A DNA stretch of 64,000 nt from Candidatus Latescibacterota bacterium (GTDB taxonomy: Bacteria; Latescibacterota; UBA2968; UBA8231), in assembly GCA_965203355.1 (NCBI GenBank), contig OZ241889.1:1216001-1280000 (forward strand). The letters are read 5' to 3'. The position numbers and the translations under genes are program-made. Below the pieces are notes generated by a model. The model was not told where the DNA came from. It saw only the letters and a list, made by a program, of their open reading frames with translations, and ran no database searches. How positions within the stretch are numbered: position 1 is the first letter of the stretch; every line of letters starts with the position of its first letter. Shown one piece after another: positions 1 through 64,000 of this stretch.

Positions 1-2
1 GG

Positions 3-308
3 GCAGCCCATCTCGTTATGACGATGGAGTTGGTAAGGCAGGAGGATGGCAAAGTGATATGGCAGGACGATTTCGACGATGAGAAACAAGTGTTCTCTCC
101 GGCCATGATCCACACGGTGGCCGCGTTGAGCGGCATCTTGGGCCAGCGGATGCAAAAGGCGATTGAGGAGATCGACTTCAAGTTCGGCAACAAGCAGCGG
201 CCCGCATCCATCGCGCCCAACCGGGCAACCACACCCGCGGCTCGAGATACGGTACTGCAAACAGAATCCGATTACTACGAACTCATACCGGGAAAGCTGG
301 CCCCATAG
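3..308 (+). CDS. 5'-truncated ABC-transport auxiliary lipoprotein (PqiC-like) C-terminal part
   Basis: Frame is open from the window edge; AHLVMTMELVRQEDGKVIW...AALSGILGQRMQKAI resembles the PqiC/ABC_trans_aux C-terminus; lies in an Mla/Mce-type operon. Confidence 0.5.
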   Translation, partial: AAHLVMTMELVRQEDGKVIWQDDFDDEKQVFSPAMIHTVAALSGILGQRMQKAIEEIDFKFGNKQRPASIAPNRATTPAARDTVLQTESDYYELIPGKLAP

Positions 309-316
309 GACTTGGT

Positions 317-1822
317 ATGTACAAGCTGCTCTGCCTCTCGATCGCCCTGCCGTTGCTCGCTGGCCCAGCCGTGGGCGACAGCTACACTTGGCTCGCCCCG
401 CCCGGGCGCGGTCAGCTCGAACAGGATCCAACGCTGATTCCCAAGGGCAAGGGCTTTCTGTTCGTGCCGACGATGACCGGCTCCCTCAACGAGCCGAGCT
501 TTCTCGTCTTACAAGGCGACAAACCCGTCCGCGAAGCCTCGCCCGGCACGGGCGTGTTGCTCTCGCCCGGTAGCTACAGATTGCTGGTCGGTTCGGGCAC
601 GGACCTCCAGATGATGAGCCGCACCGTGCCGATCCGAGCGGGCATGACGACCTTGGTAAAGCCCTTCTGGGCCGGACTCGTCATCAACGTCATGTCCGAG
701 AACCGCGCGTCGATCAACGAATCGTACGAACTATACCGGGAGTCCTCACAGGAAAACTACGGCCTCGGTTTCGGCCTCGAGGAGGAGCGCGGCGAGGCGG
801 TCAAAACTTGGCTCCTGCCGCCGGGTGTTTACTCGGTAGTGCAAGTCGGCGACAACATATCAACCACCCGCAAATTCAGCGTTCGCTTAGAGCCGGGTGA
901 GTTGATCCAGCGCAATCTAGTCGTGAACACTAGCGACAATACCTTCATCGGCTTCTACCCCCCGGCTCAGCATGGTCTTTTCGCCCAAATAGCCGATTCG
1001 CGCTGGAAGACCTCTTTCCAGCTCAGCGGCTCCCCCCGGCTTTCTACCTCGCAGAACACCACGGGTGCCGATCGCTCGGTCCTCTCGCTTTCCGCCGAGA
1101 TCGTCGGCAGCAGCGTCTATAACGCGAACCGCCACTACGTCAACCTGCGGCTGGACTTTGAAGAGGGTTTTACCCGCGAGGGGGGCAACGACTTTCGCAA
1201 GTCCATCGACGAGTTTGAGATCCGCGCTACGTATATCTACCGGCTTTCCCAGCGGATCGGCCCCTATTTGCGCGGGGTGTTCAACACCAAGCTATTCGCC
1301 ACGAAAGGCCATTTCGAGCGGCCGCGCAACCTCATGGTCTATGATGGCGACCAAGGCGATCTCCAGACGGGCATTAGCGAGTTCACGCTCTCGCCGCCCT
1401 TCAGCCCCCTCGAGTTGCGCGAGGGCATCGGCATCAACGCTCAGCTCATCCGCAGCTTTCCCTTAAACCTCGACATGCGCGTTGGTTTTGGGGCGCGGCA
1501 ACACTACGTCACCGATACCTATGATCTAGACGTTTTCCGCACCACCGCCCACAAGTTGTACGACACGACGACCAGCGGTTTGGAGGCCGTGTTGATCCTG
1601 CGGTCGCGTTTTTCGCGCTTGCCGAGCTTGGACTCGGAGTTTGACATCATCATCCCCGAGACGGACACCACAACTTGGGAATTTACTTGGGAAAACCGCT
1701 TGCGCTTCCCGCTTAGTCGCTCGGCCAACATGGTCGTCGTCTTCGACTTCGAGCGCAGGTTGCCGGTCCAACGGCTGCAATCTAGGCAACAGGTTTTGCT
1801 GCGCCTCAACTATTTGCTATGA
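317..1822 (+). CDS. Secreted / outer-membrane beta-barrel-like hypothetical protein
   Basis: N-terminal signal peptide; C-terminal half has alternating beta-strand pattern ending LRLNYLL; overlaps mlaE (ATGA). Confidence 0.55.
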   Translation: MYKLLCLSIALPLLAGPAVGDSYTWLAPPGRGQLEQDPTLIPKGKGFLFVPTMTGSLNEPSFLVLQGDKPVREASPGTGVLLSPGSYRLLVGSGTDLQMMSRTVPIRAGMTTLVKPFWAGLVINVMSENRASINESYELYRESSQENYGLGFGLEEERGEAVKTWLLPPGVYSVVQVGDNISTTRKFSVRLEPGELIQRNLVVNTSDNTFIGFYPPAQHGLFAQIADSRWKTSFQLSGSPRLSTSQNTTGADRSVLSLSAEIVGSSVYNANRHYVNLRLDFEEGFTREGGNDFRKSIDEFEIRATYIYRLSQRIGPYLRGVFNTKLFATKGHFERPRNLMVYDGDQGDLQTGISEFTLSPPFSPLELREGIGINAQLIRSFPLNLDMRVGFGARQHYVTDTYDLDVFRTTAHKLYDTTTSGLEAVLILRSRFSRLPSLDSEFDIIIPETDTTTWEFTWENRLRFPLSRSANMVVVFDFERRLPVQRLQSRQQVLLRLNYLL

Positions 1823-2910
1823 CTTGGGTGCAGCGCGACGACTTGGGGATCGCGCTGGGGGGTGTGCTTTCGGTGCATACCATCGGCGCACTCGCCCCCC
1901 AAGTGCGCCATTGCATCGCCGAACACCCGCGCTCCGCGCTCCGCGCCGACTTGCGCCAGGTCGAACACCTCGACACGGCCGGGGCCGTTTTCCTGCGCGG
2001 CTTGCCCGATCTCGCCCGTTCCTTGGACAAGAAACTCCGCCTCGATGGGCTGCCCGCTCGCTTGCAGCCCTTTTTCGACTTGGCCACGCCTGCGCCGCCT
2101 GCACCGCCTGCGCCGCGTCGCGCCGCGCTCGAGCGCCTTGGCGCTTGGGTCCGCGCCTGGGGCGTCAGTGCCGCTGGTTTTTTCTACCTGATGGCCGACC
2201 TGAGCATTTTTTCGGTTAGTGCCTTGTTTGGCCGCGAGCAGATTCGCCGGGGCAGCTTTGGCGAACAAGCGTACGCGATTGGGGCGCAAGCGTTGCCGAT
2301 CGTCGGGCTGATTCTCTTTCTCGTCGGCGCGGTTTCGGCCCTTCAGTCCGCGGCCCAGCTCCGCCAGTTCGGGGCCGACATTTTCGTCGCCAATCTGCTG
2401 GGCATTGGCCTGACGCGCGAGTTGGGGCCGCTGATGACCGCGATCATGGTGTCTGGCCGCTCCGGGTCGGCTATTGCCGCCGAGATCGCCACCATGAAGT
2501 TCACCGAAGAATTGGACGCCTTGCAGACTATGGGGATTGACCCGCTGCGCTTTGTGGCGGTGCCCAAGCTGTGGGCTATGGTCGTCTGCATGCCACTTTT
2601 GACAATCATGGCCAATTTCGTTGGCATTCTCGGCGGCACTTTCGTCGGCTTGGTGTCGCTGGACATCCCGGTTGCGGTGTTTCTCAACCAAGTATTTTCG
2701 TCGCTCTTCCTCAAAGATCTGATCACCGGGCTGGTCAAAAGCGCGTCCTTTGCGTGGCTTATTGCGATCATCTCGGTGCATCACGGCCTCAATTTCAGCG
2801 GTGGAGCCGAGGGCGTTGGCCGAGCGACGACGGCCGCGGTCGTGTCGTCGCTGTTTGGCATCATTGTCCTCGACGCCTTTTGGGGCATTGTCTTCTATCT
2901 CAAATGGTGA
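1819..2910 (+). CDS. mlaE: MlaE-family ABC permease with N-terminal STAS domain
   Basis: RELGPLMTAIMVSGRSGSAIAAEIATMK...EELDAL motif; STAS-like DLRQVEHLDTAG. Confidence 0.92.
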   Translation: MTWVQRDDLGIALGGVLSVHTIGALAPQVRHCIAEHPRSALRADLRQVEHLDTAGAVFLRGLPDLARSLDKKLRLDGLPARLQPFFDLATPAPPAPPAPRRAALERLGAWVRAWGVSAAGFFYLMADLSIFSVSALFGREQIRRGSFGEQAYAIGAQALPIVGLILFLVGAVSALQSAAQLRQFGADIFVANLLGIGLTRELGPLMTAIMVSGRSGSAIAAEIATMKFTEELDALQTMGIDPLRFVAVPKLWAMVVCMPLLTIMANFVGILGGTFVGLVSLDIPVAVFLNQVFSSLFLKDLITGLVKSASFAWLIAIISVHHGLNFSGGAEGVGRATTAAVVSSLFGIIVLDAFWGIVFYLKW

Positions 2911-3650
2911 CGCGCGTTATCGACATCCAAAATCTCTGCGTGTCCTATGGCGAGACGGTCGTGCTGCGCGGGATTGACGCGCACGTGGAGGAAGGGGAAA
3001 TCGCCGTCGTGCTCGGCGGCAGCGGTTGCGGCAAGAGCACGTTGCTCAAGGCGATCATCGGCTTGGTGCAGCCCACCTTGGGCCGCGTCGAAATCCTCGG
3101 CCAAGACGCGACCGCGCTCGGGGAGGCGGAGCTGGCGGCTCTACGCAAGCGGCTGGGCGTGATGTTCCAATACGGTGCGCTGCTCAACTCGTTGACGGTT
3201 GAGCAAAACGTCGCTCTGCCCTTGGCAATGCACACGGACCTAGAGCCGCCTCTGATTGGGGAAATCGCACGCACTCGCCTCGCCTCGGTGGGCTTAGGGC
3301 TGGCCGGCGATCGCTTTCCCAGCGAGCTGTCGGGCGGGATGCGCAAGCGCGCTGCTTTGGCGCGGGCCATGGTCATGGACCCGGAGATTCTCTTCTGCGA
3401 CGAGCCGGGCGCGGGCCTCGATCCGGTCACCGCGGCCGAAATAGACGCGCTGCTCCTCACGCTCAATCGCGAGTTGGGCATCACCTTGGCCATTGTGACC
3501 CACGAGTTACTCAGCATTGAGCGGCTCAACGGTCGCCTCATCATGCTGGACCAAGGCCAAGTGGCATTTACCGGCACGGTCGCCGAGGCCAAGCGTGCGG
3601 AGCATCCGGTCGTCCGCTCTTTCTTTTACCCATCCGAGTCGTCCGCATGA
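2904..3650 (+). CDS. mlaF: MlaF-family ABC transporter ATP-binding protein
   Basis: Walker A GGSGCGKST, signature LSGGMRKR, Walker B LFCDEP; ATG at 2904 overlaps the mlaE stop. Confidence 0.92.
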   Translation: MVTRVIDIQNLCVSYGETVVLRGIDAHVEEGEIAVVLGGSGCGKSTLLKAIIGLVQPTLGRVEILGQDATALGEAELAALRKRLGVMFQYGALLNSLTVEQNVALPLAMHTDLEPPLIGEIARTRLASVGLGLAGDRFPSELSGGMRKRAALARAMVMDPEILFCDEPGAGLDPVTAAEIDALLLTLNRELGITLAIVTHELLSIERLNGRLIMLDQGQVAFTGTVAEAKRAEHPVVRSFFYPSESSA

Positions 3651-4123
3651 AAACCATTATCATCGCCGCCTTGGGCAAAAACAGGGTCATTGGCCGCGAC
3701 AATGCCATCCCGTGGCACTACCCGGCCGACATGCGGCACTTCCGCCGCGTCACGCGGGGCCATGCGGTCGCGGCGGGGCGCAAGACCTACGAGACTTTTC
3801 AAACGCGCCCCTTGCCTCAGCGCTTGAACTTTGTCCTCACGCGCAATCCGGCCTACGCGGTGGCCGCGGGCGTGGTGATCTGCGCGAGTTTGGCCGAGGT
3901 TTTACAGCGCGCCCGCGCCGCCGGCAGCGAAAAACTCTTCGTGCTCGGGGGTGCTCAAGTCTATGCACAGGCCCTGCCTTTGGCCGACGAAATGATGCTG
4001 ACGCACTTGCCGATCGCAGTCGAGGGCGACGCGTACTTTCCGGCGTGGGACGAAGGCGCGTGGGAGCGGGTGGAACGGCGCCGCGAAGGCGCGCTGATCT
4101 TTGCGACCTATCGCCGCCGTTGA
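3647..4123 (+). CDS. folA: Dihydrofolate reductase
   Basis: IIAALGKNRVIG..IPWHYPADMRHF, GRKTYE, RPLPQRLN, LGGAQVY, GDAYFP. Confidence 0.95.
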   Translation: MKTIIIAALGKNRVIGRDNAIPWHYPADMRHFRRVTRGHAVAAGRKTYETFQTRPLPQRLNFVLTRNPAYAVAAGVVICASLAEVLQRARAAGSEKLFVLGGAQVYAQALPLADEMMLTHLPIAVEGDAYFPAWDEGAWERVERRREGALIFATYRRR

Positions 4124-4192
4124 GCATGGATCGCTGGCGGGAAAAGGACATGAGACCATGAGCACTATCCCTAATCAAGACGACTTGCGCGG

Positions 4193-4224
4193 CCTTGAAG
4201 GCGGAGAAACTGGCCAGAGATTGG
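4193..4224 (+). repeat. Direct repeat copy 1 (30/32 identical to 11031-11062 inside the hsdR 3' end)
   Basis: CCTTGAAGGCGGAGAAACTGGCCagAGATTGG vs CCTTGAAGGCGGAGAAACTGGCCttAGATTGG; 23-bp perfect core. Confidence 0.85.
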
Positions 4225-4337
4225 TTGATGGAATCTCCCCCCTGACACTTCGGCGTTTATTGATACAGGAACAGACTAGTGACTTTGTTTGATGGTTGTT
4301 TGATTGAAAGGGCATCCTGCGGTAAGAAAGGATCGAG

Positions 4338-5885
4338 ATGAATCAAAACGCGATTGAAGCGCGTCTGTGGGACGCGGCCGATGAGTTACGGGCGAACTCA
4401 AAGCTCAAGTCGGCGGAGTACTCCGTTCCGGTATTGGGTCTGGTGTTTTTGCGGTATGCGGATCACAAGTTTCAAGCGGCGGCCAAAAAGCTGGAGGGGA
4501 CGGGCAGTACGCGGCGCAGAGTTGGGCCGGTGGATTATCAGGCGTTAGGGGTACTGTATCTGCCGGAGGAGGCGCGATTTTCGGCCTTGATTGCGTTGCC
4601 TGAGGGGGACCATATCGGCGCGGCTATTAACGCTGCAATGAATGCTATTGAGGACGAGAATCCCGATCTCAAGGGCGTCTTGCCCAAGACCTACAACCGC
4701 TTTGAGAATGCCTTGCTCAAGGAATTGCTCAAGACGATGAACTCGGTTCCCATCGACATTGAGGGCGATGCGTTTGGCAAAATTTACGAGTATTTTCTCG
4801 GCCATTTTGCCATGAGCGAGGGGCAAAGGGGCGGCGAGTTTTTCACGCCGACGGCTATCGTCCAACTCATCGTCAGCATCATCGAGCCGTTTCACGGGCG
4901 CATTTTTGACCCGGCTTGTGGGTCGGTCGGCATGTTCGTACAAAGCGCCCGTTTCGTGGAGGAGCACCAGGGAAAGCCGAGTGCTGATTTGAGCATATTC
5001 GGCCAAGAACGGGTGGCTGAGACGGTTCGGTTGGGGAAGATGAATCTCGCCGTGCATGGGCTGGCCGGCGACATCCGACAGGGCAATACGTATTACGAGG
5101 ATTTGCACGGTTCCGTTGGTCGGTTCGATTTTGTGATGGCTAATCCGCCGTTTAATGTGGACCGCGTGGACAAAGAGCGGATCAAGGACGATCCGCGTTT
5201 TCCCTTTGGCATGCCGCGCACGGACAATGCCAATTATTTGTGGATACAGCTTTTTTATAGTGCGCTGGCCGACAATGGGCGGGCGGGGTTTGTGATGGCG
5301 AATTCGGCGGCGGATGCGCGCGCTTCGGAATTGGGGATTCGCCAGCGGCTGATTGAAGCGCGAGTGGTGGATGTGATGGTGGCTGTGGGTTCTAATTTTT
5401 TCTACACCGTAACGTTGCCTTGTACGCTGTGGTTTTTTGACAAGGGCAAGCGACACAACGACCGCGCCGATCAGATTCTCTTCATTGATGCCCGGCACAT
5501 CTATCGGCAAATCGACCGCGCTCATCGCGATTGGACGCCAGCGCACATTGAGTTTTTGGCGAATATCGCTCGGCTTTACCGGGGCGAGGCTGCGGAGAAT
5601 TTGCACGGCAGTGCTCCTTTGCTGAGCGAGCACTTTGGCGATGAGTGCAAATACGCGGATGTGGCGGGGCTGTGTAGGGTGGCGACGCTCGACGAAATTG
5701 CGGCGCAGGGGTGGAGTCTCAATCCGGGGCGTTACGTGGGGGTGGCTGAGCGGGCGGAAGAGGATTTTGATTTTAGGGAGCGGTTGCAGGAGCAAAATGA
5801 GGAGCTGGAAAGGCTTAATGCGGAGGCGCGGGACTTGGAGAAGCGGATTGCGGTGAATGTGGGTTTGTTGTTGGAGAAGGTGTGA
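4338..5885 (+). CDS. hsdM: Type I R-M methyltransferase subunit
   Basis: [12 protein letters not shown]-terminus, GEFFTP, motif [11 protein letters not shown], motif IV NPPF. Confidence 0.95.
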
Positions 5886-7951
5886 TGAGATTAGGTAATG
5901 TTATATTTGTCAACCCCGAGTCTATTCATAAAAACTATCATTTTTGTGATATTGAATATATAGATATTTCTTCTGTGGGTACTGGAACATTGAAGGGTAC
6001 TAAGAGAATTCAACTCGTTGATGCTCCTAGTCGAGCGAAACGCATAGTCAGAAGTGGCGATACTTTGCTTGCTACAGTTCGCCCTAATCTCCGATCGTTT
6101 TGGTTTGCCCGAAATCTGAAAGAAAATACAATTGCATCAACCGGGTTTGCTGTATTGCGTGCAGGAAAAGGTATTGATGAACGTTTTTTATATTTTACTG
6201 TTACCAATCAGCTATTCACAGATTATCTCACTGCAAATGCCAAAGGCTCAGCCTATCCAGCAGTAGATACCGACATAATAGAGAGAGCGGAGGTATTACT
6301 CCCTTCTCTCCCCACACAGCGCAAAATCGCCGCGATCCTCTCGGCCTACGACGAGCTGATCGAAAATAATCTTCGGCGCATCAAAATTCTCGAGGAAATG
6401 GCGCAGAATTTTTACCGCGAATGGTTCGTCAAGTTTCGCTTTCCGGGGCATGAGAAAGTGCGGTTTGTGGATTCGCCGCTTGGGAGGGTGCCAGAGGGGT
6501 GGGAGGTCGACACATTAGGAGAACACTTAGTTGCATTAGAAAGTGGCAAACGTCCAAAAGGTGGAATAAAAGACCTGAAGTCTGGTGTTCCTAGTGTAGG
6601 CGCGGAGAATATTTCGGGTATTGGAAGACATAATTACCAAAGCGAAAAATATGTACCGAGGGAGTTTTTCGAGAGAATGGGAAAAGGTATTGTGAAAGAT
6701 GGTGATGTTGCTATTTATAAGGACGGTGCTTACATCGGCAGGTCGGCATATTTTCGTGATGATTTTCCCCATTCTCAGTTCTGCGTCAATGAACATGTTT
6801 TTCTCGTACGCGCAACAGGAAAAAGATTGACGCAAAATATGCTTTACCTTTGGCTTCAGGAGCCGATCACTATTTCAATTATACGAGCAACTAATGCAAA
6901 TGCAGCGCAACCGGGCATAAACCAAAAGAGTGTAAAAGGGCTACCAGTTGTTGTCCCATCGCCGAAAATTACCGGCCAATTTGATCAGCTAGTTGAACCA
7001 TACCTGACGCTAATAGTAAGATTAGCTAAAAAAAATGAAGTTCTTCGTCGCACCCGCGATCTCCTCCTCCCCAAGCTCATCTCCGGCGAGATGGATGTCT
7101 CCAATCTAGCTATTCAGACCGATTGGCTACACAAAGATAAAGACGATATGAGCCGCTATGACTTTTTTCAGCGTATATGTCGCTTGCCTTTTGTCGATAA
7201 AATTGTGCTCTTCGGCTCTCGGGCACGTGGCAATCACTACGACCGATCCGACATTGATCTCGCCGTTTTCTGCGACCAAGCAAGCGACGCAGAGTGGCAA
7301 CAAGTTCTCGATTGTCTGTGCGAGGATCGGATTGACACCCTCCTTAAAGTAGATTGTGTTCGCTTTGAGCATAGCAGTGCCGCCTTGAAGGAACACATTA
7401 TGACCGAGGGAAAAGTGCTGTATGAGAAAAGCGGACGGCAAAAAATTGAGCGACCCCAAAAGAAAAAGAGGCCAAAGAGAATGAGCGAAACAAAACTAGC
7501 CAACCACTTATCCAATAGTCAGCGTTGTTTGCAACGTCTTGACGATGCAGTAAGGCAACCCCTTGATGACGACATGTTCATGTTGGATGCGGTGGTACAT
7601 CGCTTCAATATAGCTTTTGAACTGCTCATGGACACGCTGCTCGTTTACTGCGTGGAAACAGATTTTCTCCCCAAGGAGAAGATCAAAGAGTACGAGTTTA
7701 ACACTAGAAAATTGATCGAATTGGCGTTTGACAGTAAATTGATTGACGACGATCAAACATGGATCGCAATTAAAAATGCTCGCAATGCCACCGCCCATGA
7801 ATACGACGAGCAGCAAGCTATTGACCACTACAACAAGGTGAGATCGTATCTGCCGCACTTACAGGCATTGTTTGAAAAAATGAATACAATTCATACCACT
7901 ACTCCCGCAGACGATGTTGCTAAAGACGCATCGCCCCCAGCTAAGTTTTGA
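5882..7951 (+). CDS. hsdS: Type I R-M specificity subunit fused to MNT nucleotidyltransferase and HEPN (HI0074-like) RNase domains
   Basis: Two low-GC TRDs with conserved [23 protein letters not shown] and [12 protein letters not shown]; then from ~7148 [15 protein letters not shown] (GSx10DxD); then from ~7481 [13 protein letters not shown]...RNATAHEY (Rx4HxY); no stop codon between domains. Confidence 0.88.
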
Positions 7952-8189
7952 CGAGCAGCCGATTCCGGACATCAACCCGGACAAGCTGGATGTCCAGGTT
8001 GTGTCCGGGTTGTTTGCCGGGTTGCGCAAATGGAACGAGCGCACGGCGGAAAACCTGAGCTTGCTCGTCCGCCATCAAGGGCGCGTTGTTCCGACTCGCC
8101 TCATTAAGGCAGGTGAAGTCGTCATGATCGGCAAGAGTACCTACGACCCCAACAAGCGGTATCTGTCGGTTAAAAAGGAAAACGCATGA
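7914..8189 (+). pseudogene. Internally deleted remnant of an AlbA_2/RecG-C-like ATP-binding wHTH protein
   Basis: [16 protein letters not shown]...LLVRHQGRVVPT resembles the middle of this family and RLIKAGEVVMIGKSTYDPNKRY its extreme C-terminus; intervening domain missing. Confidence 0.5.
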
Positions 8190-11100
8190 GCGGCTACAGC
8201 GAAGACGCGCTCGTCGAACAGCCGGCCATTAAACTGCTGGCCGAACTAGGCTGGGAGACGGCCCGGGGTCGAGACCTCAAGCGCGAAACGTCATCCGACG
8301 CTATGCTCACCGCTCGCTTGCGCCCAGCCCTCAAGCGGCTCAACCCGCATCTGCCGCCCGAAGCCATCGAACAAGCTGTCGCCGAAATTACCCGCGACCG
8401 GGCGCAAATGAGCATGGTGGAAGCGAATCGCGCGATCTATTACCTACTCAAAAACGGCGTCCGTACAAACGTTTCGGCCCCGGCGGACGACGGCGAAACA
8501 GTGGAAACCGTGCGCGTGATCGACTGGAACGAACCGGCCAACAACGACTTCCTCCTCTGTACACAATTCCGCATCGTCGGTGAAATGCACGCACGCCGCG
8601 CCGATTTGGTCGGCTTTGTCAATGGCCTGCCGCTGGTATTGATCGAGCTCAAGGCCGTGCATCGCCGCTTGGAAACAGCCTATACCGACAATTTGCGCGA
8701 CTACAAAGACACGGTTCCCCAGCTCTTTTGGGCTAACGCGCTAATCATCCTCTCCAATGGCAGCGAAAGCCGCGTAGGCAGCATAACCGCCGAATGGGAA
8801 CATTTCGCGGAATGGAAAAAGGTCGCCAGCGAAAGCGAAGAAGGGCGCGTCTCATTGGAAACCATGCTGCGCGGGGTCTGCGAACCGGCGCGGCTTTTGG
8901 ACTTGGTGGAAAACTTTACGCTTTTCCAAGACGTGGCCGGCGGGACGATCAAGCTCACGGCCAAAAACCATCAGTATTTGGGCGTCAACAAGGCGCTCGC
9001 CGCGCTGCAGGGTGGCCGCAAATTGGGCGTATTTTGGCATACGCAGGGCAGCGGCAAGAGCGTGTCCATGATGTTTTTCACGCAAAAGGTGCTCCGCAAA
9101 GTGCCGGGGAATTGGACCTTTGTGCTCGTCACTGATCGCCGAGAATTAGACGGGCAAATCTACAAGCACTTTGTCGCATCTGGCGTGGTCACCGAAGGCC
9201 GTGCTCAAGCTAACAGCAGCCAACATCTGCGGCAGTTGCTCACAGAAGATCACCGCTATGTCTTCACCTTGATTCACAAGTTCCGCACGGAAGCAGGCGA
9301 GGCGCACTCCGTCCTCTCAGAGCGCAGCGACATCATCGTCATCACCGACGAGGCCCATCGCAGTCAATACGACACGCTCGCGTTGAACATGCGCACGGCC
9401 TTGCCCAACGCGGCGTTTATGGCCTTTACCGGGACGCCGCTGATCGCGGGCGAGGAAAAGACGCGGCAAGTGTTTGGCGATTACGTTAGCGTGTACAATT
9501 TTCAGCAATCCGTAGCCGATGGCGCGACCGTACCGCTCTACTACGAAAACCGCATTCCCAACTTGCAACTGACCAACGACGATCTCAACGACGACCTAGC
9601 GCGGCTACTGGAAGAAGCGACGTTGGACGACGCGCAAGAGAAAAAGCTGGAGCACGAGTTCGCCCGTCAATATCACCTGATCACCCGCGACGAGCGGCTG
9701 GAGGCCATCGCCGAGGATGTGGTTGAGCACTTTGTCGGGCGCGGCTTTCGCGGCAAGGCGATGATGATCTGCATTGACAAGGCTACGGCCGTGCGCATGT
9801 ACGATAAGGTTCAGAAGCACTGGAAAGAGCGGTCAGCCGTAGAGCGCATTGCTTGGATGGAAGAAACGGACATGGCGGTCGTGGTGTCGCCGGGGCAGAA
9901 CGAGATGGCCGACTTAGCCGCTAAGGGGCTGGATATTCGCCCGCATCGCCAGCGCATGATGGCCGAAGATTTGGAGACGAAGTTCAAGGACCCAGGCGAT
10001 CCTTTGCGTCTCGTATTGGTCTGCGCCATGTGGATAACTGGGTTTGACGTGCCGAGTTGCTCGACGCTTTACCTCGACAAGCCCATGCGCAACCACACTC
10101 TGATGCAAACCATCGCCCGCGCCAATCGCGTCTATCCCGGCAAGACCCATGGCCTGATCGTGGATTACGTCGGCGTGTTTCGCCACTTGGAACGCGCCTT
10201 GGCCATCTACGGCGCGGGTAACGCACGCGACGAGCCCGTGCGAGACAAGGCCGCGTTGGCCGCGGCGTTGCAGCAAGTGTTGACCGAGACGAGCGATTTG
10301 TGTCGGCAGCAAGGCGTGGACTTGACCGCCATCCAAAGAGCCGCGGAATTTGCCCGCATCCGGTTGCTCGACCAGGCCGTGGAAGCGATGGTCGCCCCCC
10401 AAGCTATCAAGCGGCGTTATCTCGACTTGGCCAACAGGGTTGGTCGGCTTTACAAGGCCGTTTTGCCAGACCCGGGCGCGGGCGAATTGGCCGCGCAGGT
10501 GAAGCCCGTGCAGATCATCGCCGACAAAATACGCGCGCTCGTGCCGTCAGCTAACATTGGGCTGGTGATGCAGCCGGTGGAAGACATACTCGACGATTCG
10601 ATTGTAGCGGCGGGCTACAGCATTTCTAAAGAAAGCAAGCCCTATTCGACGGACCTGAGCCAATTAGACGTTGAAAAACTGTCAGAAGTATTTGCGAGCC
10701 TTCGCATACAGACCATCAACGAGCGATTCCGGTGGAACGTAGAGCGAAAGTTGCTACGACTCGTGAGGCTCAATCCCACGCGCACGGATTTCAAGGAAAA
10801 ATTTCAGGCCCTAATTGACGCTTATAACGCGGGTAGCCTCGATGCCGAGGAGTTTTTACGGCAATTGGTGAACTTTGCTCAAGCCTTGAGCAATGAAGAA
10901 CAGCGCGGTGTTAGCGAGCGACTGGATGAAGAAGAACTGGCCGTTTTTGACCTGTTGACCAAGCCGCAGATCGACCTGAGCGATGCCGAGCGGAAAAAGG
11001 TTAAGGCAACGGCGCAGACGTTGTTGGCGACCTTGAAGGCGGAGAAACTGGCCTTAGATTGGCGCAAACGGCAGCAGTCCCGGGCCGAGGTGCGCGTTGC

Positions 11101-11233
11101 GATCGAGCGGTTTTTAGACGAGGGCTTGCCAACAGTTTATACACGAGAACTATTCGCGCAAAAGACAACGGCTGTGTTTGAGCACATATACGACGCGTAC
11201 TATGGCGCGGGGCGGAGTGTGTACGCAGCGTAG
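8186..11233 (+). CDS. hsdR: Type I R-M restriction subunit
   Basis: Nuclease motif DLVGFVNGLPLVLIELK, Walker A HTQGSGKS, DEAH box, TGTP, QTIARANR. Confidence 0.95.
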   Translation: MSGYSEDALVEQPAIKLLAELGWETARGRDLKRETSSDAMLTARLRPALKRLNPHLPPEAIEQAVAEITRDRAQMSMVEANRAIYYLLKNGVRTNVSAPADDGETVETVRVIDWNEPANNDFLLCTQFRIVGEMHARRADLVGFVNGLPLVLIELKAVHRRLETAYTDNLRDYKDTVPQLFWANALIILSNGSESRVGSITAEWEHFAEWKKVASESEEGRVSLETMLRGVCEPARLLDLVENFTLFQDVAGGTIKLTAKNHQYLGVNKALAALQGGRKLGVFWHTQGSGKSVSMMFFTQKVLRKVPGNWTFVLVTDRRELDGQIYKHFVASGVVTEGRAQANSSQHLRQLLTEDHRYVFTLIHKFRTEAGEAHSVLSERSDIIVITDEAHRSQYDTLALNMRTALPNAAFMAFTGTPLIAGEEKTRQVFGDYVSVYNFQQSVADGATVPLYYENRIPNLQLTNDDLNDDLARLLEEATLDDAQEKKLEHEFARQYHLITRDERLEAIAEDVVEHFVGRGFRGKAMMICIDKATAVRMYDKVQKHWKERSAVERIAWMEETDMAVVVSPGQNEMADLAAKGLDIRPHRQRMMAEDLETKFKDPGDPLRLVLVCAMWITGFDVPSCSTLYLDKPMRNHTLMQTIARANRVYPGKTHGLIVDYVGVFRHLERALAIYGAGNARDEPVRDKAALAAALQQVLTETSDLCRQQGVDLTAIQRAAEFARIRLLDQAVEAMVAPQAIKRRYLDLANRVGRLYKAVLPDPGAGELAAQVKPVQIIADKIRALVPSANIGLVMQPVEDILDDSIVAAGYSISKESKPYSTDLSQLDVEKLSEVFASLRIQTINERFRWNVERKLLRLVRLNPTRTDFKEKFQALIDAYNAGSLDAEEFLRQLVNFAQALSNEEQRGVSERLDEEELAVFDLLTKPQIDLSDAERKKVKATAQTLLATLKAEKLALDWRKRQQSRAEVRVAIERFLDEGLPTVYTRELFAQKTTAVFEHIYDAYYGAGRSVYAA
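11031..11062 (+). repeat. Direct repeat copy 2 (within hsdR)
   Basis: Matches 4193-4224 at 30/32 positions. Confidence 0.85.
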
Positions 11234-11235
11234 GC

Positions 11236-11315
11236 AGTGGCCAGTGGCCCGTGCCCCGTGACCCGTAGGATCGGAGAACTGACCACCGACCACTGACCAC
11301 TGACCACTGACCACT
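11236..11315. repeat. Intergenic heptamer repeat element (AGTGGCC arm / GACCACT arm)
   Basis: CAGTGGCCAGTGGCC ... (GACCACT) about 5 copies; arms are mutually inverted. Confidence 0.8.
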
Positions 11316-11329
11316 AAGAAAGGAATGCT

Positions 11330-12514
11330 ATGTTTCAGCAGTTAGAAATGGCGCCGGCCGACCCTATCATGGGGTTGAGCGCGGCGTTTAAGAGCGACGC
11401 GAATCCAAACAAGATCAACCTGAGTGTTGGCGTCTATCAGGATGCGCGCGGCCAGACGCCGGTTTTGGCGGCGGTGCAAACGGCGCAAGAGCGCGTGTTG
11501 GCCGCGGAAAAAACCAAGAGCTATTTGAGCATTGAGGGCAGCGCAGAGTACGGCGCGGCCGTGCGGGCGCTCATGTTGGGCGTCGGACACGAGGCCGCCC
11601 AACGCGCCGTCACCGTGCAAAGCCCCGGCGGCACTGGAGCCTTGCGTCTAGCCGGTGATTTTCTCGCCCAGAACTTGGGCGGCCGGCCCGTGTGGATCAG
11701 CGAGCCGACTTGGGCCAATCATCCCAAAATTTTTGCCGCGGCCGGCCTACCGGTCGAGACCTACCCCTATTTCGATGGCGGTGCCAACAGCGTGGACGCG
11801 GATGCCTTGCTCGCCGCACTCGGGCAAATCCCTTCCGGCCACGTGGTGCTGCTGCACGGCTGTTGCCACAATCCCACCGGCTGCGACCCCACCCCGGACA
11901 CTTGGCGGCAGATTGCTAAGGTCGTTGCCGAGCGCGGCCTGCTGCCCTTAGTCGATTTTGCCTATCAGGGGCTCGGCGATGGGTTGCAAGAGGATGCAAC
12001 GGGTCTGCGGGCGATCTGCGACGCGGGCTGCGAGCTGCTCGTGGCCAGTTCCTTTTCCAAGAATTTCGGCCTGTACAACGAGCGCGTCGGCGCCCTGACT
12101 TTGATCGCCGCGGACGCCCATGCCGCGGAAAGGGCCTTGAGCCAACTCAAAGTCGCCGCCCGGACTAGTTACTCCAATCCCCCGGCCCACGGGGCGGCCA
12201 TAGTCTGTGAAATCCTCGGCGATGCGGTGCTGCGCCGCCAATGGGAGGGCGAATTGGCGCAGATGCGCGAGCGGATCAATCGCGTGCGCCAACGGCTCGT
12301 CGCGCGGCTCAGCGAGCAAGGCGTGGAGCGCGACTTTTCGTTTGTCGAGCGGCAGCGGGGGATGTTCTCTTTTTCGGGCTTGAATGCCGAGCAGGTCGAG
12401 GTGCTGCGGGAGCGGTACGCGATCTACATCGTAGCCGGAGGGCGCATCAACGTCGCTGGCCTGACCGAGGACAACCTCGATTACTTCTGCGCCTCGGTGG
12501 CCGCGGTTTTGTAG
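11330..12514 (+). CDS. aspC: Aspartate/aromatic amino acid aminotransferase
   Basis: HGCCHNPTG, DFAYQG, SFSKNFGLYNERVG PLP-lysine motif. Confidence 0.9.
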   Translation: MFQQLEMAPADPIMGLSAAFKSDANPNKINLSVGVYQDARGQTPVLAAVQTAQERVLAAEKTKSYLSIEGSAEYGAAVRALMLGVGHEAAQRAVTVQSPGGTGALRLAGDFLAQNLGGRPVWISEPTWANHPKIFAAAGLPVETYPYFDGGANSVDADALLAALGQIPSGHVVLLHGCCHNPTGCDPTPDTWRQIAKVVAERGLLPLVDFAYQGLGDGLQEDATGLRAICDAGCELLVASSFSKNFGLYNERVGALTLIAADAHAAERALSQLKVAARTSYSNPPAHGAAIVCEILGDAVLRRQWEGELAQMRERINRVRQRLVARLSEQGVERDFSFVERQRGMFSFSGLNAEQVEVLRERYAIYIVAGGRINVAGLTEDNLDYFCASVAAVL

Positions 12515-12517
12515 GAG

Positions 12518-15280
12518 CTACGGGATGGAAAAACTGAGGGCGCGTACCAGCACCGGGGTGCCGGTGAGGATTGCCGCTTGGCTCGACAGGGTGTTGCCGT
12601 CTTCGTACACGATGGTCTCTGGCCGGCCTAGGGCCAGGTCCTCGTCGCCGCGCAAAACTTCGATGGGGTCGGGGTGCTGGAGAAATTCGATCAGGGCCTT
12701 GTCGAGCTGTTCTAGCCCGGCGAAGCGGTTGAGCTGGCCATCGCGGACTAGCGCGGCGAATTGCTCGTAGAACGGCTCGGCATTCTCGGCCAGTAGCCGC
12801 GGCCCGGTGAGAAAGTACAAGGTATAGACTTGATCGAGCTCGTTGAAGGTGATCCACTCGTTCTCGCCGGGGGCGTATTGGACGATGCCCGAATAGACGA
12901 ATTGTTCGTCAAACAAGGTCTCGCGCGCGCCGGTAGAACTACACAGAAAGGCGTGGACTTCGGCGTCGCGGCTTAGCTTGAAGCGCAGCTGTAGCTGGTC
13001 GCCTTGCTGCAACTGTGCGCCCTCGGTTAGCTCGACAGCTTGGGCGACGCCTCCTTCTTCGCGCTTGGCAATCAGGTGTAGTTCCACTTCGATTGGCCCA
13101 TCGCTCGCACGGGTTCCAAGCTGGTGCGCGGTCAGTTCTTGGCGCACGTCTCGCGCCCAGATGCGGGTGGTGCGAGTTGCCACGAGCTGGCCGCTGGCTC
13201 GCTCGACTAAAAACATCCGCACGTACATCCACGGGGCGTCTGCCTGGAGCCGCCCACCCAACGCGAGCGCGGCATGCCCCCCTGGCTTTAGGTCCACGAA
13301 TTTCTCGCCGCGCCAGCGTCGCCCGGTCGTATCGATCAGCCCCACCGCGACCTCGGCTCTCATCAGCGCGGACAGCACGTAGTTGTCGAGCACCTTGGTT
13401 TCCTCGGTCTGCACGCCAGCGGGGTCGCGCAAGCCCAGCCAGTCGATCTCGCCTTCCCGGACCGCGACGATTTCCACGAGGTCTTGGACCGCACGCGCTA
13501 GTTGAAGGCTTTGGTCCGGCGCGCCGATAAAAGGCATGCAGCCGCCAAGCGAGAGGGCGAGGGCGATCACCAGCCCCTGCTCCAGCCGCCGCAAAACGGG
13601 CAACAGCCTATCCTCGGCCACGCGCTCCCAACTCATCTTTTGGGCTGCGGCGTAGCCTTCGGCCCGCCGTTTTTTGCGGCCGGTCGCGCCGGCGGACAAC
13701 TCGCTGGCCAAGGTGCTGGCTACCGCCTGACTTTGCCATGCTTCGGCCTGTGTGCGTTCGCGCCCTCCAATCGGTTGGTCGGCGCGGTCGGCCGCGTCGA
13801 GTTGGGTATAGGCCCCTTCGATAAAGCCGTCCAATCCGGCCTCGCCGGCTGCTTGGCGGACAAAGCCGCGGCAGCCGCATACATCGCTGACCACGCTGAT
13901 GGTGCCAGCGCTCAAGCACTCGACTTGAGCAATGCCGAAAGGCTCGTAGATCGACTGCCCGAACTCGGCGTCGCTACCGCGGCGCAAGTCGGCGAACTCG
14001 GCGTTGGCCGGCAGGAACGCGCAGCTTTGCTGATCCCAGCCGAATTGATTGACGAAAAGGGCTTTGACGGCGCGCGTACGCGCGTTAAAGGCGCGGACTA
14101 AAAGGTCGAATTTTAGCTCGCCGCTGCTGAGATCGCTTCCCCCCTCGCGGTGGACCAGCGGCCAACCGTACGCGGCCATGCGCTGGACGTCCTCGGGATC
14201 GCGGCGACCGGTTTCGGTAGCCAACGCGATAAGCAAGGCCCGTTGGCCGCGTTCCCAGAGGAAGGGGTCGAGGTGTTCGAGCACCAGCAAATCGCGCCAC
14301 AAGCCCTTGCTCTCGACTAGGCGGGCGACGTGCGTGAAGATCAGGTCCGGGGTCCAACCCAAGAGCGCGGCTCCGCTGGCTTGGACCTTTTTGCGCGCTT
14401 CCTCGCGCTCGGCTGTGGACAACTCGGCGGCTGGCACTCCGTTGTACACGAGGTCGATGGGACAAGCGGCGAATTCCGGCCCGAGAAAGCGCAACTCCTC
14501 CACGACCCAATCGCCGACCGCGAGGACCGCGTCGAGACGCCAGGCTTGGCTGACGAGCGCGTGTTTGAAATAGCCGTCTTGCGGGCCGAATAGATCGGCT
14601 AGGTACTGGTCGTTTGCCCGCGCTTGGCGCAGCGCATTGTAAAAGGCAATGTCGCGTCCGGGGTGTTCCTCCACTAAGGGCCGCACGGTGGCCACTTCGT
14701 GCGCGTAGAATAGGGTCTTGCACGCCGCATCGCTCAGCATGGCTCTGAAGGCGGTTCCCAACCCCATGAATTCATGCGCCAACAGCAGGAAGGGCGCGTC
14801 TCCAACTAGGGAACGCACCGCCGCGAAACCCGGCTCGGCTAGGCGCAGGTATTGCTCGTATTCCCAGTGGTGTTCGTAGCGGTGTGATTCGAGGCCAAAC
14901 TGGAGGAATAGGTCGCGTTTGAATTGGTTTAGCCGCTCGGGCGGGTGGCTCACGTCCACTAGCAGAACCTCGGGTGCCGCTTGGCGTCCGCCTTGGGTCA
15001 GCAAGCGCCGCCCATAGACCAGCCGTACGCCAAACTCCCGCTCGACCGCGCTGAGCCGGTCGGCGACATCGGCGGCGCGGATGCTGCGGCTCGCATCGTA
15101 GAGTATCTCGCCATCTGGGCCGAGCGGTTGGGCACTGGCGGGGTCGGTTAAGGGGCCGAGTAGGATGGTGCGCTGACAATGGCGTTGGTAGCTGCGGGCG
15201 GTGATTAGGCCGCGCAGAACCGCGCCGATGCCACCGGCTTGCTGCACGGCTTCGTGCGTGACGTGGACGAGCGTGGCCAT
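12518..15280 (-). CDS. GT3 glycogen-synthase-like glycosyltransferase fused in frame to a lipoprotein with a DUF4384-like domain
   Basis: HEAVQQAGGIG (cf. EVANRVGGI) and EPFGIAQVE (Ex7E) in the first ~560 aa; then hydrophobic stretch plus lipobox LALSLGGC; C-terminal LQQGDQLQLRFKLSRDAEVHAF. Confidence 0.65.
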   Translation of the reverse strand: MATLVHVTHEAVQQAGGIGAVLRGLITARSYQRHCQRTILLGPLTDPASAQPLGPDGEILYDASRSIRAADVADRLSAVEREFGVRLVYGRRLLTQGGRQAAPEVLLVDVSHPPERLNQFKRDLFLQFGLESHRYEHHWEYEQYLRLAEPGFAAVRSLVGDAPFLLLAHEFMGLGTAFRAMLSDAACKTLFYAHEVATVRPLVEEHPGRDIAFYNALRQARANDQYLADLFGPQDGYFKHALVSQAWRLDAVLAVGDWVVEELRFLGPEFAACPIDLVYNGVPAAELSTAEREEARKKVQASGAALLGWTPDLIFTHVARLVESKGLWRDLLVLEHLDPFLWERGQRALLIALATETGRRDPEDVQRMAAYGWPLVHREGGSDLSSGELKFDLLVRAFNARTRAVKALFVNQFGWDQQSCAFLPANAEFADLRRGSDAEFGQSIYEPFGIAQVECLSAGTISVVSDVCGCRGFVRQAAGEAGLDGFIEGAYTQLDAADRADQPIGGRERTQAEAWQSQAVASTLASELSAGATGRKKRRAEGYAAAQKMSWERVAEDRLLPVLRRLEQGLVIALALSLGGCMPFIGAPDQSLQLARAVQDLVEIVAVREGEIDWLGLRDPAGVQTEETKVLDNYVLSALMRAEVAVGLIDTTGRRWRGEKFVDLKPGGHAALALGGRLQADAPWMYVRMFLVERASGQLVATRTTRIWARDVRQELTAHQLGTRASDGPIEVELHLIAKREEGGVAQAVELTEGAQLQQGDQLQLRFKLSRDAEVHAFLCSSTGARETLFDEQFVYSGIVQYAPGENEWITFNELDQVYTLYFLTGPRLLAENAEPFYEQFAALVRDGQLNRFAGLEQLDKALIEFLQHPDPIEVLRGDEDLALGRPETIVYEDGNTLSSQAAILTGTPVLVRALSFSIP

Positions 15281-15388
15281 GCAAAAAAACATAGATCGCC
15301 GGGCATTTTCTGTCTAATGTCAGCGGCGTGATTGGACTTTGCGTACATTTGTCGTGCAGCGTAAATCAGCAACTTTTTTGGGAGAAAA

Positions 15389-16255
15389 ATGGCTACAGAT
15401 CACGCCGCTCCACCGCCCGCCGCCTATGACCCGCTCATTGACCTAGCCCTGCGGGAAGATCTCGGTACTGTAGATGTAGAAGCCGACCGGACCGCTGCCT
15501 GGACTGTGGCGCGCGATGCCCAGGCACGCGCACGCATCATCGCGCGCCAAGCCGGCGTCGTCGCTGGCATGGCGGTCGCCCGTGCGGTTTTCGCGCGTCT
15601 CGACCGGAGCATTGCCGTGTGCGCTGAAGTGGCCGACGGGGATGGGGTCGCCGAGGGACAGACTCTCGTCCGCTTACAGGGCCGTGCGCGCGCACTCTTG
15701 GCCGGGGAGCGCACCGCGCTCAATTTCCTGCAACAGCTTTCGGGCGTGGCCACGCTGACTCATCGCTATGTGGAGGCTCTAAGCGGCACGGCCACGCGCA
15801 TCACCGACACGCGCAAAACCACGCCGGGCTGGCGGCACTTGCAGAAGTGGGCTGTGCGCTTGGGCGGCGGCGTCAATCACCGCATGGGGCTGTACGACGC
15901 CGTGCTGATCAAGGAAAACCACGCTGCGGCCGCGGGTGGCGTTGGCGCGGCCATCCGCGCGGCGCGGGCCCAAGCAGCGCCGATTTACGTGGAAGCCGAA
16001 AATCTCGCGGAGGTCGCCGAGGCCCTAACGGGCGGCCCGGACCGCATCCTACTCGACAACATGGACGCGCCGACTCTGCACCGGGCCGTAGCACTCATTC
16101 GCGCTGACAATCCCGCCGTTGAGATTGAGGCCACGGGCGGTTATACCTTGGCGACCGTGCGGGCGGTCGCGGCCGCGGGTGTGGACTTTGTTTCGATTGG
16201 CGCTCTGACGCATTCGGCACCGGCGTTGGACTTGAGTATGCTTTTTGAGGGGTAG
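15389..16255 (+). CDS. nadC: Nicotinate-nucleotide pyrophosphorylase (carboxylating)
   Basis: ERTALNFLQQLSGVAT, DTRKTTPG, HRMGLYDAVLIKENH, LLDNM. Confidence 0.96.
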   Translation: MATDHAAPPPAAYDPLIDLALREDLGTVDVEADRTAAWTVARDAQARARIIARQAGVVAGMAVARAVFARLDRSIAVCAEVADGDGVAEGQTLVRLQGRARALLAGERTALNFLQQLSGVATLTHRYVEALSGTATRITDTRKTTPGWRHLQKWAVRLGGGVNHRMGLYDAVLIKENHAAAAGGVGAAIRAARAQAAPIYVEAENLAEVAEALTGGPDRILLDNMDAPTLHRAVALIRADNPAVEIEATGGYTLATVRAVAAAGVDFVSIGALTHSAPALDLSMLFEG

Positions 16256-16259
16256 GGGA

Positions 16260-16410
16260 TAGTGGTCAGTGGCCGGTGGCCGGTGGCCTGTCCCGTCCCT
16301 TGATAGTGGCCGGTGGTCAGTCCCCTGACAGGGCGAGGAAACTGCTTCCTGCTTCCTGCTTCCTGACTACTGACCACTGACTACTGCTTCCTGATCACTG
16401 ACCACTGACA
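16260..16410. repeat. Intergenic heptamer repeat element between convergent genes
   Basis: AGTGGTC/GGTGGCC arm, core GTCCCGTCCCTTGATAG, (CTGCTTC)x3, ACTGACC arm. Confidence 0.8.
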
Positions 16411-16863
16411 ATAGGGATTGCGCACGAGATTGGCGTTGTAATAGCGCGGATCGCCCGATACTTCGACGCCCGCCCAGGGCGGCTTCGCCACAACCTCGTC
16501 CCGGCTGCTCAGTTCGACTTCGGCGAGTACCAATCCTTCGTTTTCGCCAGAAAACACGTCGATGGTCCAGACCTTGCCCGCCCAAGTCAGAGTGTAGCGC
16601 GTCTTTTCGATGAGGGGCCGTTGGCACAGGGTTGCTAGGATGCCCTCGGCGTCTTGGCGCGGGATTTCGCATTCGTACTCGCGGCGGGCGATGCCGCTGG
16701 TCGCCCCTTTGAGCGTGAGCACCGCCCGCTCGCCCTCGATCCGCACTCGCACCACTCCGCCGTCTTGGGTGGGAATGTAGCCCTGCCGCAAGGCGACGCC
16801 CACTCGCTGGTCGAGGCAAGAGCGGTCGGCGACGAGGTACTTGCGCTCGATTTCCCAAGACAT
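16381..16863 (-). CDS. CYTH-domain protein (triphosphate tunnel metalloenzyme)
   Basis: EIERKYLV, RVRI, EYE, KTRY, AEVEL. Confidence 0.92.
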   Translation of the reverse strand: MSWEIERKYLVADRSCLDQRVGVALRQGYIPTQDGGVVRVRIEGERAVLTLKGATSGIARREYECEIPRQDAEGILATLCQRPLIEKTRYTLTWAGKVWTIDVFSGENEGLVLAEVELSSRDEVVAKPPWAGVEVSGDPRYYNANLVRNPYCQWSVIRKQ

Positions 16864-16916
16864 CGGTCAGGCGACCGCGGTGCGGTTGAAATTCGTCCGA
16901 CAAACTACCGATAGGA

Positions 16917-17246
16917 TCATGGCGTTTGCTCCTCTAGGTGCTCAGCCAATCCACGAGCCAAATCGCCGCGCAAAACGCCAATCACGTGGGCGTCCGTGCG
17001 GCCAAAGCCCTGCGTCAACAGTTCCATGGTCTGTACTTGAAAGACGCGCGTACCGCCGCGCTCCAAGCGCGCGAGCTCGCGCAATGTCCGCTGTGCGAGC
17101 GCGCTGCTGGCAAAGACAAAGGCCAGCCCCTTGGCGCGGCGCACGGCAGACAGGCCGACGACCGTGGTGCCGGAGCGGCAACCGATTCCCAAGAGCGCGG
17201 ACAGTGGCGCCGAGGGGCGGAGACGAGGCAGTGCTCGCTCAGACAA
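16917..17246 (-). CDS. L7Ae/L30e/S12e/Gadd45-family RNA-binding protein (YlxQ-like)
   Basis: ALLGIGCRSGTTVVGLSAV...LTQGFGRTDAHVIGV..DLARGL pattern. Confidence 0.7.
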   Translation of the reverse strand: MSERALPRLRPSAPLSALLGIGCRSGTTVVGLSAVRRAKGLAFVFASSALAQRTLRELARLERGGTRVFQVQTMELLTQGFGRTDAHVIGVLRGDLARGLAEHLEEQTP

Positions 17247-18258
17247 AGGCTGGCGCGATGGGCACTGATCCGCGTGTGGCCGAAATGTTGGCGGCTTCGA
17301 GGACGCCGATGACCCGGCCCGCGGATTCAGGGGTGATGACGAGGTCGGCGCGGCCCCGCAAGTGCGCGAAAATGTTTTCGTAGTACGCGTCCCAGTTGGA
17401 CTCGGCGAAGGGCACCTCAGTGCTCATCTGGCGGCCGTTGAACAGGGTTTTGACGAGAAACTTGCCGTCCACGTCCTCGATCGCGCCCTGTGTGCCCAGC
17501 ACCCGCCAGCGCGGCCGCGGACTCATCGACAGGTTGGACATGGTCAGGGTGACGGTGCAGCCGCTGTGGAAGCGCAGCGTGTACTCGGAGTGATCTTCGT
17601 TGTCGTATTTTTTCCACGCGGGATTTTTGACTTGATAGCCGCTGACCGAGATGATTTTTTCCGGGACGATATTCAAAATCCAATCCGTAAAGTGCGCGCC
17701 CCAGTCGTAGATGGCCCCACCGGAGATTTTGCGATTGGAGCGCCACCAAGTTCCCTGCTGGCCGTAGCCGTAAAATCCGGTTTCGATGCGGAAGACGCGG
17801 CCGATGATTTGCTCTTTGAGAATTAGGTCGCGCAGCACCACAAAATCGCCGTCCCAGCGCCGGTTGTGAAACGTCGAGATCAGGACCTTGTTCTTTTTGG
17901 CGGCCGCCTGCATGCGCTTGACTTCGGCGCTGGTGATGGCAAGGGGTTTCTCGCAGACTACGTGGACTCCCGCGTCGAGGCACTGCACTGCGAGCTTGGC
18001 GTGCGTGTTGTGCGGGGTGATGATCGTCACCAAGTCCAAGTTCGCGTTGCGCAGCATGGCGCCGACGCGGCCATAGGTTTTGATGCCGGGGAAGTCCTCT
18101 TGGGCTACTTGACGCCGCTCGGCATCCAGTTCGCAAACAGCGGCGACTGCTACGCCTTCGTTTTGGGCCATGGAAGTCAAGTGCAACCGACCCATGTTGA
18201 ACGCGCCGCCGTATCCTATGACACCGACGCGAAAGTGTTCTTGTTTTTTTGCTGGCAC
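17239..18258 (-). CDS. Gfo/Idh/MocA-family oxidoreductase
   Basis: GVIGYGG, VCEKPLA, HNRRWD, GGAIYDWGAH. Confidence 0.92.
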   Translation of the reverse strand: MPAKKQEHFRVGVIGYGGAFNMGRLHLTSMAQNEGVAVAAVCELDAERRQVAQEDFPGIKTYGRVGAMLRNANLDLVTIITPHNTHAKLAVQCLDAGVHVVCEKPLAITSAEVKRMQAAAKKNKVLISTFHNRRWDGDFVVLRDLILKEQIIGRVFRIETGFYGYGQQGTWWRSNRKISGGAIYDWGAHFTDWILNIVPEKIISVSGYQVKNPAWKKYDNEDHSEYTLRFHSGCTVTLTMSNLSMSPRPRWRVLGTQGAIEDVDGKFLVKTLFNGRQMSTEVPFAESNWDAYYENIFAHLRGRADLVITPESAGRVIGVLEAANISATRGSVPIAPAFV

Positions 18259-18274
18259 TGCGTGCTCCTCTGTT

Positions 18275-18480
18275 AGTGGTTAGTGGTCAGTGGTCAGTGG
18301 TCAGTGGTCAGTGGTCAGTGGTCAGTGGTCAGTGGTCAGTGGTCAGTGGTCAGTGGTCAGTTTTCCCGCTCTATCAGGGGCCGGGTCGGGACAGGTCACT
18401 GGTCACCGTCCACTGACTACTATCAGGGACGGGTCGGGACGGGTCACCGGTCACCGGCCACCGGCCACTAACCACTAACA
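18275..18480. repeat. Tandem (AGTGGTC)x11 plus 1 variant, two ~49-bp-spaced core repeats and an inverted heptamer arm
   Basis: Perfect array 18282-18358; CTATCAGGG..CGGGTCGGGAC.GGTCAC.GGTCACC at 18371 and 18420; ACCACTA arm at the end. Confidence 0.9.
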
Positions 18481-18587
18481 AATGCCGCTGGGCGCGTCAA
18501 TGCGGGGGTTTGTCTGCGTCATAGGCTATTACTATGTTGAACGGAACGAAGTCGTCCCCGCCACAGTTAAAACCCTGCCTACGACAG

Positions 18588-21500
18588 ATGGAAACAAGAC
18601 TCACGAGAAAAGACCTCGCCTTCATCGGCGGCTGTGTGCTCATTGCCGCCGTTAGTTTGGCCGTTGGAGTTCACTACTTCTACCGGGCCTTTCCCGAAGC
18701 CTCCATTGACTTCCGCGTCACCCGCGACGAGGCCAAGGGGCAAGCGGCCGATTTTATCGCGGCCCGCGGCTTTGATCTGGCCGACTACCGCCACAGTGCC
18801 ATTTTCCACTTCGATAAGCAGACCAAGACCTTCCTCGAGCGCGAGTTGGGTCTCGAGGGGGCGACGCAGGTCATTGGCGATCCCGTGCAGTTGTGGCGCT
18901 GGAGCAACCGCTGGGTGCGGGAGCTGAAAAAGGAGGAGTTCCAAGCCACGGTTACGACGGCTGGCGCGCTGGTCAGTTTTAGCCATCTCATCGAGGAAGA
19001 AGCGCCCGGCGCGCGCTTGGCCGAAGCCGAAGCCCGCCGCTTGGCCGAGACCTTTCTCACGGTTGAGCTGGGCCGCTCGCTCGCCGCGCTCGAATTCGCC
19101 GAGGCGCAGACTCAGGAGCGACCCAACCGCATCGACCATACCTTTAGCTGGAAACTGCGCGGCTTTGCCGTTGGCGATGCTTACTATCGCTTCTACGTGC
19201 GGCTGCAAGGCGACCAGATCGGCGGCTTTGGCGAGTATCTCAAAATTCCCGAGGCGTGGGAGCGCGACTACGCCGAGTTGCGGTCGCACAACGAGACCAC
19301 GGGTTTGGTGGCCGGGACCTTACTTTTCCTAACCATACTGGCGATGCTGGTTTCGTTCTTTAGCGGGGTCCGCGCCCGAGACATCCGCTGGAAAACCGCG
19401 GCGATTTTCGGAGCCATTGCCGCGGTGCTGACGCTGCTGGCCGAACTCAACAACCTACCGCTGACCGCGTTTAACTACGACACGACCGATACCTACGGGT
19501 CTTTTTTGACGCGCCAGTTGCTCAACAGTCTGTTCGCCGCGGCCGCCCAAGGCATTCTCATCTTCTTTCTCACGGCGGCGGCTGAGCCTTTGTACCGACG
19601 ATACTGCGCGGACCAAATTCAGATCGGGAGTCAGTTTACGCCAGCGGGCCTGCGCACCAAGCGCTTTCTCCTCGGCACTATTCTCGGCTTGGCCATGACC
19701 CCCGCTTTCTTGGCCTATCAAGTTCTCTTTTACATCACAGCCGAGCAATTCGGCGCATGGAGTCCGGCGGACATTCCCTACCGCGAGATGGTCAACACCT
19801 ATATCCCGTGGATCATGGTGCTGTTGATCGGCTTTATGCCCGCGGTCTCCGAGGAGTTCATCTCGCGGGCCTTTTCGATTCCCTTCCTGCACAAATACCT
19901 CAAGTTCCGCTGGGTTGCGGTCGTCATCGCGGGTCTTATATGGGGATTTGCTCACGCCAACTACCCGCAACAGCCCTTTTACATTCGCGGCGTTGAGGTG
20001 GGCATCGCCGGTATTGTCGTCGGCTATGTTTTTCTTCGCTTTGGGATCCTGGCCCCCCTCGTATGGCACTACACGATTGACGCCCTGTACACGTCGCTGA
20101 TTCTCTTTCGCTCTTCCAACAGCTACTTCGTGGTTTCAGCGGCCCTGTCGGCGGGCCTGCTGCTACTGCCCTTAGCGGTGGCTCTCGTGCTTTACCTGCG
20201 GCAGCGCCGCTTTGCCGACCCAACGCCCTTGCTCAACAAAAGCGCGGCACCCCCGGCCGCGGAAGCCGTCGCGGCCGAGCCTACCGCGCAACAGCCCACC
20301 GCCCCGGCCCCCACGTTTGCCTATACCCCGCTGTCCAAGCGGCGGGTGGGTTGGGCTGCTGCGGTGGTCGGGGTCTCGCTGGGTTTTTTCGCCCTCGACT
20401 ACGAGAAGCCGCTCGATTTTGTCGATGTCCGGCTGACGCGGGCCGAGGCCGAGGCCAAGGCCATTGAGCATCTAAAGGCGACCGGCGCGGACGCCTCGGC
20501 ATACGAGGTGGTCACCTATTATCAAAACCAACCAGACCGAATGGCGATTCGCTACATCTTGGAGCGAGACTCCGTGGCCGTGGTCAATCGCCTGTACCAA
20601 GCCGATCTGTTGGCCAGCTTGTGGGTGACGCGCTTTTTCCGCTACGGAGAAAAGGAGGAGTACCAGGTCGCCATCCATCCCGAAGACGGCTCTCTCTACA
20701 GCATCAATCACCTGCTGGCCGAAGAGGCCGAGGGCGCGGATCTCGAAGAGGCCCAAGCCCAAGCCATAGCGGTCGAGCACCTGCGGACCTACGGCTTTGC
20801 GGTCGAGCAGTTGGCGCTCAAGGAATCCTCGTCGGAAAAGCTGCCCAACCGCCGCGATCACCGCTTCGTCTTTGAAGCGGTTGAAGGCGACGCGCGCAAC
20901 GTCGATGAACTGCGCTACCGAGTGCGGGTCAACATTGCGGGCGACGAGCCGGTTGCCATCTACCGCTTTCTCAAAGTGCCCGAGGATTGGCGGCGCGTAC
21001 GCCAAGAGAGCACCACGCTCAAAACCGCGCTTTCCGGCTTGCTCATCGTCTTGATTGCCGCCGTGGTGCTGCACGGCCTGTGGCTGCTCGTGCGCCGGGT
21101 GCGGACCGCGGGCCTAGTTTGGTCCCCGCTGATCAAAATTGCCGCGGTCGCCTCGGCCTTCTTCTTACTCGAATTTCTCAATGGCCTGTCGGTTGTCGAA
21201 CGGGCCTACGACACCCGCCTCACGCTGCCGATCTTTACCATTACCCAGCTACTCAGCATGGCCTTGGGCGGCTTGGGTCTCGGCTTGGTGATGCTCGCGG
21301 CCCTCGGCTTGGCCACCAGCCTCTATCCAGACTGGTCGGCGTGCCTGCGGTCTGCGCGGCGCGTACCCGAATTCCGCGACGCGGTGATCGCGGTCTCGCT
21401 GATTCTCGTCGCCAGCGAGGCGTGGCAACACTTGCGCGGCTACGTAGAGAGCCGATTCATCGCCGCCGATCCGAGTATCGGCTTTGGGTTGCCCACTGGA

Positions 21501-21944
21501 TTGGACCAGTATTGGCCCTTTTGGCATACCCTGTACAACGGCGTAACAAACGCCATCTTCCTCCCGATCATCGTTGGCTTGGTGCTTTACTATGGTCGCG
21601 TGGTCATAAAAAAGAAGCTCTACGCAGTCGTGGTGGGCTTGGGGGTGGGCTTGATTGTGTCTGGCGGCAATGCCGTTCACTTTGACGAGTTCCTCTTTGA
21701 GTTGGCGACGTTTGTCGCCAGCATTGGCTTTGTGGTAGCCGCTGTCGTCTTGCTCTTGCGGAACAACCTCCTCGCCTACGTATTGCTGGGATTTGTCTCA
21801 GTGCTCTCGCAAGTCAAGAGCCTCGGGGCGCTGTCGGCACCGGCCTATCAGTTGCAAGCCGGCATTCTGTTGCTGCTAACTCTTTTGGTGATCGTCTGCT
21901 TGTGGTGGCGTTTGGGCGCTGAGCGCGGATCCCGCGTTTCCTGA
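18588..21944 (+). CDS. Large CPBP/CAAX (Abi) family intramembrane metalloprotease with duplicated extracytoplasmic module
   Basis: EEFISRAF, WGFAH, WHYTID motifs; repeated KEEFQ/KEEYQ..HLIEEEAPGA/HLLAEEAEGA..PNRIDH/PNRRDH..LKIPE/LKVPE blocks. Confidence 0.85.
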   Translation: METRLTRKDLAFIGGCVLIAAVSLAVGVHYFYRAFPEASIDFRVTRDEAKGQAADFIAARGFDLADYRHSAIFHFDKQTKTFLERELGLEGATQVIGDPVQLWRWSNRWVRELKKEEFQATVTTAGALVSFSHLIEEEAPGARLAEAEARRLAETFLTVELGRSLAALEFAEAQTQERPNRIDHTFSWKLRGFAVGDAYYRFYVRLQGDQIGGFGEYLKIPEAWERDYAELRSHNETTGLVAGTLLFLTILAMLVSFFSGVRARDIRWKTAAIFGAIAAVLTLLAELNNLPLTAFNYDTTDTYGSFLTRQLLNSLFAAAAQGILIFFLTAAAEPLYRRYCADQIQIGSQFTPAGLRTKRFLLGTILGLAMTPAFLAYQVLFYITAEQFGAWSPADIPYREMVNTYIPWIMVLLIGFMPAVSEEFISRAFSIPFLHKYLKFRWVAVVIAGLIWGFAHANYPQQPFYIRGVEVGIAGIVVGYVFLRFGILAPLVWHYTIDALYTSLILFRSSNSYFVVSAALSAGLLLLPLAVALVLYLRQRRFADPTPLLNKSAAPPAAEAVAAEPTAQQPTAPAPTFAYTPLSKRRVGWAAAVVGVSLGFFALDYEKPLDFVDVRLTRAEAEAKAIEHLKATGADASAYEVVTYYQNQPDRMAIRYILERDSVAVVNRLYQADLLASLWVTRFFRYGEKEEYQVAIHPEDGSLYSINHLLAEEAEGADLEEAQAQAIAVEHLRTYGFAVEQLALKESSSEKLPNRRDHRFVFEAVEGDARNVDELRYRVRVNIAGDEPVAIYRFLKVPEDWRRVRQESTTLKTALSGLLIVLIAAVVLHGLWLLVRRVRTAGLVWSPLIKIAAVASAFFLLEFLNGLSVVERAYDTRLTLPIFTITQLLSMALGGLGLGLVMLAALGLATSLYPDWSACLRSARRVPEFRDAVIAVSLILVASEAWQHLRGYVESRFIAADPSIGFGLPTGLDQYWPFWHTLYNGVTNAIFLPIIVGLVLYYGRVVIKKKLYAVVVGLGVGLIVSGGNAVHFDEFLFELATFVASIGFVVAAVVLLLRNNLLAYVLLGFVSVLSQVKSLGALSAPAYQLQAGILLLLTLLVIVCLWWRLGAERGSRVS

Positions 21945-21982
21945 ACTCAGTGGAAAACCGAGCTTAAAGAAAGGAACGTGCT

Positions 21983-22681
21983 ATGCGCGTACTCGTAACC
22001 GGCGCAGCCGGTCGCGTCGGCTCTACTGTAGCCCGCGGCATGCAAGTGCGCCACCAAGTGCGCGGCCACGACCGCGTGCCCATGCCCGACCTCGCCGATA
22101 CGGTCGTCTCCGATCTCGCGGACTTCGACGCTGTGTTAAAAGCTACGTGCGGCATGGACGCGATTGCCCACATTGGGGGTCTGCCTGGCGGCAACGAGTG
22201 GGAGACCATGCTACCGGGCAACTTCATCGGCACGTACAACGTCTTTGAGGCCGCTCGGCAAAACGGCGTCAAGCGCGTCGCCTACGCCAGCCGCGCCGGC
22301 GTCTTGAGTCTCTATCCGCGCACGATCCACCGCACCGTTGATATGACGACCACGCCGGTGGGTATCTACACGGTCAGCAAAATTTTCGGCGAGGCACTCG
22401 CCCACTCTTTTGCCCATCAGCACGACATGGAATTCGTCTGTGTGCGCATCGGCAATTTCAACCTCGAGCGCGACCAGCCCCAACATCCGCACCACCTCAG
22501 CCACGGCGATTGCGTCCGGGTTTTTGAGCAGGCACTGATTCATCCGGGCGTGCAGTTCGAAATCGTCTTTGGGGTGTCGGGTAGCAATTGGCCGCTCTAC
22601 GACATTGAACACGGCAAGAGGGCGATTGGCTACGAGCCGCAGGATTATTCGGAGGTGCCGGAAGAGGAGTGGGGGAGGTAG
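21983..22681 (+). CDS. NAD-dependent epimerase/dehydratase (uronate dehydrogenase-like SDR)
   Basis: TGAAGRVG, YTVSK (YxxxK), VRIG. Confidence 0.85.
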   Translation: MRVLVTGAAGRVGSTVARGMQVRHQVRGHDRVPMPDLADTVVSDLADFDAVLKATCGMDAIAHIGGLPGGNEWETMLPGNFIGTYNVFEAARQNGVKRVAYASRAGVLSLYPRTIHRTVDMTTTPVGIYTVSKIFGEALAHSFAHQHDMEFVCVRIGNFNLERDQPQHPHHLSHGDCVRVFEQALIHPGVQFEIVFGVSGSNWPLYDIEHGKRAIGYEPQDYSEVPEEEWGR

Positions 22682-22717
22682 GGGCGTTGGATGTTTGGGT
22701 TTTTCTTGCACTTTAGA

Positions 22718-22745
22718 TTGACAGCCCCCGAGCCCCTGTTACATT
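22718..22745 (+). promoter_or_regulatory. Putative sigma70 promoter of the capsid-MNT/HEPN operon
   Basis: TTGACA-N16-TACATT with TG extension; AGGAG RBS at 22831 before ATG 22843. Confidence 0.4.
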
Positions 22746-22842
22746 TCATAACGTCAGTAAAAATCGACGTTAGGTGGGTATTTCTACAACGGAGATACCC
22801 GCCTAAAAATGTGGGTATTTGTATGTAGTTAGGAGAAGCGAT

Positions 22843-24066
22843 ATGACAGATTCGGAACTTCAGCAAGGCCAAGAGATTCTCAAAAATCTGACGGTTGAAG
22901 ACTTGCAGATCCCAGAAGGCCAAGAAAGATTTAATCAAGCGGCGGGAAAGTACATTCGCAGTAAAATTAAAAGTACGTCGCTCTTTTACAAGGTGATACC
23001 TCCTCGATCTGTAACCGAAGACGAATTGGTACCCCTTGGCGACGCGACGGACGGGCAGCCTGATCTAAGATATCGTATGCCTGGGGTCTCGATGCTGGAT
23101 CCATCAAAGTCGGTCAAGGCAATGTTGATGGACATGCGTGGCAAGCCCGTCCCCAATTATACAGACGGTAGGCAGCAACTTTTCATTCCAATGGGCGTAG
23201 TCAAGACCAAACGGTTTGAAAAGACGCCAGTAGAGCTTTTGGCCGCTGGTAGCCTCCTGAAGCTGGTTGAGGAGATGGCGTCTTGGGAGGTCAAGGAGCG
23301 CGATAGAAAGTTTCTGAAGTACTGCGAGTTGGCGGTCAAGAAATCGGGACAAGTGCTCAGGAAGAGCGGACCTTTGCAGAGGGATCACTTCCGCGAAATT
23401 CAGCATCCAGCAATACAAAATGAGATCGAGTCTAAAGTCGTCCTGCTGGCCAAAACGGCCGTTATGGATCTGGACTTAGAAAAATCTGCGGCAAGAATCA
23501 GTGGCATGGAATGTATCTATTCGCAGGACGACGATGTGCTTGCTCCGACAGTGGTATGGTCTTTCCCAACACCAGATCTTCTGGGGTATAATTTGTGTTG
23601 TGGAGACTACAAGTTCTATAGTAAACAAGAGAAAGTAGAGCTGTGGAGCTTCCAAGGCTGGGAGACGATAGGGGCCGGTATTGGCAATATCAATGGTGTT
23701 ACCAAGCTCATCTTGGGCTTCATGGCTGGAGAGAGCAAGATCCCCGATAACTTCGACAGGATGGGCGGTCCTAAGAAGCCAATGATTCCAGCTGAGTATC
23801 GCGCTGATGTGGTTCGGGCGGTGGATATCTGCAAGGAAGAGGGATGCCGAGATGTGTTTGTACTTGGCTCGAACGCAGTTAGAAGACATGGGTCGCAGGC
23901 CGGTCTGGATATAGGCATCCGTGGCTGTCCAGCCAACCACTTCTATCGTCTGCTGGGTCGGTTAATGGAAGAACTCGCTTATCCTGTAGGTTTGATAGAT
24001 TTGGACCGCGAAACTCGGATTGCAGAATTGCTCGAGCGAGAAGGCCAACTCGTACATGTGGGATGA
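22843..24066 (+). CDS. HK97-fold major capsid/encapsulin-like domain fused to a degenerate MNT nucleotidyltransferase
   Basis: aa 1-~292: AAGKYIRSKIKSTSLFYKVIPP, IPMGVVKTKRFEKTPVELLA, ERDRKFLKYCELAV, WETIGAGIGNINGVTKL resemble large-phage capsid proteins; aa 314-407: RAVDICKEEGCRDVFVLGS-x10-GLD...YPVGLIDLD is an MNT pattern with two Asp changed to Gly. Confidence 0.68.
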   Translation: MTDSELQQGQEILKNLTVEDLQIPEGQERFNQAAGKYIRSKIKSTSLFYKVIPPRSVTEDELVPLGDATDGQPDLRYRMPGVSMLDPSKSVKAMLMDMRGKPVPNYTDGRQQLFIPMGVVKTKRFEKTPVELLAAGSLLKLVEEMASWEVKERDRKFLKYCELAVKKSGQVLRKSGPLQRDHFREIQHPAIQNEIESKVVLLAKTAVMDLDLEKSAARISGMECIYSQDDDVLAPTVVWSFPTPDLLGYNLCCGDYKFYSKQEKVELWSFQGWETIGAGIGNINGVTKLILGFMAGESKIPDNFDRMGGPKKPMIPAEYRADVVRAVDICKEEGCRDVFVLGSNAVRRHGSQAGLDIGIRGCPANHFYRLLGRLMEELAYPVGLIDLDRETRIAELLEREGQLVHVG

Positions 24067-24494
24067 GGCTCTCGACCAACACATCGTCGCCGAACTCGAA
24101 CAAATCAATGCCCTACTCGACAAGTCCTCTGCATTAATACAAATTCCAACTGATGTGGCCCCATCCTTTGAGCGTCTGGTGGCCCTATCTGCAATTCTCA
24201 GTTCTTTCTATACCGGCCTTGAGCGAATTTTCGAGCGCATCGCCGACGCAACCCAAAGATGAACGCTGGCATGCCGAATTGCTAAGTCAGGTTGCTCGCC
24301 AAACGGAGAGGCGACCGGCTGTAATATCAGAGGACGCACGACGGCGTTTGAGCGAGTACCTCGCTTTCCGGCATCTTTCCCGGCATGTGTATGTGCATGA
24401 GCTCGTCTGGGATCGCATGGCCCATTTGGTTGCAACTATTTCACAGACATGGGATACGGTCCGGGTAGAGATTTTGCAATTCGCGGATGAATAG
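24056..24494 (+). pseudogene. HepT-like HEPN ribonuclease toxin, frameshifted at ~24251
   Basis: Frame A: LSSFYTGLERIFERIA; frame B: PKDERWHAELL...EYLAFRHLSRHVY (Rx4HxY); start overlaps the upstream stop. Confidence 0.82.
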
Positions 24495-24588
24495 GCTGCT
24501 GTCGCAATTTGGCGGGACCGGTGATGAGATTCCTATGTTCGCAAAATGTCGTGCGAGATTGGCTACTAACTCACAAGAGAGGCTCTCC

Positions 24589-25461
24589 ATGAACCCAAGC
24601 TGCTTGCAGCACTGCATGACCGATGCACAGCGCGATCATTTTGAGCAGCAGGGATATTTGGTCGTCGAGGATGCGCTCGACGACGACATGCTGGGCCGGC
24701 TTTTGGCGGCTGGCGACCGCGTCGATGCCGAGGAAAGGGCGGCGCGTGGCTTGGCCCCCCAAGCCCTGATGGCGAAGTTCAGGACTATCGTCGAGGATGA
24801 TGTTTTTCTCGAACTGCTCGATTGGCCCAAGACGTTCCCGCTGATATGGGACATTCTCGGCTGGAATGTCCAGCACTATATCTCGCATTTGATCTACTAC
24901 CCACCCGAAGCCAAAAACAGCATCAATCTGAAACCCGGAGGATGGCACCAGGACGGCGGCCGACCCGTCCCCGAAATGGAGCGTCCCCACCCGAGATTGT
25001 CGCTGAAGGTCGGATTTTGGCTGACCGACATCAGCGAGCCGGATCGGGGGGGCATCAGGATCGTCCCCACAAGCCACAAGCGCGATCAGCCGCCCGATTT
25101 TGCCGAGGCCATGCAGGTGCAGGTGCCGGCGGGCACGGCCGTGCTGTTCGACCGCCGGATGTGGCACGCGCGCGGAATCAATACCTCGGAGACGACCCGG
25201 AAAGTGTTGTTTTTAGGGTATAGCTATCGCTGGCTGCGCGGCCTCGACTACAACTTGATGCCCGCTGAGATTCTCGCCAAGTGTAGTCCCATACGCCGAC
25301 AATTGCTCGGCGATGGGGTGGATGTCAAAGGGTGGTGGCAGCCGACCGATGCGGACGTGCCCCTCAAGGGCTGGCTGACCGAGCACAAGGGAGAGGAATA
25401 CGTCGAGCGGATTGGGCAAAAGCAGTGGGAACGGGAAAAGTGGGAAGGGCCGGCCAGCTAA
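24589..25461 (+). CDS. Phytanoyl-CoA dioxygenase (PhyH) family 2OG-Fe(II) oxygenase
   Basis: FEQQGYLVVEDAL, WHQD, VPTSHK, LFDRRMWHA. Confidence 0.9.
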   Translation: MNPSCLQHCMTDAQRDHFEQQGYLVVEDALDDDMLGRLLAAGDRVDAEERAARGLAPQALMAKFRTIVEDDVFLELLDWPKTFPLIWDILGWNVQHYISHLIYYPPEAKNSINLKPGGWHQDGGRPVPEMERPHPRLSLKVGFWLTDISEPDRGGIRIVPTSHKRDQPPDFAEAMQVQVPAGTAVLFDRRMWHARGINTSETTRKVLFLGYSYRWLRGLDYNLMPAEILAKCSPIRRQLLGDGVDVKGWWQPTDADVPLKGWLTEHKGEEYVERIGQKQWEREKWEGPAS

Positions 25462-25592
25462 CCATTGACGCGCCCGGCGTCTCGACGAAAATCAGCGCGT
25501 GCTCCACAACGACTTTGAGGCGATGTGGAGTCCTAGTTTTGCGCCGGCAGAGGATGATCGCGCGGCCGCTCTTCGTTTAATTCCACCCTGAG

Positions 25593-26579
25593 CTAAGGGC
25601 GCAGTGCTCGCTCAAGGTCGAGGCGACCGGCCGCCAAGGCGGTGCGGAATACTTCGACCGTGTCTCGGACTCCTTGGACCAGCGATCGATACTGAAGCGG
25701 TCCGAGGGCTTGATTCAGGGCGCTGTCATCGGCGCTCGAAGGATGGGGCAGCGGCGTCGGGTCGAAGCCAATTTTGCCCGCCGACTCGGGGATAACCTCC
25801 TCGATTGCAGCGACGATCTCGGCCATGGAGACCGTGCTGCCCCCTAGATTGTACACTGGGGCGCCTTTTAGCTTGGCCTTGGCCGCAGCGATAAAGGCGG
25901 CAGCAACATCATCGGCGTGGTGATAGACGAGGGTGCCGCCATAGGTGATCTCGTACTCGCGACCGAGCGCGGCGGCCAGCATGGCCTTGGTCGGAGTGGA
26001 GGTCCAGCCTTGGTCGCGACCCGGGCCATACACTACGCATGGGCGCAGACCGAGGCTGTGTACCGCCTGCTCCCGCCAATAGACCTGCGCCGTGCCTTCG
26101 TTGCACTGCTTGAACACCCCGTAGAGCGTCGGAGGCAGCAACGGAGCGTCGTGGGCAAGCGGCCCCGGCGGGTACGCTGCCGGGTCGCCGTACACCCCAA
26201 ACGAGCTGGCAAAGACGAGATTCTGGACCTGGTCGCGATGCCGTGCGGCCGTTTCAAAAACGACGGTGGAGCCCACGACGTTTACCATGGCCCCGCGCAC
26301 TGGATCGGCCCGCACTAGGGGCACCTGCATGGCTGCTAGGTGCAGGATGTGCGTAATACCGCCGTCGATCACGACTCGCTCGAACTCGTCTAGCGCCGCG
26401 ATGTCGCCCTCGACTTGTCGCACCTGAGCCAGTTCTTCGTCCGTCATGATCGTTCTCAGTCGGTAGGGATCGCCGCCGAGGTCGTAGGTCCACACCGGCA
26501 CTCCCTCGCGGACCAGTCGACGAACCGCCCAGGCCCCCACACAACCGAGTGCTCCTGTCACCAAATACCGTTCATTCAT
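25593..26579 (-). CDS. NAD-dependent epimerase/dehydratase
   Basis: TGALGCVG, YGVFK, VYGPG. Confidence 0.88.
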   Translation of the reverse strand: MNERYLVTGALGCVGAWAVRRLVREGVPVWTYDLGGDPYRLRTIMTDEELAQVRQVEGDIAALDEFERVVIDGGITHILHLAAMQVPLVRADPVRGAMVNVVGSTVVFETAARHRDQVQNLVFASSFGVYGDPAAYPPGPLAHDAPLLPPTLYGVFKQCNEGTAQVYWREQAVHSLGLRPCVVYGPGRDQGWTSTPTKAMLAAALGREYEITYGGTLVYHHADDVAAAFIAAAKAKLKGAPVYNLGGSTVSMAEIVAAIEEVIPESAGKIGFDPTPLPHPSSADDSALNQALGPLQYRSLVQGVRDTVEVFRTALAAGRLDLERALRP

Positions 26580-26649
26580 ATGTCGCCTCTATAAAAAAGA
26601 TAAATCCGATTTCTTGTCGTCTTGTAGATAACATCGAGCGACGAGCGCC

Positions 26650-27978
26650 CTACCGGCTCAGTCGATCGAGGACGTTGCGGGTGATCTGGGCGACCGTCGC
26701 GTCGCCTTTTAGACCGTGCGACCAGTCGGTTGTCCCGGCTGTGAACACGGTGCCGCCGCGCGTGTAAAGGCCCATGACCGCCGCGCCCTCGCGGCCCTTT
26801 TCCCAGCGTTCGTACCATGCGCTGTCGTCGGGATGCCATCGCGCTGGGGCGGTGCATAAGATGGTGAAGTCCGCCGGGGTGCCATAGGTTCCGGTGGGTA
26901 CTGGTAGTCCTTCTACCAACGCGTACTCGCAGCCGTCGCACTCATAGCCGACAATGGTGTGCTCGCCGCCGAAGCTGTCGTCGCGCTGCAAGCCCGTCTC
27001 GGCAAAAACCCAGTGCTCCGGGCGATGGACTGTAAATGCTCCCGACCCGTCCATGTATTGCCCGTGGCTTAGGTGATACCCCCCGTAGAGAAAGCCGACG
27101 CCGGTCAACTCGTTTTCTGGCCGGCCCACGAGGTGGTGGCTCCACAAAGTCGAAAGGTCCGCGTAATCTCCGGCCGCGTAGGCCGGGTCCATGTTGAACT
27201 GTTGCTTCCAGCACACTAACGCGCGGCCCGCGTCCTCGCTGCGGACCCGCCAGCACACGGAGTTGCCGCTGAAAAACGCGACGTTGCCCCCGGCGGCAAT
27301 GTAGGCTTCGAGGTGGTCGCGCATGGGAGCCGACCAGTATTCATCGTGCCCCACGCTCAGCACGAGCCGGTAGTTGGCCAACAGTTCGGGATGCCATTCG
27401 AGGTCGGAGTTGGCGCAGTAGTCGAGCGCGTATCCAGCGGCCTCGGCCCACTCGACAAAGTCGCGCTCCCAGCGGTCGAACAGCCCGGCCAGCGGACGGT
27501 CGAAGGAGACGCGATGCCCTTGCAAGCCGCCGCGGCCGTGATAGCCGTACAAGCTGTAACCGCCCCAGTTGTTGTAGGCGCTGTAGGTGTTGGTGGCTAA
27601 CTGGAGGAGGATGCGCGCGTCCGTAGGGCCAGCCGGGCGCACGATGAAAAAGCCTCGGCTCTCGGCTGTGCGTCGCCCCCGCCGCGCGAACTTGCCGCCG
27701 TGGTCCTCAATGCGCAACGCGAACTCGTAGTATCCGCTGCGCCAGTCGTCCGGCACTTTGAGGCCGTGGGCAACCGGCCAGCCGCAGCCGTTGGCAGAAG
27801 CGTCTTCGGGCACTGGAGGAGCTACTCCGGGCAACCGATCCTGCCGCCATACTACTTCGCGCTCGGCACCTATCCGCGCTACTTCCAGCGCGTACTCATC
27901 CGCACTGGTGGATACGTGAAAGCACACCTGTTGGCCGGCTTGGTAGCTGAGTTGGTCGGTGTAGCCTTCGACGAACAT
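26650..27978 (-). CDS. N,N-dimethylformamidase beta-subunit-like (DUF6605) protein
   Basis: TYSAYNNWGGYSLY, VSFDRP, SVGHDEYWS, FFSGN, VGYECDG. Confidence 0.8.
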   Translation of the reverse strand: MFVEGYTDQLSYQAGQQVCFHVSTSADEYALEVARIGAEREVVWRQDRLPGVAPPVPEDASANGCGWPVAHGLKVPDDWRSGYYEFALRIEDHGGKFARRGRRTAESRGFFIVRPAGPTDARILLQLATNTYSAYNNWGGYSLYGYHGRGGLQGHRVSFDRPLAGLFDRWERDFVEWAEAAGYALDYCANSDLEWHPELLANYRLVLSVGHDEYWSAPMRDHLEAYIAAGGNVAFFSGNSVCWRVRSEDAGRALVCWKQQFNMDPAYAAGDYADLSTLWSHHLVGRPENELTGVGFLYGGYHLSHGQYMDGSGAFTVHRPEHWVFAETGLQRDDSFGGEHTIVGYECDGCEYALVEGLPVPTGTYGTPADFTILCTAPARWHPDDSAWYERWEKGREGAAVMGLYTRGGTVFTAGTTDWSHGLKGDATVAQITRNVLDRLSR

Positions 27979-29747
27979 TATCCTGAGTACTCCACGGCTA
28001 CCACGCGCTCGTCTAACTCGCGTTGCAACTTTTCCACTTGTTCCGCTATGTAATCTGCCGCCTGCTCAGCCGGTGTTTCGCGCCGCTCTTTCTCGCGCCG
28101 CAGCACGACCTCGACAATCCCCCGCTGTAACCCGCGATCCCCCACCGTCACCCGCACTGGAATCCCAATCAGATCGGCGTCGTTGAACTTGACCCCGGGA
28201 TTTTCGCGGCGGTCGTCGAGCAGCACTTCAAGGCCGCGCTGCGCCAAGTCGGCGTAGAGTTGTTCGCCCGCGTCTTGCGCTGCGCCTTGGCCCTTGGCGA
28301 GGAGGACGATGTGGACTTGGTAGGGTGCGACGGCAATGGGCCACACCAAGCCGTCTTCGTCGTGATGCTCCTCGGCGATACAGGCCAGCAGCCGCCCCAC
28401 GCCGATCCCGTAAGACCCCATGACGACGGGCCGCGCTTTGCCCTCGGCGTCGAGGAAATCACCGCCGAGGGCCTCGGTGAATTTGGTGCCGAGTTGGAAG
28501 ATGTTGCCGACTTCCACCCCGCGCGATTCGCGCAGGGCCGCGCCGCAGTTAGGGCAGCCGTCGCCCTGCCCGGCGGCGGCGATGTCGGCGACCACGTTGG
28601 CTGTGTAGTCGCGGCCGTAGTTTACATGGGCGAGGTGATAGCCCGGCTCGTTGGCACCGGCTACCAAGTTGGGCGAGGACGCCACTGAGTCATCGACGAC
28701 GACTAGGGCCCCTTCGACGCCGACGGGCGATCCATAGCCCGGCTCCGCCCCCACGGCGCGTATTTCCTCTTCTCGCGCCGGCCACATTTCGAGGGCACCG
28801 ACCGCGTTGGCCAGCTTGGTCTCGTTGACTTCGAGGTCGCCGCGGATGACTGCGAGGACCAACGCATCCTTTTTGTCTTGCCCGTCGCCAACGGTAGCCA
28901 TCCTAAAGAGTGCCTTGGCCGTCTTGTACGCCGGGATGCCGAGCAGCGCGGTCAGCGCCTCAATGGTCGTGGTGTTGGGCGTGGCGATTTGCTCGAGCGC
29001 GGCCGGTGCTTCGGCCGGGTTGGGCTGTTTGGCGAAGGTGGCGATTTGGCGGTTGGCCGCGTATCCGCAGCCATCGCACAAGAGCAGCGTGTCTTCGCCG
29101 ATCGGGGTCAGGTACATGTATTCGTGGGCCAGTTCGCCGCCCATCATTCCGGTGTCCGAGCGCACCGCCAGGACCTCGAGGCCGCAGCGATGGAAGATGT
29201 TGAAATAGCGCTGATAATGGGCGCGGTATTGCTTTTCGAGGCCCGGCCAGTCGGCATCGAGGCTGTAGGAGTCCTTCATGGTGAACTCGCGCACCCGGAT
29301 GAGGCCCGAGCGGGGGCGGGGATCGTCGCGCCACTTGGTCTGGATGTGATAGACTAACTGGGGCAGTTGCTTGTAGGATTTGATCTCGCGGCTGACTAAG
29401 TCGGCTACGACTTCCTCGTGGGTCATGGCCAGCACCATGTCGCGGTCGTTTTTGTCGCGGAAGCGACCCATCTCCGCGCCGACGGCGTACCAACGCCCGG
29501 TCCGCTGCCAGAGTTCGGCCGGATGCACCACCGGCATGGTGATCTCCTGGCCGCCGATGGCGTCCATTTCGCGGCGGATAATGTCTTCGATCTTGCGCAT
29601 GGACCGCTGCGCCAGCGGCAAATAGCTGAAGATGCCGCTGGCCAGCGGGCGGATAAAGCCGGCGCGGAGCAAGAGCCGATGGCTGGCGACTTCTACGTCG
29701 GCGGTGACTTCGCGCAAGGTCTGGCTGAAAAGCCGACTCATTCGCAT
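27978..29747 (-). CDS. proS: Proline--tRNA ligase
   Basis: SHRLLLRAGFIR, THEE, RPRSGLIRVREF, EVGNIFQLG, MGSYGIGVGR; INS editing domain. Confidence 0.97.
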   Translation of the reverse strand: MRMSRLFSQTLREVTADVEVASHRLLLRAGFIRPLASGIFSYLPLAQRSMRKIEDIIRREMDAIGGQEITMPVVHPAELWQRTGRWYAVGAEMGRFRDKNDRDMVLAMTHEEVVADLVSREIKSYKQLPQLVYHIQTKWRDDPRPRSGLIRVREFTMKDSYSLDADWPGLEKQYRAHYQRYFNIFHRCGLEVLAVRSDTGMMGGELAHEYMYLTPIGEDTLLLCDGCGYAANRQIATFAKQPNPAEAPAALEQIATPNTTTIEALTALLGIPAYKTAKALFRMATVGDGQDKKDALVLAVIRGDLEVNETKLANAVGALEMWPAREEEIRAVGAEPGYGSPVGVEGALVVVDDSVASSPNLVAGANEPGYHLAHVNYGRDYTANVVADIAAAGQGDGCPNCGAALRESRGVEVGNIFQLGTKFTEALGGDFLDAEGKARPVVMGSYGIGVGRLLACIAEEHHDEDGLVWPIAVAPYQVHIVLLAKGQGAAQDAGEQLYADLAQRGLEVLLDDRRENPGVKFNDADLIGIPVRVTVGDRGLQRGIVEVVLRREKERRETPAEQAADYIAEQVEKLQRELDERVVAVEYSG

Positions 29748-30493
29748 GTTGGGTTTCCTTTCTTCGTTGATTGCAAGGCCGAGCCGCGGCGCGTTTTTTG
29801 CCGGGCCACCGCGCGCATCGCTCGGTACATACACGACAGCGACACCAACACCCAAATTAAGGCAATCAGATACGCCAGATAGGGCATCTGTAGTGGATCT
29901 ATGCCCCAATAGTCCGATAATATCCCGGCGTCCGTCCGTTCTGGATGGTACCACAAGTCGGTGCGGAAGTCGTAGAGACTGTACAGGCACAGCATCACCC
30001 CCATCCACACCGCGCCGATGCTCGCCAGCCGCCGCGACTTGCCGGCCATGATGCACAAAGCCAACCCGCCGCCGATCCCCAACGCGAAATCAACGCCTCC
30101 GGCCGCCAGCGGCGTATAGATCAGGGTCATCCCCGCGCAGGTCGCGCCAACGCACAGCAACACCAATCGCTGCGCCTGCGGATAAAGCGAGGTGTACATC
30201 AGCAAGGCTCCCCACAGCGCGGACCCTACGTAGCCGGCCGCGCTAATCAGCGGGAAGAAGCCCCCCTTAGTCAAGGTGTGCCCGGACTCGTTCCAATGGG
30301 TGCGGATTTCGAGGACTTCGCCGCCGGTGAGCAGGGCCGCTGCCGCGTGATTGACCTCGTGGACCAGCACCACAAAGAAGCGGAACGGCTTGATCAGCGC
30401 CGTGTCCCAAAAGGCGAGTGCCAGCGCCGTGCAGAGGAGATAGTAGCGAAATTGCCAGAAGATTTCGGCGATGTAGCGGATGCGGTGGAACAT
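29738..30493 (-). CDS. M50-family (M50B-like) membrane metallopeptidase
   Basis: HEVNH, AGYVGS, TDA motifs and multiple TM helices. Confidence 0.85.
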   Translation of the reverse strand: MFHRIRYIAEIFWQFRYYLLCTALALAFWDTALIKPFRFFVVLVHEVNHAAAALLTGGEVLEIRTHWNESGHTLTKGGFFPLISAAGYVGSALWGALLMYTSLYPQAQRLVLLCVGATCAGMTLIYTPLAAGGVDFALGIGGGLALCIMAGKSRRLASIGAVWMGVMLCLYSLYDFRTDLWYHPERTDAGILSDYWGIDPLQMPYLAYLIALIWVLVSLSCMYRAMRAVARQKTRRGSALQSTKKGNPTCE

Positions 30494-30502
30494 GGCGCAC
30501 CG

Positions 30503-32416
30503 CTAGCTGCGAATCTCAGCCCGGATCAGCGCGACGGCTTCGGCTAGCGGGAGCGGGTCGAGTTGTGCGCCGGATCGCTGCCGGATCGCCACCTTGCCCT
30601 GTTCAACTTCGCGGTCTCCGGCAATAAGCATATAGGGCACCTTCTGCGTCTGGGCTTGGCGGATGCGCTTGTTGAGGGTTTCGCTGGCCGCGTCGAGTTC
30701 GGCTCGGATCCCGGCGGCGAGAAGCTGCTGGTGGAGCTGGCCTCCGTACTCGGCGTGGCGCTCGGCAATGGGCAACACGACCGCTTGCACCGGGGCCAGC
30801 CACACCGGGAAGGCCCCGGCGTAGTGTTCGATCAAGAAGCCGATGAAGCGCTCGTGCGTACCCAGCGGTGCGCGGTGGATGCAGATGGGCGTCTCCTCTT
30901 GGCCGGCTGCGTTGGTGTACGTCAAGCCGAAGCGGCCGGGCACGGCAAAATCAACTTGGTTGGTGGCTATGGTAAACTGCCGCCCGATGGTGCTCCAAAC
31001 TTCAACATCGATCTTCGGCCCGTAAAAGGCGGCTTCGTCGGGCACCTCCTCGTAGTTGATCCCGCCCCGCGCCATGGCCCCGCGCACCATGTCCTCGGTG
31101 CGGAGCCACCACTCGGGATTATCGACGTACTTGGCCCCTAGCCCCGCGGGCGCATGGGTGCTCAAGCGCATCAGGTAATTCTCCAAGCCGAACCGCTCGA
31201 AATAGCGCAGATACATCTGGCAGACGGCGAGAAATTCCTCCTCAAATTGGTCGAGAGTGCAGTAGATGTGCGCGTCGTTCATCTGCAACGAGCGCACGCG
31301 CATCAAGCCGAATAACTCGCCCGACTGCTCGTAGCGATAGCACGTGCCGTATTCGGCCAAGCGCAGGGGCAAGTCGCGGTACGAGCGCGGGGCCGCGGCG
31401 AAAATTTTGTGGTGGTGGGGGCAGTTCATGGGCTTGAGATAGTACTGGACCCCTTCCAACTCCATTGGCGGGAACATGGACTCGGCATAATACGGCAAGT
31501 GGCCGCTGCGCCGATACATGGACTCTTTGCAGATGTGCGGTGTGCGCACGCGCTGATAGCCGGCTGCGCGTTCGGTTTTGCGGGCCAAGTCCTCCAGCTC
31601 GTCGATGAGCACCGCTCCCTTCGGCAGCCACAGGGGCAAGCCCGGCCCCACTTCGTCGTCAAAGGTGAACAACTCCAGTTGCTTGCCCAGGGTGCGGTGG
31701 TCGCGCTTTTTGGCTTCCTCCAGCATTGCCAGATGGTGGTCGAGGGCCTCGCGCGTGGCAAAGGCCGTGCCGTAGATGCGCTGCAGCATCTTGCGGCGCT
31801 CGTCGCCGCGCCAATAGGCTCCAGCCACGCTCAGGAGCTTGAAGTGCTTGATTTGTCCAGTGCCGAGCATGTGCGGCCCCCGGCACAAGTCGATGAACTC
31901 GCCATCTTTGTAAAAGGACAAGGGCTGGTCTGCTGCCAAGTCGGCGAGGATCTCCTGTTTGTACGGGGCGTTGGCGACCCGCTCTTCCGCTTCTTGGCGC
32001 TGCACATCGATCCGCTCGAACTTGTGGTTTTGCTTGACGACCCGCTTCATCTCGCGCTCGATCTTCTGCAAGTCTTCGGGCGTGAACGGCTCGGCCACGT
32101 CGAAGTCGTAGTAGAAGCCGTCGTCAATGGCCGGGCCGATGGCCAGTTGCGCGTCTGGGAAGAGGCGCAGCACGGCCTGCGCCAACACGTGCGACATGCT
32201 GTGGCGGTAGATCCAGGCGGCCTCATCGGCATGCCAGGGGATGAGCTCGACTTCTGCGTCGCGGCTGAGCGGGGTGTGGAAGTCGATGCGCTCGTCGCCG
32301 GCGCGGGCGGCAATGTATTGCTTTAAGAGTTCCTTGTTCTCTTGGGCGAGGATCTCCTTGAGCGCACCCTCGCCAGCGTATTCAATGACCGGTCCTTGGG
32401 GAACCTTGATCAGCAT
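30503..32416 (-). CDS. thrS: Threonine--tRNA ligase
   Basis: RHSMSHVLAQAV, DLCRGPH, KPMNCPHH, AAFYGPKID, HRAPLGTHERF. Confidence 0.97.
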   Translation of the reverse strand: MLIKVPQGPVIEYAGEGALKEILAQENKELLKQYIAARAGDERIDFHTPLSRDAEVELIPWHADEAAWIYRHSMSHVLAQAVLRLFPDAQLAIGPAIDDGFYYDFDVAEPFTPEDLQKIEREMKRVVKQNHKFERIDVQRQEAEERVANAPYKQEILADLAADQPLSFYKDGEFIDLCRGPHMLGTGQIKHFKLLSVAGAYWRGDERRKMLQRIYGTAFATREALDHHLAMLEEAKKRDHRTLGKQLELFTFDDEVGPGLPLWLPKGAVLIDELEDLARKTERAAGYQRVRTPHICKESMYRRSGHLPYYAESMFPPMELEGVQYYLKPMNCPHHHKIFAAAPRSYRDLPLRLAEYGTCYRYEQSGELFGLMRVRSLQMNDAHIYCTLDQFEEEFLAVCQMYLRYFERFGLENYLMRLSTHAPAGLGAKYVDNPEWWLRTEDMVRGAMARGGINYEEVPDEAAFYGPKIDVEVWSTIGRQFTIATNQVDFAVPGRFGLTYTNAAGQEETPICIHRAPLGTHERFIGFLIEHYAGAFPVWLAPVQAVVLPIAERHAEYGGQLHQQLLAAGIRAELDAASETLNKRIRQAQTQKVPYMLIAGDREVEQGKVAIRQRSGAQLDPLPLAEAVALIRAEIRS

Positions 32417-32433
32417 GACGTGCTCCTTGGCAT

Positions 32434-32469
32434 AAAAAACCCCCGCTGTCATTGGAGCCGACAGCGGGG
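32434..32469 (-). terminator. Attenuator terminator upstream of thrS
   Basis: mRNA CCCCGCUGUC-9 nt loop-GACAGCGGGG followed by GUUUUUU. Confidence 0.9.
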
Positions 32470-32499
32470 AGCGGTTGCAAAATAAACTTTAGTCCGTCG

Positions 32500-32580
32500 C
32501 TATCCGGCGCACAGGATCGTCGTAGTGGTGGTGGTGGTAGCGGAAGCCGTCGGCCCCGATGCAGAAGCGACTGTAAGCAT
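32500..32580 (-). promoter_or_regulatory. Thr-rich leader peptide (thrL-like) MLTVASASGPTASATTTTTTTILCAG
   Basis: 26 codons, 9 Thr including 7 consecutive, directly upstream of the terminator and thrS. Confidence 0.9.
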
Positions 32581-32621
32581 GGCCAAAAAATACCGGTAGC
32601 GGTCTGATTGTGCAAGAGCCG

Positions 32622-34112
32622 TTACGTCAGTTCGTAGTGGGAGCGATCGGGCCGGGGCACGGGGTGGCCGTCCTCGGTGTTGATGCTCCAGTCGGCTAGC
32701 CGTAGGCGCATGGCGGCCAGGGCGTCGCGGTGTTGCTCTTCGTCGATCACATTGACCCATTCGTTTGGGTCGGCGCCGAGGTCGTAGAGTTCGTCGCGGT
32801 CTCCCATGGGGTCGTGGACGTATTTCCATTCGCGGGTGCGGACCATTTTGCACCGGCCGGCGGCCTCGCGCCACTGCAAGGTATCAATCAAGGTTTTGCG
32901 GCCCCAAGGTTGAGGCAACTTTGCCAAATCGGCCAGGGTAAAGAGCGGCCCCCCACAGCCATATTCGGAAAAGGTCGCGTCTCGGGGGGCCGCGTCGGTT
33001 GCGGTGGGCAGCGGCGTTCCGTGCATTGAGCGCGGTTGTGCCATCCCCTGCAAGTGCAACAGCGTCGGCACCACGTCAATTAGGTTGGCCATGCTTTGGT
33101 CGCGCACACCAGCGGCGACCTGTCCGGGCCAAGAGACGATCAGCGGCACCCGCGTCAAGCTGTCGTAGAAGACCCCGCCCTTGCACTGCATGGCGTGTTC
33201 GCCCATAAAGTCGCCGTGATCCGAACAAAAGACCACAATCGTCTGCTCCCGCAGCCCCAGTTCGTCGAGCTTGTCGAGGATTTGGCCGAGCGCGTCGTCG
33301 ATAAAGCGCACCATGCCAAAGTACGAGGCCATGACGCCGTAGAGGTCTTCGCTGGGGTCGCGGCGCACTCCCAGCATTTGATAGAGCGCTCGGTTGCGCT
33401 CGGGCGCGCGCGCGTCGTCGAATTCGCCATCGCGCCACCGGGGCAGGTCAATGGCCGAAGGCGGGAACAAGGATGCGTACTCGGCCGGGCACAGCCACGG
33501 CTCGTGCGGGTCGGGAAAGGAGACCCACAGGGCAAAGGGCTGGTCTTGGTGCTTCTCGATAAAGCGCGTCGTCTGCCCGGCGATCAGGCCGGTAGAGTGG
33601 TCTTCCAACGGCAGGTCGGAGGTACCGTAGCTGAAGCGGGGGTTCTGGTGGGCGAGCTGGCGATGCTCGGCGGCGACCTTGCGGCGGCCTGCTGCGGGCC
33701 GGAACCAGTCCATGCCGCGCGTCTGCGGCCCCTCGTCGCGCCCACCGTGAGTAAAGGCATTCCACACGTCGAAGAGCGCCAAATCTTCTTCCCGCTCAAA
33801 GCAGTGGTTTTTGCCGATCAGGCCCGTGGCGTAGCCGGCCCTTTTCCATAGCTGCCAAGCGTGCGTGGCACCGGCGGGCATCAAGGTTTGATTGCGTCGG
33901 CCGCCGTGCGAGTGGGGAAACTGCGAGGTCCAAAACGAGATGCGCGCTGGCACGCAGAGCGGGTGCGGGGTGATTGCGTTTTCAAAGAGTACGCCGTCGG
34001 CGGCGAGGCGTTCCATGGACGGGGTTCGGCAGAAGGTGTTGCCGTAGAGATGGCTGGCCGTGGCGCGTTGTTGATCGGTCATTATGACGAGGATGTTGGG
34101 GCGGTCGGTCAT
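32622..34112 (-). CDS. Sulfatase (formylglycine-dependent, Cys type)
   Basis: PNILVIMTDQQR, CVPAR, GKNH, PHEP, SDHGD. Confidence 0.93.
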   Translation of the reverse strand: MTDRPNILVIMTDQQRATASHLYGNTFCRTPSMERLAADGVLFENAITPHPLCVPARISFWTSQFPHSHGGRRNQTLMPAGATHAWQLWKRAGYATGLIGKNHCFEREEDLALFDVWNAFTHGGRDEGPQTRGMDWFRPAAGRRKVAAEHRQLAHQNPRFSYGTSDLPLEDHSTGLIAGQTTRFIEKHQDQPFALWVSFPDPHEPWLCPAEYASLFPPSAIDLPRWRDGEFDDARAPERNRALYQMLGVRRDPSEDLYGVMASYFGMVRFIDDALGQILDKLDELGLREQTIVVFCSDHGDFMGEHAMQCKGGVFYDSLTRVPLIVSWPGQVAAGVRDQSMANLIDVVPTLLHLQGMAQPRSMHGTPLPTATDAAPRDATFSEYGCGGPLFTLADLAKLPQPWGRKTLIDTLQWREAAGRCKMVRTREWKYVHDPMGDRDELYDLGADPNEWVNVIDEEQHRDALAAMRLRLADWSINTEDGHPVPRPDRSHYELT

Positions 34113-34133
34113 GGTGGGTTCCTTGTGGTGAGC

Positions 34134-34326
34134 TCAGAATAGGTGCTGCTGAGGGTCAGCCGGGATTGGGAACACCCCGACAATGACCCATGGATTAGGG
34201 GCGACTTGGTGAAATCGCTGTGTCGTTCCGAGAAAAAAGTGAAGGTCGGTCTTCAGGAATGTGTCGAAGTACTTTCGGATAGGTCTTAACAGCGACGAGG
34301 ATGCGTTGTTTTTCCGTAATTGTCAT
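34134..34326 (-). pseudogene. Internally deleted remnant of a DUF488-partner gene
   Basis: MTITEKQRILVAVKTYP joined out of frame to KYFDTFLKTDLHFFLGTTQRFHQVAPNPWVIVGVFP...stop; ATG overlaps the DUF488 stop. Confidence 0.65.
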
Positions 34327-35309
34327 AAATGTATCACGGTGTAACTCTGCTCTACAGTATGGTATCGTGCGGCTTGAGCAAACAGATCTTTCTGGTCAAG
34401 TATCCGGCAGAGCGCGTCGGCGACACCGTGCCGATGGCATTGGTCGGCCTCATGTTCGTAACAGGTGAGCGCGACAGATTCGCCCAATCTCAGCCAAGCG
34501 CAGATTTTTGCCAAAGCATCGCCCTGTTTCGGAAGGCTTTTGCGCTCGTATGTCCTGAAAAGAGCGTCGAAATCTGCTTGGGATTCTAAGCCCCGGCGTT
34601 GCCGTGATTCAATTCCGAGTTCGGGCAGGTGTTCGTAGCGAATGCCGACTCCATCGCCTGCCTTGGCAAGTGTTTTTTTAGAAAAGCCGTATTTGCGGCT
34701 GATGGCGTTCTGTCGAACATCGCAAAGGACGGTCACGCTTGCTTGGAGTAACGCATTGAGATAGCGCTCTAAAGTTCTTCCCTCGTACCCGATAGTCAAA
34801 AGCCGAGATGGGGTTCCTGCCGGGTGAGCGGACTTGATGCGATTGAGCGCGGCTTCATCGCTTTTGAGCACCTGCTTGGCAATGGTACTGTGGATCGCGT
34901 AATAAGGATGCTTGCGATAGGTTTCTGCGATGAGTGCCTCGCCTCGTAGCCTGTGGTAGCGCCGCGCAAATACGCGCATCGAATCGTCTTGGTTTTCGCG
35001 GGCGATGCGCTTGCCCTTCTCAGTGAGTATCCAATGCTGGTGATCGTCGATCAGCAGACCGCAATTGACGAGGCGGCGGCGGTCTGCATAGCACGTGAAC
35101 GAGCAAGCTCCATATTGGTAGGGCACGAATTCGTAGGGACTTGTTTGGTCGGAGGGGAACAACTCCTTGCAGTAGAGGAATAAGAGTTTCTGGAAGTCTC
35201 GGTTGCCCGTGTTGCCCCCAAGCACGTCAAGCAGTGCGAGGAGCAGCCGCTGGCGCGAGTACAGTCGGAATGTCCCTTTTTTATTAACTGCTTGAACTGG
35301 AGTTTTCAT
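34323..35309 (-). CDS. DUF488-domain protein with N-terminal winged-helix-like domain
   Basis: FQKLLFL, YEFVPYQYG; LTIGYEG, CDVR, SRKYGFSK, YEHLPELG, TCYE..CHR. Confidence 0.85.
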   Translation of the reverse strand: MKTPVQAVNKKGTFRLYSRQRLLLALLDVLGGNTGNRDFQKLLFLYCKELFPSDQTSPYEFVPYQYGACSFTCYADRRRLVNCGLLIDDHQHWILTEKGKRIARENQDDSMRVFARRYHRLRGEALIAETYRKHPYYAIHSTIAKQVLKSDEAALNRIKSAHPAGTPSRLLTIGYEGRTLERYLNALLQASVTVLCDVRQNAISRKYGFSKKTLAKAGDGVGIRYEHLPELGIESRQRRGLESQADFDALFRTYERKSLPKQGDALAKICAWLRLGESVALTCYEHEADQCHRHGVADALCRILDQKDLFAQAARYHTVEQSYTVIHL

Positions 35310-35390
35310 AGTCAAGTGGCTATTGATTAGTCGACCTTGTTTAGTTACGCCTAGCGATTTTTCCCTGTCAACAGCCTCTTTGCCTATCCT

Positions 35391-36261
35391 CTACCGTTCC
35401 CACAATTCGCTCAGCGGCACGGCGAGTATGCGCTCACCGGCTAGCGGGAGCAGGTCGCGGCCGGTGTAGAGCAGTACCCCAAACTCGAAATGCTCACCGC
35501 AGCGATGGGCCAGCCGAACAAGCCCTTGCCCGTCTTTGGAAGTGAGGGCGCTGGTGGCCTTGACCTCAATGCCCCAAGTCTTCTGGCCCCGCGTAAGGAC
35601 TACATCGACCTCCACCTGATCCTTGTCGCGATAGTGCCAAAAACGCAGGTCCGGCTCTGTCCAGGTGGCTTGGGCTATGAGTTGCTGCACCACAAAGGAC
35701 TCCAATAGATGCCCCATGCGGTCCCGATGGTTGAGCCAATCGGCCGCAGTCAGGTCTGCGAGGGTCGCCGCTAGCCCGCTGTCGAGCAGATGGATCTTTG
35801 GCGTTTTGACGAGCCGTTTGGCCGGGTTGCGGTGCCATGCGGGCAGGCGTCGAACCAGAAAGAGCCGTTCAAGCACGGCGATATAGTGGTCCCGCCAGAG
35901 ATTCGGTAACGGTCGGCACCAGCAATAGATTGGCCGAGCCGGTCAGCAGAAAACGCCCGGGGCGGCGGTCTTGGTCTACGGCGCGTTTGATGGCCGAGAG
36001 CAGTGCTGGCACTCGTTGTACCTCGTCCAAGGTCACCGCCTCTGGCAGGTTGGCGACCAAACCGTCTGGGTCGGCCCCAGCGGTCTGATAGTAGTTGTGC
36101 TCGTCTAAGCTGATGAACGCCCGGTCCGGCGCGAGTTGCCGCACAAGCGTAGTTTTCCCACTCTGCCGTGGCCCAAGCAGACAGACCACTGAGGTATCTG
36201 CCAGAGCCTCTCGGAGAACGGGTGTCAGAGAGCGGGGAAACAGGGAATGGTCGGCGTCCAT
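35391..36261 (-). pseudogene. AAA_14 + DUF4143 ATPase/nuclease, internally deleted and frameshifted at ~35891
   Basis: GPRQSGKTT, LDEVQ, LTGSA, ESLAG then out-of-frame HYIAVLERLFL..KTPKIHLLDSG..ESFV..EVDVV..IEVK; middle region absent. Confidence 0.85.
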
Positions 36262-36312
36262 TTGTCGATTGAAAGAGCGTCCAATTGTCGGTTGAAAGAG
36301 CGTCCAATTGTC
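36254..36312. repeat. 23-bp tandem repeat (~2.5 copies) over the start of the AAA-DUF4143 gene
   Basis: GCGTCCATTTGTCGATTGAAAGA / GCGTCCAATTGTCGGTTGAAAGA / GCGTCCAATTGTC. Confidence 0.85.
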
Positions 36313-36439
36313 TAATGACAATCTGGGGAAAGAGGACGCGGCGAGCAAGATGGATAATTGAACTATAAACTCCGTTGCGATTTTTCTATGCGATTCGACC
36401 CGCATCCTCCAGTTTGCGCTCGTCGGCCAGCGGGAGCCG

Positions 36440-38074
<1,635 letters not shown>

Positions 38075-38091
38075 AAATGGCGCTCCTTGTG

Positions 38092-39141
38092 CTAAACGCT
38101 TGGGAGGATGGCTCCGACCCGCTGAGCGCAATCGAGGATTTGTCGCCAAGTTGCTTCCTCGATGGCTACGCCAGCTTGGCGTCGCTGTCGCTCGCGCTTT
38201 TCCAATTCTCCGGGCAGCAGGATGGCATCGACGCCGTCGGCCTTGGGCGAAGCCCGCAAATAGTCCGCAAAAGCGCGCACTTGGGCCGAGTACTCGGCGA
38301 ATGGCTGGAAGCACGCAATGTCGATGACCAGCAGGAAGCAGCCGTTGCCGATCCGCGCCTTTCGGCTCCGCGCACAGCCCGCCCCGCTCAGCGCCCCGCC
38401 CAACAGCTCAACCACCACCCCGAGTCCGTAGCCCTTGTGGCCCATGAGGCCGCCAAAGGGCAAGAGGCTGCCGCGCGGTTCGTCGTAAAAATCCGCCGGA
38501 TCGGTCGATGGCCGGCCAGCCGCGTCGATGATCCATCCTGCGGGAACGGGTTCGCCGCGGTTGCGCTTGACCCGCACCTTGCCCTCGGCTACTAGGCTGG
38601 TCGTGATATCCAGCACGAGGGCGTCGCCCGCTCCGTCGGGCCAGCCGCCCGCCAGCGGGTTGGTGCCCAAGCGACCGGCGATGCCACCCCAAGGAGCCAC
38701 GCTGGCGCCGCCGCCGTGCGAGTTGGCGCAGAGTAGGCCGATCATGTTGGCGGCGGCGACGCGCTCCACATAGCTGCCGAGGCGACCGATGTGGTTGGCG
38801 TTTTTGACGGTTATGGCCGCGACCCCGCTGTTGCCGGCGCGCTCTAAGCCCATTTCCACGGCTTGATTCATCGCGACTTGCCCAAATCCCCAGTGCCCGT
38901 CGAGCACGGCCGCAGCCGGGGTCTGGCGCACGACTTCGACCTCGGCGTGGGGAACGATCTCGCCCTTTTCGATGGTGCTTATGTATTGGGGAATGCGGAT
39001 GACGCCGTGCGAGTCGTGCCCCACGGCATTGGCGTCGGCCAGCAGCTTGGCGACGACCTCGGCGGCCGGGGGTGGCGCACCGGCCGCCGCGAAAATGGCG
39101 GTGCTGACTTGGCGCAAGTGGTCGATGGAAAATACGGGCAT
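38092..39141 (-). CDS. Ldh_2-family (malate/L-lactate/sulfolactate) dehydrogenase
   Basis: GHDSHGV, DGHWGFGQ, NHIGRLG, GTNP, HKGYGL. Confidence 0.9.
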   Translation of the reverse strand: MPVFSIDHLRQVSTAIFAAAGAPPPAAEVVAKLLADANAVGHDSHGVIRIPQYISTIEKGEIVPHAEVEVVRQTPAAAVLDGHWGFGQVAMNQAVEMGLERAGNSGVAAITVKNANHIGRLGSYVERVAAANMIGLLCANSHGGGASVAPWGGIAGRLGTNPLAGGWPDGAGDALVLDITTSLVAEGKVRVKRNRGEPVPAGWIIDAAGRPSTDPADFYDEPRGSLLPFGGLMGHKGYGLGVVVELLGGALSGAGCARSRKARIGNGCFLLVIDIACFQPFAEYSAQVRAFADYLRASPKADGVDAILLPGELEKRERQRRQAGVAIEEATWRQILDCAQRVGAILPSV

Positions 39142-39172
39142 AGTTATTGGGCGATTGACGATGCTAGCACGG

Positions 39173-39622
39173 CTAGCAGGTCTTGCGCCTGCTGCGCCGA
39201 GAGTTTGGCGCGCTGTCGGCCGGACTCAGCCAGATGGTATGCCCCAAGGGCTGCTCGGGGCCGCGCAGGAAAATTTTTAAGTGATCGTAGTAAAACATCG
39301 CGTCCCGGCGCGCGCCGGATGGGCCGCGCCATTCGCTTTGGTCCGGGGGAATCTGCTGGGCATCTAGGGTATCGTCGACGACTGCGGCCGCCACGTACAC
39401 GCAGTCGGCGTCCCACATCAGGTAGAGGTCGGCTTCGTGATCGGCCGGGCCGGTAAAAGCCCCGCGGACGCCCACGCGATCGCCTCCGGGGACTAGGCCG
39501 ATGCGCTCGGGTGCCCCCCACTCGACCAGTATGCCATCGAGCGTTGGCTTGGGATTGATCGGCTCGGCGCCGACTCCCGCGGCCATCAGGTATGCCCACG
39601 CGCCCCAGGCAGTGCGCGGCAT
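39173..39622 (-). CDS. Secreted protein with CBM9-like sugar-binding N-terminus, probably truncated
   Basis: Signal-like N-terminus, PTLDG.LVEW, LMWDADCVYVAAAVVDD; ends abruptly. Confidence 0.45.
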   Translation of the reverse strand: MPRTAWGAWAYLMAAGVGAEPINPKPTLDGILVEWGAPERIGLVPGGDRVGVRGAFTGPADHEADLYLMWDADCVYVAAAVVDDTLDAQQIPPDQSEWRGPSGARRDAMFYYDHLKIFLRGPEQPLGHTIWLSPADSAPNSRRSRRKTC

Positions 39623-40164
39623 CACTCGTCTTGGCGCAAGGAAGAGACAGCCCAAGCCGCGTCTGGATCGTCCATGGCCACGGCGCGCACGCCGCCCGGC
39701 ACAAACGACAACAGGTCCTCGTAGCTAGCCTGCCGCCGAGCGTCGGGATAGAGCCAATCGTGTAGGTAATACACCGCGTGTATCTTGGCTTGGAGGATTT
39801 CTTTGGCACAGCCAAAACAAGGCCGCATCGTCGAATACAGCCGCGCTCCTTCGGTGGCGATCCCAAAGCGGGCCGCCGACAACAGTGCGTTCTGCTCGGC
39901 GTGGACGCAGATGCACAAATCGTAGTCCTTGCCCGAAGCGTACTGGTCGCGGTGGGCGCAGCGATCGCACCCGCCGTCGAGACAGTTGACCATGTTGTGC
40001 GGGGTGCCGTTGTACCCGGTTGAAATGATCCGGTCGTTTTGCACCAAAATGGCCCCGATGCGGTTGCCCGTGCAGTTGGCACGCGTCCGGACGGCCATGG
40101 CGATGCGCATGTAGTACTCGTCCCAATCGGGCCGCTCGGATAGGGCGATTTCCTTCCGCGACAT
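39622..40164 (-). CDS. dCMP deaminase (ComEB-like)
   Basis: RPDWDEYYM, STGYNG, HAEQNA, PCFGC. Confidence 0.92.
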   Translation of the reverse strand: MSRKEIALSERPDWDEYYMRIAMAVRTRANCTGNRIGAILVQNDRIISTGYNGTPHNMVNCLDGGCDRCAHRDQYASGKDYDLCICVHAEQNALLSAARFGIATEGARLYSTMRPCFGCAKEILQAKIHAVYYLHDWLYPDARRQASYEDLLSFVPGGVRAVAMDDPDAAWAVSSLRQDE

Positions 40165-40248
40165 AATGGCTCAATCACCTGCTAGCTATTTCGTGCGGAT
40201 CGTGCGGAATGCGGGTTGGTGGGGGAATAGTACGCCCGCTGCTGCAAC

Positions 40249-40410
40249 AGGTCAACCGCCGCGCGCGGTCTGCCGGAGCAGTGGCCAGGTCAACCGCCGC
40301 ATGCGGTCTGCCGAGGGCCGCGCGAATTGAAACCCGGCGCGGTCCGCCGGACGGCAAGGTGCTCGACGCGGATGCGACGATCGGTCAACCGCCGTGTGTG
40401 CGGTCCGCCG
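40249..40410. repeat. Three ~27-bp hairpin-forming direct repeats
   Basis: GGTCAACCGCC-N3-5-GCGGTCYGCCG at 40250, 40288 and 40383; partial copy near 40335. Confidence 0.75.
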
Positions 40411-40422
40411 CCTTCTGCCCGT

Positions 40423-40450
40423 TTGACATTCAGCGGCTCGCTGGTATAAT
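40423..40450 (+). promoter_or_regulatory. Consensus sigma70 promoter
   Basis: TTGACA-N16-TATAAT, about 155 bp upstream of the enolase-family gene. Confidence 0.75.
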
Positions 40451-40604
40451 TGGCCTCCCGCATCGCTTTGCTCGGGTCCGCTGCCATGGCCCAAGGCGGT
40501 CGCGCCAGAAGACGCGCAGCTTGGCCCTCGGCGAGGTTGCAAATCAACGACCCACTCGGCGGCCAGCCATGCTGCCCGTCCTAACCCTGATAAGGAACTT
40601 GGCT

Positions 40605-41738
40605 ATGCACGAAGTGCCGAAAGGGAAAATTACTTGTATTGAAAAATGCGTGTTGCGCGGGACCCGGCCGCGCTACATCGGCTTCAACGCCCGCATTCCC
40701 GCGCACGGCGCGCAGATCGCGGACCCGGTCGTCCGAATTTGCACGGATGGCGGGGCTTGGGGCTTGGGTTGGTCTCGCATTGGCGAGGACGAGGCGCGTG
40801 CGCTGCTCGGCCAGGAGATCGGCGATCTCTTCCAACTCCCGGACGGTTGCCGACCCGCCGGCCGCAACCTCGATCTGCCGCTGTGGGATTTGGTGGCGCG
40901 GATGATGGGTTTGCCGCTGTATCGCTTGCTCGGTGCCCGCGGCAAACGCGCGGTCGAAGTGTACGACGGCTCGATCTATATCGACGATTTGGACGCCACC
41001 GACGAGGAACAGGTCAAAGACATTTTCCGCGGCGAAGTCGCCACCGGCCACGAGCACGGTTATTTGCACTTCAAGATCAAGGTCGGTCGCGGCGCACGCT
41101 GGATGCCCACGGACGCGGGCCTCAAGCGCGACGAGCTGGTCATTCGCACGGTGCGCGAAGCCGCTGGTCCGCAGGCCAAGGTGCTCATTGACGCGAACAT
41201 GGGCAATACGCTCAACACGGCGATAGCCCTGTTGGACGCCTGCGCGGATGTGGGCATCTACTGGTTTGAGGAGCCTTTTGCCGAAGATGCTCCGCTCAAC
41301 CAAGCGCTCAAGGAACACATCGTCGCCCATGACTGGGACACGCTGGTGGCCGACGGGGAATTTTCGCCGCCGCCGTATTTTTTTGACTTGGTGGAGAAGG
41401 GGTTTATCGACGTGGTGCAGCACGATTTTCGCGCTATGGGGTTGACGTGGTGGCGGAGCACGTCGGCGCGGCTGGAGCAGTGGAACGCGCTCTGTGCTCC
41501 CCACTGCTGGGGGTCGTACATTGAGCGCTTTCACCACGCCCATTTCGCCGCTTCCATCCCCAACTTCTGCCTGCTCGAAGCCGCACCGGCTACCATGCCT
41601 GGGCTGATCACCGATGGCTGGCAACTCGCCGACTCCATTCTGCGCGTACCCGACACACCCGGCGCGGGTCTCGACATTGAGCCGCACGTCTTCGCCCGGG
41701 GAATGGCGGATCGAGAGGGGTTTAGGGTGGTGCTTTGA
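40605..41738 (+). CDS. Mandelate racemase/muconate lactonizing enzyme family protein
   Basis: LWDLVARMMGLPLYRLLG, KIKVG, IDAN, WFEEP, ADGE; AAGGA RBS. Confidence 0.9.
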   Translation: MHEVPKGKITCIEKCVLRGTRPRYIGFNARIPAHGAQIADPVVRICTDGGAWGLGWSRIGEDEARALLGQEIGDLFQLPDGCRPAGRNLDLPLWDLVARMMGLPLYRLLGARGKRAVEVYDGSIYIDDLDATDEEQVKDIFRGEVATGHEHGYLHFKIKVGRGARWMPTDAGLKRDELVIRTVREAAGPQAKVLIDANMGNTLNTAIALLDACADVGIYWFEEPFAEDAPLNQALKEHIVAHDWDTLVADGEFSPPPYFFDLVEKGFIDVVQHDFRAMGLTWWRSTSARLEQWNALCAPHCWGSYIERFHHAHFAASIPNFCLLEAAPATMPGLITDGWQLADSILRVPDTPGAGLDIEPHVFARGMADREGFRVVL

Positions 41739-42019
41739 GCATTAAAATAAAGTGTGGTTAAAGCCCCGGTCGAGCGCGATCCAAAGACCCTTTGCCGATT
41801 TCGTTCTACGAGAATGAGCCGGATTTCAACCGCTTCCACCAAAGTCGCCAGGCCCGAGGACTCAATCCAGACCTGCGCGGCGTCGAGAGCGAGCTATGGC
41901 TCATTCAGCGGAAGCAACGGCCTTTGCCGTTTGTTTCGCGGTCACCTTCAAGCTCTGTCCAGCTATTCCGCCTTTGGCTTGTCGATTTACTCGGCTGGCA
42001 TACTGTCGCTACATTCCAT

Positions 42020-43210
42020 TTATCGGTAGTCCGCCGGCGTCTTGCCGTCGTTGTCTTTGGCGTTTAGGTCTGCTCCATGCTCAAGCAAGAGTTTCGCCGT
42101 CTCGCTGTTGTCCAGTATTGCTGTGTAGTGTAACGGCGTCTTGCCGTCGTTGTCTTTAGCGTTTAGGTCTGCTCCATGCTCAAGCAAGAGTTTCGCCGTC
42201 TCGCTGTTGTCCAGTATTGCTGTGTAGTGTAACGGCGTCTTGCCGTCGTTGTCTTTAGCGTTTAGGTCTGCTCCATGCTCAAGCAAGAGTTTCGCCGTCT
42301 CGCTGGCGTTGTTCCGTGCTGTCCAGTGTAACGGCGTCTGTTCGTATTTGCCTTTAGCGTTTGGTTCTGCTCCATGCTCAAGCAAGGCTTCGGTGGTCTT
42401 GACGGCGTCTTTGTATGCTGTCCAGTGTAACGGCGTCTCGCCGTCTTTGTCTTTGGCGTTTGGGTCTGCTCTATGCTCAAGCAAGAGTTTCGCCGTCTCG
42501 CTGTTGTCCAGTATTGCTGTCCAGTGTAACGGCGTCTTGCCGTTGTTGTTTTTAGCGTTTGGGTCTGCTCTATGCTCAAGCAAGAGTTTCGCCGTCTCGC
42601 TGGCGTTGTTCCGTGCTGTCCAGTGTAACGGCGTCCAGCCGTCGTTGTCTTTAGCGTTTGGTTCTGCTCCATGCTCAAGCAAGAGCTTCGCCGTCTCGCT
42701 GGCGAAATAGACTGCTGCGGCTGCCCAGTGTAACGGCGTCTCGCCGTCTTTGTCTTTGGCGTTTGGTTCTGCTCCATGCTCAAGCAAGAGCTTCGCCGTC
42801 TCGCTGGCGTTGTTCCGTGCTGCTTCGTGTAGCGGCGTCTCGAGCGGTGTCTTGCCCCATAAGTCTTTAGCGTTTGGTTCTGCTCCATGCTCAAGCAAGA
42901 CCTTCGCGGCTTCGCTGGCGTTATAAACTGCTGCGTAGTGTAACGGTGTCTTGTCATAGTTGTTTTTAGCGTTTGGGTCTGCTCCAAGTGCTAGCAAGAC
43001 CGTTGCTCTCTTGGCGTTGTTCTCTATTGCTGCTTCGTGTAATGTTCTTATGTGATCATCGGCTTGGGCGTTTGGGTCTGCTCCGCTATCAAGAAAGTCT
43101 ATCGCCTTCTTGATAGTGTTCTTTTTCAATGTTCCCACGTGTAACGGCCCCTTGTGGTCACACCCTAGGCTTCCAAGTATCAATGTTGTGATTAGTAGGC
43201 GTCTGCTCAT
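42020..43210 (-). CDS. Ankyrin-repeat lipoprotein (10 full plus 2 partial repeats)
   Basis: Lipobox LGSLGC; 33-aa TPLH..A....SETAKLLLEHGA.PNAKD repeats. Confidence 0.95.
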   Translation of the reverse strand: MSRRLLITTLILGSLGCDHKGPLHVGTLKKNTIKKAIDFLDSGADPNAQADDHIRTLHEAAIENNAKRATVLLALGADPNAKNNYDKTPLHYAAVYNASEAAKVLLEHGAEPNAKDLWGKTPLETPLHEAARNNASETAKLLLEHGAEPNAKDKDGETPLHWAAAAVYFASETAKLLLEHGAEPNAKDNDGWTPLHWTARNNASETAKLLLEHRADPNAKNNNGKTPLHWTAILDNSETAKLLLEHRADPNAKDKDGETPLHWTAYKDAVKTTEALLEHGAEPNAKGKYEQTPLHWTARNNASETAKLLLEHGADLNAKDNDGKTPLHYTAILDNSETAKLLLEHGADLNAKDNDGKTPLHYTAILDNSETAKLLLEHGADLNAKDNDGKTPADYR

Positions 43211-43325
43211 GGCTTTGTCTCCTTCCCTTCGTCCAGCTACTCGGCTGGTGCTGGTAGCTCTCCGCTTGCGGTCGCGGTCGCTGTGGTGGATTAACGTTAA
43301 TTTCGGTTATCAGTAGTATTTCGGC

Positions 43326-43691
43326 CTATTCGATGGCTCCATACTGACGCAATAGCTCGGCGGTTTCGCTGGCGTCGGTGGCTGTTGCCCATTGTAACGG
43401 CGTCTTGCCTTCGTTGTCTTTGGCGTTTACGTATGCGCCATGCTCAAGCAAGGCTTCGGTGGTCTTGATGGCGTTCTCACGTGCTGCGAAGTGTAACGGC
43501 GTATTGCCGTCTTTGTCTTGGGCGTGGATGTTCTCTTCATACTCAAGCAAGAGCCTTGCGGCTTTGTTGGCGTTCTCGCGTGTTGCCCAGTATAACGGCG
43601 TCTTATCGTCGGTGTGGTTTGTAGGCGTCTTGTCGTCGGTACATCCTAGGCTTCCAAGTATCAACGTTGCGATCAGTATGCTTGTGGTCAT
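43326..43691 (-). CDS. Short ankyrin-repeat lipoprotein (about 3 repeats), paralog of the neighbour
   Basis: Same TLILGSLGC signal; TPLYWA / TPLHFA / TPLQWA repeats. Confidence 0.9.
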   Translation of the reverse strand: MTTSILIATLILGSLGCTDDKTPTNHTDDKTPLYWATRENANKAARLLLEYEENIHAQDKDGNTPLHFAARENAIKTTEALLEHGAYVNAKDNEGKTPLQWATATDASETAELLRQYGAIE

Positions 43692-43756
43692 TGTCTTGTC
43701 TCCTGAGCGTGTGAGAGGTGGTATATGTGCCACGGCCGACTTGTCTCCAGCCAAAA

Positions 43757-45565
43757 TCAATCGTCGTCTTCGCGCTCACTGAGCAATTCGCCGCGCTGGA
43801 GCCGCTCGGCGTTTTCCGTGGCCCAGAGGATGTTCTTCATCACCTTTTGCGCGGTGATGTAGCGGGTCGCCGCCAACAGGTGGACGCGCTTTTCCTCGAG
43901 GTCGTCGCTCAACTCGTAGTGCCGGAACGCGGCTTCGAGCACTTGGAACATGTGCAGCTCGGCGTCTTCGCGGAGCATGATGTGGGCCAAGGTGTGGCGG
44001 AGCGTGGCGATGTCGCGCCCTTCTTCGAGATATTGGCTGACGAGGACTTCGGACTCGAATACCTTCTGAAAGTCGGCCAATTCCCCGAGGTGCTGGAGCA
44101 TGGCTTCGCTGGAGGCGAAGGGCTCGTCGAGCTTTTGTCCGCGCCGTGGGACGCGGGCGGAAGGCATGTTGAGCCAGCGCAGGTAGGTGAGAAAGACCGC
44201 GCCGTGGAAAATGGCGCGCAACAGCTCTTTGCTGGCAGCGTAGTGGAAGGTGCAGTAGAGCGCGTGGGCGTAGGAATAAATGTTGGCTACGTCGTGCCAG
44301 TCGCCCTCGTTCTTGAGGTGGAAGCGCAAGGTGCGCTGTGCGCTGGCATAGGCCATGGCGCGGCAGAGTTGGGTCGGCGGAACGCCAGCGCGCAGGGCCG
44401 CTTCGACGCGGGCGAGGATGGGTTCAAAGTCGTCGCCGAGCATGACTTGGGCGAACTCGGAGATGTCGATGGTCGCTTCGTTGCGCTGATTGTCCGCCCA
44501 GATCTCGTCTAGGCGGGCGAAGATGTTTTCTAAGTGCGGCAAGCTGTCGGCCCAGCGCGAGGTCTCTTCGTGGCGGGTGCGAGTCACCAGATCGACGACA
44601 ATCGGGCGGAGAATCTCGTGCGCACCGACCCATTCCACGTAGTCGAGGGCCTCAAACATTTTGTTGGCAAAGTCGAGGGCGTGTCCGTCGCCCGTGAAGT
44701 AGAAGTCCGTGGCCGCGGCGAAGACAAAATCCGCGAGGGTTTCCTTGCCGCAGCCGCGGTCGTGCAGGGTGAGCAAGATGCGCTCGGCCGCGCCGTGGTG
44801 CCGCTGATCGACAAAGGTGCGAAACCAGCGCTTGAGCGTGGCCAAGTCTTGGTCGGCATGGCTGCGGGGAAAGGGGAAACGCTGACGACGCGACGAGCCC
44901 GAGGTGCGTAGCGAGATTTGGTTCAAGCCGTGGACGAGAAAGAGATTTTGGTCGGCTTCGGCGATGTCGTCCCACAGGTTCGCGGCGAGAGTTATGATGG
45001 CGACGCCCGACGACCAGCCCTCGCTGGTTTTGTGTGCGCCGTAATAAAGCCCCTGTTGGATGATTTCCTGCGGGGTGGCACCGGTCTGGCGAAGCGCGGC
45101 GACCGCTTTGGCAATGAGGAAGGAACTGCGGTCTTTAAGCCCCTGTTCGAGCGTGCGCTTGCCCCGGGCCACGAGCCGCAGGCGGGCCTCCTCCTTCTCG
45201 CCGGGCGGTACGCCAACCCAAGCATAGCCATCGTCGCGCACTTCTACGGGAAAGGCTTTCAGGTCGTCTCCCGACGTCAGCAGGCAGCCGCCGGTCTTTA
45301 GGTCGAATTCCCAGTGGTGCCAGTGGCAGATTAGCACGCCGTCGCGGATGCTGCCTTTGGACATGGGGTAGCCCATGTGCGGACAGCGATTGTCAACGGC
45401 GTGGAAGGACCCTTCGTAGAGAAAAACGGCGAGGTGAATGCCGTCAACGGTAAAGGGCCGACCCTCGCCTGCGGCAAATTCGCGAGCCGGTGCGAGCCGG
45501 TGATAGACGCAAGTTGCTGGATCGACATCAATCTGCGGTTGCATTTTGCTGAGCGGGGTGGACAT
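43757..45565 (-). CDS. Rieske 2Fe-2S ferredoxin domain fused to a large helical domain
   Basis: CPHMG...CHWHHWEFD Rieske motif; remainder predicted helical. Confidence 0.85.
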   Translation of the reverse strand: MSTPLSKMQPQIDVDPATCVYHRLAPAREFAAGEGRPFTVDGIHLAVFLYEGSFHAVDNRCPHMGYPMSKGSIRDGVLICHWHHWEFDLKTGGCLLTSGDDLKAFPVEVRDDGYAWVGVPPGEKEEARLRLVARGKRTLEQGLKDRSSFLIAKAVAALRQTGATPQEIIQQGLYYGAHKTSEGWSSGVAIITLAANLWDDIAEADQNLFLVHGLNQISLRTSGSSRRQRFPFPRSHADQDLATLKRWFRTFVDQRHHGAAERILLTLHDRGCGKETLADFVFAAATDFYFTGDGHALDFANKMFEALDYVEWVGAHEILRPIVVDLVTRTRHEETSRWADSLPHLENIFARLDEIWADNQRNEATIDISEFAQVMLGDDFEPILARVEAALRAGVPPTQLCRAMAYASAQRTLRFHLKNEGDWHDVANIYSYAHALYCTFHYAASKELLRAIFHGAVFLTYLRWLNMPSARVPRRGQKLDEPFASSEAMLQHLGELADFQKVFESEVLVSQYLEEGRDIATLRHTLAHIMLREDAELHMFQVLEAAFRHYELSDDLEEKRVHLLAATRYITAQKVMKNILWATENAERLQRGELLSEREDDD

Positions 45566-45771
45566 GCGCGTTGCCTCCTGTGGAATGGACTGCCAAGAAT
45601 ATGCGCGATTTGGCGGTGTGGGGCGAGGGGTTTGTGTTGACTTGCCGTGCCAAACGCGATCATGTTCTTAAAGTATCGTTGGGGCTATGCGCTAGGCATG
45701 GGTCGCTCGATTCTGCGGCGCCTTTGGCGAAGCAGCGCCGTACCATCCGCACCAAGGAAAGGAGATTTTCC

Positions 45772-46215
45772 ATGACTTTGCGAATTTTGCTGGCAGGTGT
45801 GCTCTTTTTGGGCGGCCTGGTCGCCGAAGAGGCGACCGCACGCGGCAAGCGCGTAAGCCAGATGCCCAATGGGGCTGCATTTAGCTGTAACGCCTGCCAC
45901 ACGGCTGGGGGCGGTTCGCCGCTCAACTCGTTTGGCCTGGCAGTCAAAACCGACTTCCTCACCGCCGCCGGTGCCGCTGGTGACGTGATTTGGGGCCCAG
46001 CGCTGGCGGCCTTGGACTCGGATGGCGATGGCGCGTCTAATGGCGTGGAACTGGGCGACCCCGACGGCACTTGGGTCGCGGGCGATGCCAGTCCAGCAGT
46101 TGAAACGTTTCATCCCGGCGACCCCGAGAGTACCCCGCCGCTGCCACCGCCAGACACGGCGGTTGCGGAAACGACGTGGGGGCAAATCAAGAAGCTGATC
46201 GGCCCGCTCGACTGA
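45772..46215 (+). CDS. Small secreted temptin-like protein with CxxCH motif and C-terminal TWGxIK motif
   Basis: Signal peptide; PNG..CNACH..NSFG..W..LAALDSDGDGASNGVELGDP; ends TTWGQIKK; AGGAG RBS. Confidence 0.65.
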   Translation: MTLRILLAGVLFLGGLVAEEATARGKRVSQMPNGAAFSCNACHTAGGGSPLNSFGLAVKTDFLTAAGAAGDVIWGPALAALDSDGDGASNGVELGDPDGTWVAGDASPAVETFHPGDPESTPPLPPPDTAVAETTWGQIKKLIGPLD

Positions 46216-46288
46216 GTGGAGCGAATGGCTCGGCAATTTTTAATCTCGCGATGGCATTGAAAACCACCGCCCGGCGTGGGTTTGCAAC

Positions 46289-48517
46289 ATGACGGCAAAC
46301 AGTAGAGAGCAACACTTTGCCATTGAGGGCATGCACTGCGCTAGCTGTGTGCGGCAGGTCGAGCAGCAGGTGTCCGGCTTGGTCGGCGTTGAAGTGGCTG
46401 ACGTCAATTTGGCCACCGAGCAGATGGCCGTGCGCTTTGACCCGGCAGCCGTAGATGAGGAAATCATTGCCGCGGCCGTGGCAAAAGCGGGGTTCCGGGC
46501 GCGGCTGCAAGTGCCCGAAGCGGCCAGCGCGGCTAGGCGACAGACGCGCAAGCGCGCCGAACTCACCGAGCAAGCAGGGGCCTTTGGCTGGGCGGCTGCG
46601 TTTTGGCTGCCGCTCTTTGCCGGGGAGATGGCCGAGCAGATGGGCGCACCCGTTGCCCAAACGCTGTCCTTGGCTCAGCATCCGCTGCGGGTGGGCGTTC
46701 TACATCTGTTGTGGGTGTTGCCGGTGATGTGGATTGGCCGCCCGATCTACGCCGAGGGCGGGCAGGCTCTGTGGCGGGGCCGACCCAACATGTTTTCGCT
46801 CATCGCCATTGGCACGGCGGCGGCGTGGAGCTACAGTGCTTGGGGCTTGGCGGCTGTTGCTTTGGGCGCGGCGGCGGCGTTTGACTCCTATTTCCCGACG
46901 GTTGCGACGATCATCACGCTGATGCTGATGGGCCGCTATCTCGAAGCGCGCTCGCGGTTGCGGGCCGAGGAGGCCATAGGTGGCCTGTTGCAGCTCAAAC
47001 CCGACAAGGCTGCGCTGGTGACGGACGATGGGGAGCGGGAAATCGCGGCTGATGCCATCGAAGTCGGCGATTGTCTGCGCGTGCGCCCGGGCGAGCGCAT
47101 TCCAGCCGACGGTGAAGTCGTCGAAGGAAATTCTACGGTGGATGAGTCGCTGCTGACCGGCGAGTCGCTGCCCGTGGCCAAGGCGCCGGGTGCTGCCGTG
47201 ACGGGCGGCAGTCTCAATGGCGAGGGTGCGCTCATGGTCCGCGCAACGTGCGTGGCTGGGGAGGCGCGGCTGATGCAAATGGTGCGCTTAGTCGAGGCCG
47301 CGCAGGCGGGCAAAGCGCCCATTGCCCGTTTGGCCGATGTCGTCGCCGGGTATTTCGTGCCGGCCGTGCTGGTCGTCGGCGCGGTGGCGGCGGTGGGTTG
47401 GCTGTGGGCCGGGGAGAGTTTGAGCTTTGCGTTGCAGGTTTTTGTGACCGTATTGATCATCGCCTGTCCGTGTAGTTTGGGCTTGGCCACGCCGGCCGCC
47501 ATCATGGTCGGCACGGGCCGCGGTGCGCGTTTAGGCATTCTGTTTAAAAGCCCAGCGGTGCTGGAAACGGCGCACAAGGTAGATGCGGTAGTGCTGGACA
47601 AAACCGGCACGATCACCGAAGGGCGACCGCAGGTCGTGGCGGTGGAGCCGTTAAATGGCCGTCGCGCCGACGAAGTGCTGAGCTTGGCCGCGGCCGTAGA
47701 GCGCGGCTCGGAGCATCCGCTGGCCGCCGCGATTGTGGCCGCAGCCGCCGAGCGGGGGCTTGCCGTGCCAGCGGCTAGTGCCGTTGTGGCGAGTCCGGGC
47801 AAAGGGGCGCAGGCTGTGGTGGAGGGCGCGGCCGTAGTGGTGGGCAATCGCGCCATGATGGCCGCGGCCGGAGTCCGCATAGCCGAAGACAGCGGATCAG
47901 CGGACGGTGCCACGGTCGCGTGGGTCGCGGTGGGGGGCGCATTGGTTGGCCGCGTGTCGTTGGCCGACCGCCCTCGTCCGCAGAGCAAGGACGAGGTGGC
48001 GCGGCTGCGCCAATGCGGTTTGGCGGTGGTGATGCTCACGGGCGATAGCCGTCCGGCCGCGGAAACTGTGGCGCGTCAGGTGGGCATTGAGACCGTGTGC
48101 GCCGAGGTCTTGCCCGCAGACAAGGCCGCGGTCGTGCGGGCTTTGCAAGCCGAGGGCCGCTGCGTGGCCATGGTCGGCGACGGGATCAACGACGCGCCCG
48201 CGTTAGCTGCCGCCGATGTGGGCATGGCCTTTGCCACCGGAACGGACGTGGCGGCCGCGTCGGCCCCGGTGGTACTCATGCACAGCCGGTTGGCGGATGT
48301 GGCGCGGGCTATTGAACTGAGCCGAGCGGTTGTGCGGACCATAAAGCAGAATTTGTTCTGGGCGTTTTTTTACAATGCCGCGGGCATTCCAGTGGCCGCC
48401 GGTGCGCTGTACCTGTTCGGCGGCCCGCTGCTCGATCCAATGCTGGCAAGTCTGGCGATGGCCTTTTCGTCGGTGTCGGTGGTGATGAACGCGCTCCGGT
48501 TGCGGCACTTTGGCTGA
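46289..48517 (+). CDS. copA: Copper-translocating P1B-type ATPase
   Basis: GMHCASC HMA, TGES, CPC, DKTGT, SEHP, GDGIND, YN and MAFSS motifs. Confidence 0.93.
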
Positions 48518-48577
48518 ATCGCTGTCTTTGAGTAGGAGAAAATTCGCTGCGCTCAGCACGACATTGCGGAGGACGTT

Positions 48578-49810
48578 ATGGCTACCATTATGATGGTTGG
48601 GGCGTTTGACACCAAGGGCGTGGAATACGCCTTCTTGCGTACGCAGATTTTGGCCCGTGGCCACGAGGTTGTCGCCGTGAACACGGGCGTTATGGGCGAG
48701 TGCGAAGCCTTTGCCGCGGATGTGGATGCCAGCGCGGTGGCGACGGCGGCTGGCACGTCGCTGGAGTCGCTGCGGGCGGCGGGCGATCGCGGGGCCGCCA
48801 TGAAGGCTATGGGTGCGGGCGCGGCTAAAGTGGCGGCGCAAGGGTATGCCGAGGGGCGGTTTGACGGCATCGTCGGCATGGGCGGGTCCGGCGGCAGCAG
48901 CGTAGTGACCGCGGCCATGCGCGCCCTGCCGGTGGGCGTACCCAAGGTGTGCGTTTCGACGGTGGCGGCGGGCGACACCACCGCGTACGTGGGCAGCAAG
49001 GACGTGGTGCTCATTCCGTCTGTTGTCGATGTGGCCGGAGTCAATCGGATTTCGCGGGTGATTTTCACGCGAGCCGCTGGCGCGATCTGCGGCATGGTCG
49101 AAGCCGAGCCAGCACCGGCTGCCGATGACAAGCCAATCGTCGTCGCCTCGATGTTTGGCAACACCACGGAATGCGTAAATGCGTGTAGCGAGGCGCTGGC
49201 GGCGCGCGGGTACGAGGTCTTGGTCTTTCACGCCACGGGCACGGGCGGCCGCGCCATGGAGTCGCTCATCGACGAAGGCTTGGTGGATGCCGTGCTGGAC
49301 ATCACCACCACCGAGTGGGCCGACGAAGTGTGCGGCGGCGTCTTCAGCGCGGGGCCAGCGCGCTTGAGCGCGGCGGGCCGGGCGGGTTTGCCCCAGCTCG
49401 TGGTTCCCGGCTGCGTAGATATGGCCAATTTTGGCGGCATGGATACGGTGCCGCAGCGATACAAGGACGGCATGCGTCTCTTTTACGAGTGGAACCCAGC
49501 CGTGACCTTGATGCGCACCAATGCCGAGGAAAATGTGCAGATGGGCCGGATATTCGCCGAAAAGCTCAACGCCGCCACCGGTCCGGTCGCCGTGCTCATT
49601 CCGCTTAGAGGCGTGTCGATCCTCGACGGCGATGGCGCGTTGTTTTGCGACCGCGAAGCCGACCGCGCCTTTGGCGACGCCCTCAAAGCCCGCTTGGACG
49701 AGGGCATCCTCGTCCGCGAAGTCGATTACAACATCAACGATCCAGCGTTTGCAGCCGCGGCGACCGCGCTGCTACTGGAGCTAATTGCCGAGAAAGCAGG
49801 AGCGCGATGA
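48578..49810 (+). CDS. Tm-1-like ATP-binding domain protein (UPF0261)
   Basis: DTKGVEY, GGSGGS, LPVGVPK..VST, FHATGTGG..ME, DITTTE, DMANF. Confidence 0.9.
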   Translation: MATIMMVGAFDTKGVEYAFLRTQILARGHEVVAVNTGVMGECEAFAADVDASAVATAAGTSLESLRAAGDRGAAMKAMGAGAAKVAAQGYAEGRFDGIVGMGGSGGSSVVTAAMRALPVGVPKVCVSTVAAGDTTAYVGSKDVVLIPSVVDVAGVNRISRVIFTRAAGAICGMVEAEPAPAADDKPIVVASMFGNTTECVNACSEALAARGYEVLVFHATGTGGRAMESLIDEGLVDAVLDITTTEWADEVCGGVFSAGPARLSAAGRAGLPQLVVPGCVDMANFGGMDTVPQRYKDGMRLFYEWNPAVTLMRTNAEENVQMGRIFAEKLNAATGPVAVLIPLRGVSILDGDGALFCDREADRAFGDALKARLDEGILVREVDYNINDPAFAAAATALLLELIAEKAGAR

Positions 49811-50220
49811 GCGAGAAAAAGACATTCGTACAATGTGCAGACGTGGAGACCCAGGTCTTTGACTGGGGCCGCCTGAACTGGCTTTCCGAGCCGCTGGTGA
49901 CCGCGGCCGAGCACTTTAGCTGCGGCGTGGTGGAACTGGCCCCGGGCAAGGGCCACGAGCGCCACAATCACCCGTATAGCGAGGAAATTCTCTACGTGAT
50001 AGAGGGCACTGGGGTTCAGACGGTGGAGTTGGCGGCGGGCCTGTTGGAAAAGGAGATCGGTCCAGGGGAGTTGGTCCACATTCCGACGGCCGTGTATCAC
50101 TCGACGGTCAACAATGGGGACGGCCCGATGAAGTTGATCGCCATCTACGCGCCGTTTGGGCCGGAGGCCGAGCTGCGGCAGATGGCGGGGGTGCGGATAG
50201 AAAAGGCGTTAAACGGATAG
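49807..50220 (+). CDS. Cupin-domain protein
   Basis: HERHNHPYSEEILYVIEG...HIPTAVYHST. Confidence 0.9.
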   Translation: MSEKKTFVQCADVETQVFDWGRLNWLSEPLVTAAEHFSCGVVELAPGKGHERHNHPYSEEILYVIEGTGVQTVELAAGLLEKEIGPGELVHIPTAVYHSTVNNGDGPMKLIAIYAPFGPEAELRQMAGVRIEKALNG

Positions 50221-50226
50221 GCGGCT

Positions 50227-51054
50227 ATGGCTTTTACGAGAGAAGAGGTGCTCGCGAGATTGCGGCAGAACATCGCGGCCGGGACGCCCATTATCGGCGC
50301 GGGCGCGGGCACCGGGATCAGTGCGAAGTTCGAAGAGGCTGGCGGGGTTGATTTGATTGTGATTTACAATTCCGGGCGATTTCGCATGGCGGGCCGCGGA
50401 TCGCTGGCCGGGACTATGCCATATGGGGACGCCAATGCGATTGTGATGGATATGGCTGGGGAGGTGCTGACGGTGGTGGAGGATACGCCGGTGCTGGCCG
50501 GCGTGTGTGGAACCGATCCGTTCCGGCAGATGGACGTTTTCTTGCGCGAGGTGGCAGCCATCGGGTTTTCCGGCGTACAGAATTTTCCGACCGTGGGCCT
50601 GATCGACGGGTTGTATCGGCAGAACTTAGAGGAGACCGGGATGGGGTATGGGGCGGAGGTGGAGATGATCCGCACGGCGCACGAGATGGGGTTGTTGACA
50701 ACGCCTTATGCGTTTAATCCCCAAGAGGCCGAGCAGATGGCGGCGGCCGGTGCAGACATTGTGGTGGCGCACGCTGGGCTTACCACCAAAGGCGCGATTG
50801 GCGCGGCGACCGCGCTGACTTTGGCGGAATCAGTCGGGTTTGTGCAGGCGATATGCGACGCGGCGCGGGGCGCGTCCGAAGCGGTGATTGTGCTGTGCCA
50901 CGGAGGGCCGATTGCCGAGCCGGAGGACGCCGAGTACGTGTTGCAAAACACGCAGGGTGTCGATGGCTTCTACGGCGCGTCGAGCATGGAGCGGTTGCCG
51001 GTGGAAGTGGCGATTACCGAGCACGTGAAGAAGTACAAGGCCATCCGCTTTTGA
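50227..51054 (+). CDS. PEP-hydrolase-like TIM-barrel protein (Tm-1 C-terminal domain family)
   Basis: [53 protein letters not shown]. Confidence 0.9.
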
Positions 51055-51073
51055 TCCGGCCCGATTGAAGCCA

Positions 51074-51610
51074 ATGCGCCCTTTGCGCAAAGTTGAAGTG
51101 AAGCGGCTCTTTGCGGACGCGGCGAAGCGCTATCCGCCCAAGGTGGAGCTAGCCTTTTTACTACAGAGCGTGGAAGACCCGCTCAACGTCGGCTCGATGT
51201 TTCGCATTGCCGATGCGTGTGGGGCGCGGGAGTTGGTTTTTACCGGTGTGACGCCCGCGCCGCCGCACGAGGATATTGAGCGCACGGCGCGGGGGCACGA
51301 GCGGCGCGTGGCATGGCGGCGGATTGGGCGCGTGGACGAAGCGGCGGATGCACTGCGGGCCGAAGGGTATCACTTGGTGGCGTTGGAAATGGTGCAGGGG
51401 GCGGTGTGCTATTTGGAATACGATTTCCCCGACAAAGTATGTTTGGTGCTCGGCAACGAGTCCAAAGGCGTCTATCGACAGACCTTGGCCCTGTGCGACG
51501 GCGCGGTCTATATCCCCATGTACGGCAAGGGGCCGTCGATGAATGTCCACGTAGCCGGTGCGCTGGTGGCCTATCGGGCATTGCTTGGGAAAGGGAACAG
51601 TGGGCAGTGA
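51074..51610 (+). CDS. TrmH/SpoU-family RNA methyltransferase
   Basis: NVGSMFR.AD, LGNESKG, IPMYG..SMNV. Confidence 0.9.
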   Translation: MRPLRKVEVKRLFADAAKRYPPKVELAFLLQSVEDPLNVGSMFRIADACGARELVFTGVTPAPPHEDIERTARGHERRVAWRRIGRVDEAADALRAEGYHLVALEMVQGAVCYLEYDFPDKVCLVLGNESKGVYRQTLALCDGAVYIPMYGKGPSMNVHVAGALVAYRALLGKGNSGQ

Positions 51611-51800
51611 CCCGTGGTCAGTGGCCAGTGGCCAGTCCCAACCCACCCCCGGAAGCGATCTGACCACAGATTATCGATCATCGATCACCGATCACCGGCT
51701 GCTGACCACTGATCACTGCCCACTTATCACTGCCCACTGATCCCCGGCTACTGACGACTGGCTACTGACGACTGGCTACTGACGACTGGCTACTGACCAC
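51598..51800. repeat. Intergenic heptamer repeat element between convergent genes
   Basis: AGTGGCC arm, degenerate ACTGATC/ACTGCCC units, (GCTACTGACGACTG)x3. Confidence 0.8.
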
Positions 51801-53369
51801 CTAAGTATGCGCTTGTTCTAGAGCGGCATACGGGCCGATGAGTTCGTCGTACGCGGCTACGGCTTTTGGCTCCGGTTCGATGGTTGACCCGGCGACCGGC
51901 TGCGCGAATGGTTCGACGACTTCGGCCCATGAAGGCGCGTGATCGGCTGCGGATTGGTGGGCGTGAGCGGCGCGGAGGGCCGCGCCTAGGGCCGCTGAAT
52001 GGGTGGTCTTGAAGCGGTGGACCGGACAGTTGTGGACGTTGGCGAAGACGCGCAGGATTTCGGCGTTGGCCGATGCGCCGCCGGTGACGTAGAGCGAGGA
52101 AACTTCTACGCCCATCCAACGTGCGTGGATGCGCGAGGAAAGGGCTTGCGCTTCGATGACGGCGCGGACATTGGCTGGCGCGTCGGTGGGGTCGAGGTTT
52201 TGGCGGACGACGTTGGGTCGGGGGACTTTGGGGACGATTTCTGGCGCGAAGTACGGGAGCATGAGTGCGCCGTTGTTGCCCGGCGGCGTGGCACGCAGAG
52301 CGCGGGCGAATTGATCCCAATTCACGCCGTATTGGTCGCGCACGGCCTCGCGGGCCAAGCTGCCGTTGAGATAGCAAGTCAGGGCCATGTAGTGCGTGCC
52401 GTCGGGCGAGGCAAAAAGTGCCCCCTCGCCTTCTTTAGAAGTGCGCGGTTGGTCCATGCAGGCAAACAGGGTATCCGAAGTGCCCAAGCTCAGGGCGACT
52501 TGCCCCGGGGCGACGAGGCCGAGGCCGATGAGGCTGCATGGATTGTCGCCCGAAAATGGCAACACGAGGCAGCTATCTGCGAAGCCGTAGCGGCCCACGT
52601 AGTAAGGGCTGATGGGGCCGACGGGCTGGCCGGAGGGAGCGATCGGTAGGAGTTTGGCGGCTAGGTCGGGCGCGGTAGCGGCGAGCGCGTACGCACTCCA
52701 TTGGCGGGCGGCAATGTCCATCATGTTGGTGCCGCTGCCGTCGCCCGGGTCAACGCCGACGAGCCGACCCGCGAATAGGCTGGCGACATAGGAACTGACC
52801 AAACCGATGTACGCGGTGTCGGCGTAAGCGTCAGGTTCGGTCTGGTAAAACTTGCGGATTTGCGGGCCGCTGAAGCGCTCAAAGGTCGGGTTGCCGGTGA
52901 GCGCGAGGAGTGCGTCGCGCCCGCCTACGGCTGCTTCGATCTCGGCGCACTGAACGGTCGTGGAAGTGTCCATCCAGATGGGCGCGGTGGCGCGGGAGAA
53001 GATGGCGGCGAGTTGATCTTTGAGTGGCTGGGTCGGTGAAAGGTTTGCCAAGGCGCTAGCGGCACTGGCGTTGAGATAGACGGTGCCGTGCTGCTGGCCG
53101 CTGCCAGCGACAGCCCGCACAACCCCGAGGTCGTGGCCTTGGTCGGCGAGCGTTTGCAGGAGCAGGTCCAGTGCTTCAGCCCACATCAGGGGCGCGCTGT
53201 GGACCACGCCGCCGCCGAAGTCGAGGACGCCGTTGACGACCCCATACGTGGTTTTGCAGTGCTCGTCGAAGTTGATGGACGCTTGGGCGACGATGGCGCG
53301 TTGCTCGGTGTCGATGATTAGACCGGTGATGGATTGGGTGCTAGCGTCGATGCCCAGATACTTGCTCAT
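51801..53369 (-). CDS. xylB: Xylulose kinase (FGGY family, eukaryote-like XYLB subtype)
   Basis: YLGIDASTQS, GSGQQHG, PIWMD.ST, ERFSGPQIRK, GDNP, SLGTSDT, NGSLARE. Confidence 0.85.
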   Translation of the reverse strand: MSKYLGIDASTQSITGLIIDTEQRAIVAQASINFDEHCKTTYGVVNGVLDFGGGVVHSAPLMWAEALDLLLQTLADQGHDLGVVRAVAGSGQQHGTVYLNASAASALANLSPTQPLKDQLAAIFSRATAPIWMDTSTTVQCAEIEAAVGGRDALLALTGNPTFERFSGPQIRKFYQTEPDAYADTAYIGLVSSYVASLFAGRLVGVDPGDGSGTNMMDIAARQWSAYALAATAPDLAAKLLPIAPSGQPVGPISPYYVGRYGFADSCLVLPFSGDNPCSLIGLGLVAPGQVALSLGTSDTLFACMDQPRTSKEGEGALFASPDGTHYMALTCYLNGSLAREAVRDQYGVNWDQFARALRATPPGNNGALMLPYFAPEIVPKVPRPNVVRQNLDPTDAPANVRAVIEAQALSSRIHARWMGVEVSSLYVTGGASANAEILRVFANVHNCPVHRFKTTHSAALGAALRAAHAHQSAADHAPSWAEVVEPFAQPVAGSTIEPEPKAVAAYDELIGPYAALEQAHT

Positions 53370-53442
53370 AGAAATGCCCCGTCGTAATTTTTGCAGGCTA
53401 TTCACACCCAAATTAACAAACGCGCTGAGGAGAACAAAACCA

Positions 53443-54762
53443 ATGGAGGCAGGGGTGGTGCAGCCCGAAATCGCCGGGACGCTGGCGGCAGTGGACCCAG
53501 AGGTCGAGGCTATCATTCGCACTGAAAACAGGCGTCAGCACAACAAAATTCGCCTGATCCCATCTGAAAATTACGCCAGTCAAGCCGTGCTCGAAGCCAG
53601 CGGCTCGATCCTGACGAACAAGTACTCCGAGGGGTACGCCGGGGCGCGCTACTACGAGGGCCAACGGGAAATCGACAAGATCGAGCGGCTGTGCATTGAG
53701 CGCGCCAAGGAGATTTTTGGTGCCGAGCACGTCAATGTCCAGCCCTATTCGGGCTCGCCGGCCAATCAGGCCGTGTACGTCGGCCTCTGCACACCGGGCG
53801 ATACGGTCATGGGCTTGGCGCTGGCGCATGGAGGCCACCTGACGCACGGAGATCGGGTCAGCATCTCGGGGATGCACTACAAGTCCGTGCAATACGGGGT
53901 GTGCCGAGACTCGGGCGAAATTGACTTCGACCAAGTCGAAGCGCTGGCCAAAGAGAACCGGCCCAAGCTGCTTTTCTGCGGAGGCACGGCCTATCCGCGC
54001 ATCGTCGATTTTGCACGCTTTGCCGAAATCGGTCATTCGGTGGGGGCCATCGTGGTCGCCGACATCGCGCATATTGCCGGGCTGGTGGCCGCCGGGGTGC
54101 ATCCCAGCCCGGTGCCGCACGTAGATGTGGTAACTACGACTACGCACAAGTCGCTGCGGGGGCCACGCGGCGGGATGATCTTATGCCGGGCGCAGTACGC
54201 CGAGGCCCTCGATAAGGCGGTGTTCCCAGGCTTGCAGGGCGGGCCGCACAACAACACCACAGCGGCGATTGCCGTGGCGCTCAAGGAGGCGATGAGCGCG
54301 GAGTTTAAGCGGTATGCTCAGCAGATCGCGGCCAATGCTCAGACCTTGGCCGCCGCTCTGACGGCGCGGGGTTTTGCCCTCAGCTCGGGCGGCACCGACA
54401 ACCACCTGATCCTCATAGACATGGCCCATAAGGGCGTTACTGGTTATGCGATGGCCAAGGCGCTCGACGCATCGGGCATGGTCTGCAACTTCAATCGCGT
54501 GCCCTTTGATCCGCGGCCAGCGCGCAAGCCCAGCGGCATCCGCGTTGGTACGCCGGCGATTACCAGCCGGGGTTTTGGTGCCGAGGAGATGCAGCGGTTG
54601 GCCGAGTGGATGGACCGAGTGGCTCAGGTCCGGGCCGATAAAACGCTAGAACTCGACGACCGGAAAGTGGAGTACGCCGAGATCGCGGCGGCGGTGCGGT
54701 CATGCTGCGCCCGCTTCCCGGCCCCGGGCTTGCTCTACGATGGCGCGGGAAAGCCGCTTTAA
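53443..54762 (+). CDS. glyA: Serine hydroxymethyltransferase
   Basis: LIPSEN, NKYSEGY, GGHLTHG, TTHKSLRGPRGG. Confidence 0.96.
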   Translation: MEAGVVQPEIAGTLAAVDPEVEAIIRTENRRQHNKIRLIPSENYASQAVLEASGSILTNKYSEGYAGARYYEGQREIDKIERLCIERAKEIFGAEHVNVQPYSGSPANQAVYVGLCTPGDTVMGLALAHGGHLTHGDRVSISGMHYKSVQYGVCRDSGEIDFDQVEALAKENRPKLLFCGGTAYPRIVDFARFAEIGHSVGAIVVADIAHIAGLVAAGVHPSPVPHVDVVTTTTHKSLRGPRGGMILCRAQYAEALDKAVFPGLQGGPHNNTTAAIAVALKEAMSAEFKRYAQQIAANAQTLAAALTARGFALSSGGTDNHLILIDMAHKGVTGYAMAKALDASGMVCNFNRVPFDPRPARKPSGIRVGTPAITSRGFGAEEMQRLAEWMDRVAQVRADKTLELDDRKVEYAEIAAAVRSCCARFPAPGLLYDGAGKPL

Positions 54763-54765
54763 GTC

Positions 54766-55971
54766 ATGAGTGTGGATATATATCGAGAACTAGGCGTCGA
54801 GCCGATCATCAACGCCGTGGGCCCGGCAACGCGATTGAGCGGGTCGATCATGCACCCGGAAGTGGCCGAGGCCATGCGGCAGGCTTCGGAACGCTGCGTG
54901 GATATAGCGCAGATGCAGGCGCGGGCCGGGGAAGTGATCGCCGAGATTACTGGTGCGGAGGCCGGGTACGTGACGAGTGGGGCGGCCGCGGGCTTGTTGC
55001 TGGGGACGGCCGCTTGTGTGACTGGATTGGATCCGGGCAAGATGAACCGCTTGCCGGATACGTCCGGGATGAAAAACGAAGTGATCATGGCGCGCAGCCA
55101 CCGGAACTTCTACGACCACGCCGTGCGCTCGGTGGGGATCGAGTTGGTGGAGGTGGGGATCGCCGACCGCTTTTCCGGGGCGGGAATACGCGATGCGGAA
55201 GGGTGGGAGATCGAAGCGGCGATTACCGAGCGGACCGCGGCGATCGCGTACGTGGCGTACGCGCACACGCAGCCGTCGCTGGAAGAGGTAGTGGCCGCAG
55301 CGCGCCAGGGCGGTGTGCCGGTGATTGTAGATGCGGCCGGTCAGCTTCCGCCGGCGAGCAACTTGCAGCACTTCATTGCCGCTGGCGCGGATTTGGTCGC
55401 CTTTAGCGGCGGCAAGGCCATTGGTGGGCCGCAGGCTTCGGGGATTTTGTGCGGGCGGCGGGATCTAATCGCCGCGGCCGCGCTGCAACACCAAGACCTC
55501 GACGTGATGCCCGAGTTGTGGGAGCCGCCCGTGCGTTTAATCGACAAGTCGCAGCTACCTGGGGCTCCGCAGCACGGCATTGGGCGTCCCTGCAAGGTCG
55601 GCAAGGAAGAGATCGCGGGTTTAGTGAAAGCGCTGCGTCTTTTTGTGGCCGACGATCCGGTGGAGCGGCGGCAGCGCTGGTATGCGCTGATGGAGGAACT
55701 GGTCGGCGCGTGTGGAGTGCTGCGGCACGCCGAGATTGCGGTGGTGGCCGACCGCAAGCGCGCCGAGATCCCGACCGCGCGGTTGGTGCTCGACGAGGAA
55801 GCCGCGAGTATGACGGCGCTGGAACTGGTTAGAGCACTTCAGCAAGGTCAGCCGCCGATCGCCGCCAACCCGACCGATGTGTACGAGGGTGCGGTGATTT
55901 TTGGGCCGATGTGTCTCCGGGAGGGCGAGCCTGAACAGATCGCCCGACGGCTCCGGGAGTTGCTCGGCTAA
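54766..55971 (+). CDS. SelA-related PLP-dependent enzyme (DgaE-like)
   Basis: PIINAVG..TRLSGS, VDAA, FSGGKAIGGPQ, GIGRPCKVGKEEI. Confidence 0.8.
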   Translation: MSVDIYRELGVEPIINAVGPATRLSGSIMHPEVAEAMRQASERCVDIAQMQARAGEVIAEITGAEAGYVTSGAAAGLLLGTAACVTGLDPGKMNRLPDTSGMKNEVIMARSHRNFYDHAVRSVGIELVEVGIADRFSGAGIRDAEGWEIEAAITERTAAIAYVAYAHTQPSLEEVVAAARQGGVPVIVDAAGQLPPASNLQHFIAAGADLVAFSGGKAIGGPQASGILCGRRDLIAAAALQHQDLDVMPELWEPPVRLIDKSQLPGAPQHGIGRPCKVGKEEIAGLVKALRLFVADDPVERRQRWYALMEELVGACGVLRHAEIAVVADRKRAEIPTARLVLDEEAASMTALELVRALQQGQPPIAANPTDVYEGAVIFGPMCLREGEPEQIARRLRELLG

Positions 55972-56938
55972 ACCTGCGTCCCCCAATAGGCGGCACCGAG
56001 CAGCGCGGTCTTGTCGTTGAGCACGACGTGGACGGGAATGGCCGCGAGCGGCTCGCCCATGCGGCCTTTGTCCATAAACCCCTCCATAAAGCGGCCGGCG
56101 CGCAGCTTGGCGAGTATTTTGGGCGCAATGCCGCCGCCGACGAAAAACCCTCCCGAAGACATCAGCTTGAGCGCCAAGTTGCCCGCCTCGCGGCCATAGA
56201 GGAGCGCGAAGAGGTCGAGGGCTGTTGCGGCCAGCGTAGAGTGGCTTTCGAGGCCGTCGCGTGCGATGGCGTCGGCGCGGTCGGGTTGTGCGGCCTCGGG
56301 GGCCAGCGCGGCGTCGGCGCGGTCGGGATGCCGTTCGCACAGAAAATCGTAGATCGCGGCCAAGCCCTGGCCTGAGACCACTCGTTCCCAGCTAACGTGA
56401 CCGTAGCGCTCGTTGAGGAAATGCCAAAGCTCGGCTTCGAATGTGGAACTTGGCCCAAAGGTCGCGTGGCCGCCCTCAGAGGCGATGGCTGCATAGCGGC
56501 CCTCGGCCCAGCACAAGCCTCCTTCACCCAGCCCGGTGCCAGCGGCGATGACGGCGATGTTGCCCTTGGGGTCGCGCTGCCCTTCGTTGAGCGGACACAG
56601 ATCGTCCGGCCCCAACACCAAGGTGCCGTAGGAAGTTGCTTGCAGGTCGTTGAGCAGGTGGACGTTCGTGCCGTTGAGCACCTCCGAAATCTCGCGGGGA
56701 TCGATGAGCCAAGGCAGGTTGACGGCGCGGACGGGAAACTGATGGACCGGGCCGGGGACGCCTAAGACCGTGCGGCTGGGGTTGATTTGCGTCTCGTCGG
56801 CAAAGGCCCTAAGCAGTGCACCGGCGCTGGGGTAGGACGTGGTTTGGTAGCGCCGCTCGACGAGCGGGTCAAAGCCGCGGGCGGCTGGGTCGAAAGCGGC
56901 GAGGTACGTTTTGGTGCCGCCGACATCACCGGCGAAGA

Positions 56939-56942
<4 letters not shown>
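55968..56942 (-). CDS. glk: Glucokinase
   Basis: AGDVGGTKT, LLNDL, AGTGLG, SEGGH, ERVVSG; GTG start overlaps the zwf stop. Confidence 0.93.
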
Positions 56943-58423
<1,481 letters not shown>

Positions 58424-58601
58424 AATTGTAGAAAAAATAAAAAGGCCACAGCGTCCGCTATGGCCTCCCACACCGCCTCGTGTGAGTTGTGCAAATATAC
58501 AAGGGTGGGCGAAAATCAACAAGTCAATTGTGCCGCTCAAGGCGTTGTGTGCAGCTATCTTGCTGTTGATATTAGCGCGGCCAACTTTGATGCGAGGAAA
58601 T

Positions 58602-59549
58602 ATGAGTCGGTATTTGGTCACGGGTGGCGCGGGATTTATTGGTTCCCACCTTTGTCAGCGCTTGTGTGCAGAGGGGCACGCCGTGCGGGTTCTAGACAAC
58701 TTGAGCACGGGACGGCGCGCAAACTTGGCCGAAATCCCAAGCGAGATAGAGTTCGTCGAGGGCGATGTTTGCGACGCGACCTTGCTCGCCGAGGTGGCGC
58801 AGCAGGTCGATTGTGTCCTGCACCACGCCGCCATCAGTTCAGTGCCAGCCTCGGTTGAGCAGCCCCTCGTCGAGCAGCAAGTCAACGCCGTGGGAACACT
58901 GCGGCTGTTGGAAGCGGCGCGGCAAGCCGGGGTCCGCCGCGTAGTTTTTGCCAGCTCGGCCTCGGTGTATGGCAACAATCCGCAAATGCCCAAGCGCGAG
59001 GATATGCCGCCCGAACCCGAGTCGCCCTACGCGGTTTCCAAGGTTGTGGGCGAGCACTACGCCCGCGTGTACAGCCAGATCTACGGCTTGGAGGTCGTTG
59101 GCTTGCGCTACTTCAATGTCTTTGGCCCTCGGCAGGTGCCGTCTTCCCCGTACTCGGGCGTCATCTCGATTTTTGTCGCGCAGATGTGTGCCGGCGCGTC
59201 GCCGACCGTTTGCGGCGACGGCCACCAGTCGCGCGATTTTGTCTATGTCGGCGATGTGGTGGAGGCCAATATGAGGGCCAGTACTACGCCGGGCATCGCC
59301 GGGCGAATCTACAATATCGGCTGCGGGCGCAGCGCGTCGCTGCTGGAATTGATCGCCGCGCTCAACCAGATTTTGGGGACCGAGTTGGCGCCGATGTTCG
59401 CCCCGCCTCGGGCCGGTGATATCCGCTTTTCGTCAGCCGATATATCGCGGGCCCGGGCCGAATTGGGCTACGAGCCGAAGGTTGGGTTGGCCGAGGGATT
59501 GGAGCGGACGATCGCGGCGGTGGAGGCTTCCCATGCCGATCGGCAATAA
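58602..59549 (+). CDS. UDP-glucose/UDP-GlcNAc 4-epimerase-like SDR
   Basis: TGGAGFIGSHL, YAVSK, RYFNVFGPRQ. Confidence 0.88.
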   Translation: MSRYLVTGGAGFIGSHLCQRLCAEGHAVRVLDNLSTGRRANLAEIPSEIEFVEGDVCDATLLAEVAQQVDCVLHHAAISSVPASVEQPLVEQQVNAVGTLRLLEAARQAGVRRVVFASSASVYGNNPQMPKREDMPPEPESPYAVSKVVGEHYARVYSQIYGLEVVGLRYFNVFGPRQVPSSPYSGVISIFVAQMCAGASPTVCGDGHQSRDFVYVGDVVEANMRASTTPGIAGRIYNIGCGRSASLLELIAALNQILGTELAPMFAPPRAGDIRFSSADISRARAELGYEPKVGLAEGLERTIAAVEASHADRQ

Positions 59550-59564
59550 AAGAGCGCGCTTATT

Positions 59565-60737
59565 GTGGCAACCATAGTCGATGGCAAAAAGCGCATCCCC
59601 TTCATGCGCGGGATGCTGGTACACTACCTAATTGAGCGCGGCTTCAACTACGAGGACGCCCGGGCCGTGGCCAATCAGGTGCGCGTGTCTTTGGGGAAAG
59701 TAGAACTTGTGCGGAAAAAGGACATGGTGCAGCTCGTACATAGAGCCATTCGCAAGCAATTCGGCCAGTACGAGGCCGGCGACCTAATTTTCTGGGAGCC
59801 ACAGCCCACCACCATCACCGTCGAGCGCAAGAGTGGGGCGCGGCCTTTCTCGAAGGAACTGTTGGCGGATTCCATTCGGGCGTCTGGGTTGCCCCCGGAC
59901 CAGAGCTACGAGATTGCACAGACGATTGAAGCTCGCTTGATAGACCAGCGTCGCCAGCGCATCTCGCATTCGGAGTTGGAAGAACTGGTCGCCGAGTTGA
60001 TCGAAAAGTCCTTTGACAAGTCTTTTGCCGAGCGCTACTACCTGTGGCGCGCTTGGGGCGATGTAGACAAACCTCTGATCATCCTCATCGGCGGGGCCAG
60101 CGGAGTTGGCAAGACCACCTTGGCGATTGCGCTGGCCAGTTTGCTCGACATCCCTCGGGTGGTAGCTACCGATGATTTGCGCCAAGTTATGCGCCTGACG
60201 CTTGCCGAGGACCTGATGCCGGCCCTACACACCTCTTCGTATTCGGCTTGGCAGGTCGTTCCGGCGGCTGGTCATCTCGACGCGGTCATCGCGGGTTTTC
60301 GCGAGCAGGCGCGGAGTGTCTGCGTTGGGGTCAAGGCCATTATTAGCCGCTGCATTGAGGAAAACACCAGCGTCATCATCGACGGCGTACACCTAATCAG
60401 CGACATGCTGGACTTAGACCGGTACGCTGGAGACGCCTTTATCACCCCCATCTGTTTGGAACTGCCGGGCCGCGATGCCTTTGAGGATCGCTTTGCCCGG
60501 CGCGCCAGCGAGGCTCCGTCGCGCTCGGCCCATCGCTATATGGAGCACTTGGCGGCCATCCTCAAAATTCAGGACTATCTCATCGAAACAAGTGCCGCCC
60601 ACGGCATTCCGGTGATTACCGCGACCTCAGTCGAGAGCCTGATCAGCGAGGCCGCCATGGAAGTTAGTGCGCTATTACAGGATCGGACGGAGATCCGCAA
60701 GGCCCTAGCCTGCCGTAAAAAGCGCTCGGCCCATTGA
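59565..60737 (+). CDS. 2-phosphoglycerate kinase-like P-loop kinase with two ATP-cone-like domains
   Basis: PFMRG / PFSKE ATP-cone repeats, GGASGVGKTT, TDDLRQVMR, LHTSSY, IDGVHL. Confidence 0.75.
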   Translation: MATIVDGKKRIPFMRGMLVHYLIERGFNYEDARAVANQVRVSLGKVELVRKKDMVQLVHRAIRKQFGQYEAGDLIFWEPQPTTITVERKSGARPFSKELLADSIRASGLPPDQSYEIAQTIEARLIDQRRQRISHSELEELVAELIEKSFDKSFAERYYLWRAWGDVDKPLIILIGGASGVGKTTLAIALASLLDIPRVVATDDLRQVMRLTLAEDLMPALHTSSYSAWQVVPAAGHLDAVIAGFREQARSVCVGVKAIISRCIEENTSVIIDGVHLISDMLDLDRYAGDAFITPICLELPGRDAFEDRFARRASEAPSRSAHRYMEHLAAILKIQDYLIETSAAHGIPVITATSVESLISEAAMEVSALLQDRTEIRKALACRKKRSAH

Positions 60738-60841
60738 CAAAATGCGCTGCTCGTTGGTTCGCCCAACGTTGGATTGTGTTGTATATTTACAGCCATGCGG
60801 CTAAGGGGCCGCGCCAACGCGCAACCTAGGGACAAAAAGAA

Positions 60842-61282
60842 ATGCTGAGTAACAAAAAGAAAGGGGTCTCCACTTCTAGTAGTGGACAAGCACTCAATAC
60901 GATCATCGGTCGCGGTAGCCACTTTGAAGGGAAGCTGAAGGTAGATAACAGCGTCAGAATAGACGGCGTATTCAAAGGTGAACTGATTTGCTCAGGCGAT
61001 TTGACGATTAGCCAATCGGGCGAGGCCGATGCTACGTTGATGCAGTGCAAAGAAGCGTACATCGACGGCGTTGTGAATGGCACTGTGCGCGCCGATAAGG
61101 TGCGGCTGGATACGCAGACGCGCTTTACCGGTGAAGTGTACACCGACTCGTTCACGGTCGCCGAGGGCGCGATATTCCACGGCTCGTGTTCAATGGAAAA
61201 CCACCAAAAGAGCCAGGCTCCTCCAGAGGGCGCAGCGGCAAAGCCCCTCACGGCTGGGCCTGGGCCGATCAAAAAGAAATAG
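60842..61282 (+). CDS. Bactofilin (polymer-forming cytoskeletal protein)
   Basis: TIIGRGSHFEGKL..RIDG.FKG..EGAIFHGSCSM. Confidence 0.9.
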   Translation: MLSNKKKGVSTSSSGQALNTIIGRGSHFEGKLKVDNSVRIDGVFKGELICSGDLTISQSGEADATLMQCKEAYIDGVVNGTVRADKVRLDTQTRFTGEVYTDSFTVAEGAIFHGSCSMENHQKSQAPPEGAAAKPLTAGPGPIKKK

Positions 61283-61354
61283 CACTTTCCCACCTCGTTT
61301 TTGCGCGAAAAATCCATCTGCACCGTGCGGCCGATGGATTTTTTCTTCTCGTCG

Positions 61355-63130
61355 ATGAGCCAACGCGATCATCCTGTGTCTAAGCGCCGCCGTCACCGCC
61401 GCTCGGTTCCAATAGAGGAGATCGCGGTGCCGGCCGATGCTCGGCCATGCCCGGCAAAAGAGGGGTCGCCGACCTGCGGCTGGCGGCGTTGGCGGCGCGG
61501 TGCTCTAGCCAGCTTGGGCGTGTCGCCGGTTTTTCGCGCGTACCTCTTCCTCGGCAGCATTGCCGCTATTTTGGCTTTCCTGCTCTACAACGAATCGATC
61601 ATCGCCGAACTGCGCGAATACGAAAAGAATCGCGTCGATCTCTACGCGCATTTGATCTCGTTCACGCCGCAGGCCTCAGAAGGCCAAATTTCCACCCTCT
61701 TTACCGAGGTGATCACCAAGGTCGATTTCCCGCGGATTATCACCAATCACCGCGGCGAGATCATCCAGGCCGAGGACATTGACACGTCGAGTTGGTTGGA
61801 TAACTGGGCCTTTTGGCGCAGCCAAGCGGCGGACGCGCCCGTGGCTTCGACGGCTCAGCTACAAGAGCTAATTGAGGAAATGGACATCCAGAATCCGCCC
61901 ATTCGCTTTTATTGGTCGCCAGAGACCTTGGGGCAGCTCTACTGCGAGGGAGGGCGCGTCATCATCGCGGATACGCAAGAAGCCATTGCGGCGTGGCAGG
62001 GGACGGGTCTGCCAGCGAGCAGCGACACTTCGGCTGCGGCCCTCGCCGAGGTGCAGCGAGCGTGGGAGGAGATGGAAGCTGGAGAACCGCTGCTCTTCAG
62101 CGCGCCGGCCGCTAGCTTTAGTTATCTGCATTGGGATGAGACCCGCGCAATCATCACCGACGCTGAGGGCCAGTTTAGGGCTTGGGTGGGGCCAGGGCTT
62201 CCGCGGGCCAGCGACGATCCCACCCAAGCGGTGCAAGATCAGCTTCGGGCCTTTGTCGATAGCTTGGCCAACCAGCGCCCACCACTAGCGTTCAGGATCC
62301 CGGCCGAGCACTACATTCACTACGGCGACACGAACTTGGTTGGTCGCATTTCCCTCGCCCCTTTTGTGCAAATGGGCGTGTTGGTTCTCTTTCTGCTCGT
62401 CGGCTATATTGGCTACCGCAACATTAAGCGCAGCCAACAGCGCTCGCTCTGGGTGGGTATGGCTAAGGAGACAGCCCACCAACTCGGCACCCCACTCTCT
62501 TCGCTAGCCGGGTGGCTAGAACTGCTGCGCGACGAGGCTGCCGCCGCTCCGAAGCCAGAGCGCGACGAGCGTTGGCAGCGCGTCAGTCAGATGATCGGGG
62601 AGATGCAGCAGGACATGCGCCGCCTCGACCAAATAGCCTCGCGCTTCAGCCAGATCGGCTCGGTACCCGAACTAAAAGAAAAGGACCTAGTAGCGGTGCT
62701 GGAGGAGACGATAGAGTACTTCCAGCGGCGCGTTCCCCAGTTTGGGCGGCAGGCAATCAAACTGGAATGCCCAGACGAGTTGCCACCGGTGCCCATCAAC
62801 AACGAATTGATGAGCTGGGCGTTTGAGAATCTGTGCAAGAACGCCATGGACGCCATGGACGGTCAGGCGGGCCGCTTGTACATCCGCATGGAGCTTTTGC
62901 CCGCAAGCCGCGCCGTACGGATCGCGTTTGCGGACGACGGGCGGGGCATTGAACCCGAGCACGTCAAGCGCATCTTCGAGCCGGGGTTTAGCACCAAAAA
63001 GCGCGGCTGGGGGTTGGGGCTGGTGTTTGTCAAGCGCATCGTCGAAGAATATCACAAGGGCAAGATCAGCTTGGTGCATAGCGCGCCGGGCGAGGGCACG
63101 ACCTTTGAGGTGGTTTTGCCCTTGAGTTGA
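61355..63130 (+). CDS. Sensor histidine kinase (start codon uncertain)
   Basis: KETAHQLGTPLSSL H-box, ENLCKNA, DDGRG, FSTKKRGWGLGL; two TM segments. Confidence 0.92.
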   Translation: MSQRDHPVSKRRRHRRSVPIEEIAVPADARPCPAKEGSPTCGWRRWRRGALASLGVSPVFRAYLFLGSIAAILAFLLYNESIIAELREYEKNRVDLYAHLISFTPQASEGQISTLFTEVITKVDFPRIITNHRGEIIQAEDIDTSSWLDNWAFWRSQAADAPVASTAQLQELIEEMDIQNPPIRFYWSPETLGQLYCEGGRVIIADTQEAIAAWQGTGLPASSDTSAAALAEVQRAWEEMEAGEPLLFSAPAASFSYLHWDETRAIITDAEGQFRAWVGPGLPRASDDPTQAVQDQLRAFVDSLANQRPPLAFRIPAEHYIHYGDTNLVGRISLAPFVQMGVLVLFLLVGYIGYRNIKRSQQRSLWVGMAKETAHQLGTPLSSLAGWLELLRDEAAAAPKPERDERWQRVSQMIGEMQQDMRRLDQIASRFSQIGSVPELKEKDLVAVLEETIEYFQRRVPQFGRQAIKLECPDELPPVPINNELMSWAFENLCKNAMDAMDGQAGRLYIRMELLPASRAVRIAFADDGRGIEPEHVKRIFEPGFSTKKRGWGLGLVFVKRIVEEYHKGKISLVHSAPGEGTTFEVVLPLS

Positions 63131-63189
63131 GGAACAGCGGTGGGCACAAAGCGTTAATTTTAAGGGGGAATAACAAGTAAAGGCGACGC

Positions 63190-64000
63190 ATGGAAGGCGA
63201 CAAGCGAAAGATACTCTGGGCCGACGACGAGATTGACCTGTTGCGTGCTCACCGGCGTTTTCTCGACGAAAGGGGCTACGCGGTCACGCCGGTGAGCAAC
63301 GGCAAGGACGCCATCGCTCTGATTGCTCAAGTGCCCTTTGACATCGTACTGCTCGACGAGATGATGCCGGGGTTGGACGGGCTTTCGACCTTGGAGCAGA
63401 TCAAGGTGGCCGATCCCAACGTGCCGGTGATTATGATCACCAAGAACGAAGAAGAACACCTGATGGACGAGGCCATTGGTCGCCGCATCGACAATTATCT
63501 GACCAAGCCGGTCAATCCCAGCCAGATTTTCATGGCTTGTAAACAGTTGCTCGACGCGCGGCAGATTCGCCAAAGCCAAGCCGGGCAGCACTACGTCTCG
63601 CGGGCTGGCCAGATCCGCGAGCAGATTGCGGGCGCGACTTGGCAGACGTGGATTGATGTACATCGGCAGCTTTGCGAGTGGGACATTGAAGGGACGCGCT
63701 TGGGCGACGCCGGGCTCGGCCAGATGATTGGGGATCAGCGGCGCGAGTGCAACCGCGAGTTTGGGCGCTTTGTCGAGCAGCATTACACGGGCTGGGTAGC
63801 AGACGAGGAGGATTCGCCGCCCTTGTCGGTGGATGTGGTGCCCGAGTTCGTGATGCCCTATCTCGAACAGGGCCGACAGGTATTCTTTATCGTGGTTGAT
63901 TGCCTGCGCTTGGATCACTGGATGGTGATGGAGCCGCAGCTAGCCGAGTACTTCAACATCAAGCGATCCTACCACTATTCGATTTTGCCGACGGCCACGC
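63190..64000 (+). CDS. porX: PorX-like response regulator with PglZ/alkaline-phosphatase domain (3'-truncated)
   Basis: KILWADDEIDLL, LLDEMMPG, MITKNEEE, YLTKPVNPSQI, VVDCLRLDHW, SILPTAT. Confidence 0.85.
   Translation, partial: MEGDKRKILWADDEIDLLRAHRRFLDERGYAVTPVSNGKDAIALIAQVPFDIVLLDEMMPGLDGLSTLEQIKVADPNVPVIMITKNEEEHLMDEAIGRRIDNYLTKPVNPSQIFMACKQLLDARQIRQSQAGQHYVSRAGQIREQIAGATWQTWIDVHRQLCEWDIEGTRLGDAGLGQMIGDQRRECNREFGRFVEQHYTGWVADEEDSPPLSVDVVPEFVMPYLEQGRQVFFIVVDCLRLDHWMVMEPQLAEYFNIKRSYHYSILPTAT

Follow-up and report, generated by a model that had tools for sequence, protein, structure and literature searches.

A chimeric gene of Latescibacterota as a candidate toxin-less derivative of a toxin-antitoxin module with an HK97-fold capsid domain

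Defences that sense capsids, among them CapRel and Lit, use unrelated host domains to recognise a phage capsid protein, and phage satellites of the PICI Ccm type encode homologs of the major capsid protein that redirect capsid size. Among toxin-antitoxin modules, MntA-type antitoxins neutralise HepT by nucleotidylylation and bear the nucleotidyltransferase motif GS...DxD. CapRel(SJ46) ties a toxin-antitoxin-type module to a phage major capsid protein (PMC9712102).

Here we analyze a locus within a 64-kb stretch of DNA from a Candidatus Latescibacterota bacterium (the window). With a probability of roughly 55%, we consider the locus to be the rearranged descendant, now without a toxin, of a toxin-antitoxin module in which the antitoxin was built on a domesticated HK97-fold capsid domain. 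As in VapBC modules (e.g. FitAB), the 128-aa PIN gene of the relatives adjoins its upstream gene, and small RHH-like proteins, in the classical VapB arrangement, bear the same C-terminal tail as the capsid-like protein. However, a domain of about 290 aa with the HK97 fold stands here instead of an N-terminal DNA-binding domain (RHH, AbrB, HTH or Phd), and the window is without vapC and retains 20 of the approximately 34 tail residues. With HepT/MntA the locus shares the order MNT to HEPN with overlapping stop and start codons, as well as a HEPN of the HepT-like_2 type with an Rx4H motif. Unlike in that system, the MNT is the C-terminal domain of a larger protein and is devoid of the first acidic residue of DxD, and the HEPN gene is a pseudogene.

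Encapsulins resemble the capsid-like gene in being stand-alone, chromosomal HK97-fold genes outside a phage head module, and they are among its top fold matches. In contrast to them, the present gene, known from sequence and predicted fold, belongs to no encapsulin sequence family and has no cargo enzyme, and its relatives combine an antitoxin-type tail with an adjacent toxin. The link between a toxin-antitoxin-type module and a capsid protein is shared with CapRel(SJ46) (PMC9712102); whereas CapRel(SJ46) senses the phage capsid through its own antitoxin domain and has no capsid fold, here it is the host protein that has the predicted capsid fold. The PICI Ccm proteins are likewise HK97-fold homologs outside a complete phage and could co-assemble with helper capsid proteins, but no satellite genes lie near the present gene, its slot is fixed and vertically inherited, and it is linked to toxins.

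The chimeric gene and its capsid-like domain

The features of the locus are as follows.

22718-22745, forward strand: sigma-70-type promoter-like site, TTGACA-16 nt-TACATT with a TG-extended -10, 10/12 consensus matches
22772-22804, forward strand: conserved 5'-UTR hairpin of 13 pairs (RNAalifold on 10 copies)
22831-22835, forward strand: ribosome-binding site AGGAG, 7 nt 5' of the ATG at 22843, read from the sequence
22843-24066, forward strand: chimeric ORF of 407 aa with an ATG start, comprising the capsid-like domain, a VapB-type tail remnant and an MNT-derived domain
22843-23715, forward strand: HK97-fold major-capsid-protein-like domain, aa 1-291 (AF2 model and Foldseek)
23713-23772, forward strand: tail remnant, aa 291-310, LGFMAGESKIPDNFDRMGGP, 20 of about 34 residues (alignment A1)
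23773-23784, forward strand: fusion junction, aa 311-314, KKPM (DNA comparison of unfused L006 and fused L001)
23785-24063, forward strand: degenerate MNT-derived (Pol-beta NTase-like) domain, aa 315-407
24056-24494, forward strand: HepT-like HEPN pseudogene with a 14-bp deletion between 24244 and 24245 and a premature stop at 24260-24262

Both expression signals named in the preliminary description, a promoter-like TTGACA and an AGGAG ribosome-binding site, are present. The TTGACA hexamer is unchanged in 10/10 aligned upstream regions of capsid-like genes, and the -10 hexamer is nearly invariant across the 10 copies (first base 90% conserved). The hairpin pairs are mostly invariant as well, with one compensatory change and several G-U changes (RNAalifold, 10 copies), and no Rfam family was matched at E<=1 across 22500-24600. 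Column identity in the promoter and UTR is 85%, above that of the coding sequence (10 copies). An in-frame TTG at 22819 lies upstream of the ATG at 22843, and at the other end of the ORF the stop codon (24064-24066) overlaps the ATG at 24056 that opens the HepT-like HEPN frame. Contigs of runs X1 and X3 (study P1, possibly the window's own source) carry the 407-aa ORF without any sequence difference.

The same description had placed an orphan gene in a lower-GC island among ordinary, non-phage genes, and our measurements agree. GC is 0.465-0.53 over 22600-24600 against 0.60-0.65 in the flanks, where the genes encode an Rce1-like membrane protein, an NAD epimerase, a PhyH dioxygenase, an epimerase and DMFA2_C. 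The capsid-like gene does not lie within a head-morphogenesis module (portal, terminase, protease); its flanks are metabolic, with the same synteny in 8 other loci, and satellite genes (integrase, packaging) are not found nearby.

As judged from the structural model, aa 1-291 are a homolog of HK97-fold capsid proteins; AF2 and Foldseek agree on the HK97-type N-terminal region that had been claimed for aa 1-292. The AF2 model (pLDDT 69.3, pTM 0.65) has block pLDDT values of mostly 70-92 over aa 1-290, with the lowest blocks at 59-65, and shows helices at 24-45 and 138-168, the latter forming a long spine. Together with the arrangement of strands, these agree with the HK97 fold, which consists of an N-arm, an E-loop hairpin, a P-domain with its long spine helix and an A-domain. 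Foldseek gave 198 matches against PDB at E<=1e-3, the top ranks listed (to rank 50) all being HK97-type capsids or encapsulins, and 169 matches against BFVD at E<=1e-3, where nearly every named match is a capsid or head protein; the best is gp27 of Bacillus phage G (2.7e-11). Among 10 distant sequence relatives, 5 match phrog_2522 (major head protein) at 5e-7 to 1.5e-9, and one viral-contig relative (n=1) lies 2.1 kb from a head-maturation-protease match in a 189-kb contig.

The 407-aa protein itself yielded nothing significant in Pfam, PHROGs, NCBIfam or PADLOC (best NCBIfam match NF042927, E 0.18, with 10.7 bits where the cutoff is 80), and tblastn with the N-terminal domain found nothing among 50,697 annotated phage records. 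Scans of viral and metagenome contigs (alignment A4) recovered distant relatives only, at 6 and 7 loci and with 19-27% identity; the nearest viral-contig relatives of the capsid-like domain are 22-25% identical, and these scans did not reveal the phage from which the domesticated gene came. Public sources, where they name these proteins at all, say only "hypothetical protein".

Such a fold would also suit an encapsulin-like nanocompartment, a shell whose C-terminal extension presents or sequesters a toxin or antitoxin. In its favour, the best PDB fold matches include encapsulins (TM by target 0.47-0.62), and the gene is chromosomal, stand-alone and vertically inherited. However, no encapsulin Pfam family is matched, the relatives found by sequence are phage head proteins, and the matches to viral structures (2.7e-11) surpass those to encapsulins (about 2e-6). 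Nearby genes include neither a known type of cargo nor a targeting-peptide partner, the neighbours being PIN, MNT and HEPN, and the words toxin, antitoxin and PIN are absent from the searched passages of an encapsulin survey (PMC8346489). We give the nanocompartment only a slim chance.

Standalone relatives, their tail and the VapC partner

A search of 60 relatives with the protein of L006, an unfused locus, returned 9 full-length places in 8 genomes and 19 tail-only places. The standalone capsid-like genes are followed by a PIN gene at 0 to -4 nt in 7/7 cases (8 genome loci). All seven come from Latescibacterota-type MAGs and occupy the same syntenic slot, the epimerase/PhyH synteny being common to all 8 loci and the window. 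The partner is a 128-aa VapC (PF01850, E 1.2e-10) whose homologs are named "VapC family toxin" in the sources, and which has 0 matches against PDB sequences at E<=1e-3; tblastn finds no PIN in the 64-kb window. On this sequence evidence, the conserved partner of the capsid-like protein is the VapC PIN toxin, not HEPN. The capsid-like reading frame is intact in 10/10 copies from 9 genomes. Median dN/dS is 0.35 for the standalone capsid-like genes, compared with 0.23 for PIN and 0.10 for the flanking epimerase, and dS is alike across genes (0.2-0.37), as vertical descent predicts.

The standalone capsid-like domain ends in a conserved C-terminal tail of about 34 aa (..SSRRLGFMAGxIKVPDDFDSMGGPEIEKMF..). 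The 19 tail-only places match L006 aa ~278-311 at 74-91% identity and are the C-termini of other N-terminal domains, namely RHH-like, Nmad2, MrfA-Zn-binding helicase-like and DUF433 carriers and an unknown 306-aa protein. Pfam matches of the small RHH-like carriers are below the gathering score, and for the 306-aa protein neither a Pfam or PHROG family nor a usable Atlas match was obtained. Downstream of the 19 places we found a full PIN gene in 5, a PIN remnant of 30-32 aa in 5 and neither in 9. The tail has no Pfam family and 0 matches against PDB sequences at E<=10.

Complex prediction for the tail and PIN of L006 gave an ipSAE of 0.54 (runs 0.50-0.59), whereas the best of 3 controls scored 0.00; the runs agree in at least 88% of contacts, and the partner pLDDT is at least 59. 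Of 80 solved complexes, 58 reach the mark used, as do 2 of 110 mismatched pairs, and the scores that reach it at or below 0.60 include only 7 of the 80 solved complexes and both passing mismatches. VapBC complexes have already been solved, so the tail-PIN pass may reflect likeness rather than binding. From the gene order, the presence of the tail on small RHH-like proteins and this weak complex prediction, we infer that the tail is a modular VapC-binding antitoxin peptide. The literature searched holds no description of a capsid-fold antitoxin with VapC, and the family looks new.

The fusion and the fate of the MNT-HEPN pair

At the junction the tail ends after ..MGGP and the MNT sequence resumes at IP(A/D)EY, with MIPAEY starting at 23782. 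The ATG at 23782 was considered as the start of a separate MNT and rejected, since neither L001 nor L002 has an ATG at that point. Outside study P1 the junction rests on homologs, the pieces from run X4 being without a 31-letter bridging of both sides. The MNT-derived nature of the C-terminal part, as put forward in the preliminary description, holds up: the fused segment shares 65% identity (E 6e-45) with the 100-aa MNT that L006 encodes as a separate protein and that passes PF18765 and PF01909. Activity of the fused MNT is not supported. The window's segment matches no NTase Pfam model at E<=1, and Gly354 (23902-23904) replaces the first acidic residue of DxD (GS..AGLD vs GS..SDLD in separate MNTs), as a Gly does in 3/3 fused copies. 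Because MntA acts by nucleotidylylation, the loss of this first catalytic Asp matters. The MNT part has a dN/dS of 0.25-0.27 compared with 0.13 for separate MNTs.

The three fused copies form one clade (100/100) within a 27-row Latescibacterota group (99/99). Its stem branch is long (0.24), and the tree leaves a polytomy between a fused clade nested in the standalone copies and one sister to them. The L002 genome carries a standalone capsid-like/PIN pair and a fused gene 1.6 kb apart. Since both versions are present there, the fusion arose in a duplicated or imported copy, and in-place deletion is the most economical reading only. The fusion, earlier taken as the primary design, has a junction that is secondary. 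Comparison of the window with the two other fused copies gave a dN/dS of 0.28-0.45 for the fused genes. For the capsid-like part, dN/dS is 0.28-0.52 over a dS of 0.2-0.36.

A HepT-type HEPN with RHLSRHVY overlapping the stop of the first ORF had also been claimed, with an implied break in its frame, and PF20797 matches in two frames bear out both points. The first frame, opening at the ATG at 24056, holds the N-terminal 68 codons (24056-24262) and covers PF20797 positions 1-23; the second (24249-24494) covers positions 27-108 (E 2.7e-21) and carries RHLSRHVY, with the Rx4H motif RHLSRH at 24369-24386 in the shifted frame. The 14-bp deletion is seen on alignment with the intact L001 and L005 genes, and tblastn also finds two frames. 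An assembly artefact was considered as the cause of the frameshift and rejected, as the same stretch occurs in contigs of X1 and X3 (P1) and X4 (P2); 24037-24500, including the deletion, is identical (0 differences) in the contig of run X4 from this different study. In L002, the HEPN gene has an internal deletion of about 74 codons. An intact HEPN gene for 150 aa (PF20797, E 6.9e-33) overlaps the stop of the fused gene in L001, so that HEPN is intact in 1/3 fused loci. Capsid-MNT fusions other than the window's were thus found, in two more genomes, but beside an intact HEPN only in L001.

These results bear directly on the model of the preliminary description, in which a capsid bait with an MNT antitoxin restrains a HEPN RNase that is freed by capsid assembly or a prohead protease. 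The fused architecture recurs in three genomes of one clade, the fused gene is under purifying selection, and L001 retains the overlapping intact HEPN. Yet the HEPN is broken by the 14-bp deletion here and by the internal deletion in L002, the first catalytic Asp is gone in 3/3 fused MNTs and NTase models fail, and the capsid-like domain has VapC as its conserved partner. As a working system at this locus the model is contradicted by the HEPN pseudogene, and as an explanation of the window we hold it to be very unlikely. By sequence, a functional toxin is absent from this locus: with vapC lost and HEPN broken, what is left is a remnant without a toxin that is still under purifying selection. 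The selection on the fused gene and its MNT part suggests that the chimera may have some function, and a VapC or HEPN encoded elsewhere in the genome could act with it in trans.

One such function would make the capsid-like protein itself the effector, a dominant-negative or size-redirecting subunit that poisons the heads of related phages. The toxins would then be dispensable, which would account for the gene outlasting both of them. The full HK97 fold is kept in the model; the gene, promoter and 5' UTR are kept in 10/10 copies; and dN/dS is below 1 even in the toxin-less copies of the window and L002. The capsid-redirecting homologs of satellites are a precedent. Another is Tai, a defence that blocks tail assembly (PMC11364771). 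Against this explanation, no related phage major capsid protein was found, the closest viral-contig relatives being 22-25% identical and the annotated phage records giving no match, and the strict tail-PIN linkage in 7/7 standalone copies is left unexplained. We think it unlikely that the protein acts in this way.

It is similarly improbable, in our estimate, that the gene is a chance relic, that is, a capsid gene from a prophage remnant that recombined with a VapB tail and later with MNT, has no role in sensing or assembly and is drifting to loss. The island is fluid, with orphan MNTs without HEPN in 4 loci (L003, L006, L007 and L008) and insertions of AbiEi and HigBA. Its GC lies below that of the flanks, the PIN gene is a remnant or lost beside 14/19 tail-only places, and a long stem branch leads to the fused clade. 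Drift to loss is, however, at odds with the dN/dS of the capsid-like part, with a frame intact in all 10 copies from 9 genomes, and with a promoter and UTR better conserved than the coding sequence.

Proposed history and meaning of the module

In the derivation that we favour, the ancestral antitoxin would have carried the capsid-like domain in place of the usual DNA-binding domain, with the tail neutralising VapC. In the window's lineage, one deletion of approximately 475 bp may have removed the end of the tail, vapC and the spacer, and the same deletion would have brought the capsid-antitoxin into frame with the gene that follows, which encodes the MNT antitoxin belonging to an MNT-HEPN pair. 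Afterwards, the catalytic DxD of the fused MNT would have been deprived of its first acidic residue, and separate events would have knocked out HEPN in two of the three fused genomes, the one here being the 14-bp deletion. What appears to be left at the locus is an orphan, antitoxin-like chimera of 407 aa with a conserved predicted promoter and under purifying selection.

The bait or sensor idea may still apply to the ancestral capsid-like/VapC module. We infer a phage-sensing role for the capsid-fold antitoxin, whose capsid-like body would couple the release of VapC to phage head assembly. The trigger could be co-assembly with incoming capsid or scaffold proteins, or cleavage by a prohead protease, and the outcome would be abortive infection. 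More tentatively still, the capsid-fold domain could be a head-assembly sensor with swappable neutralisers (VapB tail with VapC, or MNT with HEPN in L001-type loci) beside a guard-style family built on the tail, a broader view that we entertain as a possibility and would not bet on. In such a family, the ~34-aa tail would tether the same VapC to capsid-like, Nmad2, MrfA-type helicase and DUF433 carriers, and damage to the carrier or its sequestration would release the RNase.

The linkage of the same VapC to diverse carriers by one short tail offers a testable route to the evolution of "sensor" antitoxins by domain swapping. If the proposed reading is true, a host-encoded capsid subunit wired to a toxin would follow a logic unlike that of CapRel and Lit, and would represent a second kind of HK97-fold domestication besides encapsulins. 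The window's copy mainly shows how such a module may decay, with the toxins lost first and the antitoxin-like chimera retained.

A capsid-like gene in a low-GC island

The features noted in the preliminary description at 22843-24494 were borne out: a long ORF overlapping a HEPN gene and preceded by AGGAG and a promoter-like site, in a low-GC island among ordinary genes. A composition scan placed the GC content of this 1.9-kb island at 0.465-0.53, compared with 0.60-0.65 in the flanks, where the genes encode an Rce1-like membrane protein, an NAD epimerase, a PhyH dioxygenase, a second epimerase and a DMFA2_C protein.

Features of the island (window positions)
22718-22745, forward: promoter-like TTGACA-16 nt-TACATT (motif match)
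22772-22804: 5'-UTR hairpin, 13 pairs
7 nt 5' of the ATG at 22843, forward: AGGAG, read in the sequence
22843-24066, forward: chimeric ORF, 407 aa, starting at ATG
24056 to TGA at 24260-24262, forward: HEPN frame 1, codons 1-68, PF20797 positions 1-23
24249-24494, forward: HEPN frame 2 with RHLSRH, PF20797 positions 27-108, E 2.7e-21

Directly upstream of the island, 18534-21944 encodes a multi-pass membrane protein of 1136 aa, which has both a YcdB/YcdC repeat and an Rce1-like CPBP protease domain.

The 407-aa protein matched no curated family significantly (best, NF042927, E 0.18). Its AlphaFold2 model, made from 29 homologs, reached pLDDT 69.3 and pTM 0.65, with the blocks of aa 1-290 mostly at pLDDT 70-92 (lowest 59-65) and a 31-residue helix at aa 138-168. 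Foldseek returned 198 PDB matches at E<=1e-3, the best 50 of which were all HK97-type phage capsids or encapsulins, and 169 matches among viral models; Bacillus phage G gp27 ranked first there (2.7e-11), and nearly all matches that bear a name are capsid or head proteins. An exhaustive HMMER search yielded 291 relatives at E<=1e-3, many of about 300 aa and terminating where the capsid-like domain of the query terminates. Five of ten relatives scanned matched phrog_2522, 'major head protein', and a relative in a 189-kb viral contig lies 2.1 kb from a head-maturation-protease match. Structure prediction, fold search and sequence relatives agree in identifying the N-terminal domain as a capsid homolog. 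The HK97-capsid resemblance first noted in sequence blocks was correct, and the fold expected from AlphaFold and Foldseek was found. Encapsulins are among the best matches, and a less likely reading of the protein is an encapsulin-like shell.

Pairing with VapC and a tail shared by different bodies

Close homologs numbered 29 including the query: three fused proteins (407-408 aa), 24 proteins of 310-382 aa, one fragment and one tail-less protein (37% identical). At the C-terminus of the standalone proteins stands ..SSRRLGFMAGxIKVPDDFDSMGGPEIEKMFGG. Eight genome loci were recovered, from seven MAGs titled Latescibacterota or Latescibacteria and one Gemmatimonadota MAG, and all eight share the synteny of the window, with the epimerase upstream and PhyH downstream. 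Directly behind every standalone copy (7/7; L002a, which is the standalone copy of L002, and L003-L008), at a spacing of 0 to -4 nt, comes a PIN gene of 128 aa (PF01850, E 1.2e-10), homologs of which some sources label 'VapC family toxin'.

Arrangement of the capsid-like loci
L003, L006, L007, L008: standalone with tail, PIN abutting; separate MNT of 99-100 aa after PIN; no HEPN detectable by tblastn
L004: standalone with tail, PIN abutting; no MNT; HEPN not found
L005: standalone with tail, PIN abutting; separate MNT further downstream; HEPN intact, 160 aa
L002: standalone and PIN, then AbiEi gene on the other strand, then fused copy; MNT fused; HEPN with internal deletion
L001: fused copy only; MNT fused; HEPN intact, 150 aa
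Window: fused copy only; MNT fused; HEPN with 14-bp deletion

The same slot holds a HigB toxin with a 406-aa partner (HTH and M78-peptidase, IrrE-like; L006:6876-8392 and L007:6121-7637) and an AbiEi antitoxin gene with no evident AbiEii (L002:3841-4650 and L004:6438-7247, both on the reverse strand). Their gathering between the epimerase and PhyH genes suggests that the slot is a hotspot for cassettes of the toxin-antitoxin and abortive-infection kinds.

The region of about 130 nt preceding each capsid-like gene (window 22684-22842; L001-L008) is more conserved than the coding sequence, with 85% column identity across 10 copies, promoter hexamers included. In these copies the pairs of the hairpin vary by one compensatory and several G-U changes; no Rfam family matches the hairpin or the region. 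The region may serve as a 5' UTR that regulates an antitoxin devoid of a DNA-binding domain.

When the L006 protein was searched against 60 relatives of one locus-bearing genome, it matched over its full length at nine places in eight genomes, and at 19 further places over residues ~278-311 only (74-91% identity; among loci L035-L054, for example L046:883-1988, L051:1109-3072 and L036:691-1994). This tail is carried C-terminally by small RHH-like proteins at nine places (FitA-like RHH and DUF6364 in Pfam, neither reaching gathering score), by a 306-aa protein of no assigned family at three places plus one truncated form, by an Nmad2 protein (PF18753, E 1.2e-72), by a large helicase-like protein that has an MrfA Zn-binding domain (PF09369, E 3.9e-13) and an open frame of 1888 aa from stop to stop, by a DUF433 protein and by a bare 30-aa fragment; the search pattern gave no tail ORF at two of the 19. 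A full PIN follows five of these places, all of them the large carriers, each with the same VapC (81-85% identical). A PIN remnant of 30-32 aa follows another five and no PIN follows nine, a loss in 14/19 (L037-L043, L045, L047, L048, L050, L052-L054). All nine small RHH-like carriers are without a full PIN and are therefore orphan VapB-like antitoxins. A TPR-like gene of 179-185 aa stands 3' of the tail gene in L041, L042 and L045.

Complex prediction lent weak support to PIN binding by the tail. Paired with residues 262-312 of the L006 protein, the PIN scored 0.54 (runs 0.50-0.59) versus 0.00 for the best of three controls, with contact agreement of at least 88% and partner pLDDT of at least 59. 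In calibration the mark was met by 58/80 solved complexes and 2/110 mismatches, but at 0.60 or under by only 7/80 solved complexes and by both passing mismatches; since VapBC complexes are solved, likeness may also add to the score. Gene order and architecture suggest that the tail is the segment of a VapB-type antitoxin that binds VapC, recombined onto different bodies, and together tail and VapC look like a swappable cassette.

Origin and decay of the fused locus

The fused genes keep the tail to ..MGGP, followed by four codons and then MNT from IP(A/D)EY; DNA comparison with the L006-type arrangement shows about 475 bp missing, a stretch that takes in the end of the tail, vapC and the spacer. 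In a tree whose rows were cut at the tail and from which the fragmentary homolog P0030 was omitted, all three fused copies group in a single clade (100/100), on a long stem branch (0.24), within a Latescibacterota group (99/99), which is compatible with a fused clade nested in the standalone copies or sister to them. Because L002 holds both forms, the fusion event is placed in a second cassette copy. The search for other capsid-MNT fusions beside an intact HEPN succeeded in L001 (PF20797, E 6.9e-33), while the HEPN beside the L002 fusion is reduced to aa 1-17 and 92-147.

The C-terminal domain, described as an MNT antitoxin, is indeed MNT-derived, aa 315-407 being 65% identical (E 6e-45) to the separate MNT of L006, which passes PF18765 and PF01909; the segment itself is recognised by no NTase model at E<=1. 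In Pol-beta-type nucleotidyltransferases the DxD pair is catalytic. The window reads GS..AGLD where separate MNTs read GS..SDLD, and the Gly substitution is common to all three fused copies. Separate MNT genes lie directly 3' of VapC at L003:6053-6355, L006:6388-6690, L007:5635-5934 and L008:6437-6739; intact-looking, with PF18765 and the DxD kept, they are strongly constrained orphan MNT antitoxins.

The HepT-like HEPN gene of the window, whose ATG at 24056 overlaps the end of the 407-aa ORF, is split by the loss of 14 bp between 24244 and 24245. The whole stretch occurs with 0 differences in contigs of runs X1 and X3 (one study, possibly the source), and 24037-24500, spanning the deletion, with 0 differences in a contig of run X4 from another study. 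As these contigs carry identical sequence, the frameshift is real. With HEPN split and the MNT segment altered, the locus is not the working capsid-bait/MNT/HEPN system first proposed; it descends, rearranged and without a toxin, from a capsid-fold-antitoxin/VapC module.

Proposed ancestral module and constraint

No capsid-fold antitoxin appears in the titles and abstracts returned by full-text search, nor in the passages matched by term in PMC10440598, 10.64898/2026.01.04.697583, PMC8346489 and PMC8987985. In the mechanism we favour, the tail of the ancestral module would have held VapC, and the capsid-like body would have tied VapC release to phage head assembly or prohead-protease action. 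Less probably, the capsid-like protein is itself an assembly poison or a chance relic.

By the Nei-Gojobori method, with dS comparable across genes (about 0.2-0.37), dN/dS was 0.28-0.45 for the fused gene (capsid part 0.29-0.52, MNT part 0.25-0.27) and, as the median of 21 pairs, 0.35 for the standalone capsid-like genes, against 0.23 for PIN, 0.13 for separate MNT and 0.10 for the flanking epimerase. The capsid-like genes are under loose constraint, which fits conflict genes inherited vertically in the clade.
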